Part shown: positions 1 to 64,000 of the stretch, piece after piece
Layout of the letters: each line of letters begins with the position of its first letter
Numbering within the stretch: the stretch's first letter is position 1
The notes under the pieces: model-generated
Seen by the model: the letters and a program-made list of their open reading frames with translations, nothing else
Told to the model about the DNA's origin: nothing
Database searches by the model: none
Assembly: GCA_015066395.1 (NCBI GenBank)
Contig: SVOL01000006.1
Location: 10,218-74,217 of the forward strand
Length of the DNA: 64,000 bases
Origin: Oscillospiraceae bacterium
Lineage (GTDB): Bacteria; Bacillota; Clostridia; Oscillospirales; Acutalibacteraceae
Direction: 5' to 3'
Position numbers and translations under genes: made by a program

Positions 1-391
1 TCTGTTGGCTGTCACAGCTTATCTCAACTCTATCAATAGATATGCCGCCATCGGAAGAAATATTAGTATACACCTCTAAATTCTTGTACTCGCACCCGTT
101 TTGCCGAAGCAATTCTCCGATATATTCCTCAACCGAACGCTCGGAGTATTGAGCGGTTATCGTCTCGACGGCTGACGCATCGAACTCGATACGCTCTGCT
201 TCTGCCGCTTTTTTGGGGTTTAATTCAATTCCCTGCCTCGACACGGTCAGTATAACGACCGCGATCAGCGAAACGCCGACTATTGATTTAAAGAATTTGC
301 CCATATTGCCGGCCGGAGTGAACACAAGTATCAATCCGTAGATTATAAAAGACACAGTCAAAACTGTGATTATGTACTTTAGATCATCCAT
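1..391 (-). CDS. spoIIIAF: stage III sporulation protein AF (N-terminal part; 3' end lies beyond window start)
   Basis: Manual minus-strand translation from ATG at 391 (MDDLKYIITVLTVSFIIYGLILVFTPAGNMGKFFKSIVGVSLIAVVILTV...) stays open to the window edge. Two N-terminal hydrophobic segments. Starts 10 nt after the spoIIIAE stop, in canonical operon order. Confidence 0.6.
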   Translation of the reverse strand, partial: MDDLKYIITVLTVSFIIYGLILVFTPAGNMGKFFKSIVGVSLIAVVILTVSRQGIELNPKKAAEAERIEFDASAVETITAQYSERSVEEYIGELLRQNGCEYKNLEVYTNISSDGGISIDRVEISCDSQQ

Positions 392-400
392 TATTTTACC

Positions 401-1504
401 TCAAACCAATGATATGACCGTTACGGAAAGAGTAAAAAGCAAAAAACTCAGCACCGTAACTCCCAGACACAACGAAAAACAGCTTTCGACCGAGTTTATC
501 AACAGCACGGCCTTTTTAAGATTCAGTATTTCAGACACCACACGGCACAAAAACACCGATAACTTCCACAGCACGATATCGGCAATGACCGGTGCTAAGA
601 TCACACCGACCGCAACAACTGCATATATCGAGGCCGATGAAGCGAGTAATTTCAAAGAACCGCTGATAGTACCGATCGACTCGGCTATCACATTTCCCAC
701 AACAGGCACCGCTGAACCTGCAACAAACTTCAAAGTTCGTAGCCCTAAGTTATCGGCCGGTGCAGTCACAAGCGACTGCAATCCAAGAACCCCCAAAAAC
801 ACGGTCGAGACCGCCGTCAGTACCCACATCGAAAATTTTGTTATTGATTTGGCAAGAGATGTGAAATCAATATCCTTTAAAAATGCTGAACCTATTTGCA
901 AAGACAACTGCATTCCGCAAAGCGGCACGACCAGAAACGATGATGCCTGTTGCAAGAACTGGCAGACAGTAAGTAAGGTCGCCGATGCTACAGATGCGGT
1001 CAAGGCCTTTCCCTTGGCCGCCAAAAGTCCGGCAAAGATAGGTACAAAAGACGAAAAGAAGGCACCTGCTGCTTTTAAGGCATCTCCGAAAACGGCAACT
1101 ACCGACGATACCGGCAAAACCAGGAAGATCATAATACTCAATAAGCAAAGATATTCCAAAGCGTTGCTGTCGGGTTTGAACTGCATCACGATCGCGCTTA
1201 AGATCAGTACGGCTATCAGCGAAACCGCGGCCGCAAGCGGTCTTTTAAACCCGCTTTTAAAGAGCAGTAATATCTCGTTAAAAATATTATCGACCGAAAG
1301 ATTTTCCAACTGCTTTTTGTAATCGGATATACTGTACTTCTCTAATTTTTCTTTTACATCCTTTTCGAGAACGAGATCAGATTCGTTGATCAGTTCATCC
1401 TTCAAATCTTCGTAAACACCGACACCTTCCGTACCAGCCGCTTTAACGCGGTAAGGGCACGCGAAAAAGAGAAAACACAATAAAACACAAAAAAATCCTT
1501 TCAC
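401..1504 (-). CDS. spoIIIAE: stage III sporulation protein AE
   Basis: 367 aa with signal peptide and multiple TM segments. Lies between spoIIIAD and AF in the operon. Confidence 0.85.
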   Translation of the reverse strand: MKGFFCVLLCFLFFACPYRVKAAGTEGVGVYEDLKDELINESDLVLEKDVKEKLEKYSISDYKKQLENLSVDNIFNEILLLFKSGFKRPLAAAVSLIAVLILSAIVMQFKPDSNALEYLCLLSIMIFLVLPVSSVVAVFGDALKAAGAFFSSFVPIFAGLLAAKGKALTASVASATLLTVCQFLQQASSFLVVPLCGMQLSLQIGSAFLKDIDFTSLAKSITKFSMWVLTAVSTVFLGVLGLQSLVTAPADNLGLRTLKFVAGSAVPVVGNVIAESIGTISGSLKLLASSASIYAVVAVGVILAPVIADIVLWKLSVFLCRVVSEILNLKKAVLLINSVESCFSLCLGVTVLSFLLFTLSVTVISLV

Positions 1505-1890
1505 TTTATCAACTCCACGGCTTCTGCCGCTATCTCACCGATGATCGGCAACGACAACGCCACAACGACTATCTTCCCTGCAAATTCGACCCCATTAGCT
1601 AAAGCCGTATGCCCGAAATCACGGCAGGTATTGCCTGCGAAATCGGCAATAAGACAAACGCCGAGACTTTTAATTATCACGCCGAAGATCGCACTGTCTA
1701 CCGCAAACTCTTCGAGCAATCGGCGAAGCTCAACAACTATTGCTCCCAAGTCACCAAGAACAAACAACAGTATCAAAACTGTACCCATACCTGATACGAC
1801 CAACGCCATCTCAGGTCGGTACTGCCTTATGAACACGGTTGCCGCTATTGTCACCGAGACGATGCCTAACATCTGCCAAACCGCTGTCAC
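1501..1890 (-). CDS. spoIIIAD: stage III sporulation protein AD
   Basis: 129 aa polytopic membrane protein. 4-nt overlaps with both neighbours. Operon position. Confidence 0.85.
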   Translation of the reverse strand: MTAVWQMLGIVSVTIAATVFIRQYRPEMALVVSGMGTVLILLFVLGDLGAIVVELRRLLEEFAVDSAIFGVIIKSLGVCLIADFAGNTCRDFGHTALANGVEFAGKIVVVALSLPIIGEIAAEAVELIK

Positions 1891-2081
1891 AGTCCAAACA
1901 CCGATTTTACCGTTTCAAACAGGTTGCCTATCTCGGTAACGACCATTATCAACACAACGATAAGTCCTGCAAGCGTTGTCAGCATAGCTTGCTCTTCTCG
2001 TCCCGAACGGACAAGCAGTTGATTAAGCACAGCTACGATTATACCGACACCCGCCACCTGGAAAATAAAATCAACGTCCAT
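1887..2081 (-). CDS. spoIIIAC: stage III sporulation protein AC
   Basis: 64 aa two-TM protein. Operon position between AB and AD. Confidence 0.8.
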   Translation of the reverse strand: MDVDFIFQVAGVGIIVAVLNQLLVRSGREEQAMLTTLAGLIVVLIMVVTEIGNLFETVKSVFGL

Positions 2082-2091
2082 ACATTTACCT

Positions 2092-2574
2092 TCAAATCAG
2101 AATAATAAACACCGTAAGCCCCAGCGACACAAACATCACTTTATAAAGCCTGCCTCTGTCTTTGGCCGACTCCTCGGCGGCCTTGAGCAAACTGCCGAAA
2201 CGGTTTGAAAATATCTCACAGTGCTTTTTTTGCTGTTCAAAACTGCCGTTACCCAAACTCACGAAAAAGTCAGCTATTTCTTCGGCATCGCCCAACTCGA
2301 TACGGTTGTTGATAAAAAGCCGCTTCAACGCAGTGTGATCGTTTATCACGCCTTTGTCTATAGTTGCAAGATACTTAAATCCCTCTCCCGACTCGCGGCT
2401 GAGTATCTCAAAAATACTCTCACCGCCGTCGAGCATCGACAACGGCAATCTGGCCGTGAGATCACAGAAAAAACGCAGATATTTCTTACGCAGGATCAAT
2501 TTTTCGTTTATAATAAATCCCGGCAAAGTCACGGCTAACGACAGCAAAATAACACCAACGAACTTAACCGACAT
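2092..2574 (-). CDS. spoIIIAB: stage III sporulation protein AB
   Basis: 160 aa with an N-terminal TM segment. Overlaps the spoIIIAA stop. Confidence 0.8.
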   Translation of the reverse strand: MSVKFVGVILLSLAVTLPGFIINEKLILRKKYLRFFCDLTARLPLSMLDGGESIFEILSRESGEGFKYLATIDKGVINDHTALKRLFINNRIELGDAEEIADFFVSLGNGSFEQQKKHCEIFSNRFGSLLKAAEESAKDRGRLYKVMFVSLGLTVFIILI

Positions 2575-3538
2575 TCAATTCACTAAATGTAGAATCGAGA
2601 CACACTTTCCCACCTCTGTCAGTCACCCTGAAAACCTTTGGTGCGATACCGACAGACGGCACAAAACAAAAGTGTTTTATAGCGCCCGACCGCAGTATCT
2701 CCATAGCAGCCGAACGGTCGTATACCTCATCGACCGACCCGAGATGAACCGTCGTAAAGATATCCACGCCCGAAAAGAAAGCGCGCCTTACTTCTATTGC
2801 CTCTTCCTTACTGAATATCTCATCAAACGCCACGACCTGCGGATTAAGCGTCCGCACCGCCATTTCTATACCCTTAGCCTTCTCGACCGAGCTTATAACA
2901 TCGCAATTAGGACCGAGATCGTTACCGGGAATGCCGTTATTAACGGCGGCGATCTCGCCTCTTGTATCGACGACTGCAACTCTTCTCCGCTCGGTCAGCG
3001 AGCCCGTTGATACAAGTCTTATCGCATCACGCAAAAGTGTTGTTTTACCGCTTGACGGCGGACCGGCTATCAGCAATCCGCCGCACAAAAAATTAGCGAT
3101 CGGCAGAGCACAACCTTTATACTCTGTGGCGAGACGGATGTTAATAGACGAAATCGAGCGGAACGAGGAAATTTTTCCGTCCTCATAAATAGCTGTAGCC
3201 GCAAGACCTGCCCTGCAACCGTTTTTAAGCGTTATGTAACCGTTTTTGATCTGCTGATTGTAGGCATAGACCGACGAATTGCACATATTGCGGAAGGTCG
3301 TGTTTATATCCTCCGAGCTCACAATGTAAAGTCCCTGCTGCAACAAGTGGCAAAGCGAACCGCCAACCGAAACATAGAGATTTTCTCCACCCACGGTAAC
3401 ACTCAACGGTCTGCCCGAACGCAATCGTATCTCAGCCGCACCGAAAACCGCTCTTGTCGGAAGTTTCGACAGTATGTCCGCTATGGGTTTTGGGAAATAA
3501 TCAAGCGTTTCATTAAAAACTTCATACTTGTTTTTCAT
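2564..3538 (-). CDS. spoIIIAA: stage III sporulation protein AA (ATPase)
   Basis: 324 aa. Walker A motif GPPSSGKTTLLRD. First gene of the spoIIIA operon. Confidence 0.9.
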   Translation of the reverse strand: MKNKYEVFNETLDYFPKPIADILSKLPTRAVFGAAEIRLRSGRPLSVTVGGENLYVSVGGSLCHLLQQGLYIVSSEDINTTFRNMCNSSVYAYNQQIKNGYITLKNGCRAGLAATAIYEDGKISSFRSISSINIRLATEYKGCALPIANFLCGGLLIAGPPSSGKTTLLRDAIRLVSTGSLTERRRVAVVDTRGEIAAVNNGIPGNDLGPNCDVISSVEKAKGIEMAVRTLNPQVVAFDEIFSKEEAIEVRRAFFSGVDIFTTVHLGSVDEVYDRSAAMEILRSGAIKHFCFVPSVGIAPKVFRVTDRGGKVCLDSTFSELNVG

Positions 3539-3603
3539 AACTGCACGTCCTTTCCTTGCTCTACAGAATAGTATGAGACAACCCTAAGGTTTAGAACAGA
3601 ACA

Positions 3604-3634
3604 AAATAAAAAACGGAGCCGAAGCTCCGTTTTA
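3604..3634 (-). terminator. intrinsic terminator after murC
   Basis: Stem ACGGAGC / GCTCCGT with a 4-nt loop, followed by a T-run on the minus strand. Confidence 0.7.
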
Positions 3635-3642
3635 AACTAAAA

Positions 3643-5040
3643 TCATTTATTAAACATTTCCCGCATCATATAGGCCGACTTGTAAATATCGCCGCCACCC
3701 ATCGTGATGATTATATCACCCTTTTGGGCCAAGCGGACCGCCGTGCTCGCGGCTTCTTCAAGACCCGAAACACAAGTAGCACTTCTAAGTCCTTCGGCCA
3801 GATGTTCCGACATAATACCGCTGGTATTGACCTCACGCGAGCCCATTATCGGCGTTAAAATGACCTTGTCGGCAATCGACAGAGCATCAATAAAGTCATT
3901 TTTAAGCAATTCGGTTCGTGAGAAAGTAAACGGTTGGAACACAGCGATGACATTCTTGAAATTCAACTGCTTTGCGGCGTTAAGTGTGGCCTTAATCTCG
4001 GTTGGATGATGAGCGTAATCATCGACCAGCATAATGCCATTGAACTCACCCAACTTTTCAAATCTTCGACCTGCACCGCCAAAGGCTTCGAGTCCCTTCT
4101 TTATTCCATCATCCGGCACGCCGTAATAACGGCAGGCGGCAACAACGCTCAGAGCGTTCATCACATTATGCTTGCCCGGCACCGAAAGAGAGAGGTCAAA
4201 AAGGTATTCTCCCTTGAAATTTACCTTAAATTTAAAACCAAGACTTGCAGGTTCTATATCAGTTGCGGTATAATCATTGTGTGAGCCTTGACCAAAGGTT
4301 ATCTTCTCACCCTTAAATCCTGATGCGGCCTTGACGCAAAGCTCATCATCGCCGTTGATAACGGCGACCTTGGAAAGCTCTAAAAACTTGGCAAACGAAG
4401 CGACAAGATTATCCATCGTCTTGAAATAATCGAGATGGTCGTTGTCGATATTAAGCAATACCGCCATGTGGGGTGAAAGTTTTAAAAAGGTATCAACAAA
4501 CTCGCAGGACTCGCAGACCATATAGTCTGACTTGCCGGCTCTACCGTTAGCGTTGATAAGCGGCAACCGACCGCCGATAACAGCCGTCGGATCATAACCG
4601 TTCATAATAAGAACCTGTGCAACGGCCGATGAGGTTGTAGTCTTACCGTGAGTGCCGCAAACACCGATGACCTTCTTAAATCGGCGGGTTATGGCACCAA
4701 GCATTTCGGAACGCTCCATCGTCGGAATGTTCAGTTTATCGGCTTCGACCAATTCGGGGTTATCTTTAGAGATCGCCGCCGAATAAACGACCAGGTCGGC
4801 ACCGTGGACATTTGATGCCGCGTGACCCATTTTGACATCGACACCCAAAGCACGTACTCTTTTTAACGGATCACTTTCGTTAACGTCTGAACCCGAAAGT
4901 GTAAATCCTTCGGAATGCAGTATTTCGGCCAGCGGACACATACCCGAACCGCCGACACCGATCATATGGATCCTCTTAGCATTTATGATCAAATCGTCTC
5001 TGTTTTTCATAAGGCACTTCCCTTGAAATTCTTTATCCAT
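3643..5040 (-). CDS. murC: UDP-N-acetylmuramate--L-alanine ligase
   Basis: 465 aa. Motifs GVGGSGM and GTHGKTTT typical of Mur ligases, with a MurC-type N-terminus. Confidence 0.95.
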   Translation of the reverse strand: MDKEFQGKCLMKNRDDLIINAKRIHMIGVGGSGMCPLAEILHSEGFTLSGSDVNESDPLKRVRALGVDVKMGHAASNVHGADLVVYSAAISKDNPELVEADKLNIPTMERSEMLGAITRRFKKVIGVCGTHGKTTTSSAVAQVLIMNGYDPTAVIGGRLPLINANGRAGKSDYMVCESCEFVDTFLKLSPHMAVLLNIDNDHLDYFKTMDNLVASFAKFLELSKVAVINGDDELCVKAASGFKGEKITFGQGSHNDYTATDIEPASLGFKFKVNFKGEYLFDLSLSVPGKHNVMNALSVVAACRYYGVPDDGIKKGLEAFGGAGRRFEKLGEFNGIMLVDDYAHHPTEIKATLNAAKQLNFKNVIAVFQPFTFSRTELLKNDFIDALSIADKVILTPIMGSREVNTSGIMSEHLAEGLRSATCVSGLEEAASTAVRLAQKGDIIITMGGGDIYKSAYMMREMFNK

Positions 5041-5090
5041 TTAATTATACAATCTAAACTCGGAAAAATAAACAAAAATTTTGGAAAGAA

Positions 5091-6266
5091 GTGAAAAAAT
5101 TGAATATTTCACTGCCCGAACACGTCCTGACAGCTTTAAACACTCTTGAATCAAACGGTTTTGAGTGCTACTGTGTCGGCGGAGCAATACGGGATATCAT
5201 CCTTGGTAAAAAGCCCTTTGATTTTGATATCACGACCAACGCCACGCCTGATGACATTACGAGGATTTTTGACCACACGGTTCCAACCGGTTTAAAGCAC
5301 GGCACTGTCACGGTCGTTATCGACAAAAACAACATTGAAATAACGACCTACCGCAGCGAAGATGACTACTCCGATCACCGCAGTCCCGACAGCGTTCGGT
5401 TCTTAAATTCGGTTGAAGGTGACGTTATGCGGCGTGATTTCACTATGAACGCCGTTCTCTATAATCCAAAAAAAGGAATTTATGATCCCGTGAACGGTCT
5501 CGGCGATATAAACGACCGACTGATCCGTGCCGTCGGCGAACCGTCAAAGCGGTTTACAGAGGACGCTCTCAGAATTATGCGTGCCTTCCGCTTTTGCGCA
5601 CAGTTGGACTTTTCTTTAGAAAAAAAGACCCTTGAGGCGGCATTAAAACTCTCCGAAACGGTCAAAATCTTAAGCCGCGAACGTATTTTCAGCGAGTTGC
5701 AAAAAACCATAACTGCCAAATTCCCTCAAAATGCCGATCCGCTTTTTGAGTGCGGCACGTTTGAATTTTTGAGATTGAATTTAAAGACATCGCTTAGTGC
5801 AGTCGCCTGCCTTCCCTGCGATTTTTCGCTAAGATTTTCTTACCTCTGCTACCTCAATTCACTCGATTGCAAGGCTGTTTTAAAAGCTCTGAAATCGGAT
5901 AACGAAACAGTCTCTGAATGCGAAAAACTGTTAGGACTTTTTAATTCCGATGCACCGAAAACTAAATACGAATTAAAAATACTCTTAAATCAATTCGGAA
6001 TTGAGTCTGTTCAAAAAGTTTTAAACAGTAGTTTTGAATTTTTTGCTAACACCAAAGAACTGAAAGCTCTGCTGAACGACATCATTACAGCAGACGAGCC
6101 TTATAAGATCAGCCATTTAAGTATAGGCGGCAACGAGCTTAAGGCTTTGGGCTTCGAGGGTGAGCAGATAGGAGCAGTACTTGCAAAGCTTTTGGACAAG
6201 GTAATGCAGGCACCTGAACTCAACAATTCCGAAACTCTAAAAAAATTAGCCGTAACTATAGAGTGA
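5091..6266 (+). CDS. cca: CCA-adding tRNA nucleotidyltransferase / poly(A) polymerase family protein
   Basis: 391 aa. N-terminal YCVGGAIRD nucleotidyltransferase head motif. Confidence 0.8.
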   Translation: MKKLNISLPEHVLTALNTLESNGFECYCVGGAIRDIILGKKPFDFDITTNATPDDITRIFDHTVPTGLKHGTVTVVIDKNNIEITTYRSEDDYSDHRSPDSVRFLNSVEGDVMRRDFTMNAVLYNPKKGIYDPVNGLGDINDRLIRAVGEPSKRFTEDALRIMRAFRFCAQLDFSLEKKTLEAALKLSETVKILSRERIFSELQKTITAKFPQNADPLFECGTFEFLRLNLKTSLSAVACLPCDFSLRFSYLCYLNSLDCKAVLKALKSDNETVSECEKLLGLFNSDAPKTKYELKILLNQFGIESVQKVLNSSFEFFANTKELKALLNDIITADEPYKISHLSIGGNELKALGFEGEQIGAVLAKLLDKVMQAPELNNSETLKKLAVTIE

Positions 6267-6345
6267 CAAATTATAAAACACCTCATAAAATGTTAAAAAG
6301 GCCTATTGGTCTTACATTTTTGAGGTGTTTTTTTCGGAGGTAATT

Positions 6346-7182
6346 ATGGATCTACTATGTGTCGGCGGTGACCGCAGAACTCTTTTTATGAGTGAATTTC
6401 TGCACAACAAAGGCTTTAAGATCAACCACATCGGCTTGGGAACGACCGCGGACACTCCGCTTTGTACCGCCATCAAGACAGCCGACGCAGTTCTCTTGCC
6501 GTTACCTGTTTCGAGCGACAACAAAACTGTCAGAACGCCTTTGGCAAAAGAAGTCATCTATCTTGATGACATCGTTTTATGCCGACCGAAGTTAGTATTG
6601 GGCGGTATGATAAACAACGGATTGTGTACGGCATTGCTAAACGATAATATTCCGTTTTTTGACTATTACAAGAGCGAACCGTTAACTCTTAAAAATGCTC
6701 TGTTGACGGCCGAGGCTGCTGTTTCCATTGCTATTAAAGAAACCGAATTTTCGCTCTTCGGTTCCTCCTCTTTAGTACTCGGCTACGGTCGAATCGGCAA
6801 AATCGTTTCACGGTATTTAAAAGCTTTAGGCGCTTATGTTACCGCAACCTCACGCAACGACGGAACGCTGGCCGGTATAGCGACGGACGGATATACACCG
6901 ATGAATACTGCCGATATTCTCGAGAATGCAGATCAATTTGACCTCGTTTTTAACACCGTACCTTCACCGATAATGAACCGCCAATTCTTTGGCTCTTTGA
7001 AAAAACATTGTCTTGTTTTGGACCTTGCCACCAACTCAAGGTTGGATCTCTCGGCCGCCGAAGAATACAAGATAAACACCTTGTGCCTGCCCGGACTGCC
7101 AGGCAAATTTTTCCCGAAAACTGCCGGCGAACTTATCGGAGCAGAAATTTTAAACATTTTAAAACAACAGAAAGAGGAATGA
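6346..7182 (+). CDS. dpaA: dipicolinate synthase subunit A
   Basis: Start moved to ATG 6346 (GGAGG 7 nt upstream; MDLLCVGGDRR...). NAD-binding GYGRIGK motif. ATGA overlap with dpaB. Confidence 0.85.
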   Translation: MDLLCVGGDRRTLFMSEFLHNKGFKINHIGLGTTADTPLCTAIKTADAVLLPLPVSSDNKTVRTPLAKEVIYLDDIVLCRPKLVLGGMINNGLCTALLNDNIPFFDYYKSEPLTLKNALLTAEAAVSIAIKETEFSLFGSSSLVLGYGRIGKIVSRYLKALGAYVTATSRNDGTLAGIATDGYTPMNTADILENADQFDLVFNTVPSPIMNRQFFGSLKKHCLVLDLATNSRLDLSAAEEYKINTLCLPGLPGKFFPKTAGELIGAEILNILKQQKEE

Positions 7183-7757
7183 CAGCAATGAACGAAACCA
7201 TAGGGTTTGCCTTTTGCGGTTCATTCTGCACCCTCAAAAAGGGTGTAGCTGCACTAAGACAACTGCAAGAAGCAGGCTATAATATCCTTCCTATCTTTTC
7301 AGAAATAGTTTACAGTACCGATACGCGGTTTTATAAAGCAAATGACTTGATAGATGAGGTCGAACACATCTGCAACAACAAAATAATCCACACCATTAAA
7401 GATGCAGAGCCGATAGGACCAAAGAAAATGCTGGATATTCTGGTTATTGCCCCCTGCACCGGTAATACTTTAGGAAAATTGGCAGCCGGTATTACCGATA
7501 CATCGGTCACAATGGCGGCCAAAGCACACCTGCGAAACGAACGGCCGTTACTGATAGCACCGTCTACCAACGATGCCTTAAGCAACAGCGCCAAAAACAT
7601 AGGTCTGTTATTAAACGCTAAAAACGTCTACTTTGTACCGTTCGGAGAAGACGATCCAACCTCAAAACACCGCTCTTGTGTTGCAGATTTCACACTTATC
7701 CCGTCCTCAATACAAGCCGCACTAGAAGGCGAACAATTACAACCGATAATTAAGTGA
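7179..7757 (+). CDS. dpaB: dipicolinate synthase subunit B (flavoprotein)
   Basis: MTAMNETIGFAFCGSFCT... flavoprotein-type N-terminus. Translationally coupled to dpaA. Confidence 0.85.
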   Translation: MTAMNETIGFAFCGSFCTLKKGVAALRQLQEAGYNILPIFSEIVYSTDTRFYKANDLIDEVEHICNNKIIHTIKDAEPIGPKKMLDILVIAPCTGNTLGKLAAGITDTSVTMAAKAHLRNERPLLIAPSTNDALSNSAKNIGLLLNAKNVYFVPFGEDDPTSKHRSCVADFTLIPSSIQAALEGEQLQPIIK

Positions 7758-7763
7758 CAGAAA

Positions 7764-7788
7764 AAGAGCCGTCATTGACGGCTCTTTA
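7764..7788. terminator. bidirectional intrinsic terminator
   Basis: 11-bp stem AAAGAGCCGTC / GACGGCTCTTT with a 3-nt loop. A/T runs on both sides. Confidence 0.8.
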
Positions 7789-8008
7789 AATTACTTGTAC
7801 ATTGGATTCACCTTTACCTAAATTTCGTTCACTCTGATGTTTCTCAAAACAAATGTAATCATAATTTTAATGATCACTCCTTTTAAGGAAACTCATCGGA
7901 GTGTGTGCTTTAGGCCGCACACAGGCCGGTCTGAAAGATTTCTTCTACTGACATCTTTGCCAGCCTCCTCACTTTTCAGTCATTTTTATTTACGCCTCTT
8001 TTCTTTCT
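7789..8008 (-). ncRNA. orphan promoter-to-terminator unit (about 245 nt including the 7764-7788 terminator); candidate sRNA or micropeptide mRNA
   Basis: Consensus promoter at 8015-8043 and terminator at 7764-7788. No ORF longer than 14 codons. Two SD-preceded 14-codon mini-ORFs (7910-7954, 7818-7862). Several internal hairpins. Confidence 0.4.
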
Positions 8009-8014
8009 GGCTTT

Positions 8015-8043
8015 ATATTAACACATATTTTAGTGTTTGTCAA
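8015..8043 (-). promoter_or_regulatory. sigma-A-type promoter (TTGACA-17-TAATAT) of the orphan unit
   Basis: Minus strand: -35 TTGACA at 8043-8038, 17-nt spacer, -10 TAATAT at 8020-8015. Confidence 0.6.
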
Positions 8044-8101
8044 TAGTTTTTATCCACATTTTTGGATTTTTTTATACAAAACCAATATTTCATAAAAAAT
8101 A

Positions 8102-8130
8102 TTGACTGTAACAAATAAAAAGGTTATAAT
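8102..8130 (+). promoter_or_regulatory. sigma-A-type promoter (TTGACT-17-TATAAT) for the DUF1292 gene
   Basis: -35 at 8102-8107 and -10 at 8125-8130. Divergent from the orphan-unit promoter. Confidence 0.6.
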
Positions 8131-8194
8131 AATATTATGCACTGCAAGTTCAAGTGCTGAATGAAACATAAAATATAACCTTTGGAGGTATAAT

Positions 8195-8491
8195 ATGACT
8201 GAAGAATACAATCCCGACATAATCACGCTTGAGGACGACGAAGGAAAAGAATACACCTTTGAAGTGCTCGATCGCATTGAGACTGAGGATTCGAGATACA
8301 TCGCTCTCCTCCCTGTTTATGACGATCCGCAGAAGATGCTGGAGGACAGCGGCGAGTTGGTAATCCTTAAAGTGGTCGAGACCGACGGCGAAGAAGCCTT
8401 TGAGGATATCGAGGATGACGACGAGTACGATATGATCGTCGATGCTTTCACCGAAAGACTTCAGGATATGTTTGAAATCGAAGAGGTTTGA
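8195..8491 (+). CDS. DUF1292 family protein
   Basis: 98 aa acidic protein. ITLEDDEGKEYTFEVLDRIE...YIALLPV pattern typical of DUF1292. GGAGG RBS. Confidence 0.75.
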   Translation: MTEEYNPDIITLEDDEGKEYTFEVLDRIETEDSRYIALLPVYDDPQKMLEDSGELVILKVVETDGEEAFEDIEDDDEYDMIVDAFTERLQDMFEIEEV

Positions 8492-8510
8492 TTCCTTAAA
8501 ACAATTTAAT

Positions 8511-8697
8511 ATTTCCTGCCCTGTGCGCGAATGCTTTCCTTTATAACCCTACAAGCTACAAATCGGGAGTCAGGTCTCCGACAGTGGGTATGCAGGCCTC
8601 CCGCACTTTGCGGACGTTGGAAGCACAAAGCTGTTGGGATGACACCCACCTGCTATTCGCAGGTTATTATCGGTAGTTGTACGGCAGGGCGGGATGT
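8511..8697 (+). ncRNA. ssrS: candidate 6S-like structured RNA
   Basis: About 187 nt with no credible ORF. 5' CCTGCCCTG pairs with 3' CAGGGCGGG, and GCGAAT with ATTCGC, forming a closing stem. Internal GTGGGT/ACCCAC pairing and small hairpins. ACACCCACCT on the 3' side resembles 6S RNAs I recall. Immediately followed by a terminator. Confidence 0.4.
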
Positions 8698-8698
8698 T

Positions 8699-8735
8699 AA
8701 AAAAGACGCAAGTTTTACTTGCGTCTTTTTTATTT
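8699..8735. terminator. bidirectional intrinsic terminator
   Basis: AAAAAAGACGCAAGT ttt ACTTGCGTCTTTTTT. Serves the ncRNA candidate (+) and ybaK (-). Confidence 0.8.
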
Positions 8736-8738
8736 TGA

Positions 8739-9209
8739 TCAAACAACAGTTAAATCGGCAATTTGAGGATCAACAAAAGACAGAAGTTCGGAGCCCGACA
8801 ACATCAACTGGCAACCTCTCACTCCCGCGCTAACGGTGATCTCGTCGTACAAGGTCACAGTTTCGTCGAAAAACGTCGGAAACTTCTTTTTCATTCCAAC
8901 AGGTGAGCATCCGCCGCGGATGTAGCCGGTCAGTGCCAACAGTTCCTTGACGGCAATCAGTTCCACCCTCTTTACCTTGGCCGCGACAGCACACTTTTTA
9001 AGATCCAACTCAGCGTTGACCGGTACGCAAAAAACCACCGGACCGTTATCACCCTTGGCTACTAAAGTCTTAAACATTATATTTGGATCAAGTCCCGTTT
9101 GCTCAGCTATATGAACGCCCGAGAGATCGTTTTCATCGACCTCGTACTCGATGGCCTTATAGCTTATCTTTGCTTTATCCAACTGTCGCATTGCATTGGT
9201 CTTGTTCAC
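8739..9209 (-). CDS. ybaK: Cys-tRNA(Pro)/Cys-tRNA(Cys) deacylase YbaK/EbsC family
   Basis: 156 aa. N-terminus TNAMRQLDKAKISY and the KTL..KGD pattern are typical of YbaK. Confidence 0.85.
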   Translation of the reverse strand: MNKTNAMRQLDKAKISYKAIEYEVDENDLSGVHIAEQTGLDPNIMFKTLVAKGDNGPVVFCVPVNAELDLKKCAVAAKVKRVELIAVKELLALTGYIRGGCSPVGMKKKFPTFFDETVTLYDEITVSAGVRGCQLMLSGSELLSFVDPQIADLTVV

Positions 9210-9218
9210 TTTTTCACC

Positions 9219-12200
9219 TCAGAATGAAATGTATTTGCCGAGTTTCAGGCTGAACAGCACACACTCTTTGACTTCCCTTTCAAAAACTTTTTCAAGGGCG
9301 TATTTATATATTTCCAGCTGCTTTTTGTATCGGTCATAGAGTTCATCGGCCGACTTGACCGAATCGGTCTTGAAATCAAAAACCACCAATTTACCGTCTT
9401 CGACCAGTATACAGTCGGCAATGCCCTGGACTATAGTCGTACCGCCGTCTAAAGGATATTCAACCATAAATTTATACTCGCGGTAGAGTTCGTCTGCCCT
9501 TTCAAACCGATCGTACATATCGCTTGCGAAGAACATTTTGATGTACTTAAGATCGATCGACTCAGCTTCTTCCTCGCTCAAAAACTCCCACTCTCTGAGC
9601 CGTTCCAGCTCAGCCGCAGGATTTTTTGCTGCGGCTTTAAAGTCGGCAAACTGCATAAACTTGTGCATGGCTGTGCCGCGCTCTGCAGGAGTAAGTCCGG
9701 ATTTTGACATAAACGAGGGTTTTGAAGTAAAGGTATATTCCGATGCTTCGCCGTGCACCAGCTCGGTTACGGCAAATTTAGAGGGCATTCGGCAATCAGC
9801 CTCAAAGGGATATACGAAGTCAAAACGCTCTTCTATTTTACTTCTTAACTCATTATCGCTCACAAACTCGGTTGCTTCTTTTTCACCCTTGATCTCGGAT
9901 ACATCTTCCGAAGTTTCTAAAAACGATGAGACCGTGACCTTAAACCTCGAACCGCTGTTCACAGCCACTGAATTAAGATCAGCATAACTTAAGATCTTTT
10001 CGCCGTCCTTTTGCATAATCAGCGAAAGGAGCAAAAGATCAAGATAGCGCTTTGCATTTGTGATCGCTGACACCGATGCCTTCTGCCGCTCTATGTCGCA
10101 GGACGAGAGTTGCAAATTAGCAGAGACTATGTCCTTTTTAAGATTCTTCGACGTTCCGAAAATCACCAGTCGGTCCTCGGCACGCGTAAGTGCAACATAC
10201 AATACACGTATTTCCTCGGAAATAAGCAGTTTCTTTCGGTGGGTCTCAATAACTTTGCCCGCCGCAGAATGTTTAAAGCCGCCATCACTCGGGTGCTTGA
10301 CAGCAATTCCGAAACTGTTGCTGAAAATGTACTTGTCGGTAAGGTCCATTGTCTGAAACCTGCCGCCGACAGCTGATAGAATGCAAACCGGAAACTGCAG
10401 ACCCTTAGACTTATGGAAACTCATAAGTCTGACTGCATCAGCGTTGCCGGACATAGAGTCGGCTCCTATATCGGTCTGCCTTTCCAAGTTGGCGATAAAA
10501 GCGCCAAGATCGTTGCCGTAGACCGAATAATGACCGTCCGCCAAAGAAATGATCTTATTGATGTTTTCCGACACGGTGTCAAAATTCGACAAATGCCCGT
10601 AGATCGCCGAAATCAAAAACTCTTCACAGATGTTAGAAATAAAACGACCTAAAGGTTCAATGGCGGCACGTGCCCTCAAATCGGAGAGTGATTTCAAAAA
10701 CTTTTTGCATTTTTCATTACCGTTATGTGCCTCTGACAGCACCGCAGAATAAAGGGATTTTTCCCTGTTGTTCTGCTTGATGGCGACCATATCATCGTAA
10801 CTAAAGCCGAAAAACGCCGACGTCATGGCAGCCGCCAAAGGTATATCTCTCGACGGATTATTGACGGTCTTTAGCAATGAAATTATCGCCATGACCTCGG
10901 GACTGTCGATAAAAGACTCCGACATCACCGATACCGGGATCCCGTGACGTTTCAGAGCGGACTCATATATCGTGTGACGGCTTTTTGGCGAACGCATAAG
11001 TATTGCAAAATCGCCGTATTTAGCCTGCCTTAAAGTCTCACCGTCGCGGACAAACTCACCCTCGGTCATTGCTCTTTTTATATACTGAGCAATTTCCTCG
11101 GCCTCAATTTCCTCGTTTTTGGCTTTAGTGCCGTTATCGCAGAGGTAGACCTCGGTCGTCAGCTTGTCGGTCTCGGGAAACTTAGCGGAAGCTACAAGTT
11201 CATCCTCTTTTTCGTATTCCATACCCGACACTTCGCGGAGCATCACGGTATTACAGAACTCGTTGACAAACTCACATACACCCTTGCGGCTTCTGAAGTT
11301 GTTTTTAAATATTATCTTTGACTTTTCATTTCCCTTTTCGTAAAGAGGAAAAGTGTTTTTATAGCGAAGAAAGTTATCAGGATTGGCGTTTCTGAAGCCA
11401 TAGACACACTGCTTGACATCACCGACCATAAACAAATTCTTACCGCCGTCCGACACAGCAAAAAACAACGCATCCTGCAGGTCGTTATTGTCCTGATACT
11501 CATCGACAAGCACACATTTATAGTTCTTGCAAATGTCTTTGGACAGTTCTGACGGAACAAGTTTGCCGTCGACATCACGACATAAAATCTCCAACGCCAA
11601 ATGCTCAACCATTGAGAACGTGAACTGCTTTTTCGAGTTCATAAACTCAAAAAATTCATCATAAAACAGCGTCGTAAGCTCACACAGCTTGGAGACTAAT
11701 ATTCTACCAACCTCTATCTCCTCATCATTTGGTATCGAAGAAAGGCAAGTATCACAGATCTCTCTGACTTTTGCCTTGATGTTTGTGTTGAAGTCGCGTA
11801 TCAGCTCAACCGTCTCAGACATTTCCTTGCTGCTTCTGACAGTAACGCTTGGCATACTGTATCCCTCGGCAAATTTTACCGCTTCACTGAACTTTTCCTC
11901 GGAAATAAGACTTTTGAGGTTCTTTAAAAAAGAGGATACATCGGAATAAAAATCTATAAATTTGCCCGCATCGGCAAGACCCAACACCTCACGCGAAGCG
12001 ATAGAGCAAAGCGACAACGCTTCATCGATCAAGGACATAGAATCACGAAGCAACTGATCGGTATAAAACCTATAACCCTCACGGCCATTCATATAATGCT
12101 TCGCGGCGTCCGAAAGCCATTTTTTAGGTTGCGGCAAGGTTATAGCATAATCGTATATTTTTCTTATAGCAGTCTTAAGCGATTTTTCGCCCGAATCAAT

Positions 12201-12686
12201 ACCGAAAACGCGACCAAGGTAATCAAAATCGGGGTCATCGGCGGCGTAAAACCTTAGAAAAATGTCGTCAAGAACCTTATCGGAATACTTGTCAATAGCG
12301 GCATTGTCGCTGAGTGTAAAATCGGGTTCGATATTTAAAACGCTGAAATTCTTACGTACGAGATCCAGGCAAAAAGCGTCGATCGAGCAGATCTTAGCAC
12401 TCTGTAGCAGCATCTTTTGTTTAGCATAAAACGGGTCACCGATATGCATAAGACTTATCTCATAGATACGGGAAGAAATGCGCGCCCTCAGCTCTGAGGC
12501 GGCGGCGTTTGTAAAGGTTACGATCAACAGCTTGTCCGCATCAATACCGTTTTCTTTATCACAGACGATCTTTGCCACTCGCTCAGTCAAGACCGCAGTC
12601 TTACCAGAACCCGCTGCAGCCGAGACCAGCACGGTACCGCCGGCTTCAATAGCAAGAGTCTGATCATCGGTAAACTTGATAGCCAC
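9219..12686 (-). CDS. addA: ATP-dependent helicase/nuclease subunit A
   Basis: 1155 aa. UvrD-type Walker A AAAGSGKT. C-terminal PD-(D/E)XK nuclease region. Follows addB. Confidence 0.95.
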   Translation of the reverse strand: MAIKFTDDQTLAIEAGGTVLVSAAAGSGKTAVLTERVAKIVCDKENGIDADKLLIVTFTNAAASELRARISSRIYEISLMHIGDPFYAKQKMLLQSAKICSIDAFCLDLVRKNFSVLNIEPDFTLSDNAAIDKYSDKVLDDIFLRFYAADDPDFDYLGRVFGIDSGEKSLKTAIRKIYDYAITLPQPKKWLSDAAKHYMNGREGYRFYTDQLLRDSMSLIDEALSLCSIASREVLGLADAGKFIDFYSDVSSFLKNLKSLISEEKFSEAVKFAEGYSMPSVTVRSSKEMSETVELIRDFNTNIKAKVREICDTCLSSIPNDEEIEVGRILVSKLCELTTLFYDEFFEFMNSKKQFTFSMVEHLALEILCRDVDGKLVPSELSKDICKNYKCVLVDEYQDNNDLQDALFFAVSDGGKNLFMVGDVKQCVYGFRNANPDNFLRYKNTFPLYEKGNEKSKIIFKNNFRSRKGVCEFVNEFCNTVMLREVSGMEYEKEDELVASAKFPETDKLTTEVYLCDNGTKAKNEEIEAEEIAQYIKRAMTEGEFVRDGETLRQAKYGDFAILMRSPKSRHTIYESALKRHGIPVSVMSESFIDSPEVMAIISLLKTVNNPSRDIPLAAAMTSAFFGFSYDDMVAIKQNNREKSLYSAVLSEAHNGNEKCKKFLKSLSDLRARAAIEPLGRFISNICEEFLISAIYGHLSNFDTVSENINKIISLADGHYSVYGNDLGAFIANLERQTDIGADSMSGNADAVRLMSFHKSKGLQFPVCILSAVGGRFQTMDLTDKYIFSNSFGIAVKHPSDGGFKHSAAGKVIETHRKKLLISEEIRVLYVALTRAEDRLVIFGTSKNLKKDIVSANLQLSSCDIERQKASVSAITNAKRYLDLLLLSLIMQKDGEKILSYADLNSVAVNSGSRFKVTVSSFLETSEDVSEIKGEKEATEFVSDNELRSKIEERFDFVYPFEADCRMPSKFAVTELVHGEASEYTFTSKPSFMSKSGLTPAERGTAMHKFMQFADFKAAAKNPAAELERLREWEFLSEEEAESIDLKYIKMFFASDMYDRFERADELYREYKFMVEYPLDGGTTIVQGIADCILVEDGKLVVFDFKTDSVKSADELYDRYKKQLEIYKYALEKVFEREVKECVLFSLKLGKYISF

Positions 12687-15600
12687 TACTTCTCCTCCAT
12701 TTCCTTTAAGATCTCAGCCACGGCATAGTCGTTATTGCCGCTCTTTTTCTCCTTGATTATCTCGCTCTTCTGCGCGCGGCAGAAAAGTCTGTAATCACAC
12801 CAATCACACGAATAATGATTGTTATCATAAAAGGTTGACGCCGAAATGTCACCCATTTCCAATTTTGAACCGAGAACTGAAAGCGTATGATCAAGATATT
12901 TAAAAGCAATATCAAAAACATCGCGCTCAACACCCGATGCGCTCTTGCTGACCTCGCCGTCCTTTTTCAAATAAACGGGGATTATCTTACCCTTCGGCTC
13001 CATTTCCATCTCGCGAATAACCTCAGGATCGGAAAGAACGATGCCGTTCATTTTAATATAATCACCGCGTTTTTTGGTTGAATGATCGGCACGCGTGTTG
13101 AAGTAAAGCACCGCCGTCGGTTCTTTTTCCTTCAAAATGTCCCGACCGTTTTTTATTATCGAATACAGATATAACATCATCTGCATATTAAGTCCGTTCA
13201 GAAGATCCGAGAGTTTGAAATTCTTACTGCTCGACTTATAGTCGACCACCCTCACACCGCCACTGTCACTCACATCAACGCGGTCGACACTACCGACGAT
13301 GCCGACAGTCCTTCCCTTTTCGGTCTTTGCCTTGACCGACTGAACCTGACCGGACGAGCCACCGATTTTAAGCTCGCAGGCAACCGGCTTATACGCACTT
13401 TGTCTAAATTCATTGTTTATAGCCGTTGCAACGTAGCAGGCGGTCTTTTTCAGTATCTCCAGCATATATCTGAACCGCTCACCCAAAGCGGTCTTATCGA
13501 CCTTTTTGTCCTGAAGGTACTGCTCGCACAGCTGAGCTGTCTCGGTTTCGATACATTCTTCTGTCAACGTACCGATATCACTAAAATGTGCAGTAACAAA
13601 CTTTTCAAGACAGTAATGAACGATATTACCCTTGGTCAATGCATCGAAATCGACCTTATTGAGGGATTTAAGTCCCAAAGAATAGCGGCAGAAATACATA
13701 AATCTGCAGGTGTTAAAGCTCTCTATTTTAGTGGCTGAAAGGGTTATATTATCCGAATAAAGCGACTCGACCGACTGAGCCGAAAGCTGACGCAAAGGAG
13801 CGTCGGAATAGGTCTCAAAGCACTTGTATCTTTCGAAGAATGCGGGATCGTTCTTAAAATAGTTTTTGAGTTCCGACAAGACCTCCGAGTCGGCATTACT
13901 ATAACGACCGAGAAGCTGAAATGCCGCGTCCTTAGACTCTATATCGTCGATCGAAACACATTCAACTCCGCCGTTTTTGGCACTGCCCTCAAGTGTAAAC
14001 TTCTTTGAGATATCAGAAAGTATCGCCGACGGCATAAGTCCCTCGCCCGACAGAGATCTGCAAGGGTATGTGAAATAAAGCCTGTCAGAGCACAGAGTGC
14101 AGGCATAATAGAAGAGATAATTTTCATCGATACTGTCGTCCAGAGCCTTATTAGAAATTCCGATGCCGAAATCCTTTAAGGCCGAACGCTCTAAGCTCGA
14201 AAACAGACCGCCGTCAGACGGCGACTGCGGAAACCTGTCCTGATTAACGCCGATAACAAAAGCGATCTTCGGATCAACGGTACGGATCCTATCGGCAGTA
14301 CCGAAAATGACCTGATCCTCAGTCTGGGGTATCTCGCCGACCGTTTCAAACGACAAAGCGGAAGACAAAAGATCGCAAAACTCCGTTGCCGGAATTTCGC
14401 CGTCCGCTACAGACACGATCTTATCGAATATCTTTATCAGAACATCATAACCCTGGCGTTGATACTCTGCATCGTCGAGCGCTCCCAGTTGCTCCAAATT
14501 TTCGATATATTGCTTCAAAGCATCAAGCGTACCCAATTCCTCAAACAGCCGCAAAATCCCCTTACAGGTGTTTTCGGCTGTGGAATTCAGCGATTCACGA
14601 AGTCCGAACAATGCTTTAACAACCGCCGAGCGGTAAACATTCAACTCAGAATTATCAAATTCATCATCAAAATCCGACAAACCGTTGGGATTCTGGGTCC
14701 ACTCATTGTACCAGCCGTTGCCGTTAATATTCCAGACATAAGCATAGTTTTCCAGAGAAAGAACGGCATCGTCCGGCACGAAAGTAAGCCCGGTTTTAAG
14801 CATTTTTACAATATCCTCGGTATCAAAAGACAATGCCGCCTTGAGCGCACACAAAGTAAAACTCGACAAAGGCAATCCGGAGACCGAAATGCGGGAATCA
14901 ACAAAGGTCGGCACCGCATAACGCCTTGCCAAGAGGTTTACAAGCTCTGAATACGGCTCACCGCTTCTCGAAACGATAACAAAATCCTTGAATCTCAAGC
15001 CCTCTTCGCGCACCATTCGGCGAATGGTCTTGAAGCAGAAATCAACCTCATCTTTAGGCGTAGGCAGACTGAAAACGGTAATATCGCCCGAAATTTCTCC
15101 CTCTTTGTCTTCATCGTCAAAAAAGCGTTCCAGCCGTGAAATATCCGACGAATTATAAAAGGAATCCGCAAGCCTTGTTTCTTTGACTGATACCGCACTT
15201 TGGGAAGCGACCGACTTTAATCTCAACGCACTTGCTTTAATGTTTGCGAACAACTCGGTCTCACTCTTGACAATAAGCGAATCACAGCAGAAGGACACAA
15301 CCGTATCATCTGCACCCGAAATGATACGTTCAAGCAACAAATACTGCGACTCTGTAAAGCCCTTGAATTCATCAATTATAACAGTTTTACCGTTGAAAAA
15401 CGTATTATCGGGCAATAGAGCGACCGATCTTTCCAAAACATCAAAGGGATCAACAAATTTTGTGCCCAAAAGGCCGTTATAGGCCTTTAAGATAAGACAA
15501 ATATCATAAAGCTTGTCCTTGAAAACCGATTTCTCCAGCAGATCGCAGTTGAGCATCAATGCATCGACATCGACAGCGGCGGTTTTAAGTTCACCCACGA

Positions 15601-15964
15601 CCGAAAGCATCTGCCGTGCAAAATCAGCGGAATTAACGTATCTTTTGAAATGCTTAAGATTATCCTGCACCGATTTGAGCGCTTTTCTCACCAAAATATA
15701 GCGGATACCTTCGTCAACACTAACAGCAGACAGCCCGCCGTAAACCTTCGCTATTTCGGTAGCAAGACCCGTAAAACTCAGTATCTCTATTCGGTTAAAA
15801 ACCGCAGGTCCCAGTCTTCGGAGCAGCTTTCTTTGAGTCTCAAAGGTGAACTGCTCCGGTACGACAAAAATAACCTTTCCGCCTGAAGACACGACCTTCT
15901 CAGCGGTTTTAAGGCAATATTCCGATTTACCTGTATTCGCAGTTCCCAACACTAATTCCAGCAT
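12686..15964 (-). CDS. addB: ATP-dependent helicase/deoxyribonuclease subunit B
   Basis: 1092 aa. GTANTGKS P-loop. C-terminal Cys cluster (CRFMYFC ... CDWCDYRLFC) typical of the AddB Fe-S nuclease domain. Confidence 0.95.
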   Translation of the reverse strand: MLELVLGTANTGKSEYCLKTAEKVVSSGGKVIFVVPEQFTFETQRKLLRRLGPAVFNRIEILSFTGLATEIAKVYGGLSAVSVDEGIRYILVRKALKSVQDNLKHFKRYVNSADFARQMLSVVGELKTAAVDVDALMLNCDLLEKSVFKDKLYDICLILKAYNGLLGTKFVDPFDVLERSVALLPDNTFFNGKTVIIDEFKGFTESQYLLLERIISGADDTVVSFCCDSLIVKSETELFANIKASALRLKSVASQSAVSVKETRLADSFYNSSDISRLERFFDDEDKEGEISGDITVFSLPTPKDEVDFCFKTIRRMVREEGLRFKDFVIVSRSGEPYSELVNLLARRYAVPTFVDSRISVSGLPLSSFTLCALKAALSFDTEDIVKMLKTGLTFVPDDAVLSLENYAYVWNINGNGWYNEWTQNPNGLSDFDDEFDNSELNVYRSAVVKALFGLRESLNSTAENTCKGILRLFEELGTLDALKQYIENLEQLGALDDAEYQRQGYDVLIKIFDKIVSVADGEIPATEFCDLLSSALSFETVGEIPQTEDQVIFGTADRIRTVDPKIAFVIGVNQDRFPQSPSDGGLFSSLERSALKDFGIGISNKALDDSIDENYLFYYACTLCSDRLYFTYPCRSLSGEGLMPSAILSDISKKFTLEGSAKNGGVECVSIDDIESKDAAFQLLGRYSNADSEVLSELKNYFKNDPAFFERYKCFETYSDAPLRQLSAQSVESLYSDNITLSATKIESFNTCRFMYFCRYSLGLKSLNKVDFDALTKGNIVHYCLEKFVTAHFSDIGTLTEECIETETAQLCEQYLQDKKVDKTALGERFRYMLEILKKTACYVATAINNEFRQSAYKPVACELKIGGSSGQVQSVKAKTEKGRTVGIVGSVDRVDVSDSGGVRVVDYKSSSKNFKLSDLLNGLNMQMMLYLYSIIKNGRDILKEKEPTAVLYFNTRADHSTKKRGDYIKMNGIVLSDPEVIREMEMEPKGKIIPVYLKKDGEVSKSASGVERDVFDIAFKYLDHTLSVLGSKLEMGDISASTFYDNNHYSCDWCDYRLFCRAQKSEIIKEKKSGNNDYAVAEILKEMEEK

Positions 15965-15987
15965 ATTACACCTCCGAAGATTTTACT

Positions 15988-16260
15988 TTAAAAGAACAGT
16001 CTCAAGGTAAGCAATCCCAGCACTCCGGGCAACCCGAGAGCGGCACTGCTTAAAACAGTATAGGGATTAACGGGCAGAGTAACCCCTGTGAATTTTGAAA
16101 AAATGTTTATTACAGCCATTGCAACAACGCCCGAAAGTGCCGATAAAAGCAGTGTTCTCATGAATGCACCGCTTTTTTTGGCAAATACGAGCAACAAAAT
16201 AAAATACAAACACATTAAAATAATACTAAAAATTTTGATAAATTGCAAGGCATTCTCCAC
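15988..16260 (-). CDS. bofA: pro-sigmaK processing inhibitor BofA family
   Basis: About 90 aa membrane protein. ...VNIFSKFTGVTLPVNPYTVLSSAALGLPGVLGL matches the BofA C-terminal pattern. The true start may be the in-frame TTG at 16248 (GGTGGAG RBS). Confidence 0.6.
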   Translation of the reverse strand: MENALQFIKIFSIILMCLYFILLLVFAKKSGAFMRTLLLSALSGVVAMAVINIFSKFTGVTLPVNPYTVLSSAALGLPGVLGLLTLRLFF

Positions 16261-16360
16261 CCTTTTATATATTAAAATTCAACTTAAAAAATAAATACGC
16301 AAATAAATGCAAAAAAATACCGCCCGAACTTACAGTTCGAGCGGTAAACTCAGTTAATTA

Positions 16361-16609
16361 TTATTTAACCAAAAGTGCAACGGCACTTGCAGCGATAGCC
16401 AGTACAAAGAAGATCAAAGCGATCCATTTTGTCCAAGCGGAAATCTTACCGTCCATGTCTCTTGCCTTGTTCTTGGAGAAGAAGGTGTCAACACCGCCGG
16501 AGATCGCACCGATACCGGCACGACGGCTCTGCTGGAGCAGAACAACGACGATGATCAAGAGTGATACGATAATCATTGCAATACCGATTACTATCATCCA
16601 AACATTCAT
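16361..16609 (-). CDS. secG: preprotein translocase subunit SecG
   Basis: MNVWMIVIGIAMIIVSLLIIVVVLLQQSRRAGIGAISGG... Start set at ATG 16609 downstream of GGAGG. Confidence 0.8.
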   Translation of the reverse strand: MNVWMIVIGIAMIIVSLLIIVVVLLQQSRRAGIGAISGGVDTFFSKNKARDMDGKISAWTKWIALIFFVLAIAASAVALLVK

Positions 16610-16699
16610 TTGTGATACCTCCAAAGTATATAAAACATCATTTTTTATTATTTAGCCAAATCATTGTATCACAAACCTGCAAGGATTGCAACACTTTTT

Positions 16700-18097
16700 T
16701 TACATCGGATGCACTTTATTTTCCGAATCAGCGTTAGCGGCATCAACCTTGTACTTTTTGTTGGCTCTCTTTTCGAAGTAGTCAACAGCCACCTTCGGGA
16801 ACTGTGCATAAGACAGAACGTCTTCCTCCTGCTCAGACCACTTTGCACACTCAGCACGAAGAGTCTCAAGCTCGGGAGCGATAAGGTCAGCAGGACGGCA
16901 TGTAATGGGTTCCTCGTCGCCGATGATTTTCTTCTGGAACTCGGGGTCGATAGCAACGGGTGTACGACCGTACTCACCACGAACGATACCCTTGAATTCC
17001 TTAGTTACCATCTTATAGCGCTCACCCATAATTACGTTGTAAACAGCCTGGGTGCCAACGATCTGTGAAGACGGAGTAACAAGCGGAGGATAACCGCAAT
17101 CGGCTCTGACTCTCGGCACTTCTTCAAGCACCTCGGTAAGCTTGTCCTCTTTACCTGCCTGCTTCAGCTGAGAAAGCAGGTTCGAAAGCATACCGCCGGG
17201 AACCTGGTAGATAAGTGCCTTTGCATCGGAAGCCAGCATCTTAGGAGAAAGCAGACCGTCTGCAATATATCTCTCACGCAAAGTCGAAACATACTTGGCG
17301 ATCTCGTCCAAAGCCTCGAGATTAAGAACGGTATCATACTCAGTACCGCTCAATGCAGCAACCATCGACTCGGTAGCGGGATGCGAGGTACCCATTGCCA
17401 AAGGCGACAATGCAGTATCAACAACATCTGCACCGGCTTCGATAGCCTTCATAAGAACCATAGAACCAAGTCCGGAAGTATAATGAGAATGAACCTGAAC
17501 AGGGATCTTAACGGTCTCTTTAATAGCCTTTACAAGATCATAGGTGGCATAAGGAGTAAGCAACGCGGCCATATCCTTAATGCAGATAGAATCAGCACCC
17601 ATACCCTCCAATTGCTTGGCGTAGTTCTTGTAATACTCAAGGTCGAACACGGGACCGGTGGTATAGGAAACGGCGGCCTGAACGTGAGCCTTTTCCTTCT
17701 TAGCGGCGTTGATAGACGTCTCAAGATTTCTTGTGTCATTAAGAGCATCAAAAATTCTTATAATATCAATACCGTTTGCTACCGACTTTTGAACAAGATA
17801 TTCTACAACGTCATCTGCATAATGTCTGTATCCCAGCATATTCTGTCCGCGGAACAGCATCTGTAACTTTGTGTTAGGGCACTTTTCGCGGATAATGCGA
17901 AGCCTCTCCCACGGATCCTCACTGAGGAAACGAAGGCAGGAGTCATAGGTTGCTCCACCCCAACATTCAAGAGAATGGAAACCGACCTTATCAAGCTTCT
18001 CTAAGATAGGAAGCATATCCTCGGTAGTCATACGGGTTGCCAGCAACGACTGGTGAGCGTCACGAAGCAACGTTTCGGTAATACCTATTTTAGCCAT
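16700..18097 (-). CDS. carboxyltransferase 5S-type subunit (oxaloacetate decarboxylase alpha / pyruvate carboxylase subunit B-like, no biotinyl domain)
   Basis: 465 aa. N-terminal ITETLLRDAHQSL HMGL-like TIM-barrel motif. Confidence 0.85.
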   Translation of the reverse strand: MAKIGITETLLRDAHQSLLATRMTTEDMLPILEKLDKVGFHSLECWGGATYDSCLRFLSEDPWERLRIIREKCPNTKLQMLFRGQNMLGYRHYADDVVEYLVQKSVANGIDIIRIFDALNDTRNLETSINAAKKEKAHVQAAVSYTTGPVFDLEYYKNYAKQLEGMGADSICIKDMAALLTPYATYDLVKAIKETVKIPVQVHSHYTSGLGSMVLMKAIEAGADVVDTALSPLAMGTSHPATESMVAALSGTEYDTVLNLEALDEIAKYVSTLRERYIADGLLSPKMLASDAKALIYQVPGGMLSNLLSQLKQAGKEDKLTEVLEEVPRVRADCGYPPLVTPSSQIVGTQAVYNVIMGERYKMVTKEFKGIVRGEYGRTPVAIDPEFQKKIIGDEEPITCRPADLIAPELETLRAECAKWSEQEEDVLSYAQFPKVAVDYFEKRANKKYKVDAANADSENKVHPM

Positions 18098-18119
18098 TAT
18101 TAGTCCTCTTTTCTACAAA

Positions 18120-18530
18120 TTAGCCGATAGTGACCAATACCTTGCCGACATCGACCGACTCACCCTGAGAAACCAGAACGGAGGTAACGGTACCGTCGCA
18201 AGGAGCAGTGATTTCATTTTCCATCTTCATAGCTTCAAGAACAACAACAGCGTCGCCGCTCTTAACAGCCTGACCGTTGGAAACGAGAACCTTCAGGATC
18301 GTACCGGGCATCGGAGCTGTGACCTCTTCACCGGCACCGGGAGCAGCTGCAGGAGCAGGTGCAGGTGCGGGTTCAGCTGCAGGAGCCGCAGCTACAGGCG
18401 CAGGTGCAGGTGCTGCTGCGGGAGCCGCAGGAGCAGCAACCGGAGCGGCTACGGGAGCCGAAACAACGCCGTTTTCCTCAACCTGAACATCGTATGCTTT
18501 ACCGTTAACTGTAATTTTAAACTGTCTCAT
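18120..18530 (-). CDS. biotin carboxyl carrier protein (1.3S-like)
   Basis: EAMKMENE biotinylation motif. Ala/Pro-rich linker. Start set at ATG 18530 after GGAGG. Confidence 0.9.
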
Positions 18531-18552
18531 TATTATTTCCTCCAAAATTCAA

Positions 18553-19923
18553 TTAGAAAGGCATATTAGAGTGCTTCTTCTCAACGGTCGAAACACGCTT
18601 GGATGCGAGCATATCGAGAGCGGCGATAACCTTGTCAGCCATCTGCTCTTTTGTAATAATATCAGTAACTGCACCGTTCTTTGCGGCCTCGAAAGGAGAA
18701 CCGGCGGTGAGCTTGTACTCTTCCTCGAGAGCCTCTCTCTTCTCTTCGCCTAAACGGTCCTTATAAAGGAACTGAACGGCAGTCATAGGCTCCAAAGGAC
18801 AAATTGCGGCATCTGCAAGACTCAAAACAATGTCAGCACCCGAAGCAGAACCTGCCATAGCAGTGTAAGCCGCACCGTAAGCCTTGCCGGTAATAACAGT
18901 GACCTTAGCGGTTGTAGCCTCGGCATAAGCCATTGTAAGAGTTGAAACAGCCTTGACCGAGCCGTCAGCCTCATCATCGGCACCACCCATAAAGCCAGCG
19001 CAATCGAGCAATGTTACAACGGGAATGGAGTAAGCATCGCAGAAACGGACAAAACGAGCGATCTTATTTGCACCGTTGCCGCAAAGCTTAGCATTATTAA
19101 CATCGGGGTTTGTAGCAACAACACCTACAGAATTGCCGGCAACCCTTGCAAAACCGACCTTGGCACAGCGACCAAAATCCTTCCAGAGTTCAGCAAAGCT
19201 GTCAGCATCGACGATAGCTTCGATACCGTCAGCGCCTGTAGCCGGAACATAATCGCAAATAGCGGGAACCGAAAGATTATTATCAGGCAATGCGGCCAAA
19301 AGACCGGAAACAACAGCCGCAGCTTCAGCCATATCAGAGACAACTGCGGCAACAGTACCGGCCTTAGCATTGAGTTCGGCAGTACCGGTAGCCTCATCGC
19401 CGGTAATAGCGGCAGAATTAACACAAAGTGAAGCACTTTCGAGCATTACGGTAACATCAGCAACTGTAGCCAAAACTGCGGCAGAACCGATGCATGTACC
19501 TGCAACGACCGATACTTGAGGAACAACACCCGAGATCTTGCCCGATGCAGCAATAAGATCGCCGTAAGCATTGAGAGCATCGACACCCTCTTCGGCAAAT
19601 GCGCCCTTGGAATCATAAATTCCAACTATCGGAGCACCGTTCATAAATGCCAGGTCATAAACCTTTTTGATCTTAGCGGCCTGAGCTCTGCCCATAGCGC
19701 CGGAGAGAACCGACACATCCTGAGAAAAAGCATAAACACCGCTACCGTTTACGTTACCGTAAGCAGTAACGACACCGCAACCGTTTTCGCCGTTTTTAGA
19801 GAAACGGTCAAGTTCGGTGAAAACACCGCCGTCAAACAAGGCGGCTAAGCGAGAATAAGCCTCACTCTTACACAGAGCGGCAGTCTCTGTTTCAAGGCGA
19901 GTGTAACCGTTTGCACAGTCCAT
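18553..19923 (-). CDS. acyl-CoA carboxyltransferase (12S / methylmalonyl-CoA-type) subunit
   Basis: 456 aa carboxyl_transferase-domain protein (…SGAMGRAQAAKI…, …VVAGTCIGSAA…). First gene of the three-gene cluster. Confidence 0.8.
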   Translation of the reverse strand: MDCANGYTRLETETAALCKSEAYSRLAALFDGGVFTELDRFSKNGENGCGVVTAYGNVNGSGVYAFSQDVSVLSGAMGRAQAAKIKKVYDLAFMNGAPIVGIYDSKGAFAEEGVDALNAYGDLIAASGKISGVVPQVSVVAGTCIGSAAVLATVADVTVMLESASLCVNSAAITGDEATGTAELNAKAGTVAAVVSDMAEAAAVVSGLLAALPDNNLSVPAICDYVPATGADGIEAIVDADSFAELWKDFGRCAKVGFARVAGNSVGVVATNPDVNNAKLCGNGANKIARFVRFCDAYSIPVVTLLDCAGFMGGADDEADGSVKAVSTLTMAYAEATTAKVTVITGKAYGAAYTAMAGSASGADIVLSLADAAICPLEPMTAVQFLYKDRLGEEKREALEEEYKLTAGSPFEAAKNGAVTDIITKEQMADKVIAALDMLASKRVSTVEKKHSNMPF

Positions 19924-20054
19924 TTATTTTCCTCCGTTCATACTTCAATACACGGCAAAGGTCTTCATCGTGTACTATATTTAAATTAAAATTGCATTAC
20001 TGACAGATATTATACTGCATTGACACAAAAATAACAAGTAAAATTTTAACAAAA

Positions 20055-20423
20055 TCAACAATTTTTGCAGGATGTAAACAACTTTTCGACATTAAGCTCC
20101 CTTGTTTCGGCATTTTTGATAAATTGGAGCCTTTCAAAAAGCGAAACCGGAGCATTTTCGGAATAAAAAGCCGACTCTATTCCGTTCTCTACAGCTACGT
20201 GCAGAGCCGAACGCAACAAACCGTCCGCAAACATAATGTCATCCTGCGGGTCAATGTAATGCACGGTCTCCTTGGACTTGTCCAGATCAAAAAGACAGCA
20301 ACCCAATAACTCATCACCGTCGGATGCCACTATAGCTATGGAATCATCGCCGAAAGGCACCGAATACTTGGCGTAAATGACAACCAGCTTTTCTCGGTCA
20401 CGCAAAGGATGTATTTCAATCAT
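20055..20423 (-). CDS. hypothetical protein, possibly GNAT-like fold
   Basis: 122 aa ORF overlapping the rluB stop by 8 nt. No motif I can name with certainty. Confidence 0.45.
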   Translation of the reverse strand: MIEIHPLRDREKLVVIYAKYSVPFGDDSIAIVASDGDELLGCCLFDLDKSKETVHYIDPQDDIMFADGLLRSALHVAVENGIESAFYSENAPVSLFERLQFIKNAETRELNVEKLFTSCKNC

Positions 20424-21174
20424 TATTTTTAAACTCCTTGGAAACGCTGACGCTCATCAGCTTTTTAACTTCTTTTTCATTAAGTTCACGCCATCTGCCC
20501 TGCGGCAGCATACCGAGCTTTATACCCGCCATTTCAACACGCTTGAGTCTCATAACGGTAAGACCAACGGCCTCACAAAGCTTTCTGATCTCCCTGTTCT
20601 TACCCTCATAAAGCACAAACCTTAATACCGTTCTGTCCTCATGACGCTCTAAAACACTGATATCGCAAGGCTGAGTAGTAAACTCTTCCAGCTTCATCCC
20701 CTCACTCATTCTGAACAACTGCTCATCGGTAGGCTTACCCTTGACGGTAACGCGATAGACCTTGGAGACATGTCTCGACGGATGGGTCAGCATATTGGCA
20801 AACTCACCGTCGTTCGTCATAAACAAAAGACCTTCGGAGTTACGGTCAAGTCGACCGACGGGAAACAACCTTACACCTGCATCGGCAACAAGGTCGGCAA
20901 CACAGCGTCTTCCCTGCTCGTCACTCAAAGTGGTGACAAAGCCGCGGGGTTTATGAAGCATAACGTACATCAGATTTTTATTACTGTTAGTGACCGGTTT
21001 TCCGCATACAAGCACTTTGTCGTGCACAGGGTCAACCTTGTCACCCAACATAGCCTTTCGGCCGTTTACCTTTACCTTACCCTGCTCAATAAGCTCTTCA
21101 GCCTTGCGGCGTGAAGTCACCGAACATTGCGACAGAAACTTCTGTAATCTTATCTTTTCAACCGCCATATCCAT
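20416..21174 (-). CDS. rluB: pseudouridine synthase, RsuA/RluB family
   Basis: S4 domain (IRLQKFLSQCSVTSRRKAEELI) plus the catalytic GRLDRNSEGLL motif. Start set at ATG 21174 to avoid overlap with the upstream gene. Confidence 0.9.
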   Translation of the reverse strand: MDMAVEKIRLQKFLSQCSVTSRRKAEELIEQGKVKVNGRKAMLGDKVDPVHDKVLVCGKPVTNSNKNLMYVMLHKPRGFVTTLSDEQGRRCVADLVADAGVRLFPVGRLDRNSEGLLFMTNDGEFANMLTHPSRHVSKVYRVTVKGKPTDEQLFRMSEGMKLEEFTTQPCDISVLERHEDRTVLRFVLYEGKNREIRKLCEAVGLTVMRLKRVEMAGIKLGMLPQGRWRELNEKEVKKLMSVSVSKEFKNND

Positions 21175-21184
21175 CCTCCGGACT

Positions 21185-22330
21185 TTAAACCATATATGAT
21201 AATATTTTTTTAAAATTCTTTTTAAAGCTTCCCGACACTTTAGCGTCAGGTTTATCGGCATCCAAATCAGCCACCGAGAAAACCCTCGACGAGTGGATAA
21301 CTCTTCCGCCGTATATGTAATCGACTCTTCCTACCGTCTGACCGATCTTTACCGGTGCGTAAACAAACGGCTTAAGATAAAGATTTGCCGTTATTTTATC
21401 TTTCGATGCATCGGTACAGGTACAGTAAAACTCCTCTGAATCGATTCTTATCCTGCCGGCATAACTGCCCACGACCGGCATAGTGTCATCCAAAAAATTA
21501 TAGCTCAGATCAACAAGTTCGGTGTTGTCCAACCCAAAGGTGAGCAGCTTCTCGTGATCGCTCCAATCGCTCGGAGCGTTGAGCGTCACCGCAACAACAC
21601 GCCGTCCTTCCTTTTCGGCCGCCGAGACAAGACACCGACCGGATTTTTTAGTAAATCCCGTTTTCATACCGATACAGTACTCATAGGTCCTCAGCAACTT
21701 GTTGTGATTGTAGAGCCTGCGGTTATAGGGCGGATTACCGAACGACACATCGATAGACTCCGATGCAACTATTTTTCGAAGCATATCGTTTTTTAAGAAT
21801 TCGACCGCCAACAACGCCATATCATACGCCGTCGAATAATGATCTTCATTATCCAATCCCGACGGAGTGACAAAATTAGTGTTGACCATACCGATCTCAG
21901 CGGCTCTTTTGTTCATCAAAACGGCAAAGTTCTCGATACTCCCTGCCACACATATCGCGGCAGTATTGGCGGCATCGTTGCCCGACGGCAACATCATTCC
22001 GACCAACAAAGCATAATAGGACACCGTATCACCGACCTTCAGTCCCATTGACGAGCCCTCGACCGTCACCATCTCGGCTGTTGTCACAATTTCCTTAAAG
22101 GGTGTCCTCTGCTCTGCTAAGATCAAGGCCGTCATCAGCTTTGTAGTGCTTGCCATTGACATCCTTTTATGAGCATTCCCGGACGCAAGGATCTCCAAAG
22201 TGTCAGCATTGATCAAAGCGTATCCCGCGGCAGAAACACTAAAGTCAACAGCCTTTACGGGAACCGCGACCGACGCGATAGAGACTACTAAAAAAACAGC
22301 AATAAATTTTATTAAAACATTTATCTTCAT
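21185..22330 (-). CDS. D-alanyl-D-alanine carboxypeptidase (PBP5/DacB/DacF type)
   Basis: 381 aa. Signal peptide. SMASTTK (SxxK) and SGN motifs. Confidence 0.9.
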   Translation of the reverse strand: MKINVLIKFIAVFLVVSIASVAVPVKAVDFSVSAAGYALINADTLEILASGNAHKRMSMASTTKLMTALILAEQRTPFKEIVTTAEMVTVEGSSMGLKVGDTVSYYALLVGMMLPSGNDAANTAAICVAGSIENFAVLMNKRAAEIGMVNTNFVTPSGLDNEDHYSTAYDMALLAVEFLKNDMLRKIVASESIDVSFGNPPYNRRLYNHNKLLRTYEYCIGMKTGFTKKSGRCLVSAAEKEGRRVVAVTLNAPSDWSDHEKLLTFGLDNTELVDLSYNFLDDTMPVVGSYAGRIRIDSEEFYCTCTDASKDKITANLYLKPFVYAPVKIGQTVGRVDYIYGGRVIHSSRVFSVADLDADKPDAKVSGSFKKNFKKILSYMV

Positions 22331-22384
22331 CTTCCGCCAACCTTTCAGTTAAATATATGGCGGAAGTTAAAACTTCATTCAAAC

Positions 22385-22765
22385 TTATTCGATCGTTGTT
22401 TCCTTTTTAAAGAGTGACGACAGCTTTGAAGCCAATTCGGGAACTGCATTGACTGCGGCATCAATGGTCGAAGCAGTACTCGACATCTGCAACAGCTTGA
22501 CCTCATTACCCTTAATAACAATAAACACAACGGGAGTAACGGTAGCACCTGCGGCACCGCCACCGCCGAAAACCGTTTTTTCTGTTTTGGTCGGGAAATC
22601 GGAGCCACCCGAAACAAAACCGAACGAAACCTTTGAAACAGGGATAACGGTAATGTCATTAACAGTAATGGGATCACCGATAATGGTCTCGGAGTCGACC
22701 AGCGAACGGATCTTCTCCATCGTAACGCCCATAATTGAGGAAATATTATTCTCAACCATAATCAT
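22385..22765 (-). CDS. ytfJ: sporulation protein YtfJ (GerW family)
   Basis: ITVIPVSKVSFGFVSGGSDF...FGGGGAAGATVTPVVFIVI pattern. ATGA overlap with the upstream gene. The start may be the third codon (22759). Confidence 0.85.
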   Translation of the reverse strand: MIMVENNISSIMGVTMEKIRSLVDSETIIGDPITVNDITVIPVSKVSFGFVSGGSDFPTKTEKTVFGGGGAAGATVTPVVFIVIKGNEVKLLQMSSTASTIDAAVNAVPELASKLSSLFKKETTIE

Positions 22766-23400
22766 TCTCCTTTTTTCGTCAGACTGCTTTTAAATTCTTT
22801 TTTAAACCGTGATCTCAGAATACTCCACAGCACAGACAAAGCCGCTCTGAGTACGGTAATTACACGGATCTTTAACTTTAAATCAAGATACAGGGTCGGC
22901 TCTGCAGCATCATAGTCGGCATCAATATGCACATCTGCCGCCTTATCGGGAAACTGCAACACCGACTTCAAAAATGCCAGCACGGGGTACACGACAGCAC
23001 AAACGCCGCCGTATTCCAGAGCGGTCTTGGCCGCATCGTCGGAAGCGGTTATCACGCGGAGCTTCAACCGCTTTACCTTGATTTTCTTAAACACCTCGAT
23101 TGCTTTTAAAAGAATGGGCTTAAAAACGCTCCACAGTTCCAAAACCGTTTCACGAACACCCTTTTCCTTTATCATCTTGGTAATTATATTCTTGTCCTTT
23201 TGGGACTCTTTTAACAGCTCGTCCGTTTCTTCTTGCTTCTTTTTTATTTTGCGTTTTTTAGGCGGCAACTCAAATTTTACAAACCAGAACCTCAAAAACA
23301 TCGCAACACCGCTGTCGACCTTCACATAAAAGCTAATATGCGACAACAACAAAAGAACAATAAGTCCCAATATCGAGCCAAGTATTATGAGAGCCGTCAT
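22762..23400 (-). CDS. ytfI: DUF2953 family protein (YtfI-like)
   Basis: 212 aa. N-terminal TM segment followed by a Lys-rich stretch. Conserved pairing with ytfJ. Confidence 0.6.
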   Translation of the reverse strand: MTALIILGSILGLIVLLLLSHISFYVKVDSGVAMFLRFWFVKFELPPKKRKIKKKQEETDELLKESQKDKNIITKMIKEKGVRETVLELWSVFKPILLKAIEVFKKIKVKRLKLRVITASDDAAKTALEYGGVCAVVYPVLAFLKSVLQFPDKAADVHIDADYDAAEPTLYLDLKLKIRVITVLRAALSVLWSILRSRFKKEFKSSLTKKGE

Positions 23401-23403
23401 ATA

Positions 23404-24030
23404 CTAAGCCTCAGCGGTATCTTGAAGGCTCTCGACCTCGTCACTCATCTGCTGAGCCAACTCTAAAACATCATCGGTGAGCATCTTCAACTGACCGTTC
23501 TGATCCTCTAAAGTACTGTCGACCGGTATCTCGGGAAGATTATCCAAACTGGACAGACCGAAACAACGAAGGAATGTCTCGGTCGTGCCGTAAAGCAAGG
23601 GACGTCCAGGCAATTCAAGTCTTCCCTTTTCTTCCAAAAGTCCCTTTTCAACAAGGGTCGACACAACGCCCGAACAGTCAACTCCTCTTACCTGCTCGAC
23701 ATAAGCTTTAGTGACCGGCTGATTGTATGCTATAACCGCCAAGACCTCCAAAGCCGCCTGAGACAGCGGTGTACGACGTCTTAAATCAAGGGCAGTACGG
23801 ATATAATCGCCGTACTCCTTTTTGGTGCAAAGCTGATAGCTGAAATCAAGGCGGATGACCTTGACGGCGCTGTTCATATTCTCATAGCGATCGCGGAGCA
23901 TCTCCATAACGCTGACGACCGTCTCATCGTCAACCTCAAAAATCTGGCAGAATCGGTCGATCTCAACCGGCTCGCCGCTTGCAAAAAGTACCGCTTCAAA
24001 CGCGGGAATCATTTCATTAACTGTCATCAT
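23404..24030 (-). CDS. scpB: segregation and condensation protein B
   Basis: 208 aa. EAVLFASGEPV N-terminus. Follows scpA with a 4-nt overlap. Confidence 0.9.
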   Translation of the reverse strand: MMTVNEMIPAFEAVLFASGEPVEIDRFCQIFEVDDETVVSVMEMLRDRYENMNSAVKVIRLDFSYQLCTKKEYGDYIRTALDLRRRTPLSQAALEVLAVIAYNQPVTKAYVEQVRGVDCSGVVSTLVEKGLLEEKGRLELPGRPLLYGTTETFLRCFGLSSLDNLPEIPVDSTLEDQNGQLKMLTDDVLELAQQMSDEVESLQDTAEA

Positions 24031-24734
24031 TTACTCTCCTTAACGCTGACTGTTATTTCTTCGCCGTCACCGTCTAACCATACCCGATTAGCCTTACACA
24101 GCTCAAGCACTGCCAAAAAGGTGGCAACCAATTCCGAACGGCTCTTAGCGCCCTCAAAAAGGCTTCGCATCCTCTTATTGCCGTGACGTCGCAGATTTTT
24201 AAGCACCGAAACTATCTTTGACGAGACCGAAACGATCTTGCGTGCCACTATCTTACTGAAGACCGTAGTCGGCGGCGGTAAACGTCGCTGTCCACGACCT
24301 ACAGCCGCAAAATACGACTTTAGGATAAGCTCCGGCTCGTGAACATTGCGGTAGGTCTTGTCATACTCGATTTTTTCAGGAGCCTTTATAAAGGTATCGA
24401 AATCATCGGTCATAGTGCTGAGCACTTTCGCCACCTTGCGGCAATGCTCATATTCCATAAGTTCGGCAGTCAGTTCTTCCTTTATCTGCTCAGCCTCCTC
24501 GTGCTTAGGCAAAAGACTGACCGTTTTTAAATAGATCAGTCGCGACGCCATTTCCAGAAACTCAGATGCAATATCCATATCCTCTGACTGCATCAAGCGG
24601 ATATGCTCAACATACTGGTCAACAAGCACCGACAGCTGAATATCGTTAATATTAAGTTTATTCTTAGAAATCAAATACAGCAGAAGGTCTAACGGGCCTT
24701 CAAACACGTCAAGTTTATACTCTAACTTTTCCAT
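24027..24734 (-). CDS. scpA: segregation and condensation protein A
   Basis: 235 aa. FEGPLDLLLYLISKNKLNINDI motif. Confidence 0.9.
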   Translation of the reverse strand: MEKLEYKLDVFEGPLDLLLYLISKNKLNINDIQLSVLVDQYVEHIRLMQSEDMDIASEFLEMASRLIYLKTVSLLPKHEEAEQIKEELTAELMEYEHCRKVAKVLSTMTDDFDTFIKAPEKIEYDKTYRNVHEPELILKSYFAAVGRGQRRLPPPTTVFSKIVARKIVSVSSKIVSVLKNLRRHGNKRMRSLFEGAKSRSELVATFLAVLELCKANRVWLDGDGEEITVSVKESK

Positions 24735-24746
24735 AAATATCCTTAA

Positions 24747-25472
24747 TCAATTTATTATTGCCCTGAGTATTGCCTCAAACGGCCACCAGGTAACAGTATC
24801 GAATGCATTGAAAACTCCACTGACCATTACAGACAGTATGGTAGAAAATCTTGTGCTGAAAAAGATCAAACCTAAAAGAATAAAGGAAAAATATCTTTCA
24901 TACCGCATCAGCGAGTAGTACGCTCTGTCCGACAAAAAAGCGGCAAGTATCTTTGAACCATCAAGCGGCGGAATGGGGACGAGGTTGAATATCGCAAGGC
25001 TGATATTTATAAGCGCAACCCGATAAAAAACAACAGCCAAAAACGTCAAAATATAACCGGGCAACCCATTTACAAAGTAACTTATAAAGCCAAAAAGATT
25101 TGCAACAAACACCGACACAAACGCCATTATAAGGTTAGCCAAAGGACCGGCAAAAGCAGTGAGGGCCATATCTTTTTTCGGATTTTTAAAATATCTTGTA
25201 TCAACAGGAACGGGTTTTGCCCAGCCGATTCCAAACAAAAGAATTCCCAAGGCTCCGACCGGGTCAATATGAGCCATCGGATTGAGTCTCAATCTACCGT
25301 AATACCGGGCTGTTGGATCACCCAATTTACCGGCCGCAAAACCGTGTGCCCATTCGTGGATAGGCATAGTCAAGAAAACAACGATAGCGGCTGAAAGCAA
25401 CAAATATAAAATTTCATAAAGCAAGCCCATACCGCTTGCGTCGCTTGTTAAAACACCAATAAGACCGCCCAA
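24747..25472 (-). CDS. site-2 protease family (peptidase M50) membrane protein
   Basis: HEWAHG HExxH motif inside a TM segment. TTG start preceded by GGAGG at 8 nt. Confidence 0.8.
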   Translation of the reverse strand: MGGLIGVLTSDASGMGLLYEILYLLLSAAIVVFLTMPIHEWAHGFAAGKLGDPTARYYGRLRLNPMAHIDPVGALGILLFGIGWAKPVPVDTRYFKNPKKDMALTAFAGPLANLIMAFVSVFVANLFGFISYFVNGLPGYILTFLAVVFYRVALINISLAIFNLVPIPPLDGSKILAAFLSDRAYYSLMRYERYFSFILLGLIFFSTRFSTILSVMVSGVFNAFDTVTWWPFEAILRAIIN

Positions 25473-25494
25473 TTAAAGTACCTCCAAATTAGAA

Positions 25495-26973
25495 TCAAAT
25501 GAATACAAGTAACGAAAAAACGCAAAAACCAACGGTTGTCACGGTTGATATCGACGATAATGCCCCGCCAATACCCGACCGTTGATCGTTTTCGGTCAAT
25601 CTGCCGAGCAACACACCCGAGCAAATAACCGTCAACGGAATATATCGGAAATCCATCGTGCATCCAAACGGATAGGAAATATTAAAATACACAAAGAACG
25701 CCAACTGAACAAGAAGAACTAAAAGAATTATCCAATCGTCCGTTTTAAACAGCTCTCTTCCCTTTTTAAGCACTGAAACAACACCGGCGACCGTCAGCAA
25801 AACAATACTTAAATTAAAAATTACCAAAAAGACCGCAAATGCGGTTTCACCTATCTGATACTCTCCGAACAACGAGTTTCTGAGCACATAGGTAAAAAGA
25901 TTATGTTCTTCCCACACGTCGACATAAACATCGACAGGTTCGGTCGAAAACGGAAGTAATATTCGCTTAATTATCGACACGTCTCCGACAAACAAATCAC
26001 TTGTTTCGGGGATCGGTGCGACGTAGCCCAACGGCTGTTGAAACTTTATGACATTGCGGATCTGATACCACAACCCTGCCGGCATCGAGACTGCAAGAAA
26101 CAACGCCGTCTGCAACAAAAATCTGCCGAATTTATAGGTTTTGTCGGTGAGCAGTTTCACAATTACCACCACCGCTGTTACCGGAACCAGCAAAACGACC
26201 GAGAATTTAGTCATCATACCGAGTCCGATGAACAGACCGATAAGTACAGCGTTCAAAACGGTAGGTCTATGCCACCACTTAACTAAAAACAGCACCGCCG
26301 TCAACGACAAAAGCGTCATCAGACAATCGTTATTTATACTGCCGGCGAAGATGAAGAAGGTCGGGTGTAAAGAGCAAAACGCTGATGCTAAACAGAAAGG
26401 CTTGCCCTTTAACCGAAGTTCCTTAAATAACACGACGGACACTACCGAAATAAGGGTCGAAAACAGCAATGTCAACAGTTGAATATTCTCAAATCCCCTA
26501 TCGGGAGAGAAGCCTAAAGCGTTTGAAAGTTTTACTATTCCTGCGGCTAAAACGTGATAAAGCGGCGGATGCGAATACTGCCATTCATTACTTTCGGGCA
26601 GACCGTTTCCGGTAGCCAAATTATAAATATAACTTAAATGCCCGCTGGATCGCAACGACTCCACATCGTGCTGATGCTCATAAAATCCAAACTCGGTAAT
26701 ATAAGCCAATCGGACAAAAAAGCCGACAACGATCAGCAGGATAACAGCCAACTTTGCATCAAGTTTGCCAAAACGGTGACCTACATACCCACCCAAAGCG
26801 GCAAAAACGCAACCTGAAATGCCGAAAAGATCGGCAAAATTCACCCGTTGTTCGGCAGTCAGCACCGACTGATCGAAACAAAAAAATAACAAACAAACAA
26901 AGATAAAGAGAACCGGAACCAGAACGGCAAACAGCAAAAAGGATAGATCTTTCTTTTCTTCCGCTATCTTCAC
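25495..26973 (-). CDS. polytopic GT-C-type glycosyltransferase (family 39/83-like)
   Basis: 492 aa with more than 10 predicted TM segments. Overall ArnT/PMT-like layout. Assignment by resemblance only. Confidence 0.5.
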   Translation of the reverse strand: MKIAEEKKDLSFLLFAVLVPVLFIFVCLLFFCFDQSVLTAEQRVNFADLFGISGCVFAALGGYVGHRFGKLDAKLAVILLIVVGFFVRLAYITEFGFYEHQHDVESLRSSGHLSYIYNLATGNGLPESNEWQYSHPPLYHVLAAGIVKLSNALGFSPDRGFENIQLLTLLFSTLISVVSVVLFKELRLKGKPFCLASAFCSLHPTFFIFAGSINNDCLMTLLSLTAVLFLVKWWHRPTVLNAVLIGLFIGLGMMTKFSVVLLVPVTAVVVIVKLLTDKTYKFGRFLLQTALFLAVSMPAGLWYQIRNVIKFQQPLGYVAPIPETSDLFVGDVSIIKRILLPFSTEPVDVYVDVWEEHNLFTYVLRNSLFGEYQIGETAFAVFLVIFNLSIVLLTVAGVVSVLKKGRELFKTDDWIILLVLLVQLAFFVYFNISYPFGCTMDFRYIPLTVICSGVLLGRLTENDQRSGIGGALSSISTVTTVGFCVFSLLVFI

Positions 26974-26993
26974 GCCGTTCCCTCACTTTCAAA

Positions 26994-28181
26994 TCACAGT
27001 TTTCTTGCCTCTATGTAATATCTCTTATCCTCGGCGTGACCCATCGAGAAAGTCTTTCTGGGCAACGAACCGTCCAACTTCACGGCATCGAAAAGTTCAT
27101 CTTTTTGCATACCGTCGAAGATAAAGCCAACCGAATCACCGTTTGCTACGATCTTTTTGACCGAATCAACACCGTGGATATAGTCGATCTTAAGATCATT
27201 TTCCTTTACGTATTTATCAAGCCAGGTCTGCAATGTGCCGACAGGCAGTTTAGAAGTTGCATTAACGGTCAACGTAACGGAACTGTCACCCGACAGGATC
27301 TCAAATTTATGACCGCATTCTGCCTCACCCAACGCCGCCTTCATATCGGCAACCATCTTTTCCAAAGCAACGCCGAATACAACTCGATAGATAGGCTCAA
27401 ACTGAATGGCGTCATCGTGGATATTTACAACCTCAACAAGTGCCGACTTTGAACGCTCAGTACCGTTCAGCAAACTGCACTCCTTAGCGGTAGCCAACGA
27501 ATGGTTACCGTCGCCGACGGCAAACATCATTTTATCCTCAGAAGCCTCAAGCAACTTCGATAAAGCAGCCTCAATCTGACTCTGTAAATCCTTCGGAATC
27601 AACCAGCCCTTGATATGACCGCCGCCAAGCATAAGTTTGAAATCATAGACCTTTTCCATTTCGTGGGACTTTGATCTTAACGGCTCAATAACGGTTTTCA
27701 TCGGATCGTCAACAAGCAAAAGCACGTGCGGCATCTCCAAACAGGCATCACGGCGGATCTGCACTCTCGGCGGAATACGTGAAGCGACCGTTTCCTCAGT
27801 AGCACGGATAAGTGCTTTACTACCCTTGTGATAATCATAATCGCAAAGATTGATGGCACCTACGATACCGTGGCGGATAAGACCATCAGACTGAGTACGC
27901 TCAACATAGATCATAGCATCCTTGTATTCTTTGAAAACGCCGTTTTCTATGTAGGACTGCATAGTTTTGTTTATGCTGTCGATACGCTCCTCGCGGTTGT
28001 CTTCAAGATACAACTCGGGTAGGATAATATTAAGAGCCGACGGAGCATTGCCGACCGCATCCGCAACCTGATTCCAATAATCAGGTTCAGATGTAAACTG
28101 ATCGCAGGCCACAACAGCCCACTTGCCAAAATCACCGGCAGGCAACAGTATGTCAGCCGAATTAAAAACTTTATCAGACAT
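26994..28181 (-). CDS. DUF1015 family protein
   Basis: 395 aa. N-terminal ADILLP...WAVVACDQFTSEPDYW is characteristic of DUF1015. Confidence 0.8.
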   Translation of the reverse strand: MSDKVFNSADILLPAGDFGKWAVVACDQFTSEPDYWNQVADAVGNAPSALNIILPELYLEDNREERIDSINKTMQSYIENGVFKEYKDAMIYVERTQSDGLIRHGIVGAINLCDYDYHKGSKALIRATEETVASRIPPRVQIRRDACLEMPHVLLLVDDPMKTVIEPLRSKSHEMEKVYDFKLMLGGGHIKGWLIPKDLQSQIEAALSKLLEASEDKMMFAVGDGNHSLATAKECSLLNGTERSKSALVEVVNIHDDAIQFEPIYRVVFGVALEKMVADMKAALGEAECGHKFEILSGDSSVTLTVNATSKLPVGTLQTWLDKYVKENDLKIDYIHGVDSVKKIVANGDSVGFIFDGMQKDELFDAVKLDGSLPRKTFSMGHAEDKRYYIEARKL

Positions 28182-28308
28182 AGACTTTCCTCGCTTTAAA
28201 ATTATAGAGAGACATTCTCTCCCTTATACAGAATTTATTATACATTTTTGAATAGGAAAAGTCAATCAAATCATCTATAATATTTAATAAAATAAGAGGT
28301 TTTAAATG

Positions 28309-28325
28309 TTAAGAAAATCTTAAGA
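28309..28325 (+). promoter_or_regulatory. direct repeat TTAAGA-N5-TTAAGA, candidate response-regulator box
   Basis: TTAAGA at 28309 and 28320, an 11-bp period. The 12-mer AAAATCTTAAGA recurs at 30163-30174. Confidence 0.4.
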
Positions 28326-28405
28326 GTTTCTGTCACAATATTTTAATGCAAATTTATCATATATCTGCTACAATAGAGAGCAGACAAATGAGAGGATGGG
28401 ATATT

Positions 28406-29089
28406 TTGCGAATACTTATACTCGACGACGAAAAGGAAATTGCCGATCTTGTGGCACTTTTAATGCAAAACGAAGGCTACGCAACATCAGTCTTTTATAA
28501 CTCGCGCGATGCATTGAACGCTATAAAAATCGAAAACTTTGACTTATGTGTGCTCGATGTTATGCTGCCTGAAATCGACGGATTGGGCGTTTTAAAGGAA
28601 ATACGCGACAGCGGTCACACCTACCCCGTTATAATGCTTACCGCCAAATGCGAAGCAATGGACAAGGTCAAGGGACTCGCCAACGGTGCCGACGACTATG
28701 TAACGAAGCCTTTTGATCCGATGGAGTTGATCTCTCGCGTTAAAGCACAGCTTCGGCGTGCAAAATACTACAGTGGAACACCGCAACCCACTGTTTACGA
28801 TCGCGGCGGCCTTTATATCGACTGCGAACGCCACACCTGCTCAGTATTTGACGAACCGATCGAACTGACACCAACCGAGTTCAGAATTTTATGGTTACTC
28901 TGCCAGAATGCCGGCAAAGTAATTTCGACAGAGGATATATTCAGCCAGATCTGGGGAGAAAAGTATCTTGACGGAAACAACACGGTAATGGTGCACATCC
29001 GCCGAATACGCGAAAAACTCGGTGACCGACCGAGAGAACCTAAATTCATAAAAACCGTTTGGGGAGTTGGATATAAAATTGAAAACTAA
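28406..29089 (+). CDS. OmpR/PhoB-family response regulator (VanR-like)
   Basis: A TTG start gives the canonical MRILILDDEKE N-terminus. C-terminal winged helix ends ...IKTVWGVGYKIE. Confidence 0.9.
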   Translation: MRILILDDEKEIADLVALLMQNEGYATSVFYNSRDALNAIKIENFDLCVLDVMLPEIDGLGVLKEIRDSGHTYPVIMLTAKCEAMDKVKGLANGADDYVTKPFDPMELISRVKAQLRRAKYYSGTPQPTVYDRGGLYIDCERHTCSVFDEPIELTPTEFRILWLLCQNAGKVISTEDIFSQIWGEKYLDGNNTVMVHIRRIREKLGDRPREPKFIKTVWGVGYKIEN

Positions 29090-30164
29090 AGGACACAAAA
29101 CCGTCAGCTCGATACTGTTTCAATGGCTTATTGCCGAAGCGATCGCAACCTTTTTATATTTCGGACTTGTGATACTTGCCATAATATTTGTTGATATCAC
29201 CCGCGAGATAATTATGTATTTCATTCCGAACTTTTTCTACAATGTGGACGAATTGGCCTTAATTATTTTCGTCTACATACTGCTCGCAATCGGAGTGACG
29301 ATAGCGTTTATGGTAAAAGCCGCTTTGTGCATTGACCGATGCAACGAAGCTCTGTCTGATATTGAAGGAGTGGCCGCAGGACGTCGTAAACTGCCGAAAT
29401 TAATGAACGAAACCGAAAAACTTATAAGCGATCTGCACCTGCACATTGTATCAAAAGAGCGAGCGGCAACTGAAGCCGAGCAACGCAAAAACGACCTCAT
29501 TTTATATATTGCACACGACCTTAAAACACCGCTCACATCCATAATAGGTTATCTTTCGATCTTACAGGAATCACCGGAACTGCCGCTGGAATACCGCGCA
29601 AAATACACAGGAATAACACTCGACAAAGCCTACCGACTCGAACAGCTGATAAACGAGTTTTTTGATATCACACGTTTTAATCTTCACAACATTGAACTCG
29701 AAAACAACCGTATAAACCTCTCGCTCATGCTCAACCAGCTATCTGATGAGTTTTATCCGATGCTCAGTGCTAAAACGCTGACCCTTCGCACCGAAATTCC
29801 CGACGGTATCAATATAATCGGCGACTCGGACAAACTGGTTCGTGTTTTCGACAATCTTTTAAAGAATGCCGTGAATTACAGTTATCCCGGCACCGAAATA
29901 ATGCTTTCGTGCGAATATGTCAATAAATTCGTGCAAATAAAAGTCAGAAATTCTGGCGATGAGATCTCAAAAGAAAAGCTGCCGCGTATTTTTGAAAAAT
30001 TCTTCCGCACCGATGAATCGCGCTCAACTGCAGATGGCGGTGCAGGATTGGGATTGGCGATCGCAAAAGAAATCGTCGAGCTTCACGGCGGAAAGATCTC
30101 TGCGATGTCCTCGCAGGAGTTCACCGAATTCACAGTAATACTACCATTGACAAAATATTCATAA
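29067..30164 (+). CDS. sensor histidine kinase (VanS-like)
   Basis: Two N-terminal TM segments. H-box HDLKTPLTSIIGYL. N, G1 and G2 boxes (NLLKNAVNYS, GLGLAIAKEIV). Overlaps the regulator gene. Confidence 0.9.
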   Translation: MDIKLKTKGHKTVSSILFQWLIAEAIATFLYFGLVILAIIFVDITREIIMYFIPNFFYNVDELALIIFVYILLAIGVTIAFMVKAALCIDRCNEALSDIEGVAAGRRKLPKLMNETEKLISDLHLHIVSKERAATEAEQRKNDLILYIAHDLKTPLTSIIGYLSILQESPELPLEYRAKYTGITLDKAYRLEQLINEFFDITRFNLHNIELENNRINLSLMLNQLSDEFYPMLSAKTLTLRTEIPDGINIIGDSDKLVRVFDNLLKNAVNYSYPGTEIMLSCEYVNKFVQIKVRNSGDEISKEKLPRIFEKFFRTDESRSTADGGAGLGLAIAKEIVELHGGKISAMSSQEFTEFTVILPLTKYS

Positions 30165-30174
30165 AATCTTAAGA
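30163..30174 (+). promoter_or_regulatory. second copy of the AAAATCTTAAGA box upstream of the C39-like gene
   Basis: 12/12 identity with 28314-28325. TTAAGAAAA is also present at 30227-30235. Confidence 0.35.
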
Positions 30175-30200
30175 AAGCCTATAGCCTATTTTAAAACAAC

Positions 30201-30252
30201 AAATATCCCCTTCGGGTATTCTTATTTTAAGAAAACCTGAAAGGGGATATTT
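30201..30252 (+). promoter_or_regulatory. 12-bp perfect hairpin sequestering the Shine-Dalgarno of the C39-like gene
   Basis: AAATATCCCCTT (30201-30212) pairs with AAGGGGATATTT (30241-30252). The 3' arm contains the SD GGGGA. ATG at 30254. Confidence 0.5.
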
Positions 30253-30253
30253 T

Positions 30254-31057
30254 ATGAAAAACAAAAGACTAATAATTATAATTATCTGCGTAATGCTATG
30301 CATCTGCACAGCCATTATCGGCATAACTGTCCACATCTATAAAAACGATGTATTCTTTAATCTTTCCGTAGAAGAAAAGCAACAATTTCGCGAGGCTGAA
30401 AGAACAGTGCATAAATATGCCGATTGGAATAACATCGACCGTTCAGAATGGCCCGATGAATTGATCTTATTGTTAAGCCGCAACGAGGAAACGAAGGATT
30501 TTGTTCTCTCCTACCCCGACCGAAAAACGTACACATCGGAACCTGATATGTCACTTTATCTAAACTCGGGATCAGTACCTCTTTTTATGCAATGGGATAA
30601 ACGCTGGGGTTATAAGAAGTACGGCAGTAGTGTAGCAGGAATTACCGGCTGCGGTCCTGTCTGCCTTTCCATGGCGGCAACATATCTTTTAAACAACTGC
30701 GACTACTCACCCAACAAAATGATCGACTTCGCGATAAATGAGGGCTACTGTTCAAACGGTAACGGCTCGGAATGGGCATTGATAAGTGAGGGCGGTAAGA
30801 AATTAGGACTTGACGTTGCCGAACTTCCGCTTGTGGAAAGCAGGATCAGGAATGCTTTAAAAGCAGATCATCCTGTTATATGTGTTATGGGACCCGGTGA
30901 CTTTACCACCAGCGGACATTTCATAATCATAACAGCTGTCGATAACGGAATGTACCGTGTAAACGACCCCAACAGTCTTGCAAACTCGCAGAAACTTTGG
31001 AATTACAAAACCTTGGAACCGCAGATCAAAAACCTATGGGAATTGAGCATCGGTTAG
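30254..31057 (+). CDS. membrane-anchored C39-like (Peptidase_C39_2) cysteine peptidase domain protein
   Basis: N-terminal TM anchor. ...GITGCGPVCLSMAATYL (Cys) and TTSGHFIIIT (His) signatures. Confidence 0.7.
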   Translation: MKNKRLIIIIICVMLCICTAIIGITVHIYKNDVFFNLSVEEKQQFREAERTVHKYADWNNIDRSEWPDELILLLSRNEETKDFVLSYPDRKTYTSEPDMSLYLNSGSVPLFMQWDKRWGYKKYGSSVAGITGCGPVCLSMAATYLLNNCDYSPNKMIDFAINEGYCSNGNGSEWALISEGGKKLGLDVAELPLVESRIRNALKADHPVICVMGPGDFTTSGHFIIITAVDNGMYRVNDPNSLANSQKLWNYKTLEPQIKNLWELSIG

Positions 31058-32466
31058 ACCGTTTCGACCTTTATCATATTGGTCGTTCCCGAGATGCCGT
31101 TGGTCGTGCCGCCCGTTATGACGATTTTATCACCGCTTTCCAAACCGAACACCTCAACTGAGCGTTTCTTTGCGGTATAAAACAGCACGTCGGTCGACTC
31201 GTAGACCTCACACATCACCGGCGTCACTCCCCAAGAAAGAGCCAGTTTATACCAAGTCCTCTCGTCGATTGTCACTCCCAGAATGTCTACCGGCGAGCGA
31301 AAACGCGAGACCATCCGCGCCGTCATTCCCGACAGCGAGCAAACGGCAATGACCTTTGCATCAATATCAATAGCCATTCCGCAGGTCGCGTGGGAAATAG
31401 CGTCGACCATATTCTTTATCTGAAACTGATTTGTACGGAAGCGCTTGCTATAATGAATGTTATTTTCAGTCTGCTCAGCAATACGTGACATCGTTTTGAC
31501 AGTCAGCACCGGATATTTACCCGCAGCCGTCTCACCCGACAGCATTATTGCACTCGTTCCGTCATAGACGGCATTGGCTACGTCGGATATCTCAGCTCTC
31601 GTCGGCCTCGGCTTGGTCATCATCGACTCAAGCATCTCGGTCGCGGTTATTACCCGTTTGCCTAAAAGGCGGCACTTTGTTATCAGCTTCTTTTGAATAG
31701 CCGGTAATTGCTCAAACGGTATCTCAACACCCATATCACCGCGCGCCACCATAATTCCCGCACACTCGGAGCATATCTCGTCGATGTTTTCGACACCGCT
31801 TCGGTTTTCGATTTTTGCAATTAGCTCAATGTTCTCACCGCCGTTGGCATTTACAAACGATTTGACATCCAGAAGATCCTGACGGCAGGACACAAACGAG
31901 CAGGCTATAAAATCGACTCCCTGCTCAATTCCGAACCGTATATCTTCCTTGTCCTGCTCGCTTAAGTATTTCTGTTTGAGCACTTTCCCCGGGAAACTCA
32001 TACTCTTTCGATTAGTAAGCTCACCGCCGCTTAAGACCTCGCATATAATATCGTGACCTCGCACTTCCTTAACCCCGAAGATCAAAAGACCGTTGTTAAG
32101 CAGTATCCTGTCCCCTACGCTCAGTTCATCGGTAAGCCCTTGATAACTCACCGAAACCCTTTCCTCATCGCCCTCAATGTCATCGGTAGTAAAGATAAAG
32201 ACATCGCCGTCTTTTAGGGTAATACCGCCGTTTTTAAATGTTTTAATTCTGTATTCCGGACCCTTTGTATCAAGCATGATCGCAATAGGAAGACCCAACT
32301 CTTTTCTGGCCGCCTTGATATTATTTATCGTCTCAAGATGCTCGGAATGAGTACCGTGTGAGAAGTTGAGTCTCGCCACATTCATTCCGGCTAAACACAT
32401 TTCCTTTAATGTTTCCACATCTTTGCAGGCAGGTCCTACCGTGCAAACAATTTTAGTCTTACGCAT
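31054..32466 (-). CDS. pyk: pyruvate kinase
   Basis: MRKTKIVCTVGPA... start at 32466. Canonical PK motifs (MVARGDMGVEIP). Confidence 0.95.
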   Translation of the reverse strand: MRKTKIVCTVGPACKDVETLKEMCLAGMNVARLNFSHGTHSEHLETINNIKAARKELGLPIAIMLDTKGPEYRIKTFKNGGITLKDGDVFIFTTDDIEGDEERVSVSYQGLTDELSVGDRILLNNGLLIFGVKEVRGHDIICEVLSGGELTNRKSMSFPGKVLKQKYLSEQDKEDIRFGIEQGVDFIACSFVSCRQDLLDVKSFVNANGGENIELIAKIENRSGVENIDEICSECAGIMVARGDMGVEIPFEQLPAIQKKLITKCRLLGKRVITATEMLESMMTKPRPTRAEISDVANAVYDGTSAIMLSGETAAGKYPVLTVKTMSRIAEQTENNIHYSKRFRTNQFQIKNMVDAISHATCGMAIDIDAKVIAVCSLSGMTARMVSRFRSPVDILGVTIDERTWYKLALSWGVTPVMCEVYESTDVLFYTAKKRSVEVFGLESGDKIVITGGTTNGISGTTNMIKVETV

Positions 32467-32614
32467 AATTACTCCTTCGAATAAAAAATAGACCGTTGCT
32501 TTATGCCACAAAGGGAATTAGAATAAAGCATTTTTAAATATCAGTAATATTCTTACCCTTTAAAGCCCGAATCCAACAAATAAAATAAAAGTTTTGTCAG
32601 AACAAAAAAATGTG

Positions 32615-32642
32615 TTGACAAAAGCGACAATTATGATATAAT
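32615..32642 (+). promoter_or_regulatory. sigma-A promoter for the tRNA pair (TTGACA-16-TGaTATAAT)
   Basis: -35 at 32615-32620. Extended -10 at 32634-32642. Confidence 0.6.
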
Positions 32643-32666
32643 AATGGTTGTCGCTAGACAAAATGT

Positions 32667-32743
32667 GGGCCTTTAGCTCAGTTGGTTAGAGCACCCGGCT
32701 CATAACCGGTAGGTCCCGGGTTCAAGTCCCTGAAGGCCCACCA
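32667..32743 (+). tRNA. tRNA with CAT anticodon (elongator Met or lysidine-type Ile2; resembles Ile2)
   Basis: 77 nt cloverleaf. Acceptor GGGCCTT/AAGGCCC, loop CT-CAT-AA, encoded CCA. The 5' half GGGCCTTTAGCTCAGTTGGTTAGAGC resembles Ile2(CAU) tRNAs. One mismatch each in the anticodon and T stems. Confidence 0.85.
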
Positions 32744-32749
32744 CATTAT

Positions 32750-32824
32750 AGGGGTATGGTGTCAACGGTAGCACACCGGTCTCCAAAACCGTTTGTGAGG
32801 GTTCGAATCCTTCTACCCCTGCCA
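32750..32824 (+). tRNA. tRNA-Trp (CCA)
   Basis: Acceptor AGGGGTA/TACCCCT, anticodon loop CT-CCA-AA, T-loop GGTTCGAATCC, encoded CCA. Confidence 0.9.
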
Positions 32825-32826
32825 AA

Positions 32827-32865
32827 AAGAAACGACAATTTTCGACAGAAGATTGTCGTTTCTTT
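32827..32865 (+). terminator. intrinsic terminator after tRNA-Trp
   Basis: 12-bp stem AGAAACGACAAT / ATTGTCGTTTCT followed by a T-run. Confidence 0.75.
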
Positions 32866-32958
32866 TTGTTCTTTTCACTTTTCTCTTTTCGTTCTTCTCT
32901 CTTCTCTCAAATTGTCGTTTCCAGAGAAAAGATAAGAGAGAAAAGAGAAGAGAAAAGG
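32866..32958. repeat. long imperfect inverted repeat of a polypyrimidine tract and its polypurine complement
   Basis: CT-rich 32871-32907 pairs with GA-rich 32923-32958 (about 30 of 36 positions including G-T). The loop carries a second copy of ATTGTCGTTTC (32911-32921), which duplicates the terminator 3' arm. Confidence 0.7.
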
Positions 32959-32974
32959 CAGCTTTGCTTTGCAA

Positions 32975-33089
32975 GTGATATTGGGCTTCGCCCAGTTTTG
33001 GCGGCGAATATAATATCACTGAAACCGTAGGTTTCAATATCACATTTTGCGTAACAAAATATATCACTCCGCCGAAGACGGAATATCAC
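32975..33089. repeat. heptamer-punctuated hairpin array A (GTGATAT x1, ATATCAC x4)
   Basis: ATATCAC at 33013, 33037, 33061 and 33083, with an inverted copy at 32975. These are separated by unrelated hairpins at 32982-32994, 33020-33036, 33044-33060 and 33068-33082. Confidence 0.85.
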
Positions 33090-33207
33090 TTAAAACTAAC
33101 GGTTATGTAAGAATTCGAATCCATACGCAAAAACGCCAAAATAACTGTATATCGTTATACCGACTTTTCACGCATTTTTTCAGGGCAAAGCAACAAAAAT
33201 CACCCCC

Positions 33208-33236
33208 TTGCCATTTTATATCGTATGTGTTATAAT
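33208..33236 (+). promoter_or_regulatory. sigma-A promoter (TTGCCA-17-TATAAT with TGn extension)
   Basis: -35 at 33208-33213 and -10 at 33231-33236. 22 nt upstream of the ATG at 33259. Confidence 0.55.
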
Positions 33237-33258
33237 CATAGGCAAAGGAGGGTCGATA

Positions 33259-33609
33259 ATGTCGAAGTTTCATAAGATGCTGATTGCAAGCGGTCATTGC
33301 GACAAGCGCGGTGCTGCTTTTTGTGCCACAGCAAACAAACTTCCCCGAGGCGAATACGGTATGGTCGCACTTTGCATAAAAGACAATATGCTTAATCTGT
33401 ACGATGTCGATATCCGCCGCAATATCGGCACCCTTCTATATCAAATCAAATTAAGTGATGTCAAACGCTTAAAGGCACATCGCTTTTTTCTCTGCCGCTC
33501 ATTGTGGTTCGTTTACCAGGGCTACGAATATTCCTTTAACCATCTGATTGCCGCCCGACGCTCACTAAAGGTAATTCAAGAGGAATACAATAAGCAGTTT
33601 TCCAAATAA
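33259..33609 (+). CDS. hypothetical protein
   Basis: 116 aa from ATG 33259 (AAAGGAGGG RBS). No recognisable motif. Own promoter and terminator. Confidence 0.5.
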   Translation: MSKFHKMLIASGHCDKRGAAFCATANKLPRGEYGMVALCIKDNMLNLYDVDIRRNIGTLLYQIKLSDVKRLKAHRFFLCRSLWFVYQGYEYSFNHLIAARRSLKVIQEEYNKQFSK

Positions 33610-33653
33610 ATGTACATAGAGTTAACAGTGAGTCTGTTTGTGCTGATCATTTC

Positions 33654-33685
33654 AAAAGCCTCAACGATTTTTCGTTGAGGCTTTT
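33654..33685. terminator. bidirectional intrinsic terminator
   Basis: AAAAGCCTCAACG atttt CGTTGAGGCTTTT. Confidence 0.75.
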
Positions 33686-33693
33686 ACTTTGTT

Positions 33694-34353
33694 TTACAGT
33701 AATACAAAACGATTCTTATGACAGTCGATAATGCCCTCTTTTCGCAGTTTGCTGATCTCGGCCGACAATCCGCTTCTATCGACCTCTAAATAATCAGCTA
33801 ACTCCTGTCGGTCAAAGTTGATCACAAAGCTGTTGCAGTTAAAGTACTTTGACTGTGCATTAAGATACGCCAACAGCTTTTCGCGTGTTGTTCTTTTAGA
33901 TGTGACCGCAATACGCTCATGAAACTGAAGGGATTTTTTGGCAAGTGCTTTCATTAAATTGAATATCAACTGATGATGAAATCCGCATCCGTTTTGGCAA
34001 GTGTGTAATATATGCCCACAATCAATGAACATAACCTCGCACGGCTCATTGGCAATGACACTAACCGGCAATGACTCGACCTCGGCACAGGCAAATGCCT
34101 CACCGAACAATTCCGTAGCGCCGACGTTTTGGATAATGCTTCGGTTGCCGTAGAAATCAAGCTGAACGACCTGCGCCGAACCGCTTAAAATAATACCGAC
34201 ATACTTGGATCTGGAGCCTTCGGCAAAGATGGTATACTTTTTATCAAACACCTCAACCACAGCACCGAGACAACCAAGCATTCTCAGCAGGTCGTCATCG
34301 GCTATTCCGAAAAACAAAGGACATTTATTTAAAATATTTAAATATTTTTTCAA
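33694..34353 (-). CDS. Crp/Fnr family transcriptional regulator
   Basis: cNMP-binding domain followed by a C-terminal HTH (REKLLAYL...ELADYLEVDRSGLSAEISKLRKEGII). Start moved to TTG 34353 (AAAGGAG 6 nt upstream). Confidence 0.85.
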   Translation of the reverse strand: MKKYLNILNKCPLFFGIADDDLLRMLGCLGAVVEVFDKKYTIFAEGSRSKYVGIILSGSAQVVQLDFYGNRSIIQNVGATELFGEAFACAEVESLPVSVIANEPCEVMFIDCGHILHTCQNGCGFHHQLIFNLMKALAKKSLQFHERIAVTSKRTTREKLLAYLNAQSKYFNCNSFVINFDRQELADYLEVDRSGLSAEISKLRKEGIIDCHKNRFVLL

Positions 34354-34366
34354 TTTTTTCTCCTTT

Positions 34367-34382
34367 TGTTGAAAATTCAACA
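34367..34382. promoter_or_regulatory. 16-bp palindrome TGTTGAAA/ATTCAACA in the crp-ldhA divergent region (Rex- or Crp/Fnr-type operator candidate)
   Basis: 7/8 symmetric half-sites. Located between the Crp-family gene RBS and ldhA. Confidence 0.45.
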
Positions 34383-34437
34383 GAAATTTCAAACTAATTG
34401 TACTATACTAATAGCAGAAAAGCAAGGAGGAACTTTT

Positions 34438-35472
34438 ATGAAAATCGCTTTTTTTGATGCCAAACCCTATGACAAGCCGTCGTTTGAAAAATACGGTCAG
34501 CAATACTCGGTCAAATTCAAATACTTTGAGACCAAGTTAAACGAGGATACCGTTGACCTTGCAAACGGGTATGACGGGGTTTGCGTATTCGTGAACGACA
34601 CTATAAATGCGGCCGTTATTGACCGCTTAGCCGATATGGGAGTTAAGGTGCTTGCTCTTCGCTGTGCAGGCTTTAACAATGTTGATATGAAATACGCCTA
34701 CGGCAAGCTTCACGTTTTACGAGTTCCTGCCTACTCGCCGTATGCCGTGGCCGAGCATACCATGGCTTTACTGCTCACCTCAATAAGACGTATTCACAAA
34801 GCGTATTTGAGAACCCGTGATTTTAACTTCAGCTTAGCAGGAATGACCGGTTTTGACCTGCACGGCAAGACCGTCGGAGTCATCGGCACCGGTAAGATCG
34901 GCCGTGTGTTTATCGACATCTGCCGCGGTTTCGGTATGAAGGTCTTAGCCTATGACAAATTTCCTGCCTCAGATCTCGACAACGGCGACACTGTAAAGTA
35001 CGTTGAGTTAGACGAGTTGTTCAGAAACAGTGACATCATCTCGCTTCATTGCCCGTTGACTGAGGAGACCTACCACATCGTTAACGAAGACTCGTTGAAT
35101 AAGTGCAAGCGAGGTGTTGTGATTCTAAACACTTCACGCGGTGCATTGGTCGATGCGGAAGCTTTGTTGGCCGGTATCAAATCCCGCCAAGTCGGAGCCG
35201 CCTGCCTAGATGTTTACGAAGAGGAGTCTGACCTTTTCTTCGAAGACAACTCGGGTCATATTATGGAAGATGACACTCTGGCAAGACTCATCTCGATGCC
35301 CAACGTCATCGTCACCTCGCACCAGGCTTTTTTGACCGAAGAGGCTTTGGAAAACATCGCTGAAACGACCGTCAAAAACATTGTCGGTTTCTTTGAAACT
35401 CAGCAATGCCCCAACGAGCTCTGCTATCGCGGCGGCAGTGCAGAAGACTGCAAAAACGGCAAATGCTTTTAA
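34438..35472 (+). CDS. ldhA: D-lactate dehydrogenase (D-isomer 2-hydroxyacid dehydrogenase) with a Cys-rich C-terminal extension
   Basis: MKIAFFDAKPYD... GTGKIG NAD motif. ...CPNEL as at the E. coli LdhA C-terminus, followed by an extra CYRGGSAEDCKNGKCF. Confidence 0.9.
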   Translation: MKIAFFDAKPYDKPSFEKYGQQYSVKFKYFETKLNEDTVDLANGYDGVCVFVNDTINAAVIDRLADMGVKVLALRCAGFNNVDMKYAYGKLHVLRVPAYSPYAVAEHTMALLLTSIRRIHKAYLRTRDFNFSLAGMTGFDLHGKTVGVIGTGKIGRVFIDICRGFGMKVLAYDKFPASDLDNGDTVKYVELDELFRNSDIISLHCPLTEETYHIVNEDSLNKCKRGVVILNTSRGALVDAEALLAGIKSRQVGAACLDVYEEESDLFFEDNSGHIMEDDTLARLISMPNVIVTSHQAFLTEEALENIAETTVKNIVGFFETQQCPNELCYRGGSAEDCKNGKCF

Positions 35473-35485
35473 GAAAGGATATGGT

Positions 35486-36190
35486 ATGATAAGAAAAATT
35501 ATCAAAATAGATGAAACAAAATGCAACGGTTGCGGTGCTTGTGCCGCGGCTTGCCACGAAGGTGCTATTGAGATGGTGGACGGCAAAGCAAAGCTGACCC
35601 GCGAGGACTACTGCGACGGATTAGGCGACTGCCTGCCGGCCTGCCCTACCGATGCGATAAGCTTTGAGGAACGCGAGGCTCCCGCTTACAACGAAGCGGC
35701 GGTCTTAGCGGCAAAGTCTGCAAAATCGGGGAAAACGAACGGTACTCTTCCCTGCGGCTGTCCCGGTACAAACTCCAAGGCCATTAAACGTGAACCGTTG
35801 GCAGCAACTGCCAAATCGGCCGTCACAAGTCAGCTTTCACAGTGGCCGTGCCAGATAAAATTAGTGCCGGTAAACGCACCTTACTTTGACAACGCCAATC
35901 TACTTATAGCCGCCGACTGCACTGCCTTCGCATACGGAAATTTCCATAACGACTTTATCCGCAACCACATAACTCTTATCGGTTGCCCGAAGCTTGATGA
36001 AGGCGATTATGCCGAAAAACTGACTGCAATTCTCTCCAATAACAACATCAAGAGCCTTAAAATTGTCAGAATGGAAGTTCCTTGCTGCGGCGGAATCGAA
36101 AACGCGGCTAAAAGAGCGTTACTCAACAGCGGTAAATTTATTCCGTGGCAGGTCGTGACAATATCGACCGACGGAAAAATTATAGAATAA
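35486..36190 (+). CDS. 4Fe-4S dicluster domain protein with a Cys-containing C-terminal domain
   Basis: CNGCGACAAACHEGAI and CDGLGDCLPACP ferredoxin motifs. Later CGCPG and VPCCGG. Confidence 0.8.
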   Translation: MIRKIIKIDETKCNGCGACAAACHEGAIEMVDGKAKLTREDYCDGLGDCLPACPTDAISFEEREAPAYNEAAVLAAKSAKSGKTNGTLPCGCPGTNSKAIKREPLAATAKSAVTSQLSQWPCQIKLVPVNAPYFDNANLLIAADCTAFAYGNFHNDFIRNHITLIGCPKLDEGDYAEKLTAILSNNNIKSLKIVRMEVPCCGGIENAAKRALLNSGKFIPWQVVTISTDGKIIE

Positions 36191-36208
36191 AATTAAAGGA
36201 GAATTTTT

Positions 36209-36721
36209 ATGTTAAACCAAAAAGTACACAAATTACTCAACGAACAGATCAACAAGGAACTCTATTCAGCTTATCTTTACCTTGATTTTTCCAACTATTT
36301 CAAGGCTGCAGGACTTGACGGCTTTGCCAATTGGTATATGATCCAGGCTCAGGAAGAACGCGACCACGCAATGCTGTTCTATACCTATTTGCAGAACGAG
36401 AATATGCCCGTGACCTTGGAAGCTATCGACAAGCCCGACAAGGTTTTGGACAGCCACATGGCGGTACTCAAAGCAGGTCTCGAGCACGAAATGTATGTAA
36501 CTTCTTTGATCAACGACATCTACGGTGCGGCCTATGACGTCAGAGATTTCCGCACAATGCAGTTTTTGGATTGGTTCGTTAAAGAGCAGGGCGAAGAGGA
36601 AACCAACGCCAACGACCTCATTTCCAAGATGGAGTTGTTCGGCTCCGATCCCAAGAGCCTCTATATGCTCAATCAAGAGTTAGCCGCACGTGTCTACTCT
36701 GCCCCGTCGCTGGTGTTATAA
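36209..36721 (+). CDS. ftn: ferritin
   Basis: 170 aa. LLNEQINKELYSAYLYL... and QAQEERDHA ferroxidase-centre pattern. Confidence 0.9.
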   Translation: MLNQKVHKLLNEQINKELYSAYLYLDFSNYFKAAGLDGFANWYMIQAQEERDHAMLFYTYLQNENMPVTLEAIDKPDKVLDSHMAVLKAGLEHEMYVTSLINDIYGAAYDVRDFRTMQFLDWFVKEQGEEETNANDLISKMELFGSDPKSLYMLNQELAARVYSAPSLVL

Positions 36722-36745
36722 GTACCGCTATAATCGAAACAATAA

Positions 36746-36784
36746 CGAAACAACCGCCTGAGACAATCTCAGGCGGTTGTTTCG
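36746..36784. terminator. bidirectional terminator (17-bp stem) between ftn and tyrS
   Basis: CGAAACAACCGCCTGAG acaat CTCAGGCGGTTGTTTCG. Confidence 0.75.
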
Positions 36785-37999
36785 TTATTTAAATATAAAC
36801 TTTACAAATCGCTTTTTACCGATTTTCATCACATCATTATTATGCAACACGGTGTTTACATCGTCCCCGGCAACTTTATTGCTATTTAGTTGTACTCCTC
36901 CCTGTTTTACAAGACGCAAAAACTCACTTCTGCTCTTTACATATCCTTCAGAAATCAACTCCGGTACAACTTCTGACAGTGTTGTGATGTTGTTTTGTAT
37001 GAACAACTCCGGTATATCATCAGGGATAGCCTTTTTTGCAAACGCATTTTCGTAGTATAAAATCGCCTTTTGCACATTTTCCTCTGAATGATATAATCCC
37101 GTAATTACTTCTGCTAACCTCAACTTAATATCACGAGGATTTGCGCCGTTTTCCAATTCCTTACGAATGCCGTCAACGGTATCAGGGTGTTCATCGGTCG
37201 CAAGTTCAAAGTATTTAATAATCAAACTATCCGGAATTTCCATAACCTTTTTGAACATCACTTCGGGCAGCTCGTTGACGCCGATATAATTTCCAAGACT
37301 TTTGCTCATTTTCTCTACACCATCAATGCCTTCTAAAATCGGCACAAACAGTGCCACTTGCTGTTCCTGCCCCATTGATTTTTGAAGAGTACGACCCATA
37401 AGCACATTGAAGGTTTGATCGGTGCCACCAAGTTCAACGTCAGCTTTAAGTTCAACAGAATCATACGCCTGCATCAAAGGATAAAAGAATTCGTGTATGC
37501 CGATGGGAACATTGTTTCTGTAGCGGTTTTGAAAATCATCTCTTTCCAGCATCCGTGCTACAGTGGTTGTTGCGCCCAACTTAAGAACGTCTTCAAAACA
37601 TAGTTTTGACAACCACTCGCTATTGAAACGCACTATTGTCTTTTCTTTGTTGATCACCTTAAAAATCTGCTCACAGTAAGTAACGGCGTTTTCTTTAACC
37701 TGTTCGTCTGTAAGTGCTACGCGACCTTTGGATTTACCGGTAGGATCACCGATTTTACCAGTGAAGTCTCCTATGACGATTACCGCCAGGTGACCAAGTT
37801 CCTGCATCTGCCGAATTTTTCGTAATACGACAGCATGACCTAAATGGATATCAGGTGCCGACGGGTCAAGGCCCAATTTGATAATGAGGGGTTGGTTTTT
37901 TTCGATTGATCTTTCGAGTTTGGTAAACAGTTCATCCTCGCTTACACAGGTTTGCACACCTTTACAAATGATGCGCAGTTGTTCTTGTGCGGATAGCAT
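36785..37999 (-). CDS. tyrS: tyrosine--tRNA ligase
   Basis: 404 aa. HLGH (PDIHLGHAV) and KMSKS motifs. C-terminal S4-like domain. Tyr T-box upstream. Confidence 0.95.
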   Translation of the reverse strand: MLSAQEQLRIICKGVQTCVSEDELFTKLERSIEKNQPLIIKLGLDPSAPDIHLGHAVVLRKIRQMQELGHLAVIVIGDFTGKIGDPTGKSKGRVALTDEQVKENAVTYCEQIFKVINKEKTIVRFNSEWLSKLCFEDVLKLGATTTVARMLERDDFQNRYRNNVPIGIHEFFYPLMQAYDSVELKADVELGGTDQTFNVLMGRTLQKSMGQEQQVALFVPILEGIDGVEKMSKSLGNYIGVNELPEVMFKKVMEIPDSLIIKYFELATDEHPDTVDGIRKELENGANPRDIKLRLAEVITGLYHSEENVQKAILYYENAFAKKAIPDDIPELFIQNNITTLSEVVPELISEGYVKSRSEFLRLVKQGGVQLNSNKVAGDDVNTVLHNNDVMKIGKKRFVKFIFK

Positions 38000-38059
38000 A
38001 ACTTTGGTCTCCTTTTGTTTTATTAACTAAACATTTGCATTAAGTAAGAAAGTTATAAA

Positions 38060-38345
38060 ACAAAAAACTCCCGTCCTTTGTTTCCAAAAGGACGAGAGTG
38101 ACTCCCGTGTTACCACCTTAAGTTCATAGACAACTCACATTATCTACCTCACAGAGTACGGCCGAAGCGATACTCCTGCACTTGATTACGGTGTGCTTTC
38201 CGTCGTAGCCTACTCCTAATTGTTTTGGTACGCAGCTCCAAGATGTATTCACATTTCATATCCACGAGCCTCTCATCAGCCGGCATCTTTCTGTTTGGAA
38301 TCAGAAATGCTACTATTTCTTTTCATAGCCTTTCTTATGCATAAC
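38060..38345 (-). promoter_or_regulatory. T-box riboswitch leader, Tyr (UAC) specifier
   Basis: On the minus strand: UGAUGAGAG GA/AG-box region. GAA-UAC-A specifier loop (UAC = 38247-38245). T-box AAGGUGGUAACACGGGAG (38120-38102). Terminator CUCUCGUCCUUU...AAAGGACGGGAG plus a U-run (38098-38062). Confidence 0.9.
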
Positions 38346-38366
38346 TGCAAATATTTAATTTGTGGT

Positions 38367-38395
38367 ATAATAACACATTTTATCAGATATGTCAA
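38367..38395 (-). promoter_or_regulatory. sigma-A promoter of the tyrS leader (TTGACA-17-TATTAT)
   Basis: -35 at 38395-38390 and -10 at 38372-38367 on the minus strand. Confidence 0.6.
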
Positions 38396-38444
38396 TACTA
38401 TAAAAAATAACCGAGTCAAACTGACTCGGTCATTTTTCAATTTT

Positions 38445-40491
<2,047 letters not shown>

Positions 40492-40502
40492 TCACAAAAT
40501 TT

Positions 40503-40973
40503 TCACGAATTTAACGCCACGATACCGAAGTTAAGGTAAAACGCGACAAATAACCACAAAATATACGGCACCATAAGCCAGCCCGCGACCGGTGAAACGC
40601 TGAAAAAAACACGAGTTGTGAGCAACACCGCAACAATAAGCAACAACAGCCACACAAGCGCTATTTTTGGCGCTGAGAAGCCGAAAAAGATTATCGGCCA
40701 GATGTAGTTGATACCCAGCTGAATTATAAACAGCCGCAATGCTTTGTCCTTATCAAGATCATTGGATTTTGCCACGATAACCGCCGCTATCGACATCAAT
40801 GTATAAAGAACCGTCCAAACTATCGGAAAGACTATCGGCGGCGGTGACAGAGGCGGTTTGTTTGCATAAGCATAGGCGTCGGTACCGCCCGACAATATAT
40901 TACTTAAGAATGCCAACCCCAGCACCACTGCCGTTGTGATAATATACGGCTTATATTTCTCCCAGAATTTCAT
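40503..40973 (-). CDS. tspO: TspO/MBR family tryptophan-rich sensory protein
   Basis: 156 aa, five TM segments. ...KPPLSPPPIVFPIVWTVLYTLM... signature. Confidence 0.85.
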   Translation of the reverse strand: MKFWEKYKPYIITTAVVLGLAFLSNILSGGTDAYAYANKPPLSPPPIVFPIVWTVLYTLMSIAAVIVAKSNDLDKDKALRLFIIQLGINYIWPIIFFGFSAPKIALVWLLLLIVAVLLTTRVFFSVSPVAGWLMVPYILWLFVAFYLNFGIVALNS

Positions 40974-41063
40974 ATTACCCCTCCTAATTCTGTTTATATT
41001 TATTAGGAGTATTGGCTAAAAATTACAAAAAAATCAAGCGGCAGGAAGACCCACCGCTTGAAG

Positions 41064-42176
41064 TTATTTAAAATACATATTAAGATTACACTTTATCATA
41101 CCGTTATAAAGCTTACGCTTTTTATCGGGAGCAATGCCATAAAACTTCTCAAACTCATCGTGAGGGCTGATGATGTAATATTTCTTTCCCTTCTCTTTAG
41201 GGAATACCTTGCCCATTGTTTTGTAAAGTTCTTCGGCGGCTCTTATGTCCAAAAGTCGTTCGCCGTACGGCGGGTTGGTGATAACTAATGTTCTGCCTTC
41301 GGGAAGCCGGAAGTCCTTGACATCACGAACCTCAGCTGTGACATACTTTTCAACGCCCGCTTTTTCAGCGTTCTCAAGAGTCAATTTAACAGCCGCAGGG
41401 TCAATGTCATAGCCCACAGCTCTGAACTCGATATTAGGCAAGATACTGTCCATCGCGGCTTGTCGTGCCTCACGCCAGACCTTTTCATCAATAAAGTGAA
41501 AACGCTCAGCAGCAAAAAATTGCCTAAGACCCGGAGCTTGCTTTTTAGCCATAAGTGCTGCTTCAATAAGAATAGTGCCGCTTCCGCAGAATGGGTCGAA
41601 GATCTGAGTGTCAGGATAAATGCGTGCCAGATCGCACATTGCAGCGGCCAAAGTCTCCTTAATAGGTGCCGCGTTGGAGTTGGCTCTGTATCCCCTTTTG
41701 TGCAGACCGTGACCCGATGTGTCAAGCATAATCGTAACCTGATCCTTCATGATCGAGAACTGAAGCTGATGAACAGGACCTGTCTCCTCAAACCAATTAG
41801 TCTTATAAACGGTTTTAAGACGTTCGACGCAAGCCTTCTTGATTATAGACTGACAGTCGGGAATACTGTGCAACTGGGAGTTAAGACTCCAGCCTTTGAC
41901 GGGAAAAGCATCGTCCTTACCAATATATTCTTCCAAAGGCAAAGACTTGACGCCATCAAAAAGCTCGGTAAATGTAACGGCTTTAAACTGGCCCAAGTTG
42001 AGCATTATACGCTCGGCAAAGCGAGAGTTGATGTTAGCCGTTGCTATCATCGAAGCATCGCCGCTGAACAATACGCGACCATTCTCGGCTCTGACATTTT
42101 CGGCGCCAATTCTCTTCAGCTCATCGGCCAAAATACCCTCAACACCGAAAAGACAAGGGGCTATTAATTCATACAT
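41064..42176 (-). CDS. THUMP-domain class I SAM-dependent RNA methyltransferase (RlmK/L N-terminal-like, YpsC-like)
   Basis: DPFCGSGT SAM motif and NPPYG motif. Start at ATG 42176. Confidence 0.85.
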   Translation of the reverse strand: MYELIAPCLFGVEGILADELKRIGAENVRAENGRVLFSGDASMIATANINSRFAERIMLNLGQFKAVTFTELFDGVKSLPLEEYIGKDDAFPVKGWSLNSQLHSIPDCQSIIKKACVERLKTVYKTNWFEETGPVHQLQFSIMKDQVTIMLDTSGHGLHKRGYRANSNAAPIKETLAAAMCDLARIYPDTQIFDPFCGSGTILIEAALMAKKQAPGLRQFFAAERFHFIDEKVWREARQAAMDSILPNIEFRAVGYDIDPAAVKLTLENAEKAGVEKYVTAEVRDVKDFRLPEGRTLVITNPPYGERLLDIRAAEELYKTMGKVFPKEKGKKYYIISPHDEFEKFYGIAPDKKRKLYNGMIKCNLNMYFK

Positions 42177-42273
42177 AACAGTTTTTCCTTTATTTTTTAT
42201 AAGCTTAAAACACAAGAACTATCAAAACAAAAGGCGACGACTCCCTAAACGGGGAATTCACCGCCTTTACAAT

Positions 42274-42756
42274 TTATTTTACAGTACGCTTAGGACGTCT
42301 TGTATCGGGGTTTTTCTTCTTAAGATCCGAGAACTTTTCGTCACTGGTCTGCTTAAACTTTGCCATCATATCCTCAAAAGAAGCTGATTCGCTCTTTTTA
42401 GGAGTCCAGACGGGAACCGGCTGAGATGCAAAATCATTAGCGGGCTTTTGCGCGCGAACAGCCTTCGGACCGGAAGGTCTTCTATCTCTGTCCTGGTTCT
42501 TCGGTTTGTGATCAGGTGACGGCTCCTGTGCTTTTTTAATACTGAGACTGATCTTACCATCCTCAGAAATATTGAGCACTTTCATTTTAACAACGTCGCC
42601 GACCTTAACAAACTCTTTAACATCACTGACATAGGTCTGAGCGATCTCAGAAATATGTACAAGACCCGACTTACCTTCACCTAAATCAACGAAAACGCCG
42701 AAATTTGTGATACCTGTTACCTTGCCTTCAACAATTTGTCCAACTTCGATTTGCAT
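42274..42756 (-). CDS. yabR: S1 RNA-binding domain protein (YabR-like)
   Basis: MQIEVGQIVEGKVTGITNFGVFVDL S1 fold. Basic tail. Follows divIC as in Bacillus. Confidence 0.8.
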   Translation of the reverse strand: MQIEVGQIVEGKVTGITNFGVFVDLGEGKSGLVHISEIAQTYVSDVKEFVKVGDVVKMKVLNISEDGKISLSIKKAQEPSPDHKPKNQDRDRRPSGPKAVRAQKPANDFASQPVPVWTPKKSESASFEDMMAKFKQTSDEKFSDLKKKNPDTRRPKRTVK

Positions 42757-42801
42757 GCTTACCTTAGTTCCTCCAAAACCCAAATGAAAAGCTCACCTTT
42801 A

Positions 42802-43092
42802 TCAGTCACCCGAAATGTCGATATAGATATGTTCATCCGCATAAACATATCCCAGACGTTCCCTGGCCGCTTTTTCGATAAACTCTTTATCATCGCTGTT
42901 TTCGAGCATTCTGGACATTTCCTTAACCTCTAACTGCAGTTGGTCGCGTTTGGCCGAGTCAGCCGCCAAAACCGATTGCAAAGAGTTATACTCCTTTATA
43001 AGCGAGCCCAGGTAGAAGATCATCCAGACAGCAAAAATAAACAGTCCGATGCGAACAATAAAACTGCCTCTACGTTTGGTTTCGACTGCCAC
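42802..43092 (-). CDS. divIC: septum formation initiator (DivIC/FtsB family)
   Basis: 96 aa. One TM segment then a coiled coil. Synteny after yabQ. Confidence 0.75.
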   Translation of the reverse strand: MAVETKRRGSFIVRIGLFIFAVWMIFYLGSLIKEYNSLQSVLAADSAKRDQLQLEVKEMSRMLENSDDKEFIEKAARERLGYVYADEHIYIDISGD

Positions 43093-43573
43093 GGCGATCC
43101 CCCTTCTTTCCCTTTAGTGATACTTTAAAGCAATTATACAATAGTTTCACCCATCGTTGCAAGAGTTTTTTGCAAGTAAACACTAAATTTTTAAAAGATT
43201 TGTTAATGGTTGACAAAATTCGGTCTGCAAATTTAGATGACGTGTGCAATATTATGTCGAAAATTGTCAAAACTTTGATAAAAATGGTAAAAACCAACCT
43301 GGACAAAGTTATTCTGAATGTCACAAAGGATGCAAAAATCCCAAAAATAACAAACGATCTCACCTGCCCTTTAACTGTGAGCAGCAAAAAGGCATAGGTG
43401 ACCAATGCCGCAAAATGCCAAAAGAGTACGTCCGTAACAAAAGTTGCAACTGTGCTGTTCAGTTTGAATTTTCTTACCGCACGCAAAAGATCATAAACTA
43501 TGCAAAATGCGCAGCCAAGGCATAACGACAGCAAAAATGTATAGGTTTGAAACGCAACATCTATATGCCCCAT
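43070..43573 (-). CDS. yabQ: spore cortex biosynthesis protein YabQ
   Basis: 167 aa multi-TM protein. TAATG overlap with yabP. Confidence 0.7.
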   Translation of the reverse strand: MGHIDVAFQTYTFLLSLCLGCAFCIVYDLLRAVRKFKLNSTVATFVTDVLFWHFAALVTYAFLLLTVKGQVRSFVIFGIFASFVTFRITLSRLVFTIFIKVLTIFDIILHTSSKFADRILSTINKSFKNLVFTCKKLLQRWVKLLYNCFKVSLKGKKGDRRGSRNQT

Positions 43574-43836
43574 TACTTTAACATCCTGCCCAAAAATCCG
43601 TTTTTCCTGTCAGCCGTCGAATAGCCCAATGCAATAATATTGCCCTGCAGTTGAAGATCGCCGGTCTCGACTGTAAACCCCAGTACCTTCAGCCCGTCAC
43701 CGCGAACGGTCATCTTTCCCTTTTCGGTAAGCAATACCACTGTCTGCTCGTCAAAACTGTCGACATCAAGTACCCCCGAAACGGTCATCTTTTCTCTGTT
43801 TTCAATTATAACACCATGCTGTGCCTGATTTGCCAT
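43573..43836 (-). CDS. yabP: sporulation protein YabP
   Basis: ...HGVIIENREKMTVSGVLDVDSFDEQTVVL... Start set at ATG 43836 (AAAGGGTGG RBS). The ORF track starts at GTG 43845. Confidence 0.8.
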   Translation of the reverse strand: MANQAQHGVIIENREKMTVSGVLDVDSFDEQTVVLLTEKGKMTVRGDGLKVLGFTVETGDLQLQGNIIALGYSTADRKNGFLGRMLK

Positions 43837-43916
43837 CGCAACCACCCTTTCACATGAATTTATATGTGAAAGTCACTTGTAAAATAACAAAACCGTTCTG
43901 TCCGAACGGTTTTTAG

Positions 43917-44156
43917 TTAGTTTATAACTTTATACATAGCCGCGGCCGCTTCTTTTCGAACGACCTCCGAAACGTCAAGCACCTCTACCTTGACGGTTCT
44001 TGTGCCAAAACCTATCTCCAGCACATCGCCGACCTTAACATCATAAGATGCACGGGCAACCTTGCCGTTGACCGTCACACGGCCTGCATCGCAAGCCTCG
44101 TTGGCAACGGTGCGGCGTTTGATAATTCTTGATACCTTTAAATACTTATCCAATCT
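43917..44156 (-). CDS. yabO: S4-domain RNA-binding protein (YabO/Hsp15-like)
   Basis: MRLDKYLKVSRIIKRRTVANEA... S4 motif. Confidence 0.8.
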   Translation of the reverse strand, partial: RLDKYLKVSRIIKRRTVANEACDAGRVTVNGKVARASYDVKVGDVLEIGFGTRTVKVEVLDVSEVVRKEAAAAMYKVIN

Positions 44157-44226
44157 CATAAATATCACCTGAGTAAAAGATTAAGCCGCCGAAAAGAATA
44201 CGGCGGCTTTTCTTTCAAAGAAAAGA

Positions 44227-44499
44227 TTACTTAATAGCTGCTTTGAAGCCCTGACCTGCCTTGAATGCAGGAGCTTTAGAAGCTGCAATAGTGATAGTTT
44301 CCTTGGTAAGGGGATTTCTGCCGGTTCTCTCGGGACGCTCGCGAACCTCAAAGGTACCGAAGCCGATGAGCTGAACCTTGTCGCCTGCCTTGAGAGCCTC
44401 AGTAACGGTCTCAACGAAAGCGGCTACAGCCTTGTCAGCATCTTTCTTGCTGATACCTGCCTTTTCGGCAATTGCTGCGACTAACTCTGTCTTTTTCAT
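44227..44499 (-). CDS. hup: DNA-binding protein HU
   Basis: MKKTELVAAIAEKAGISKKDADKAV... RNPLTKETITIAASKAPAFKAG. GGAGG RBS. Confidence 0.95.
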   Translation of the reverse strand: MKKTELVAAIAEKAGISKKDADKAVAAFVETVTEALKAGDKVQLIGFGTFEVRERPERTGRNPLTKETITIAASKAPAFKAGQGFKAAIK

Positions 44500-44554
44500 T
44501 TTATTTTCCTCCAACTATTATTTATTCAATCAAGGGAATCCCTCGAATTTGAAA

Positions 44555-45379
44555 CTAATTATGCTTGACTCTGTTCCAGATATCATCAAGTTCTACGAGA
44601 GTCATTTCCTTCATGTCCTTACCCATTTTCACACACTCAGCTTCAACGAGCTTAAAACGGGCAATGAATTTATCGGTGGCTTTCGCCAATGAGTCCTCGG
44701 CATCGGTTCCCACAAATCTCGAAACATTGACCATTGAGAACAGAAGATCGCCGAACTCTTCGTTTATATCGGCCTGAACACCCGACTGAACGGCGTCTTT
44801 AAGCTCCGCGGTCTCCTCTGAGATCTTTTCGAAAGCACCGCTCATTTCGTCCCAATCAAAACCGGCCTTGGCGGCACGCTTTTGGACCTTAGCAGCACGA
44901 AGCAACGCAGGAAAAGCTCTCGGTACACTTTCCAACGTATCGGTGTACGATTCCTGATGCTTTTCAACACGCTTGATCTTATCCCAATTATCGAGCACCT
45001 CAGCCGATGTATTAGCCTCTACATCGCCGAAAACGTGCGGATGCCTCAAAATAAGTTTTTTAGTGATGCCGTCGACGACCTCATCAAAGGTAAACTCGCC
45101 GTTACGTCTTGCAATATCAGCATGGAAAACTACCTGCAACAAAAGGTCGCCCAACTCTTCACAAAGAGCCGTACTATCGTCAAGGTCGATCGCGTCAGCC
45201 GTTTCGTAAGCTTCCTCCAACAAATCACGGCGGATACTCTTATGAGTCTGCTCGATATCCCACGGACAACCACCGGGTTCGCGAAGAATTTTCATTACTT
45301 CTAAAAAATCTTCGATACTATATTTTTCTCTTTTATAAGAAGTTTTGGATATCATTTGTACAGCCTCAACAAAACGCAT
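44555..45379 (-). CDS. mazG: nucleoside triphosphate pyrophosphohydrolase MazG
   Basis: Tandem MazG domains (GGCPWD..., EEAYE, EELGDLL, EEFGDLLF). Confidence 0.9.
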   Translation of the reverse strand: MRFVEAVQMISKTSYKREKYSIEDFLEVMKILREPGGCPWDIEQTHKSIRRDLLEEAYETADAIDLDDSTALCEELGDLLLQVVFHADIARRNGEFTFDEVVDGITKKLILRHPHVFGDVEANTSAEVLDNWDKIKRVEKHQESYTDTLESVPRAFPALLRAAKVQKRAAKAGFDWDEMSGAFEKISEETAELKDAVQSGVQADINEEFGDLLFSMVNVSRFVGTDAEDSLAKATDKFIARFKLVEAECVKMGKDMKEMTLVELDDIWNRVKHN

Positions 45380-45439
45380 TGGTATATTTGGTAAAAATTG
45401 ACGGTATTAATTCAATTTAGACCATACTTTATGTCTATT

Positions 45440-47188
45440 TTACCTCATAATCCCGAATTTTGCAAGTACTTTTGCAATTTTTTCTCCTTTTGGCAAAGAA
45501 ATTATGTCATCTTTTACCAGTGCACGCAAAATTGCAAGGAAAATTACATACACAACAGCCGCAACACCGATTGCAACAACAGTAGCGAGACTGCGTGAAA
45601 TCCCTAAATGAGCAAGCCCAAACACAGTGCCCCAAGCGGCGGCACCGCAGGCAATGCCGGAAATCAGAAATTTGCCCACGCAGGTATAGAGGTTCGGCAT
45701 AACACCGCTGTATTTCACAAAGCAAATAAAGTTAGCGATACAAATGTATGCGTAACAAACAGTAGTACCGATGGGAACACCAAAAATGTTGATCTCAGGT
45801 GTTCCGACGAGAATGAAATTGATAACAATCTTCAGCACCGCACCGACAGCAATATTACGAATCGGAACCGACTGCCTGCCGATCGCCTGCAACATATTAA
45901 CTATCGGCGAATTGAGTCCCGCAAAAATAGCACAAATTCCCAATACTCTAAGGTTAGGAGCGGCAACCGCAATCATACTTTCATTTGAATAAAGGATATC
46001 CAACATGCCGTCTGACACAGCGAAAATACCGCAACCCACGGGAATAGCGATCAATGCGGTAGTGCGGATGATCGAACCGACACTGCGTTGCATTTCTCCC
46101 CTATCCCTCTTGGTCCAGGCAGTAGCCAGTACAGGAATAGCACTAACACCCAAAACCGAGGTCAGCACGGGAACGAGATTATATATCGAAAACGCAAAGC
46201 CGCGGTGACAACCGTACAAAGAGTTCGGCAGATCAACCGTCCAAACATACTCCAAGTTATTCGCATTTGCCTTTGCGACCTCAGAAGCGATAAACGATGC
46301 ATAGTTTGTGCTGAAATACAGAGGATCGCTCTGCAAAGCGTTCGCCAGCTGTTTTTGAACCATTACAACATCGATAAGACTTGTTATATTATTTACAAGC
46401 GAACCTAAAACTATCGGAACCGCGACTAACAAAAGGCTCTTTAAAACAACCTTTCCGGACTCCGGCTCGGGAGCTGAGTTTAACTGCTCTTTGGTGAAGA
46501 ATACATCCTTTTCACGGCGGTATTTCACAACAAGATATCCCGAACTGAACACCGTTCCCAGCGTGATTCCAAACAACGCACCTGCTGCTGCAAGCGAGTA
46601 GCTTTTAGTTGTGAGAATGATAACATATGCAAACAAAAGCCCGAAAACGAGCTTGCCTACAGCCTCTATGACCTGGCTTACGGCGGTCGGTGTCATATTA
46701 CGAAGACCTTCATAATATCCGCGGTACGCCGACATAATACAGCAGAACAGCAAGCACGGAGCAATGGCAACTATTCCCCAAAACGAACCGGGGTTGAAGA
46801 CATTGAACGGATGTCCGGTCATAAGTACCGCCAGAACCAGCATCAGTACAAATCCCGTACCGCCGGTGACAATGAAAGCCTTTTTAGCAATATCCAGCGT
46901 CCGTTTTACGTGCTTATAGCGTCCGTTTGCCACGTGTTCTGCCACTATTCTCGAAATAGCTATGGGCAGACCTGCCATTGCTATTGAGTACATCGGCACA
47001 TAAAGATCATAGGCAGTCGAAAAATAGCCCATTCCCGTAACATCGAGAATGTACTCACTGCCGAGCGGTATTTTATAAAAAGCACCCAATATCTTTACAA
47101 GCGCCGTAGCAAGCATGAGTATCGCCGAAGCGTGCATATAGCTTTGCGGACTGTTATTATTCTTTAAAGTTTTTGTTTTATTGTTCAT
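45440..47188 (-). CDS. MOP-superfamily flippase (SpoVB/MurJ/YabM-like polysaccharide biosynthesis protein)
   Basis: 582 aa with about 14 TM segments. Position equivalent to Bacillus yabM, upstream of mazG. Confidence 0.75.
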   Translation of the reverse strand: MNNKTKTLKNNNSPQSYMHASAILMLATALVKILGAFYKIPLGSEYILDVTGMGYFSTAYDLYVPMYSIAMAGLPIAISRIVAEHVANGRYKHVKRTLDIAKKAFIVTGGTGFVLMLVLAVLMTGHPFNVFNPGSFWGIVAIAPCLLFCCIMSAYRGYYEGLRNMTPTAVSQVIEAVGKLVFGLLFAYVIILTTKSYSLAAAGALFGITLGTVFSSGYLVVKYRREKDVFFTKEQLNSAPEPESGKVVLKSLLLVAVPIVLGSLVNNITSLIDVVMVQKQLANALQSDPLYFSTNYASFIASEVAKANANNLEYVWTVDLPNSLYGCHRGFAFSIYNLVPVLTSVLGVSAIPVLATAWTKRDRGEMQRSVGSIIRTTALIAIPVGCGIFAVSDGMLDILYSNESMIAVAAPNLRVLGICAIFAGLNSPIVNMLQAIGRQSVPIRNIAVGAVLKIVINFILVGTPEINIFGVPIGTTVCYAYICIANFICFVKYSGVMPNLYTCVGKFLISGIACGAAAWGTVFGLAHLGISRSLATVVAIGVAAVVYVIFLAILRALVKDDIISLPKGEKIAKVLAKFGIMR

Positions 47189-47196
47189 TTAACGCC

Positions 47197-47892
47197 TCAC
47201 AAAGATTTTATCCAATCAATAAGGAGATTAAACCATCCGTCGGCACGGTCGCAATGGAGCGTATCAGTGTAAGTATCAGCCGAGTTATCATCGGCACCGT
47301 CGGAAACCATTCTGATTGAAATATACGGCTTATTAAAACGCGAAGCCACCTCAGCCACGGCCGCCGACTCCATATCGCAGGCAACGGGGTTAAAAAGCTC
47401 GCTCAAAGCATCGTGCTTTTCCTTGTCACAGATAAAGCTGTCACCCGTGACAAAGGCACCGGTTCTTACAAAGGGGAACTTGCGTTTGACATCCTCAACA
47501 AGCGCCGTGTCACACTCGAGCGGCTCGTTCTGACCCGGCTTCTGCGACGGTTTATATCCGATTGCAGTCAGGTCAAAATCGTGCTCGTAAAGCGCGGTTC
47601 CGACAACCAAATCGTACTTTTTAGCGTCGCCGAAGCCACCCGAAAGACCTGCATTGACGATTATATCACACTTATCGGCGATAAGCGTTGCGGCGATCGC
47701 GGCATTGACCTTGCCGATACCGCTGCATATAATATGAAGTTCAACACTTCCGCTTTTTGTCGGCACGGTTGCGGTGTGACCTTTGAGACCGCAGATAGAC
47801 TGCGGTTTCAGCCACTCATCCAACGCCCTCTCGATATGGACATACTCATCACTATCAGCAATAACTATGCCTATTCTCTTAACATCAGCCAT
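47197..47892 (-). CDS. mtnN: 5'-methylthioadenosine/S-adenosylhomocysteine nucleosidase family protein
   Basis: PNP_UDP_1 fold pattern (GIGKVNAAIAAT, CDMESAAVAEV). Start ATG 47892 after GGAGGAAAGCA. Confidence 0.8.
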   Translation of the reverse strand: MADVKRIGIVIADSDEYVHIERALDEWLKPQSICGLKGHTATVPTKSGSVELHIICSGIGKVNAAIAATLIADKCDIIVNAGLSGGFGDAKKYDLVVGTALYEHDFDLTAIGYKPSQKPGQNEPLECDTALVEDVKRKFPFVRTGAFVTGDSFICDKEKHDALSELFNPVACDMESAAVAEVASRFNKPYISIRMVSDGADDNSADTYTDTLHCDRADGWFNLLIDWIKSL

Positions 47893-48211
47893 TGCTTTCC
47901 TCCGAAGGCTCTTCCACCGGCTCGCCGTCCTCAAAAACGACGCTGTCGGCATCGCCGTAAACACCGCTTCTCAAAGCTTCAAGTTCCATTTTTAAAACCT
48001 CTACTCTTTCGACAGCCAAGTCGAATTCGTTATCGTCAACTGCAATATTTTTAAGTTTTCTGTAGGTCAGTCTTCCCAACTTTTCATAAGCCTTTTTAAG
48101 ATCGGAGCAGACCTTTGCTATCTGGATATTGCTCTTCTGATCGTAAATAAACTCACCTGTTTTGATCTCCAAAGTCTCAATAAATTCCTTTGCTTTGTTT
48201 ACGAATTCCAT
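47885..48211 (-). CDS. hypothetical coiled-coil protein with an acidic tail
   Basis: 108 aa. Its stop overlaps the mtnN start (ATGGCTGA). No motif recognised. Confidence 0.5.
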   Translation of the reverse strand: MEFVNKAKEFIETLEIKTGEFIYDQKSNIQIAKVCSDLKKAYEKLGRLTYRKLKNIAVDDNEFDLAVERVEVLKMELEALRSGVYGDADSVVFEDGEPVEEPSEESNG

Positions 48212-48228
48212 AGTGTGACCTCCTAAAT

Positions 48229-49716
48229 TTATTTCAACAAGCTGTACTTGTTGTAGAATTCAACAATGGCATCTTTCCTCTTAAGTATTACATCGAACTG
48301 CGAAATATACTCATAAGGATATTTAAAGTTGAACACTCGCTCAATATTGTTGCCGTTGGGTTCTCTTAGCTTTGTAACACCCGAAGCACCGCAGGCTAAA
48401 ATAGTATGCGTTTCGTCCATTATGTATACGTTATAAAGTCCTTCGTACCCTGCCTTGCAATAGCCGACATTTTCTAAATTTCCGACTGTCTTGCTCTGCC
48501 TGTACATATAGTAAGGTCTTATTCCCTTTTCGCTGAGTTTGGTGTAGGCGTAATCGACCATTTTCTCGGCATCTGTACCGTGGTCAGAACCAAAAGCGTA
48601 ACCGGACCCTGTAAGGTTGGAAGCACGCTTCATCGACAGAGAATGAACCGTTATGTTTTCGGGATCAAGTTCAAGACACTTATCGACCGAATCACAAAAA
48701 CTTTGAACCGTATCACCGCTAAGCCCTGCTATCAGGTCCATATTGATATTATCAAATCCACACCCGCGGGCCAATTTAAAAGCCTCGACCGTCTGAGCCA
48801 CTGTATGCCTGCGACCGATCGATTTTAGTACATCATCATTCATAGTCTGCGGATTGATGGAGATCCTTGTCGCTCCACCTTTTCTTATAGCCATCAGTTT
48901 ATCACGCGTCACCGTGTCGGGTCGACCTGCCTCAACAGTATATTCAACAAGCTGTGACAGATCAAAGTTGGCTTTCACCGCGTCGAAAATACGTGTCAGT
49001 TGCTCGGCCGACAGTGCCGTCGGTGTTCCTCCGCCAACGTACACGGTCATCAGTTTCAAACCGCATTGTTTTGCCAAGTCGGCTGTATATTTTAATTCCT
49101 CAACAAGCAGATCGACATATTGAGGTATCAGTTTTTTAGCCTGCTCCACCGAGTGCGAAACAAAGGAGCAATAATTGCAACGGCTTGGGCAAAACGGGAC
49201 TGAAATGTAAAGGCTGAAGGAATCGGGTCTCGACTCCGAAATCGCCTTTTCTTCCTTTTTGTGACATTCCAGACAAAGGGCAGTCTTTTTCTCGCTTACA
49301 AGCAATTCGTTTCTAAAATACTCTACTGCCTTTTCCTCACCGTCGGTCTTTAAAAGCTTGGCGATAAGCTTAGCGGGTCTGACGCCCGTAAGTATTCCCC
49401 ACGGCGAACTGTAGCCTGTAATGCTCTTAAGACAGTCGAAAACCATCAATGCAAGCTTTCGCTCGCACAAGGTAAACAGTTCCTCATCGTTACCGCTCGC
49501 AAAACCTTCTCGCTCCTCAAGTTTACCGCCTAACGAGAGCTTTACCGAAAGTTTTACCCCCTGCTCCGACTCCACAGTCGAATAAATGCAGTAATCGTCA
49601 GAGTAATCGACTTCGTCCGGCTCACTCGAAAATGTGAACTTATCGAACGGCAGAAACAGCCTGCACAGTTTTTCTATCTCATACTTAAAATCTTTACCAA
49701 TATTTATAAGTTGCAT
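48229..49716 (-). CDS. hemZ: radical SAM coproporphyrinogen-dehydrogenase-like protein (HemZ/HemN family)
   Basis: 495 aa. CPSRCNYCSF radical-SAM motif. Confidence 0.8.
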   Translation of the reverse strand: MQLINIGKDFKYEIEKLCRLFLPFDKFTFSSEPDEVDYSDDYCIYSTVESEQGVKLSVKLSLGGKLEEREGFASGNDEELFTLCERKLALMVFDCLKSITGYSSPWGILTGVRPAKLIAKLLKTDGEEKAVEYFRNELLVSEKKTALCLECHKKEEKAISESRPDSFSLYISVPFCPSRCNYCSFVSHSVEQAKKLIPQYVDLLVEELKYTADLAKQCGLKLMTVYVGGGTPTALSAEQLTRIFDAVKANFDLSQLVEYTVEAGRPDTVTRDKLMAIRKGGATRISINPQTMNDDVLKSIGRRHTVAQTVEAFKLARGCGFDNINMDLIAGLSGDTVQSFCDSVDKCLELDPENITVHSLSMKRASNLTGSGYAFGSDHGTDAEKMVDYAYTKLSEKGIRPYYMYRQSKTVGNLENVGYCKAGYEGLYNVYIMDETHTILACGASGVTKLREPNGNNIERVFNFKYPYEYISQFDVILKRKDAIVEFYNKYSLLK

Positions 49717-49725
49717 ACCTGCTCC

Positions 49726-50352
49726 TTAATACTGTAAATAAGGGTTCTTTAGCTTTTCCTCTTCCAAATTGGTCTTTTCGCCGTGTCCGGGATAAACGGT
49801 CAAACAGCCGGCAAGGCACTTCAATTTATCGAGCGACATTATCATATAACCCATATCGGATCCCGGAAAATCAGTCCTTCCGATCGACCTTTTAAACAAG
49901 GTATCTCCCGAAAAAAGACAGTCGTCTATTTTGAAGCAGACACTGCCTCGCGAATGTCCCGGAGTGGCAATGACCTCAACTTCTGAGCCGCCGACCTTAA
50001 ACCTATCGCCGTCATCAAAAAGAATGTCCGCACGCAAATTACTGTCGACCGCAGGATAAATGCCTGCAAAATTATTTGAAAGATTGAAGTCGTCGTCATA
50101 AAGTCCCTTTTCGTCCAAAGCGCTTATAAGCACAGGCGCGCCGGTACGTTCTTTAACAAATGAAACTGCGGACAAATGGTCAAAATGACCGTGAGTCAGC
50201 ATTATATAACGGATCTTTTGAGGGTTCTCAGCAATATAATCAGCTATAACCTTCTCGGGAAACCCGGGATCGATGATTATTGCCTCATCACCCACTTCTA
50301 CTATGTAGCAGTTGGCGGCAAGCGGTCCTGCAGAAATCGTAGTTATCTTCAT
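49726..50352 (-). CDS. MBL-fold metallo-hydrolase
   Basis: THGHFDH motif. 208 aa. Confidence 0.85.
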   Translation of the reverse strand: MKITTISAGPLAANCYIVEVGDEAIIIDPGFPEKVIADYIAENPQKIRYIMLTHGHFDHLSAVSFVKERTGAPVLISALDEKGLYDDDFNLSNNFAGIYPAVDSNLRADILFDDGDRFKVGGSEVEVIATPGHSRGSVCFKIDDCLFSGDTLFKRSIGRTDFPGSDMGYMIMSLDKLKCLAGCLTVYPGHGEKTNLEEEKLKNPYLQY

Positions 50353-50807
50353 TTCTTTCTCCAGATATCGGTATCAAGCAAAATTGTGACGGGTCCTGTG
50401 AGGGTAGCGTTTATAGTCATATCTGCACCGAACTCACCGGTTTTAGCATCGTTGACGCCGTTTTGCTTTAAACACTCAACAAAGTGCATATAAAGTCGAT
50501 CTGCGCCTTTAGGCTCCATAGCACCGATAAACGACGGTCTGTTGCCCTTTTTAGTATCCGCACAGAGAGTGAAGTTCGAAACCGTCAGCACACTGCCTTT
50601 TACATCTAAAACAGACAGATTCATCTTATCGTTTTCATCACAGAAGATCCTAAGATTAGAGACCTTGGCGGCCATAAGCTCGGCTTCGGCTTCGGTATCT
50701 GAGTCAGCAACACCCAACAGCACGAGCAGTCCGTTTTTACCGTCGCCGACCGTTTTACCGTCGACAACTACCTCGGCAAAATCCATTCTTTGAATAACAG
50801 CCTTCAT
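50349..50807 (-). CDS. dtd: D-aminoacyl-tRNA deacylase
   Basis: MKAVIQR... SNFTL...GNRPSF motif. Confidence 0.9.
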   Translation of the reverse strand: MKAVIQRMDFAEVVVDGKTVGDGKNGLLVLLGVADSDTEAEAELMAAKVSNLRIFCDENDKMNLSVLDVKGSVLTVSNFTLCADTKKGNRPSFIGAMEPKGADRLYMHFVECLKQNGVNDAKTGEFGADMTINATLTGPVTILLDTDIWRKK

Positions 50808-50815
50808 AAACACAC

Positions 50816-53014
50816 CTACTGATTAGTTCTCACAACGCTGAAAACGCCCTGCAACTTCTTGATCCTCACAATAACATTATCAAGATGCTCTCGGCTTTCA
50901 ACGCTTATAGTAATATTTATCGCGCAGTTTCCATCCTTCAATTCACGGGCATTGATGGCATGGACCGCAACGTGCAGGTTGCCGAGCAGGATCGAAAGAT
51001 CTGCAACGATACCGTCGCGGTTGACGGACATAATATTGATCGTCGAATCAAACCGCTCGGAACGGACAACATTCCAATATGCCGGAATCCAACGCTCAGG
51101 CTCCGCGGCATCTTCCATATTTTGCGGAACATTGTTACAGTCTTTTTTATGAATGGAAACACCGTGACCGCGAGTGATGAATCCTATGATATCGTCACCC
51201 GGTATTGGTGCACAGCAACGCGAAAGCTTGATAAGACAGTTGTCGATACCTTCGACAACAACGCCCTCGGAAGATTTTGTTACCTTCTTCTGTGTGACGA
51301 GATCATCGATCTCAACCGGCTTAGAGGATTTTACGATCTTTGCGTAATCCTCTTTGGCTCTCGGCATTATCTTAGAAAGCAGGATACCGCCGTAGCCTAT
51401 CGCCGCATAGAATTCATCAACGCTGTTGCATTTAAAGCGTGTGGCAATATCGGCAATAAATTTACTCATTTCCTCATCATCAAGACGGATATTATTGCGG
51501 GCAAATTCACGTTCAATATCGTTTCGGCCGGTTTCTATGTTTTCAGCCTTACGCTCGCGCTTAAACCAAGAGCGGATCTTTTGCTTTGCCTGGTTGGTTT
51601 TGACGATATTCAGCCAATCGCGGCTCGGTCCGTGACCGGCTTGATTAGAGGTTATGACCTCGATCAGCTCACCAGTCTTGACCTCGTGGGTCAGCGGCAC
51701 TATTCTGCCATCGACCTTGGCACCGACCATCTTAGTACCAATAGCCGAATGAATTGCAAAAGCAAAGTCAATTACAGTAGACCCGACGGGCAGATTAATG
51801 ACATCGCCTTTAGGCGTCAAGGCATAGACATCCTCTTGAGAAATGTCGGTCTTGATAGACTGAATGATCTCTTCGGCGTCATCGGTATCACGCTGGTTAT
51901 CGAGTATCTGACGTATCCACGAAAGACGCTCGTCAAATGCGTTATCCTTGCGTTTTATTCCGTCCTTGTACTTCCAGTGCGCCGCAATACCGAACTCGGC
52001 TGTACGGTGCATTTCCTCGGTTCTTATCTGAATCTCAAACGGAATGCCCTCTCTGCCTACAACGGTCGTATGCAACGACTGATAAAGGTTGGGTTTGGGC
52101 ATCGAGATATAGTCCTTAAAACGACCGGGAATAGGTCTGAACATATCGTGAACAACACCCAAAATATTGTAGCAATTAACCACCGTATCGGTAATGACAC
52201 GAACGGCGTAAATGTCGTAGATCTCCTCAAACGACTTGCCCTGCATATACATCTTGCGGTAGATGCCGTGGATCGATTTAACGCGGCCTTCAATACGAAT
52301 ATTCGGAACAAACTCCTCAACACGTTCCTTGATACGCGTTTGGATCTCCTCCAAAAACTTCTCGCGGTAGTTCTTTCTGATACTGAGTGAGTTTTCTATC
52401 TCGTGATATGCCACGGGATCAAGGTGCATAATCGCCAAATCTTCAAGCTCTTCTTTTAAGGCTCTGATACCAAGTCTATGAGCAATAGGAGCAAATATCT
52501 CGACGGTTTCATACGACTTGTCTCTCTGCTTGTGCAGCGGCATAGCGTCAATAGTGCGCATATTGTGAAGTCGGTCAGCAAGCTTGATGATGATGACGCG
52601 GATATCGTGCGACATCGCGATGAACATCTTGCGGATATTTTCCGCCTGCAGACTTTCCTTAGATGCCAGCGGAATTTTACCGAGCTTTGTAACGCCGTCA
52701 ACAAGTTCAGCAACGCTCTTGCCAAACTCGTTTTCAATATCCTCAAAAGTAGCCTCTGTATCCTCAACAACATCGTGAAGGAATGAAGCCGCTATCGACT
52801 CGCTGTCCATACCGAGACCTATTACGATTTTGGCAACGGCCAACGGATGCATAAAATACGGTTCACCCGAAACTCTTTTTTGACCGTTATGCGACTCGAC
52901 GCATTTTCTGAATGCGCGTTCAATAAGATCGCGGTCATAAGAGTCACTGCACGGCTGAGAATCCAAAAGATCCATAACGGAATTCAAGTATCTCTCAGTC
53001 TCCAACAACTTCAC
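50816..53014 (-). CDS. relA: bifunctional (p)ppGpp synthetase/hydrolase RelA/SpoT
   Basis: HD domain (HDVVED), synthetase, TGS and ACT regions. The exact start is uncertain (GTG 53014 or TTG 53008). Confidence 0.95.
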   Translation of the reverse strand: MKLLETERYLNSVMDLLDSQPCSDSYDRDLIERAFRKCVESHNGQKRVSGEPYFMHPLAVAKIVIGLGMDSESIAASFLHDVVEDTEATFEDIENEFGKSVAELVDGVTKLGKIPLASKESLQAENIRKMFIAMSHDIRVIIIKLADRLHNMRTIDAMPLHKQRDKSYETVEIFAPIAHRLGIRALKEELEDLAIMHLDPVAYHEIENSLSIRKNYREKFLEEIQTRIKERVEEFVPNIRIEGRVKSIHGIYRKMYMQGKSFEEIYDIYAVRVITDTVVNCYNILGVVHDMFRPIPGRFKDYISMPKPNLYQSLHTTVVGREGIPFEIQIRTEEMHRTAEFGIAAHWKYKDGIKRKDNAFDERLSWIRQILDNQRDTDDAEEIIQSIKTDISQEDVYALTPKGDVINLPVGSTVIDFAFAIHSAIGTKMVGAKVDGRIVPLTHEVKTGELIEVITSNQAGHGPSRDWLNIVKTNQAKQKIRSWFKRERKAENIETGRNDIEREFARNNIRLDDEEMSKFIADIATRFKCNSVDEFYAAIGYGGILLSKIMPRAKEDYAKIVKSSKPVEIDDLVTQKKVTKSSEGVVVEGIDNCLIKLSRCCAPIPGDDIIGFITRGHGVSIHKKDCNNVPQNMEDAAEPERWIPAYWNVVRSERFDSTINIMSVNRDGIVADLSILLGNLHVAVHAINARELKDGNCAINITISVESREHLDNVIVRIKKLQGVFSVVRTNQ

Positions 53015-55028
53015 CCTCCCTCATAAGTTTTAGTTTTTTTAATATCGGCGCACTTTCCAAGTCTGCCTTGCCACTGAAATTCGCCAGCATATAAAAGCCG
53101 TCAACCAAAGTGACTATCCCCAATTCAATCAAAGCAGTCAATGCGATCTCGATCTTCGCAAGAGAAAGCTTACCGAAAAGGTCGACCTCAATGTGCTCAC
53201 GTCTGGCAGTTTTCCTAGACCGGATATAACGGAACACTAAAACGATATCATCCCTTATAGGGGTTATTTTTGCAATATCCTCTGCGGTCAGTACGTCCGC
53301 TTTAAGATCCTCCAGCTGTTGCAGTTCAGCAACCAGTGTCTCGTCGTCCAATCCCGAATAACGCATTGATTTAATGATTATCGAGACACACTCAACATTA
53401 TTATATACGTTTATGTCGATATTTACTGCCAAATCGACTGTATCGCCCACACGGTATATAAAATTTTCGACCGTCATACCAAAAAGCAACGCCTGGTAAT
53501 CATAACCCTCTTTGCGAAGGCGAAGCCTTAAATGCTTTCCGCCTGCCAGAGGTTGAATACCTGTGATCTCTGAACCCATAACCGCAAACAGCGGCACTGA
53601 ATTACCCGCGCCATACGGTTCCATAGCACGTAACGCCTTAGCGGCATCGACCGAGAAAGCACGAGGTTTTATTTTGCAATCGGGTCGCACCTCAGCAAAG
53701 GTCATTGGCTGAGATTTTGCATAATTGTTTAAACTGTTTCTCAAAAGCGGTATTTTCTCTTCTAAGATGGTAAGACCTGCGGCCAACTCGTGACCGCCGA
53801 ACTTTTCCATACAGTCGGCCGAGCTCTGCAAAGCATTGAACAGCGAAAAATCGCCGATGCTTCTGCCTGAACCTACCGCCTTGTCACCGCATTTTGAAAT
53901 AACGATACACGGCTTACCGTACTTTTCAGTTAGTTTTGAGGCAGCAATTCCGATAACACCAACGTGCCAATTAAATCCGTCGACAACAATAACACGATGA
54001 TGGTTATATCCCTTTTGCTCGATGGTGTTGCAGGCTTCCAAAAAGATATCCTGCTCAATTCTTTGACGCTCGGCATTAAGTCGGTCAAGACAGCCTGCGT
54101 AATAGACCGCATCCTCCATCGACTCTGACAACAAAAGCTTTACAGCTATATCAGCATTAGCCATTCGGCCTGCGGCATTTATCCTCGGACAAAGCGAAAA
54201 AGCCGCGTTGCCCGATGTCAAATACTTTACGTTGGCGACTTCCATCAACGCTTTTACACCAACATTCAAGCGACGGTTAAGCATCTGGATACCGACATCA
54301 ACGATAATACGGTTTTCTTCTCTTAACGGCACTATATCGGCTATTGTACCAATAGCAACTAAGTCGGCATATTCATATAACATTTCTTCGCACGGTCTGC
54401 CTTCCAAAGCACACACAAGCTTAAAGGCCGCACCTGCACCGCAAAGATCGTGAAATATCCAGTCACAATCCTCATCCAAATGAGGGTCAACCACCGCATA
54501 AGCCTCAGGCAATTCGCCAAGACTTAAATGGTGGTCGGTAACAACAACATCAATGCCGAGTTCCGATGCGTGAGCAATTTCTTTTACGGCATTTATACCG
54601 TTATCGACGGTGATAATAAGCGTGACACCGCTATCAGCAGCACGGTCGATAGCACCGATAGATATACCGTAACCGTCCTTTTCGCGGTCAGGGATGGTGT
54701 AATCCACATCCGCACCGCGGTATCTTAAATATTTCATCAAAACCGCAGTAGCGGTAACACCGTCGCAGTCGTAGTCGCCGAAGATCAGAATTTTCTCGTT
54801 AGATTCAAGTGCTATGTTAATACGTTCAACAGCCTCGGTCATTCCGCTTAAGTCAAAGGGATCGGAAAACTCGGGCTCTTTGCCTAAAAATTGCTCTATC
54901 TCATACGGTTCATAAAGACCGCGCGAAAAAGCGATGAGCACCACAATCGGATCAAGGTCGCATTCTTCAGCCACAGCCGATACAGCTTCCTTGTCAATAT
55001 CGGGAAAAACCCACTTCTTATAATTCAC
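52995..55028 (-). CDS. recJ: single-stranded-DNA-specific exonuclease RecJ
   Basis: DHH motifs (GDYDCDGV, VVTDHH) and DHHA1. Start set at GTG 55028 (AAGGAAGGTGAG RBS). Confidence 0.9.
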   Translation of the reverse strand: MNYKKWVFPDIDKEAVSAVAEECDLDPIVVLIAFSRGLYEPYEIEQFLGKEPEFSDPFDLSGMTEAVERINIALESNEKILIFGDYDCDGVTATAVLMKYLRYRGADVDYTIPDREKDGYGISIGAIDRAADSGVTLIITVDNGINAVKEIAHASELGIDVVVTDHHLSLGELPEAYAVVDPHLDEDCDWIFHDLCGAGAAFKLVCALEGRPCEEMLYEYADLVAIGTIADIVPLREENRIIVDVGIQMLNRRLNVGVKALMEVANVKYLTSGNAAFSLCPRINAAGRMANADIAVKLLLSESMEDAVYYAGCLDRLNAERQRIEQDIFLEACNTIEQKGYNHHRVIVVDGFNWHVGVIGIAASKLTEKYGKPCIVISKCGDKAVGSGRSIGDFSLFNALQSSADCMEKFGGHELAAGLTILEEKIPLLRNSLNNYAKSQPMTFAEVRPDCKIKPRAFSVDAAKALRAMEPYGAGNSVPLFAVMGSEITGIQPLAGGKHLRLRLRKEGYDYQALLFGMTVENFIYRVGDTVDLAVNIDINVYNNVECVSIIIKSMRYSGLDDETLVAELQQLEDLKADVLTAEDIAKITPIRDDIVLVFRYIRSRKTARREHIEVDLFGKLSLAKIEIALTALIELGIVTLVDGFYMLANFSGKADLESAPILKKLKLMREGEVVGD

Positions 55029-55162
55029 GGCACTCACCTTCCTTTCAAAAATGCACATACTATTCCAAAATATAAAATATATGTAATTTTAACACTTTTC
55101 TTAGATTTTTTCAATATCTTTTGCAAATAATATTGCGGTACTTTTATAATTTGGAGACAAAA

Positions 55163-55561
55163 ATGGCTGAACATTTTAAATATTATTTGATTTTATTTCT
55201 TTTCGGCTTTTACGGCTATGGGTTTTTAGAGGTTTTGTGGCGCGGATTTACCCATCCGACAATGAGTGTGGCAGGCGGAATTGCCATAATTTTTATCGAT
55301 TATATAAGCACAAACCTCAAAGAACTTCACATCCTCTATCGTGCCATTATCTGCGGAGCATTCATAACCGCAATCGAATATATTATCGGCTATGTTATGA
55401 ACATAAAACTCGGAGCCGAGATATGGGACTACTCGCTGATGCCTTTAAATCTCTCGGGTCAGGTCTGCTTTTCATTCTCAGTGCTCTGGTGTGCCATCTC
55501 CGTGCCGATAATGCTTATTTTCGGTCGAAAAAAGCGACAGAAAACACCTTACCTAAACTAA
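55163..55561 (+). CDS. small polytopic membrane protein (putative ABC-transporter type IV / PF06541-like)
   Basis: MAEHFKYYLILFLFGFYGYGFLEVLWRG... pattern. 132 aa. Confidence 0.5.
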   Translation: MAEHFKYYLILFLFGFYGYGFLEVLWRGFTHPTMSVAGGIAIIFIDYISTNLKELHILYRAIICGAFITAIEYIIGYVMNIKLGAEIWDYSLMPLNLSGQVCFSFSVLWCAISVPIMLIFGRKKRQKTPYLN

Positions 55562-55634
55562 AAGTTTAGTGCAACTTCTTGACCGCGCGCCGTTGATGTG
55601 ATATACTTGTTGGTTGTAAAGGAGGTGTGCATAA

Positions 55635-56096
55635 ATGTCCGAAAATCTTAAAACTATCGCCACAAACAAAAAAGCATTTCACGACTATTTTGTCGAGGAA
55701 AGCTTTGAGTGCGGTATCGAGCTTTGCGGAACTGAGGTCAAATCCATCCGTCTGGGCGGAGTCAACCTCAAGGACTCGTGGTGCGACATCGACAAGGGTG
55801 AGGTTTTTGTTCGCGGTATGCACATCAGTCCTTATGAAAAAGGCAATATCTTCAACCGCCAGCCGACAAGAGAGCGAAAACTGCTTTTGCACAAAAAAGA
55901 GATAAACCGACTGATCGGCGTTATCAAGCAGCAGGGCCTGACCCTTATCCCTTTATCGCTTTATTTCAAAGGTTCTCTTGTTAAGGTTCAGCTCGGTGTT
56001 TGCCGCGGTAAAAAGCTTTACGACAAACGCGCTGATATGGCAAAGCGGAGTGCTGAACGAACCATTGAGCGTGAAATGAAGGAAAGGAACAGATAA
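55635..56096 (+). CDS. smpB: SsrA-binding protein
   Basis: [12 protein letters not shown]...GTEVKS...LLLHKKEI motifs. Confidence 0.95.
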
Positions 56097-56097
56097 T

Positions 56098-56925
56098 ATG
56101 CGTTACGAAGTTATACATCTTAAAGAGTTTTATCCCGTTCTCGACCGCAACGGTGCCGACCCAACATTGGAAATGATGATCCAGGACGACATTCTGCCCG
56201 ATAAGCCGAGACCGTCTATGATCGTTTGCCCGGGCGGCGGTTATCATATGATCTCCAACGGCGAAGCACAGAACGTCGGATTTGAGTATATGACTATGGG
56301 TTGCAATGCCTTTGTTATTCGTTATTCCATCAAGCCGCATCAGTTTCCTCAGCAGTTGATCGAACTCGCCTGTGCCGTTGATTACGTTGTCACTAATGCT
56401 AAGAGCTGGAACGGTGACCCTGAGAAGACCTGCCTTATCGGCTTCTCAGCCGGCGGACATTTGGCAGCAAGCTACTGCACCTTGAGGAACTGCGACGAAG
56501 TAAAGGCGTTTATCCCTGAAACAAAGCCCGTTCAGGCGGCCATTCTCTGCTACCCCGTTATTACTGCCGAATTGCCCACTCATTTGGGTTCGTTCCAGGT
56601 ACTTTCGGGCAAAGAGGAATGGGATGAGGACGATACCGAGAGACTGTCGTGCAACCGCCACGTTGACCCGTCAATTACTCCGCCGACCTTCATTTGGACC
56701 ACGGCCGATGACTTCGTGGTTGATGCAAGCAACACCTTGAAATACGCAACAGAGCTCCAGAAAGCTAAGATTCCGTTTGAGTTACATATATTCCCCACAG
56801 GATATCACGGACTTACCACCTGCCGTTACAGCACGGTCAATAACACCCGTCATCCTATGTGTGAATATATGAATTGCTGGACCGATATGACCAAGAAGTG
56901 GCTTAGAACCATTTTCAATATTTAA
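56098..56925 (+). CDS. alpha/beta hydrolase (esterase/lipase-like)
   Basis: GFSAGGH nucleophile elbow. 275 aa. Starts 1 nt after the smpB stop. Confidence 0.75.
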   Translation: MRYEVIHLKEFYPVLDRNGADPTLEMMIQDDILPDKPRPSMIVCPGGGYHMISNGEAQNVGFEYMTMGCNAFVIRYSIKPHQFPQQLIELACAVDYVVTNAKSWNGDPEKTCLIGFSAGGHLAASYCTLRNCDEVKAFIPETKPVQAAILCYPVITAELPTHLGSFQVLSGKEEWDEDDTERLSCNRHVDPSITPPTFIWTTADDFVVDASNTLKYATELQKAKIPFELHIFPTGYHGLTTCRYSTVNNTRHPMCEYMNCWTDMTKKWLRTIFNI

Positions 56926-56956
56926 ACCTGTAACCGCCGTTATTGGCGGTATATAT

Positions 56957-57302
56957 GGGGATGTAAAGGTTTCGACAGGGATTTTGAACTGCGATAAGCA
57001 TGCAGCGTTACGGTTACGCTTTGAAGACCGAAATTTTAAAAATAACTGACAAAAATACAGTTGCTTTTGCAGCTTAATTAAGCTGCCGTTCTGCCGCTGA
57101 GTACCGCGGCGGCGGTTAGAGCGTCATTTTGCGGTGAACGTGAGCAGATGAGTTTCTCGGCTCTGCCACGGCGAGAGGATACCAAGCGCTAAAGCCTTTT
57201 TGTCGGCGTTAGTGTAAGGGAATCTCAAATGACAAAATAAGCATGTAGAAAGTTGCAGGAATGAATTTTTGGACGCGGGTTCGATTCCCGCCATCTCCAC
57301 CA
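56957..57302 (+). ncRNA. ssrA: tmRNA
   Basis: 5' GGGGATGTAAAGGTTTCGAC and 3' GGACGCGGGTTCGATTCCCGCCATCTCCACCA tRNA-like ends. Tag frame ...GAC AAA AAT ACA GTT GCT TTT GCA GCT TAA (…DKNTVAFAA). Confidence 0.95.
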
Positions 57303-57337
57303 AAATCGACAGGGTTCTTCTGAGCCTTGTCGATTTT
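57302..57337. terminator. terminator after tmRNA
   Basis: AAAATCGACAGGG ttcttctgag CCTTGTCGATTTT. Confidence 0.7.
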
Positions 57338-57429
57338 ACTTTTTACCTCTTCACTCTTCACTTTTAACTATTTTCTGCTTGTCGACCTTCGGCAAGGAAT
57401 ATTCTCGCGTTTCCTGCATAGAATTACTA

Positions 57430-57458
57430 TTGACAGATAATGCTTTTTGTAGTATATT
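57430..57458 (+). promoter_or_regulatory. consensus sigma-A promoter (TTGACA-17-TATATT)
   Basis: -35 at 57430-57435 and -10 at 57453-57458. Confidence 0.6.
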
Positions 57459-57464
57459 TGTCAT

Positions 57465-57540
57465 GAAGAGACTACCATTTGTCTCGGAGACCTCCGTCGT
57501 GCTCGGAGCAGTTTCCGAACTTTGTGTGGTCTCTTTTTCA
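57465..57540 (+). ncRNA. candidate small RNA 1 (about 75 nt)
   Basis: Starts about 7 nt after the -10. GAGAC/GTCTC elements occur four times, allowing alternative pairings. Terminator-like GGAGACC...GGTCTC followed by TTTTT (57534-57538). Confidence 0.4.
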
Positions 57541-57693
57541 TTTATAATCACAACATCATGTAAGACCACCCTTTATGCTCCTTTGGCTTGTTTTTTCTAT
57601 TTCATTTTGAGCAATGCTTTCGATAGAATTAACAAACAGACTACGATTAGAAACCGAATCGGTATCACAATCAGAGAATTTTTAATGTTTTAC

Positions 57694-57722
57694 TTGACAT
57701 CCTCGGATGATTTAGGCATAAT
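57694..57722 (+). promoter_or_regulatory. consensus sigma-A promoter (TTGACA-17-CATAAT)
   Basis: -35 at 57694-57699 and -10 at 57717-57722. Confidence 0.55.
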
Positions 57723-57728
57723 ATGTGT

Positions 57729-57800
57729 AGAAGGGTTAACGTTGATATCACTCTGGTATTGTACCTGAGTAATGCCTTGCGTTGACCCTTCGTTTTATTA
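57729..57800 (+). ncRNA. candidate small RNA 2 (about 70 nt)
   Basis: 12-bp closing stem GAAGGGTTAACG (57730-57741) / CGTTGACCCTTC (57780-57791) followed by GTTTTATT. It encloses ATATCAC (57745-57751) plus a hairpin CTCTGGTA ttg TACCTGAG. Confidence 0.45.
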
Positions 57801-57806
57801 TAAATT

Positions 57807-57864
57807 ATTTCATATTTTGTCGTAAAGCAAAGTATTTCACTATAAGCGAAAGTTCAAACTTATA
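57807..57864. repeat. heptamer-hairpin array C (ATTTCAT-hairpin-ATTTCAC-hairpin)
   Basis: ATTTCAT at 57807-57813, hairpin ATTTTG/CAAAGT at 57814-57833, ATTTCAC at 57834-57840, hairpin TATAAG/CTTATA at 57841-57864. Confidence 0.7.
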
Positions 57865-57868
57865 CAAC

Positions 57869-57897
57869 AAAAAAGCAGAGCATACGCTCTGCTTTTT
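57869..57897. terminator. bidirectional terminator (nuclease gene 3' end)
   Basis: AAAAAGCAGAGC atac GCTCTGCTTTTT. Same stem as the terminator at 60325-60356. Confidence 0.8.
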
Positions 57898-57905
57898 ATT
57901 TATTA

Positions 57906-59798
57906 TCAGTTGCTGATCTTATATGTAACCGTTATCTCCTGGATCCTGTAGTGACCCGAGGAATCGGGGTTGGTTATAGTCAGCTTTGTGCCATTGATGT
58001 TAGAAACAGTCGTCGTAGCCGTACCCACGCCCGATACGGTACCCGTCGAGAACTGAGTATTGGTCTTAAAGTGGTTGCCTGCCGCAGTTGTAAACACAAC
58101 AGTATCAATCTTATAGCCTGTCGGCACAGAAACTGTAAGGGTATTCTTTCCGTAGATTCTGATTGCCGTACCCGTAGCATAGTATCTCGGCGGAGTGCTT
58201 CCGTTATTCTTTACAGCAGAAACAGTCACATCTTCGAATGTAACCGAGCTAAAATCAGCACCGTTTGCATAGTTCTCGTCGTAGAAGTTAACGGTTGCTT
58301 CCTTTTCCTTGCCTGTTGTTGCACCGGGAATTGACTTGAACGACTGACAGCCTATATACGTATAGGTAGTAACGCCGTCAACCGTGGCATAAATGACAAA
58401 CAAGAAGTATTCATTGATAACCGATTCGGAAAGGTCCTTTAAGCATATCTGATACTGATAACCGTCGATCTCAACCGCGTCGGCATAAATGGTCGATCGC
58501 TTAATGGGTGTCTTAACTGCATACTGTGACGAAATATACCAATCAGCCGATATATCCGAAGCGCTAAGCGGTGCAACAATGAATCCGATCTCACTGGCCG
58601 TTCCAACCACAGAAGCCGGAAGTGCACCTCTGGCCCTTATGCCTATAGTACCGTCATTACGGAAACTGAACGCATTATCTGCGGCAGTTGCGATAGGTGC
58701 CGCTGTGAAAGCTTGACCTGCAGTAACGCTGATCTCCTGACCGGGGAAATAAAGTTTGCCGTTTGTATCGGTGAAATAGCCTGCGGTTGCAGGAACGGTA
58801 ACCTTACCGCCACTGATATTAACCGTTTCACCGCCGAATGTAACGGTGTTCGGTGTAACTACACCGGAATTGCCGCCGGAAGCAATACCCGACGGTGTAG
58901 GCATATCATCGGGAATCTCCTGACCAAACATCAAAAACGCAAATTCGGGATAGTCAACAAAAACATTACGGACACCGGTCATTGACTGGACCGCATCATT
59001 TCTACCAAGTTCCCAAGTATCAACGGGATCTTCTTCCATCCAACGAAGAAGCACGTCCATATTCTCCATAACGCCAGAGGTGCCCCACATTTTACTGTAG
59101 ATGGTGCTGTTACCCCAACGAGTATAAACGTAAAGCACTATTCTTGCACAGTCACCACGGAAGTTTTCACCCGGATCGTAATAATTCGAGCTTTCGCCGT
59201 AAGCTGTATTACCTCTCGAGCTATTTTCTCTTGAAAGTGCCGGACGGATCATCATAACATCGTCTTCCTGACGCGATTCATCACCCTTACTGTTAGGCCA
59301 GGTGTGTTCACGGTTCCAGGTCGAGCCGCCATCCCAAGTACTGCTGCCCAATGTAGCTGAATAGAAGAAACATATCTTTGAGGTATCGCCGCGTACACAG
59401 TCAGCATACTTCAAAAGAGTCTTATTAGCATCATAGTTGTTTTGGGTATGATGCTTAGCGGTCATCATATCCTGCAAGGCTTCATGCAGGTCGCTGTTTT
59501 GCGCGTTGCTCTGAGTAGTGCCGCCACTATACAAAGATAGCTTGTCATACGTATAATTTCCCGTATAATAGCTATTGGCATAGGTAGTCAAAAAAGTTGC
59601 AAGTTCCTCATGAGCACCCCAGTTTGCAACGATGGATTTGCCATTCCAAGCGTTGCTTACAATATTATAATCGACATCCGAAGCACTTGTATAGCCTGTC
59701 GGTGTTGTGGCAGAAGCGGCAAGGACCGAAACATCTATACCGACAAACATACCAAATATGATTGCGATGGACATTACAATACTTAATATTTTCTTCAT
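57906..59798 (-). CDS. secreted endonuclease I family nuclease with a long C-terminal extension
   Basis: Signal peptide. NREHTWPNSKG ... MIRPALSRENSSRGN ... GDCARIVLYVYTRW resembles the Endonuclease_1 family. About 330 aa of beta-rich C-terminal sequence of unknown type. Confidence 0.65.
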   Translation of the reverse strand: MKKILSIVMSIAIIFGMFVGIDVSVLAASATTPTGYTSASDVDYNIVSNAWNGKSIVANWGAHEELATFLTTYANSYYTGNYTYDKLSLYSGGTTQSNAQNSDLHEALQDMMTAKHHTQNNYDANKTLLKYADCVRGDTSKICFFYSATLGSSTWDGGSTWNREHTWPNSKGDESRQEDDVMMIRPALSRENSSRGNTAYGESSNYYDPGENFRGDCARIVLYVYTRWGNSTIYSKMWGTSGVMENMDVLLRWMEEDPVDTWELGRNDAVQSMTGVRNVFVDYPEFAFLMFGQEIPDDMPTPSGIASGGNSGVVTPNTVTFGGETVNISGGKVTVPATAGYFTDTNGKLYFPGQEISVTAGQAFTAAPIATAADNAFSFRNDGTIGIRARGALPASVVGTASEIGFIVAPLSASDISADWYISSQYAVKTPIKRSTIYADAVEIDGYQYQICLKDLSESVINEYFLFVIYATVDGVTTYTYIGCQSFKSIPGATTGKEKEATVNFYDENYANGADFSSVTFEDVTVSAVKNNGSTPPRYYATGTAIRIYGKNTLTVSVPTGYKIDTVVFTTAAGNHFKTNTQFSTGTVSGVGTATTTVSNINGTKLTITNPDSSGHYRIQEITVTYKISN

Positions 59799-59849
59799 AA
59801 AAGCACGTTCCTTTCAGAAAATAGGATATGCGCATAAAATTTCATAATA

Positions 59850-59877
59850 ATTATACCATATTTTACAAAAATTGCAA
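59850..59877 (-). promoter_or_regulatory. sigma-A promoter of the nuclease gene (TTGCAA-16-TGgTATAAT)
   Basis: -35 at 59877-59872 and extended -10 at 59858-59850 on the minus strand. Confidence 0.55.
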
Positions 59878-59889
59878 GGGTTATATAGA

Positions 59890-59920
59890 ATATCACTGTT
59901 TTGTTGAGATCGGAACAAAA
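59890..59920. repeat. solitary ATATCAC + hairpin unit
   Basis: ATATCAC at 59890-59896, followed by TTTTGTT gagatcgg AACAAAA (59899-59920). Confidence 0.6.
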
Positions 59921-59976
59921 AATGCAAATGAACATATAGTTTGATTAAAAAATTGACACAATTTTTCAAAAAAGAC

Positions 59977-60005
59977 TTGCATTTTCATAACATATATGTT
60001 ATTAT
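59977..60005 (+). promoter_or_regulatory. promoter of tRNA-Ala (TTGCAT-17-TGtTATTAT)
   Basis: -35 at 59977-59982 and -10 at 60000-60005. The tRNA starts at 60020. Confidence 0.5.
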
Positions 60006-60019
60006 ACCATTCGTGGCTT

Positions 60020-60095
<76 letters not shown>

Positions 60096-60096
60096 G

Positions 60097-60126
60097 AAAA
60101 AAGCACTTCGTAAGAAGTGCTTTTTT
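60097..60126 (+). terminator. intrinsic terminator after tRNA-Ala
   Basis: AAAAAAGCACTTC gtaa GAAGTGCTTTTTT. Confidence 0.8.
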
Positions 60127-60130
60127 CAAT

Positions 60131-60294
60131 TAAATCCACCCCTTCGGGTGGAATAAATCGTCTCATACGATGAAATCCCCTGTGGGGATGAAATCCGCCT
60201 AGACTGCGGAATAGCGGATTTAATTTCATCTGAGTGAAACGAAGATTTCATCAGCGATAGCTGATTTCATCCTTGCGTCAGCAAGGATTTCATT
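60131..60294. repeat. heptamer/nonamer-punctuated hairpin array B with dyad polarity switch (GATGAAATC | GATTTCATC)
   Basis: GATGAAATC at 60169 and 60187. Reverse complement GATTTCATC at 60244 and 60263, plus one-mismatch copies at 60222 and 60286. At least 7 unrelated hairpins lie between them. Central 8-bp hairpin at 60191-60221. Confidence 0.85.
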
Positions 60295-60324
60295 ATTTAT
60301 GCAAAGAGTCAAATTTTACTCAAA

Positions 60325-60356
60325 CAAAAAAGCAGAGCTTTCGCTCTGCTTTTTTA
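60325..60356. terminator. bidirectional terminator (GH16 lipoprotein gene 3' end)
   Basis: AAAAAAGCAGAGC tttc GCTCTGCTTTTTT. Confidence 0.8.
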
Positions 60357-60364
60357 GTTTACTT

Positions 60365-62296
60365 TTAGTGGAAGTACATCTTCTGTCCCTTCAACTGATA
60401 AACGTGAACATAGTCAATAATAAACTTGTTGGATTCGGTCCACTCCTTATTACCGTCAGGCACAACGAATTCTCTTGCCGAGAAGCCGACAGCCATACTA
60501 AGTCTCAAGAATGCCGGTGTCGAGAAGGCCGACTTTGTAACCTCAAGCTCAGCCTTTCTTGCATTCTCAACAGTAGTGCCAAGGCTTGCGGCCGACGAAG
60601 CGTTACCGAATACCATAGCAGCGGTTGCATAGTCGTAACGAGAGGTAACCTTACCGTCGATGGTAAAGTAAAGCTCGTTAGCATCCCAACCGTAACCGAA
60701 GGTGTGGAAATCAAGATAGAAGCCTCTGTTATCAGCATTGTACTGAATGTTAGACTTGTTAAATGCGTAACCGTTAGGAATTCTGAAGTTGTACTTGGAC
60801 AAAACGGTACGGATACCGGTGGTGTTGATCCAAGCGAAGCTGTTCTGGAGTGTCAAGTGACCAGCGCCGTAGGATTCGTTAACGTCGATCTCCATACGTC
60901 CAAGGCCCTTATCGAGGTACTGATTATCAACCCACAAAGAGGTCCAGAAGCCCTGACCGAAGGGTTTGAGACAGCTGGTCTCAACATAACCGTACTGGAA
61001 AGTCATAATATCTTTAGTGGTCAAATGGCCGCCATAGTAATACTTATCGTCATAGGCAGCGCAAATATAAAGCTTGCCGTCCTTGACATAGTTGTTGTTG
61101 AGTTCCTTAGAAGCACGGGCAGGTGTACGTCCATTAAGACCGGTCGAATAGATGGTGCTGTCACGGCCATAGGATACTATCCACTTCTTAGTGTTGATAG
61201 CACTGCCGTCAAAATCGTCACCCCATGTGAGGGTGTAATAATTATCGCGGTTATAATTCGAGATAACGTTCTTATAGTTACCGACAACGGTTGAAGCGTC
61301 AGTTAAGGCGAGCGCTCCGGCGTTAACCATCTTAGTAAACTCGGAAACAGCCATTGCTGTAGCGGCAGGGCTTCCGCCGTTTAAGAAGATCTTATTGCCT
61401 GCAACCTTAATAGTGTACTGATTTTTATCAGTAATAGCAGGACGTCCTGCACGGTCACAATCGCCGATAACAACCTCGTATGTATACTCGGTCTTGGTCT
61501 TGGTCTTATCAAGTGAATTGATGGAGTTTACATAGTTCTTATAGTCAGTTGCAGTCTCGCAGTTACTCCAGGTCTTGCCGTAATACATATTGATCATTTC
61601 CTGGGTAAAGGTGGGAGCCGTCGCGTCAGTTGCTTCCTTCAAGGTAACACCAAGCTTGGAGGTCAAGGTCTTCTGGAGTTCTTCAAGCTGAATTCTTACC
61701 AAGTAAGACATATTGTACTGAGGAACAACCAAAGTATACTTGTTATCAAGCTTAACACCGTTAACTGTAACGCCGGCAGTGCCTTCAACGGGCTTAACAT
61801 AAGAATATACAACACCGCTCAAAACAGCATCAGGCTTCAAAATGTTTGCGATAAAGTATGCAACAGCCTGCTTGATAGCAGCATCAGAGAAGCCGGTGAT
61901 AACAATGTCACCGCTGTTGGCATAGATGATGTAGTCATCATTGCTGCCGCCGCCCAAATTTGTAAGAGCAGCTACTGCTTCAGCAACGATAGGACGATTA
62001 CAATCACCAATGATGATTTCGGTGGCATCGCTGGTCTCGCTGTCAAAAGAGCAGGAAACCTCTATGTTGTCCCAAGTGTTCATCACATTGTATACATCCA
62101 ATGCGAGTGTGGTTCTGTACTCCGAGCCGGCAGGAACGATAACGCAAAATTCACCGTTCGTTATCGGCACAACACTGCTTGTTCCGGCAGGGTCGTTGGA
62201 AGCTGCACTCGAAGTATCGCCGCCTTTGCCGCCCGAACAAGCGGTAAACAGAACTAAAACCACAAGTAATAATGCAACAAGTCTGATTTTCTTCAT
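60365..62296 (-). CDS. lipoprotein with a C-terminal GH16 (beta-glucanase/laminarinase-type) catalytic domain
   Basis: Lipobox LFTAC-SGG. EIDVNES matches the GH16 ExDxxE catalytic motif. Two N-terminal repeats of an IGDC...G module. Confidence 0.8.
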   Translation of the reverse strand: MKKIRLVALLLVVLVLFTACSGGKGGDTSSAASNDPAGTSSVVPITNGEFCVIVPAGSEYRTTLALDVYNVMNTWDNIEVSCSFDSETSDATEIIIGDCNRPIVAEAVAALTNLGGGSNDDYIIYANSGDIVITGFSDAAIKQAVAYFIANILKPDAVLSGVVYSYVKPVEGTAGVTVNGVKLDNKYTLVVPQYNMSYLVRIQLEELQKTLTSKLGVTLKEATDATAPTFTQEMINMYYGKTWSNCETATDYKNYVNSINSLDKTKTKTEYTYEVVIGDCDRAGRPAITDKNQYTIKVAGNKIFLNGGSPAATAMAVSEFTKMVNAGALALTDASTVVGNYKNVISNYNRDNYYTLTWGDDFDGSAINTKKWIVSYGRDSTIYSTGLNGRTPARASKELNNNYVKDGKLYICAAYDDKYYYGGHLTTKDIMTFQYGYVETSCLKPFGQGFWTSLWVDNQYLDKGLGRMEIDVNESYGAGHLTLQNSFAWINTTGIRTVLSKYNFRIPNGYAFNKSNIQYNADNRGFYLDFHTFGYGWDANELYFTIDGKVTSRYDYATAAMVFGNASSAASLGTTVENARKAELEVTKSAFSTPAFLRLSMAVGFSAREFVVPDGNKEWTESNKFIIDYVHVYQLKGQKMYFH

Positions 62297-62380
62297 AATT
62301 AACTCCTTTTAAAATATTGCAAAATAACTTTACAAGTATATATTACCACAACACGAACAAAAACTCAATAACAAAATGCA

Positions 62381-62415
62381 AGAAAAAGCACCGTTTCCGG
62401 TGCTTTTTCTTAAAA
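62381..62415. terminator. terminator after the dockerin-GH16 gene
   Basis: AAGAAAAAGCACCG tttc CGGTGCTTTTTCTT. Confidence 0.75.
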
Positions 62416-62419
62416 AATT

Positions 62420-64000
62420 TTAACCTACAAGTTTGTTTTTGCCAACCAGGTAACCGTTAAGAGTTGCGAGGTCTTCTTCAGTAATGAGACCGTCGCCTGT
62501 AACCTCAGCCGCGCCAAGATCCATATTCTTAAAGTCATACTTGGTCCAGCCGGCAAGATATCTTGCAACGTATGTTGCGTCAAGAGCATCAACATTGCCG
62601 TCACCGTTAACGTCACCACGCTGATTGCTTGTTCCGAGATAGTAAATCGTCTGGTTATCGTACTGATAAACATGAACGTAGTCAACAACGAACTTGTTAG
62701 ACTCCTGCCACTCTGCGGCATCGTCTTCAATTACGTAGTTCCTTGTTGCAAAACCGACAGCCATACTGAGTCGGATGTAAGCAGGAACCGCAAAACCGGA
62801 TGCCGAGAGCTGAGGCTCAATCTCCTGCAACAAAGCTGCATCGAGCGCTGCAGTCGAATACTCAGTTGTTGTACCGGTAAGATCCTTGGTAGCGACAGGC
62901 TCGGTTGCATAGTTGTAACTATGTGTCACCTTACCGTCAACTGTAAACAAGAGCTTATCTGCATCCCATGCATAACCGAAGGTGTGGAAGTCAAGATGGA
63001 AGCCTCTGGTATCTTTGTTATAGGTGTAGTTGGTACCATAGAAGCCGACGTTCTGCTTTAAGAACTTCTTATAAGTCTTACCAACGAATGTACGACCGGT
63101 AGTATTAAGCCATGTGATAGAGTTCTGGAGAGTTACGCTGCCTGAGCCGTAGGACTCGTTAACGTCGATCTCCATACGTGCATAAGCGTCATTTGCAAGA
63201 CCTTCGTTATCGACCCACATCGAAGTCCACAAGCCCTGTCCAAGAGGCTTGAGACAGCTGGTCTCAACATAACCGTACTGAATTCTCATGGTATTTCTGG
63301 TAGACAAATGTCCGCCGTAATAATACTCATCATCATAGGTAGCAGCTATATAAAGCTTGCCGTCCTGAATGTAGTTGTTATTGAGTTCCTTAGAAGCACG
63401 CGCAGGCAAACGTTCGTTAAGACCATCAGAGTAGATGGTACTGTCACGTCCGTAAGATACAGCCCACTTACCGGTGTCGATAGAAGAACCATCGAAATCG
63501 TCAGCCCATTTCAGGGTGTAATAGTTGTTGCGATCATAAGCACCGATTGCATCGTAATAGTCATAAGAGGCAGTCGAAGCATCGGTAAGGGTAAGATCGC
63601 CGGTATTTACCATCTTAGTAAACTCGGAAACCGCCATTGCGGTAGCGGCAGGGCTTCCGCCGTTGAGGAATATCTTATTGCCGGCAACCTTGATGGTGTA
63701 CTCGTCAGTATCGGTGATCACCGGGCACTGATAACGAGCGCAATCACCGATAACGATTTCATAAACAGTTTCAGTACTCGACTTCGCTGTATTATAGGAA
63801 GCGAGTTTTGCAACATAAGCCTGATATTCAGCTGCAGTATCACAGTTCTTCCAGCCCTGTGCTTCGAAGACGTTTATATCTGCCTGAGTAAAGGTTGTAG
63901 ACTTAGTATCAGTCTTTTCAGTAAGGGTATAACCCGCCTTTTCGCTGATAGCGGCAGTCAGTTTATCAAGCTGAATTCTTACCAAGTAAGACATATTGTA
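62420..64000 (-). CDS. GH16 paralog with a C-terminal type I dockerin (5' end beyond window)
   Basis: Same architecture as the upstream paralog (EIDVNES). Additional GDVNGDGNVDALD...EVTGDGLITEED dual Ca-binding dockerin repeats. The reading frame stays open to position 64000. Confidence 0.85.
   Translation of the reverse strand, partial: YNMSYLVRIQLDKLTAAISEKAGYTLTEKTDTKSTTFTQADINVFEAQGWKNCDTAAEYQAYVAKLASYNTAKSSTETVYEIVIGDCARYQCPVITDTDEYTIKVAGNKIFLNGGSPAATAMAVSEFTKMVNTGDLTLTDASTASYDYYDAIGAYDRNNYYTLKWADDFDGSSIDTGKWAVSYGRDSTIYSDGLNERLPARASKELNNNYIQDGKLYIAATYDDEYYYGGHLSTRNTMRIQYGYVETSCLKPLGQGLWTSMWVDNEGLANDAYARMEIDVNESYGSGSVTLQNSITWLNTTGRTFVGKTYKKFLKQNVGFYGTNYTYNKDTRGFHLDFHTFGYAWDADKLLFTVDGKVTHSYNYATEPVATKDLTGTTTEYSTAALDAALLQEIEPQLSASGFAVPAYIRLSMAVGFATRNYVIEDDAAEWQESNKFVVDYVHVYQYDNQTIYYLGTSNQRGDVNGDGNVDALDATYVARYLAGWTKYDFKNMDLGAAEVTGDGLITEEDLATLNGYLVGKNKLVG

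Follow-up and report, generated by a model that had tools for sequence, protein, structure and literature searches.

By its sequence and predicted fold, the heptamer/hairpin array behind the tRNA-Trp gene is clearly best read as a sub-threshold yet homologous member of an already catalogued family, Gut-1 (Rfam RF01706). On balance we favour the interpretation that a dispersed, non-coding structured repeat, probably mobile and with Gut-1 as its core, is present here in one copy, of which the array forms the distal half. Family membership is established by homology; the architecture, the upkeep of all helices through compensatory changes, and near-identical copies across species in unrelated flanks are likewise observed.

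The array behind tRNA-Trp and the Gut-1 family

Within the window, by which we mean the whole 64-kb stretch of DNA that was analysed, the plus strand behind tRNA-Trp carries ATATCAC at positions 33013, 33037, 33061 and 33083, with periods of 24, 24 and 22 nt, and the reverse complement GTGATAT at 32975. Perfect hairpins are formed by TGGGC-ttc-GCCCA (32982-32994), TGAAACC-gta-GGTTTCA (33020-33036), ATTTTG-cgtaa-CAAAAT (33044-33060) and TCCG-ccgaaga-CGGA (33068-33082). The sequence and a pattern search bear out the preliminary description, made from the sequence alone, in each of these respects, and also its view that the arrangement is not random: the heptamer occurs 20 times in the window as against 6.7 +/- 2.6 in shuffles, none of 100 shuffles reaches 20, and five of the 20 copies are packed into 115 nt at the tRNA-Trp locus. 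In a k-mer cluster scan of the whole window only the tRNA-Trp and tRNA-Ala array loci stand out. Beyond the arrays ATATCAC is found 15 times in the window (about 6.7 are expected for the window as a whole), with a strand split of 12 to 3 and in sense as well as antisense orientation to genes.

The setting immediately 3′ of a tRNA-Trp terminator had also been described correctly, the tRNA being identified by ARAGORN and the terminator by a terminator scan. The parts of the tRNA-Trp copy are as follows.

32667-32743: tRNA-Met, preceding tRNA-Trp (ARAGORN)
32750-32824, plus strand: tRNA-Trp (CCA), the gene upstream of the element (ARAGORN, Rfam tRNA hits)
About 32826-32866, plus strand: intrinsic terminator, with an A-tract, a 16-20 bp stem and a T-tract (terminator scan)
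32867-32960, plus strand: hairpin some 95 nt long, one arm CT-rich and the other GA-rich (fold, k-mer scan)
32961-32994, plus strand: remnant of the proximal (tRNA-sense) Gut-1 half (sequence, alignment to canonical modules)
32995-33012, plus strand: centre, GTTTTGGCGGCGAATATA (alignment)
33013-33089, minus strand: distal inverted Gut-1 array, with four heptamers (ATATCAC on plus, GUGAUAU on minus) and three hairpins
33090-33146, plus strand: conserved tail, TTAAAACTAACGGTTATGTAAGAATTCGAATCCATACGCAAAAACGCC (BLAST alignments to L302, L267 and L376 reach 33146)

The minus strand at 33008-33091 matches RF01706 with 44.4 bits (E 5.5e-8) over model positions 1-77 of 77, with three stems formed. Two further arrays that match the full model are found at a second copy, behind tRNA-Ala.

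60020-60095: tRNA-Ala (ARAGORN)
60097-60127, plus strand: tRNA-Ala terminator, the left border of the second copy (fold, sequence)
60127-60199, plus strand: proximal Gut-1-like array with ATGAAAT-type heptamers (Rfam 43.2 bits, E 1.6e-7, full model)
60218-60295, minus strand: distal inverted Gut-1-like array, with four ATTTCAT on plus (Rfam 43.8 bits, E 1.1e-7, full model)
60326-60355: terminator of the convergent gene, after the distal array (terminator scan)

The window thus holds two element loci and three full-model arrays in 64 kb. These matches come from a permissive Rfam search; the curated gathering cut-off of RF01706 is 50 bits, and at that threshold the search finds no Gut-1 in the window, as 44.4, 43.2 and 43.8 bits all fall below it. 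The E-values of the three full-length hits lie between 5e-8 and 2e-7, and many homologous copies exceed the cut-off (among them L041 with 58.2 bits, the two halves of L263 with 59.2 and 52.0 bits, and L336 from Faecousia intestinalis CLA-AA-H192 with 70.2 bits). Positions 32963-33146 are 84-89% identical to the copies L282, L302 and L267, which are from other species and stand behind tRNA-Gln, tRNA-Ser and others, and the alignable module family of these three includes L263, L274, L284 and L329, all of which score above 50 bits. The Gut-1 consensus has three hairpins separated by GUGAAAU, of which the window carries the variants GUGAUAU (tRNA-Trp) and AUGAAAU (tRNA-Ala). The proposal that the tRNA-Trp and tRNA-Ala arrays are of one kind is upheld by their matching this single Rfam family, and the consensus proposed for them, AT[A/T]TCA[C/T], is right in that it is the reverse complement of the Gut-1 heptamer GUGAAAU.

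Gut-1 was first described in human-gut environmental DNA, with 43 representatives and in no sequenced organism, and was judged likely to be an RNA and not cis-regulatory (Weinberg et al. 2010, Genome Biol 11:R31; PMC2864571). The original Stockholm alignment covers the half located behind a predicted terminator, and some of its entries follow a tRNA 3′ end; the seed uses this half whereas the tRNA-Trp array is the inverted distal one. The seats behind predicted terminators, including those of tRNAs, and the hosts among gut-associated Clostridia agree with that alignment. Compared with the 2010 paper, Gut-1 is now found in about 90 MAGs, one cultured isolate and some phages, and as part of a larger composite element. 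Rfam files the family as type 'Gene; sRNA'. A literature search on the heptamer or on tRNA-downstream hairpin repeats returned nothing relevant beyond the 2010 paper.

Other features of the window include three further RNA loci.

8510-8699, plus strand: 6S RNA gene (Rfam above cut-off)
38085-38335, minus strand: T-box leader, upstream of a tyrosyl-tRNA synthetase-like ORF at 36785-37999, minus strand (Rfam above cut-off)
56957-57302: tmRNA, followed within 57303-57375 by a terminator and the CT-rich tract ttacctcttcactcttcacttttaac

The CT-rich tract behind the tmRNA is similar to the CT-rich arm at tRNA-Trp. The window tmRNA is not followed by a Gut-1 array, whereas in L334 a module directly follows the tmRNA. 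Coding in the window is mostly on the minus strand (about 46 kb as against 12 kb), with the tRNAs, tmRNA and 6S RNA on the plus strand, and at 60365-63991 a pair of minus-strand ORFs encodes GH16 domains, accompanied in one ORF by a type I dockerin, which suggests a Ruminococcus-like organism that bears a cellulosome.

Architecture of the module and covariation of its helices

Alignments of related copies define a composite module of about 190-380 bp, which starts with an intrinsic terminator, very frequently that of a tRNA gene, and continues through a proximal array, a centre and an inverted distal array to a tail. The proximal array has the sense of the upstream gene and rather degenerate heptamers (GTTATAT, GTGATAT and similar), and the distal array is inverted with sharply conserved ATWTCAC heptamers; as the sampled loci were selected by a pattern of four exact heptamers, the invariance of the heptamer in this sample is partly circular. 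An inverted partner is present for 83 of 119 arrays. A simple terminator scan at the arrays finds a terminator in the same direction at 14 of 98 and in the opposite direction at 21 of 98, and the idea that a terminator precedes every array was rejected on these counts; it is only the proximal side of the composite module that abuts a terminator.

At tRNA-Trp the terminator forms the left border of the element. It is homologous to the terminators of related copies behind other tRNAs and aligns with GAAAACGACAAGTTTCGACAGAAACTTGTCGTTTTC in L282, L302, L267, L334 and L310. The hairpin that follows (32867-32960) is in the alignment a window-specific block standing where canonical copies have the first two units of the proximal array, and the 3′ arm of the terminator (32852-32862) reappears in its loop, ATTGTCGTTTC (32911-32921). 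Judged by this alignment, the CT/GA-rich hairpin has replaced part of the proximal half. The remnant of that half consists of TTGC-ttt-GCAA (32964-32974), GTGATAT (32975-32981) and TGGGC-ttc-GCCCA (32982-32994), and gives a weak partial Gut-1 hit of 19 bits on the plus strand at 32958-32996. In a metagenome copy, L002, the loop of the last of these hairpins (L002 positions about 165-176) carries a 1-nt deletion giving TGGGCTTGCCCA, the array being otherwise identical to that of the window. The conserved tail at the other end of the module includes a stretch resembling a tRNA T-loop; an Rfam search returned no tRNA hit in the tail.

The proximal array is closed by a long-range helix, P1, of 10-12 bp. 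The 10 nt before the first distal heptamer complement the proximal start, 90-99 nt upstream, in 35 of 109 arrays where 0.5 would be expected; the P1 sequence pairs vary between subfamilies, and RNAalifold predicts the helix along with the hairpins. At the tRNA-Ala locus, where the two arrays are convergent, TTAAATCC (60130-60137) can pair with GGATTTAA (60216-60223) in the position of P1. The tRNA-Trp copy retains the 3′ strand, GGCGAATATA (33003-33012), and lacks the 5′ partner TATATTCGCC, so that the 3′ strand is left unpaired because the CT/GA hairpin replaces the first two proximal units. Register-specific pairing of heptamers between the halves was considered and rejected, as the G/A and C/T variants of L259 mismatch in the nested register.

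Across 33 modules 96.2% of the cells are paired, compared with 78.7% in shuffles and about 40% in slid controls, and both-sided changes occur in 26 of 38 pairs, a number reached by none of 500 shuffles. All helices of the module are maintained by compensatory changes, and in the stems of the family it is the pairing rather than the sequence that is conserved. The intervening hairpins had been taken to be unrelated, which is not so: each is a conserved position within a longer element, and other genomes have the same hairpins with compensatory changes. A scheme of repeated insertion with a 7-bp target duplication was rejected since these hairpins are found again, position for position, in other genomes. 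The 328 distinct hairpins hold 1951 Watson-Crick pairs, the pair closing the loop is C-G in 241 of 272 cases (89%), and the loops on the ATWTCAC strand are GNA or GNNA, with GAA, GCA and GTA the commonest, together with GNNA tetraloops.

These data also bear on the suggestion that the array might be bound as DNA in the manner of iterons, that is, as sites for a double-stranded-DNA-binding protein acting in replication, partition or regulation of the downstream gene. The window heptamers are spaced by about two helical turns, and the array lies 130-250 nt upstream of a promoter-like site which is followed by a 116-aa ORF with no Pfam match. Across the family, however, the heptamer period varies from 17 to 27 nt, stems co-vary so that their pairing is conserved, and the neighbouring genes are unrelated from locus to locus with no replication gene family enriched. 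Iterons are direct repeats in constant phase accompanied by a rep gene, and no rep gene is found near the window array; nor did any plasmid or phage replicon match. In other species the homologues of the 116-aa protein (50-72% identity) are encoded in different neighbourhoods that lack arrays, and a comparison of orthologous loci through this ORF was dropped because these homologues lie elsewhere and are array-free. Iteron-like binding thus fits poorly, and we regard it as very improbable.

Dispersal of the element and its genomic surroundings

A scan of a genome collection for four heptamers identified at least 120 loci, and 96 of the 120 listed carry true hairpin arrays. Nearly all hosts among these 96 listed loci are gut or rumen Clostridia, and they include Acutalibacteraceae, Oscillospiraceae, Ruminococcus, Christensenellaceae and the cultured Faecousia intestinalis; single MAGs contribute several loci each. 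The seat just behind a tRNA terminator, inferred earlier from the window, recurs: in 26 of the 96 listed loci the array is less than 350 nt downstream of a tRNA, with more than 14 tRNA identities represented, a spacing of 131-133 nt between the end of the tRNA and the distal array is met with repeatedly, and there are further examples in the original seed alignment.

Between species the element is more alike than its surroundings. Pairs from different species are 98.3% identical over 345 nt (L327/L357), 95.7% over 327 nt (L286/L344), 96.3% over 245 nt (L265/L297), 96.7% over 239 nt (L296/L320) and 93.9% over 376 nt (L262/L360), and in these pairs the element alone aligns across 8 kb, the flanks being unrelated. 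One partner of L265/L297 is in a tRNA-Trp context and the other in a non-tRNA context, with no tRNA within about 2.6 kb of it and the nearest a tRNA-Gln at 735-809. Tandem copies occur in L327, L275 and L350, and the L357 copy sits between the two arms of a host terminator. From this distribution we infer that the element is probably mobile. High identity between species could also arise if a functional RNA were under very strong purifying selection, but the tmRNA is much less conserved, being only 67-74% identical between the window and L334 or L352 where the array is 85-86% identical between the same genomes. Other findings stand against our preferred reading, that of a probably mobile repeat: the borders defined by between-species comparisons give no consistent target-site duplication and no clear terminal inverted repeat, two metagenome scans for an empty site and an alternative allele recovered nothing, and no mobilising enzyme was found. 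The outermost heptamers are inverted (AGTKATAT...ATATCACT).

The window locus itself differs between strains. Its flanks are housekeeping genes common to all strains, contigs with an identical pyruvate kinase or an identical 116-aa protein diverge exactly at the module (L007, L003), and many assemblies break there. According to the preliminary description, absence of the locus from close relatives with otherwise conserved synteny, taken together with lack of expression and of genome-wide enrichment, would speak against a real element; the outcome is divided, as L003 and L007 do differ here despite identical flanking proteins, and the unit is strongly enriched across the family.

The position directly after the CCA end of many different tRNAs raises the further possibility that the arrays are recombination-site furniture, namely arm-type or transposase sites of integrative elements that target tRNA 3′ ends, the window copies being scars or miniature derivatives. 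It is consistent with this that tandem modules in L326 are split by a tRNA-3′-end-like fragment and a second terminator copy, that the L265 copy keeps 'GCCA', that arrays stand at phage/host gene junctions in L020 and L224/L226, and that an IS110-family transposase adjoins the L377 array. However, Phage_integrase is not among the Pfam families matched by at least two of the 150 nearest ORFs, both halves of the module are on the same side of the tRNA, and the tail is element-specific and not a copy of the local tRNA; copies that follow different tRNAs all conserve it, and so it does not represent a duplicated att core. Sites of a tyrosine integrase would be expected with an integrase and a duplicated tRNA core, and we find no enriched integrase, no such core and housekeeping flanks. 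Compensatory changes in the stems would be unexpected for sites bound as double-stranded DNA, and arrays are rare in viruses, with about 8 true arrays in 50 hits from a complete scan of 2.9 million viral contigs. We therefore consider a recombination site improbable. A phage att, cos or pac site, suggested by three viral contigs, was rejected in view of the few viral arrays and the housekeeping neighbours in genomes. Among the few viral copies, one phage has two solitary ones flanking a peptidase gene beside the portal gene. Searches of GenBank phages and of PLSDB plasmids gave no useful matches.

The 150 nearest ORFs match 169 Pfam families, with no enrichment. Several neighbouring features may be recorded. 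Behind some modules there is a conserved block, ATATGTAGGGGTTCGAACACATAGG...GGGGTTCGAATTTGT...CCA, that resembles a decayed tRNA 3′ end (L326 at about 2300-2800, L284 at about 3200-3310 and the contig end of L007, where the window locus has its alternative allele); after the block in L326 the same terminator occurs a second time, and then a further module. Palindromes resembling REP, GTAGGGGCG...CGCCCCTAC, adjoin Gut-1 arrays in L306, L321 and L204, which suggests a second repeat family in the same intergenic niches. A gene for a small four-helix-bundle protein, 23S_rRNA_IVP (PF05635), adjoins a module in L339 (3296-3778), and two of the 150 neighbouring ORFs match this family; judged by eye only, a similar gene (MAESKLRELSTDFAVKIIKLCDD...) lies beside the module in the element of L224/L226/L247, and in L253 (4585-4953) one lies near an array-free homologue of the 116-aa ORF. 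The transposase in L377 (312-1346; DEDD_Tnp_IS110 and Transposase_20) is about 450 nt from the array and is a single case; the IS110 family is known to target palindromic repeats.

Among known repeats the closest likeness is to REP, BIME and REPIN elements of Proteobacteria, which share short extragenic palindromes with a conserved short single-stranded motif at the hairpin foot, inverted doublets, seats after genes or terminators, many dispersed copies and strain variation. Dispersed extragenic inverted doublets are indeed seen here, in the three arrays of the window and the paired arrays of the family. In REP, however, copies within a genome conserve the palindrome sequence itself and a RAYT transposase has been identified, whereas each position of a Gut-1 array has its own stem and only the 7-nt linkers are shared. 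In place of a palindrome with 5′ GTAG and a RAYT we find the shared motif RTGAWAT and stems that differ by position, and there is no Y1 transposase among the enriched neighbour families of the 150 ORFs. BOX of Streptococcus pneumoniae and further small repeats of Firmicutes (RUP, Bcr1, ERIC-like) are modular non-coding elements of 100-400 bp with variable numbers of internal units, strongly structured and intergenic, whose mobilising machinery is unknown or acts in trans. Gut-1 modules resemble these in being modular, structured and intergenic, but they show no similarity to them in sequence, are tied much more tightly to terminators and tRNA 3′ ends, and have a heptamer/hairpin periodicity of their own. 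CRISPR and type III toxin-antitoxin repeats, which are identical over more than 20 nt, do not correspond, as only 7 nt are repeated here and there are no cas or toxin genes nearby.

Acting strand and the case for an RNA

The evidence on which strand acts, and as which molecule, conflicts. With DNA folding parameters both strands of 33010-33092 beat 200 of 200 shuffles (z -3.5 and -3.8), whereas with RNA parameters the two strands of the window array are far apart: the minus strand, each of whose stems is lengthened into the heptamers by U.G and A-U pairs, folds much the better at -24.4 kcal/mol (z -3.5), and the plus strand reaches -12.2 kcal/mol (z -1.4). On the other hand, single mismatches in the stems, counted in the Rfam orientation, are A.C in 21 cases and G.T (G.U) in 8, and wobble pairs therefore favour the ATWTCAC strand. 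Solitary arrays are co-oriented with the upstream gene in 20 cases as against 9, and lie 16-40 nt past the co-oriented gene and ahead of the next one; paired arrays have no orientation bias relative to genes (36 versus 28).

A genuine structured RNA, either an sRNA or a 3′-trailer or intercistronic RNA whose GUGAWAU linkers are bound by an RNA-binding protein or RNase, for example to stabilise or process upstream transcripts, is a serious rival to the mobile repeat, even if we think it unlikely. The strong covariation and the better folding of the minus-strand RNA are both in its favour, as is the fact that the seed alignment and the best-scoring hits represent the gene-sense half directly behind the terminator. 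The placing of solitary arrays, which includes the interval between the phage portal and peptidase genes, is also in its favour, and their co-orientation with the upstream gene would suit a role in mRNA and counts against the preferred reading. However, the element is multi-copy, with inverted pairs the rule and tandem copies present, and the paired arrays are indifferent to gene orientation. The proximal half is downstream of a strong terminator, no conserved promoter was found, and A.C mismatches exceed G.U in the Rfam orientation. Identities of 94-98% across species in unrelated contexts are likewise unlike those of ordinary sRNA genes. Inside the window array there is a promoter-like match on the minus strand at 33010-33037 (TTGAAA, 16 nt, TATTAT, with a TG extension), built from hairpin A, the last heptamer and the centre and pointing into the proximal half; its -10-like part is common to GTGATAT-type modules, the -35 part not being universal.

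In the model that we prefer, the element would spread as a non-autonomous unit, either mobile or exchanged horizontally, much as REP/REPIN, BOX or MITE do. Its invariant 7-nt linkers and its hairpins, whose GNA/GNNA loops are closed by C-G, would jointly constitute a cis-signal that is read single-stranded by a factor encoded elsewhere; the single-stranded form could be DNA during replication or transfer, or read-through RNA. A seat behind a terminator would keep the copy harmless, and any effect on the host, such as insulation or protection of 3′ ends, would be secondary. The loops provide a lead as to the acting molecule. DNA mini-hairpins of the types d(cGNAg) and d(cGNNAg) are reportedly unusually stable (Hirao, Yoshizawa, Bevilacqua and co-workers), and the same C-G-closed GNA/GNNA loops are present on the ATWTCAC strand of Gut-1 arrays, whereas an RNA in the Rfam orientation would carry the complementary UNC loops. 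We treat this likeness as a lead to single-stranded DNA as the acting molecule, not as a family assignment. A bolder proposal, which we hold only tentatively, is that Gut-1 is not an sRNA gene at all and might instead be the core, acting in cis, of non-autonomous mobile elements that make up a class so far unrecognised in gut and rumen Clostridia. Such elements would home to sites 3′ of intrinsic terminators and tRNAs and be read by an enzyme as folded single-stranded DNA, in the form of cGNAg/cGNNAg mini-hairpins that the invariant 7-nt motif separates and that are arranged as inverted doublets.

Assignment to RF01706 explains the array behind tRNA-Trp, and it bears on a family that has been an orphan in Rfam since 2010. 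What is newly added is that many genomes of Oscillospirales type, at least one of them from a cultured strain, contain Gut-1, that the motif makes up one half of a larger module which is linked to terminators and has a covarying long-range helix, and that near-identical copies stand in unrelated contexts and different species; the composite terminator/tRNA-linked architecture and the apparent mobility are, it appears, not described in the literature found. Its function thereby becomes testable in a culturable organism, and annotators would do well to treat Gut-1 matches as repeat elements rather than as single-copy sRNA genes. Should the element prove mobile, it would provide a new case, in Firmicutes, of non-coding DNA whose spread is targeted to terminators or tRNA ends.

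Follow-up and report, generated by a model that had tools for sequence, protein, structure and literature searches.

Within the window (the whole stretch of DNA analysed here, 64 kb in length), the gap between a tRNA-Ala(GGC) gene and a minus-strand GH16 gene that ends at 60365 holds an array of small hairpins set between two terminators. Its parts are listed below, with the strand given for those that have one; H1, the degenerate linker, S2, S3, S4, L1 and L2 were read from the sequence, and L3 comes from an inverted-repeat search.

60020..60095, +, tRNA-Ala(GGC) gene with encoded CCA, upstream of the element (ARAGORN; Rfam tRNA, 61.4 bits)
60096..60127, H0, terminator hairpin GAAAAAAGCACTTC gtaa GAAGTGCTTTTTTC with A-tract and T-tract, a 14-bp perfect inverted repeat beginning directly after the CCA
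60127..60199, +, short arm (leader, H1, S2, S3 and four linkers), the stretch covered by the Rfam Gut-1 model (RF01706)
60128..60137, +, leader X, AATTAAATCC, with alternative pairings, local (H1) or with the centre
60136..60151, H1 hairpin, CCACCC cttc GGGTGG
60152..60158, +, degenerate linker AATAAAT
60157..60171, S2 hairpin, ATCGT ctcat ACGAT
60169..60177, +, short-arm linker GATGAAATC
60175..60189, S3 hairpin, ATCCCC tgt GGGGAT
60187..60195, +, short-arm linker GATGAAATC, second copy
60195..60209, S4 hairpin, CCGC ctagact GCGG, the final hairpin of the short arm
60214..60225, +, centre X', GCGGATTTAATT, complement of the leader; polarity flips here
60218..60295, -, long arm (L3, L2, L1 and four linkers), the second Gut-1 match (RF01706)
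60228..60246, L1 hairpin, ATCT-GA-GT gaa AC-GA-AGAT, whose tandem G.A/A.G mismatch exists only on the + strand
60244..60252, -, long-arm linker GATGAAATC (GATTTCATC on the + strand)
60250..60265, L2 hairpin, ATCAGC gata GCTGAT
60263..60271, -, long-arm linker GATGAAATC (GATTTCATC on the + strand), second copy
60269..60288, L3 hairpin, ATCCTTGC gtca GCAAGGAT
60286..60294, -, outermost long-arm linker AATGAAATC (GATTTCATT on the + strand)
60296..60325, tail separating the long arm from the second terminator; contains a small palindrome, GAGT..ACTC, at 60306-60321
60326..60355, second terminator with A-tract and T-tract, ending the minus-strand GH16 gene and possibly also the terminator region that preceded insertion
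32976..33091, -, second window element, a partly deleted Gut-1 copy behind tRNA-Met/tRNA-Trp

The hairpin array at the tRNA-Ala locus

A sequence-only reading of this locus had described seven hairpins with unrelated stems, stitched together by a constant element, and all of them lie where it had placed them, base for base. The stems CCACCC/GGGTGG, ATCGT/ACGAT, ATCCCC/GGGGAT, AAATCCGC/GCGGATTT, ATCAGC/GCTGAT and ATCCTTGC/GCAAGGAT are present, the constant element occurs as GATGAAATC at 60169 and 60187 and as GATTTCATC at 60244 and 60263 (60222 and 60286 hold single-mismatch copies), and the flanks are indeed tRNA-Ala(GGC), two terminator hairpins and the minus-strand GH16 gene. The remaining weak hairpin, TGAAA/TTTCA, stands as a hairpin in that place and is better read as 60228-60246, AUCU-GA-GU-GAA-AC-GA-AGAU, an eight-position stem with a tandem G.A/A.G mismatch that is kept in relatives. 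The polarity flip had been assigned to the central hairpin, the 8-bp AAATCCGC/GCGGATTT pairing (60191-60221) with which S4 (60195-60209) competes; it lies instead at the leader-complementary segment 60214-60225, whose pairing co-varies in relatives. In the window copy the leader (60128-60137) is complementary to 60216-60225 at 10/10 positions (100%).

The array stands out clearly from shuffled controls. GATGAAATC occurs five times in the window against 0.9 expected, a count that 0/100 shuffles reach, and four of the five copies fall within one 103-nt stretch at the array. Folding of 60127-60297 gives z-scores of -6.4 for RNA and -6.5 for DNA of the + strand, and -6.6 for RNA of the - strand; none of the shuffles folds as low. 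Tandem Repeats Finder reported nothing, because the units are too dissimilar.

Relation to the Gut-1 family

We conclude with high confidence that 60096-60325 is one copy of Gut-1 (Rfam RF01706) in a two-armed form. The + strand of 60127-60199 matches the model at 43.2 bits (E 3.9e-7 locally, 3.6e-5 for the whole window) and the - strand of 60295-60218 at 43.8 bits (E 2.9e-7 and 2.6e-5), each over model positions 1-77 of 77, where the whole-window values refer to 64 kb searched against 4227 Rfam families. The sequence-only reading had known of no repeat family for the array and had named a match to a described one as telling against it; each half is just such a match, and the window copy is a divergent, somewhat degenerate member of an already catalogued family. 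Both arms score below the curated gathering score of 50 bits, which is an operational cut-off and no structural feature, because two linkers are degenerate and the S2 and S3 stems are short. The nearest relatives with a colinear layout score above it (L256, 65.4/54.7 bits; L307, 74.5; L340, 55.9; L344, 56.7/50.2, these four with the subfamily linkers; L240, 72.1), and canonical Gut-1 copies reach 88 bits. Matches to CRISPR, C/D-box snoRNA and miRNA families in the Rfam scan are at chance level (CRISPR, 17 bits against a cut-off of 45).

Like the Gut-1 RNA motif described by Weinberg et al. in 2010 (PMC2864571), the window copy has a CAAyGAAAU-like leader, three consecutive hairpins per arm with unrelated stems and four UGAAAU-type linkers (TTAAAT, ATAAAT, TGAAAT and TGAAAT in the short arm, TGAAAT four times in the long arm, from the sequence and the cmscan alignment), and a gut or rumen source. 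Unlike canonical Gut-1, it belongs to a GAUGAAAUC subfamily in which Watson-Crick AUC/GAU clamps replace AU/GU, and two of its short-arm linkers are degenerate. The Rfam model also differs from the window copy in describing a single arm, and includes nothing on the dyad, on pairing of leader with centre, on the association with tRNA terminators or on insertion polymorphism. Gut-1 was described in 2010 only as a three-hairpin RNA, and from the human gut only (PMC2864571). In the raw 2010 seed alignment (PMC2864571) tRNA, terminator, array and reversed array are already visible. Our search of the literature for follow-up work or expression data on Gut-1 found nothing beyond that paper. Our data show Gut-1 to be a repeat dispersed among gut and rumen Clostridia (Oscillospirales/Ruminococcaceae-like); single-arm relatives occur in Akkermansia. 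To our knowledge, no function has been proposed for it since 2010.

A common layout of about 200 nt recurs at more than 45 non-redundant loci of gut and rumen Clostridia, in the order tRNA-CCA, terminator, leader, short arm, leader-complementary centre and inverted long arm. The short arm consists of four small hairpins with GAUGAAAUC linkers on the tRNA strand, and the long arm of three longer hairpins with the same linkers on the opposite strand. Forty-five non-redundant elements can be aligned end to end, and the window copy, in which H0 directly precedes the leader and every part of the two-armed form is present, is colinear with the 44 others, with leader, linkers and hairpin slots kept. 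The anatomy recognised in this one copy (heptamers clamping variable palindromes, a single flip of polarity and complementary left and right linkers) holds family-wide: 60 arm pairs converge and one diverges, and the bases that flank the linkers in one arm co-vary with those in the other (Spearman 0.86 and 0.92 over 45 elements). A subfamily pattern scan of metagenomes also matched many unrelated perfect tandem repeats containing ATTTCATC, which were removed by demanding differing spacers and a leader/centre complement.

Conservation is of structure. A perfect stem of at least 5 bp occupies 57% of 308 hairpin slots, against 4% after shuffling. Column-wise counts of covariation are limited to H1 and the leader/centre helix, where alone the MAFFT alignment is precise enough: H1 columns are 97.3% paired with double-sided changes at 5/6 pairs, and the leader/centre helix is about 97% paired with double-sided changes at 7/11 pairs among 45 relatives. 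The closing pair likewise co-varies between subfamilies, being AU..GU in canonical copies and AUC..GAU in the window copy. Individual slots have counterparts elsewhere, including a variant AATAAAT/GATAAAT linker at the matching position in subfamily relatives (L247, L148 and L320), an occupied S4 slot (for example GCCtgcGGGC), the purine-purine internal loop of L1 (for example ATCTGAGGC..GCCGAAGAT and ATCGAAC gaa GTGAGAT), the L2 slot of L307 (ATCAGC gtta GCTGAT), the L3 slot of L256 and L340 (ATCCTTGC..GCAAGGAT), and in some relatives a tail with GAGAGTT..AACTCT that is comparable to the tail of the window copy.

The window holds three Gut-1 matches in all, at its only two tRNA loci, both of which carry an element. 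The second element (32976-33091) retains part of the short arm together with the centre and a complete long arm whose linkers read GUGAUAU, and scores 44.4 bits at 33008-33091 on the minus strand. Relatives come from metagenome-assembled genomes of gut and rumen Clostridia, and the window itself fits that host range: identical JGI metagenome contigs carry cohesin, dockerin and GH16 flank genes, and one homologue is named Ruminococcaceae.

Transcription, strand sense and position

The family is positioned directly behind an intrinsic terminator, in most cases that of a tRNA gene, which our data show. A same-sense tRNA 3' end lies 28-50 nt upstream in 29 of 46 strict elements, and single arms likewise adjoin a terminator T-tract. 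The sequence-only reading had also offered a 3' trailer at this tRNA-Ala gene, an idea that finds no support, since the same element follows tRNAs of 12 kinds as well as some protein genes. A search of 60096-60360 for promoters found none recognisable for either arm, and among 42 elements promoter-like sites beyond the long arm point inward in two and outward in 11.

These observations bear on whether Gut-1 arms are true structured non-coding RNAs, as Rfam lists them, which would be read in the GUGAAAU sense as three to four hairpins extended by A-U and U.G closing pairs, with exposed GAA joints that serve as a platform for protein or RNA; the dyad would then represent two convergent copies, or one minus-strand RNA ending at the two-way tRNA terminator. 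We regard this as unlikely. In its favor, Weinberg et al. rated the motif an RNA by its covariation (PMC2864571), compensatory variation in the stems is strong, and the closing pair co-varies between subfamilies. Single arms at two loci (L127 and L128) are followed by terminators of their own and look like small RNA genes, at a third (L339) the long arm forms the 5' leader of a gene, and since H0 has an A-tract beside its T-tract, a transcript of the minus strand could end there. However, the terminator T-tract and the short arm lie too close for a promoter to fit between them, the long arm has inward promoter-like sites in just the two elements noted above, and the literature search turned up no expression data on Gut-1. 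Loop composition also favors the strand opposite to that annotated in Rfam: 58% of loops are G..A, mostly C-GNA-G, and the tandem G.A mismatch has the same preference, in conflict with the G of GUGAAAU, which adds its A-U and U.G closing pairs in the Rfam sense.

We considered whether a scarcity of G.U pairs marks the stems as DNA hairpins. Array stems contain 6 G.U, 5 A.C and 724 Watson-Crick pairs among 735 positions, but terminator stems at the same loci contain 8 G.U (1.4%), 4 A.C and 573 Watson-Crick pairs among 585, and since these real terminators show it too, the scarcity is not diagnostic. The two possibilities raised from the sequence at the outset, an element acting as RNA and a DNA site recognised by a hairpin-specific enzyme, are both live.

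The element may also be read as a two-way fail-safe insulator of transcription, in which polymerase that escapes the strong terminator on either side would cross one arm and then meet, in the outgoing arm, serial stable hairpins, each followed by A-UUU-CA. These hairpins would weakly terminate or pause transcription, or single-stranded spacers containing C would load Rho. Such a device would shield the neighbors of very highly transcribed tRNA genes, and is compatible with a cassette that moves. A terminator always directly precedes the element and the next promoter often follows at once, its dyad (60 convergent pairs to one divergent) presents the same layout from either direction, loops in the outgoing sense are stable C-GNA-G or GNRA with ATTTCA after every hairpin, and a terminator scan flags the outermost hairpin of each arm in the outgoing sense (60269-60288, +; 60152-60135, -). 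We nonetheless consider insulation as the explanation of the element to be distinctly unlikely: three U in a row make a poor terminator tract, the invariant heptamer and the leader/centre pairing are left unexplained, as are single-arm forms that point in the non-terminating sense behind their terminator, and the orthologous locus described below (L364) does with two plain terminators. Array hairpins share with intrinsic and two-way terminators, of which H0 and 60326-60355 are ordinary examples, G+C-cored stems with stable loops at 3' ends; they differ in having no U-tract (AUUUCA at best), in standing three to four in series per arm, and in their invariant-heptamer joints.

The link to tRNA genes raises a further possibility, that linkers are codon-like sites for a tRNA anticodon loop and an arm is a multivalent, T-box-like platform for binding tRNA. 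GUGAAA exactly complements positions 33-38 (UUUCAC) of tRNA-Glu(UUC), and of the roughly 40 types of anticodon loop present in the retrieved loci, that of tRNA-Glu(UUC) (CUUUCAC, 3/3 genes) is the only one to complement the canonical linker. We find this very improbable: by our estimate a heptamer would match some anticodon loop by chance in a few percent of cases, the adjoining tRNAs are of 12 kinds without enrichment of Glu, the linker AUGAAA of the window's subfamily can no longer pair with C38, the Rfam structure leaves just GAA unpaired, and no transcript is known.

Dispersal of the element

Several observations suggest that Gut-1 moves. One unit of at least 283 bp occurs 91-98.6% identical behind three different tRNAs and at one non-tRNA site, with a different terminator after each copy, and two loci (L155 and L186) each carry two copies that are 95.5-96.8% identical, H0 included, in unrelated flanks. 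In relatives H0 lies inside the repeated unit, being common to the near-identical copies of L155, L186 and the L246 group, and these copies, 91-98.6% identical in unrelated flanks, are as MITE-type repeats would have them. So is the occurrence of an empty site: at the orthologous locus L364, where the tRNA-Ala is identical and the tmRNA tag and GH16 genes recur, the array is absent and two terminators 20 nt apart are all that is present. Both presence or absence at an orthologous site and near-identical copies in unrelated contexts also speak against the reading of the arms as non-coding RNAs. Of the other contigs, L001 and L002 are comparatively uninformative because they are 100% identical to the window there, and L363 (GH16 88% identical) stops 23 nt beyond the shared terminator. 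Rearranged or partial copies occur at L229 and as the second element of the window.

Junctions of the near-identical copies have sharp ends (on the left CCA|GAAAA...) with no duplication seen, and one group of copies has a candidate 8-bp inverted pair, CAGAAAAG/CTTTTCTG. We found no transposase, target-site duplication or clear terminal inverted repeats for the element, and no match to it in plasmid and phage collections. A loose three-linker pattern over viral contigs was swamped by chance matches, with hairpin-verified arrays at 13/120 loci; one locus from that scan (L077) carries the full dyad.

The best reading of these data is that Gut-1 is a dispersed, insertion-polymorphic, terminator-associated hairpin cassette, and we assign a probability of about 50% to its being a non-autonomous REP/MITE-type cassette as opposed to a gene-specific regulator or a free-standing sRNA gene. 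Counted against this are the sRNA-like single arms of L127 and L128, the leader at L339, the conflicting strand-specific features, and the missing mobility hallmarks and plasmid or phage matches, and the lone empty site could be a deletion and not an insertion. We propose that the cassette would occupy a transcriptionally quiet gap between the 3' end of a gene and the next terminator or promoter, often bringing its own terminator, and that copies would spread or be exchanged among such gaps. The variable palindromes would fold as hairpins in single-stranded nucleic acid, and a putative trans-acting factor probably reads the invariant heptamer that separates them (GUGAAAU, or its reverse complement AUUUCAC), with an effect on the host that is likely neutral or mildly insulating. 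The heptamer and the hairpin logic are kept from Clostridia to Akkermansia, which argues for a selected function and not for selfish spread alone.

The cassette reading places Gut-1 near several known systems. Like the REP/BIME elements of enterobacteria, which are mobilised by RAYT, Gut-1 consists of extragenic multicopy palindromes at the 3' ends of transcription units, with short linker motifs, both orientations, and a presence that varies between strains. Unlike REP/BIME, in which palindromes share a consensus and linkers vary, its linkers are constant and its palindromes unrelated (the seven stems of the array resemble neither one another nor those of the second window element), it flips once where orientation in BIMEs alternates from unit to unit, and we saw no RAYT-like gene within the 64-kb window. 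With the MITE-like repeats BOX, RUP, Correia and ERIC it shares small size (150-300 bp), a non-coding, intergenic, highly structured and modular make-up with variable unit number, near-identical copies in differing contexts, and assembly breaks. It departs from them in the lack of detectable terminal inverted repeats and target-site duplications, in an extreme preference for sites right after a tRNA-CCA or terminator, and in that copies across genomes keep structure and not sequence. Integron attC sites likewise combine short conserved cores with variable sequence constrained only to fold, in a strand-specific folded form, but an attC site folds as a single imperfect hairpin, 60-140 nt long and bearing R/L boxes (GTTRRRY), that stands beside gene cassettes and an integrase. 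The Gut-1 element has no such features. In CRISPR arrays, which come with cas genes or a leader, direct repeats of 23-47 nt separate unique non-palindromic spacers, whereas here the constant part is 7-9 nt, the spacers are palindromes of 9-14 nt, and polarity flips.

A PF05635/TIGR02436 gene starts just past the long arm in at least 16 related loci, and at L339 lies between the two arms; the window copy has none. A more specific form of mobility, which we put forward tentatively and consider improbable, is that Gut-1 is no sRNA gene but the cis part of a class of small mobile cassettes not described before, which would home to the tRNA-CCA/terminator junction and bring their own terminator and sometimes a PF05635 gene (Avd-like, of the rRNA-intervening-sequence type); a putative enzyme would recognise the arrays, with their C-GNA-G loops, near-pure Watson-Crick stems and invariant heptamer, as single-stranded DNA in folded form. 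If true, this would link tRNA-flank elements with the intervening sequences of 23S rRNA, which also have a PF05635 four-helix-bundle gene and lie beside or inside stable-RNA genes. Unlike those sequences, Gut-1 elements lie behind tRNA genes and not in rRNA helices. We rejected the idea that the tail is an attR-like copy of the neighboring tRNA 3' end: it travels with the unit behind different tRNAs and mismatches the adjacent one. In some loci the tail resembles a tRNA T-arm.

Beyond the Rfam entry, the natural unit in Clostridia is two-armed, about 200 nt long and held together by a co-varying leader/centre pairing, is tied to the site just behind intrinsic terminators, chiefly those of tRNA genes, with no promoter of its own, is polymorphic at an orthologous site with near-identical copies behind different tRNAs, and has a loop strand bias opposite to the annotated RNA sense and a frequent PF05635 neighbor. 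These facts warn that annotation of Gut-1 as an sRNA may lack good reason. Twenty-six of 125 arms lie at contig ends, and Gut-1 elements break short-read assemblies of gut Clostridia at tRNA loci.

Identity of the hairpin array

The sequence-only reading described the array between the tRNA-Ala(GGC) gene and the minus-strand GH16 gene as short palindromes with unrelated stems joined by constant linkers, and re-reading the sequence bears out this account over 60127-60297. Its hairpins lie where they had been placed, except that a weak one is better placed at 60228-60246; this hairpin (L1, in the inverted half or long arm) contains a tandem G.A/A.G mismatch that is kept in relatives.

60020-60127, tRNA-Ala(GGC) and its terminator, on one side of the array
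60169 and 60187, left linker GATGAAATC
60222 and 60286, copies of the right linker with one mismatch
60244 and 60263, right linker GATTTCATC, reverse complement of GATGAAATC
60326-60355, terminator of the GH16 gene (gene on the minus strand), on the other side of the array

The array is also non-random: the window has five copies of the linker nonamer where 0.9 would be expected, four of them inside the array, and the region folds far beyond its shuffles (z = -6.4, -6.5 and -6.6, covering both strands and DNA and RNA parameters), the excess being equal for both strands and both parameter sets. The flanking terminators (60097-60126 and 60326-60355) resemble one another (AAAAAAGCA....TGCTTTTTT, 70% identity), each being symmetric with an A-tract and a T-tract; this likeness may simply reflect the usual two-way terminators of this organism.

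The earlier statement that the array fits no known repeat family fails, as it belongs to one already described. An Rfam scan gave full-length matches to RF01706 (Gut-1) on the plus strand at 60127-60199 (43.2 bits) and on the minus strand at 60295-60218 (43.8 bits), both under the curated cut-off of 50 bits, with E-values of ~3e-5 over the whole window, and the polarity flip thus corresponds to two convergent Gut-1 arms. That the locus is a two-armed, divergent Gut-1 element is firmly established. Gut-1 was first described from 43 human-gut metagenome sequences and graded an RNA, with no function proposed (Weinberg et al. 2010, PMC2864571); at some loci that study's raw alignment, flanks included, runs from a tRNA 3' end through a terminator and a GUGAUAU array into an AUAUCAC array. 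Our literature search on Gut-1 found no work later than the 2010 description. The Rfam model comprises the leader and short arm (the plus-strand half), read in the same sense as the tRNA upstream.

Architecture and covariation among relatives

Relatives were sought in one genome per species, using the pattern GTGAAAT three times, and in metagenomes, using the window's own linker variant. Once chance matches and plain tandem repeats had been taken out, 45 non-redundant elements remained, all aligning end to end with the window copy; most come from Clostridia MAGs of gut and rumen (Oscillospiraceae, Ruminococcaceae, Acutalibacteraceae and 'Eubacteriales'). Members of the window's subfamily at L256, L307, L340, L344 and L240 score above the Rfam cut-off, and canonical Gut-1 copies reach 88 bits. 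Akkermansia MAGs carry single-arm copies above the cut-off (L126 at 2312-3306, L130 and L185), those in L126 being three single arms on one strand, ~450 nt apart. No inverted partner arm was found at these Akkermansia copies, and the two-armed dyad therefore seems restricted to Clostridia. In the direction of the tRNA, the element reads:

H0 (terminator hairpin), a hairpin with A-tract and T-tract, beginning 0-2 nt past the tRNA's CCA
Leader, CAAC(G/T)AAAT, then X
Short arm, H1 with X as its 5' strand, followed by three small hairpins
Centre, X' for the second time (the complement of X, also present in H1), then ATTTCA
Long arm, three stems of 7-8 bp with joints ATTTCAC/ATTTCATC

The logic of the array had been described well, and the structure is real: perfect stems of at least 5 bp fill 57% of 308 hairpin slots, against 4% after shuffling. 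X and the adjacent X' of H1 are 97.3% paired, with both sides changed in five of six pairs, and X and the central X' are 97.8% paired, with both sides changed in 7 of 11, in a set chosen partly by the leader/centre complement and for which H1 pairing was no selection criterion. This is three-way covariation of two mutually exclusive helices; in the window, the leader at 60128-60137 pairs with the centre at 60216-60225. The bases flanking the linkers also co-vary between arms across elements (rho 0.86 and 0.92), two subfamilies accounting for much of this signal. Among classifiable arms, 60 belong to convergent pairs and 33 stand alone, with one divergent arm.

Genomic position and cassette-like behavior

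In 29 of the 46 strictly defined elements whose upstream sequence is long enough, a tRNA of the same sense ends 28-50 nt before the leader, and in those 29 only H0 intervenes. Twelve tRNA identities precede strict elements; the remaining elements sit behind protein genes or behind a G+C-rich hairpin that has no T-tract, and single arms likewise start directly at a terminator T-tract. Genes on the long-arm side are co-directional in 13 cases and convergent in 11. Gut-1 matches in the window are confined to its only two tRNA loci; the second element has GUGAUAU linkers and has lost most of its short arm, with a remnant hairpin and then the centre lying between a CT/AG-rich repeat and the long arm.

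32825-32866, terminator
32870-32958, CT/AG-rich inverted repeat of ~90 nt, in place of the expected short arm
32976-33091, second Gut-1 element, behind tRNA-Met/tRNA-Trp
33008-33091, full long arm with GUGAUAU linkers (44.4 bits, RF01706)

The tail of this copy, GAATTCGAATCCATACGCAAAAACGCCA (region to 33150), looks like a decayed tRNA T-arm and 3' end. A ~70-nt tail past the long arm, AAAA..GAGAGTTCGAAT/GAGAGTTCAACTCT..CAAAAA..ATATCTTTTT, is common to L164, L236, L246, L152, L235 and window 33094-33150; it includes a T-arm-like palindrome and moves with the unit in this subset of elements.

Copies of one unit, at least 283 bp long and made up of H0, the dyad and a 70-nt tail, share 91-98.6% identity; they follow three different tRNA genes and, in one case, the tail of another copy, and the terminator immediately after them differs each time. 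L155 and L186 each hold two copies that are 95.5-96.8% identical, H0 included, within unrelated outer flanks, and one copy of each pair has no tRNA in front. In 26 of 125 cases an arm is no more than 150 nt from the end of its contig, and at L229 the arms are duplicated and rearranged. A related genome, L364, retains SmpB, a same-tag tmRNA, an identical tRNA-Ala(GGC) and GH16 genes, with two terminators 20 nt apart and nothing else between tRNA-Ala and GH16; the presence of the array thus varies at an orthologous site. No transposase or target duplication was found at the copies and junctions examined, nor any copy in plasmid and phage collections.

In contrast to the element's identity, its mechanism is something we infer. 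We favor, at about even odds (~0.5), a REP/MITE-like cassette that would occupy the gap behind terminators, above all those of tRNA genes, and would form hairpins when the nucleic acid is single-stranded, the invariant heptamer serving as a putative recognition site for some factor. A role as a fail-safe insulator acting in both directions, compatible with the cassette reading, strikes us as rather improbable. The family-level facts collected here turn an old, unexplained motif into something testable.

In at least 16 loci a 115-aa four-helix-bundle gene (PF05635/TIGR02436; annotated '23S rRNA intervening sequence protein', Avd-like) starts ~20-60 nt past the long arm; these loci follow different tRNAs and include L129, L148, L163, L178, L180, L192, L247, L266, L282, L288, L312, L320, L326, L332 and L339. 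In L339 the gene lies between both arms, and in L204 and L232 it follows a tRNA with the array absent in between; the 64-kb window has none.

Strand sense and transcription

Near-pure Watson-Crick stems were considered as a discriminator between DNA and RNA and ruled out: array stems contain 724 Watson-Crick, 6 G.U and 5 A.C pairs, and the true-terminator H0 stems from those loci have much the same make-up (573, 8 and 4), so that purity cannot tell the two apart. Array loops, in contrast to H0 loops, are markedly asymmetric. Read in the ATTTCAC sense, 126 of 217 have the form G..A and just 5 the form T..C, the commonest being GAA (35), GCA (28), GCAA (13), GTA (9) and GTAA (8), and the closing pair is C-G in 178 of the 217 hairpins. 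C-GNA-G characterizes DNA mini-hairpins of exceptional stability. Roughly half of the tetraloops differ from the RNA-type GNRA, and the tandem G.A mismatch of L1 is present solely in the ATTTCAC sense. The conserved G of GUGAAAU points the other way: only in the Rfam sense does it contribute additional A-U and U.G closing pairs, and in the window's subfamily the pair made by this G is replaced by U-A. The indications of strand sense thus conflict, and we consider it unlikely, if still a serious contender, that the arms are a genuine structured RNA as Rfam classifies them.

No promoter was predicted over 60096-60360, and the gap between H0 and the short arm leaves no space for one. Past the long arm, promoter-like sites point outward in 11 of 42 elements, as part of the next gene, and inward in 2 of 42. 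Any RNA across the arms would therefore be read-through, except in cases like L127/L128, whose single arm has a terminator of its own behind it, and L339, in which the leader of a gene contains an arm. The canonical GUGAAA linker is exactly complementary to UUUCAC, anticodon-loop positions 33-38 of tRNA-Glu(UUC), in 3 of 3 genes, and no other anticodon-loop type matches among the tRNA genes of loci L123-L362 and the window; this complementarity may well be chance, and we regard a platform binding the tRNA-Glu anticodon as very improbable.

Elsewhere in the window, two metagenome contigs (L001 and L002) match it at 100% identity over 57295-64000 and part from it exactly at the tmRNA 3' end (gene 56957-57302; junction 57295-57302). 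Past that junction the contigs encode a serine recombinase along with HTH regulators and small ORFs (L001 14930-19349), suggesting an island inserted at the tmRNA 3' end which the window either lacks or has in another form. An Endonuclease_1-domain protein (57906-59798), missing in the L364 contig, is encoded between tmRNA and tRNA-Ala. Window 57906-64000 and L001 1862-11932 form a cellulosome-type locus of alternating cohesin and GH16-dockerin genes, with internal repeats of ~590 nt at 77% identity. The window also contains a 6S RNA (8510-8699, 82 bits) and a T-box leader (38085-38335, 109 bits).
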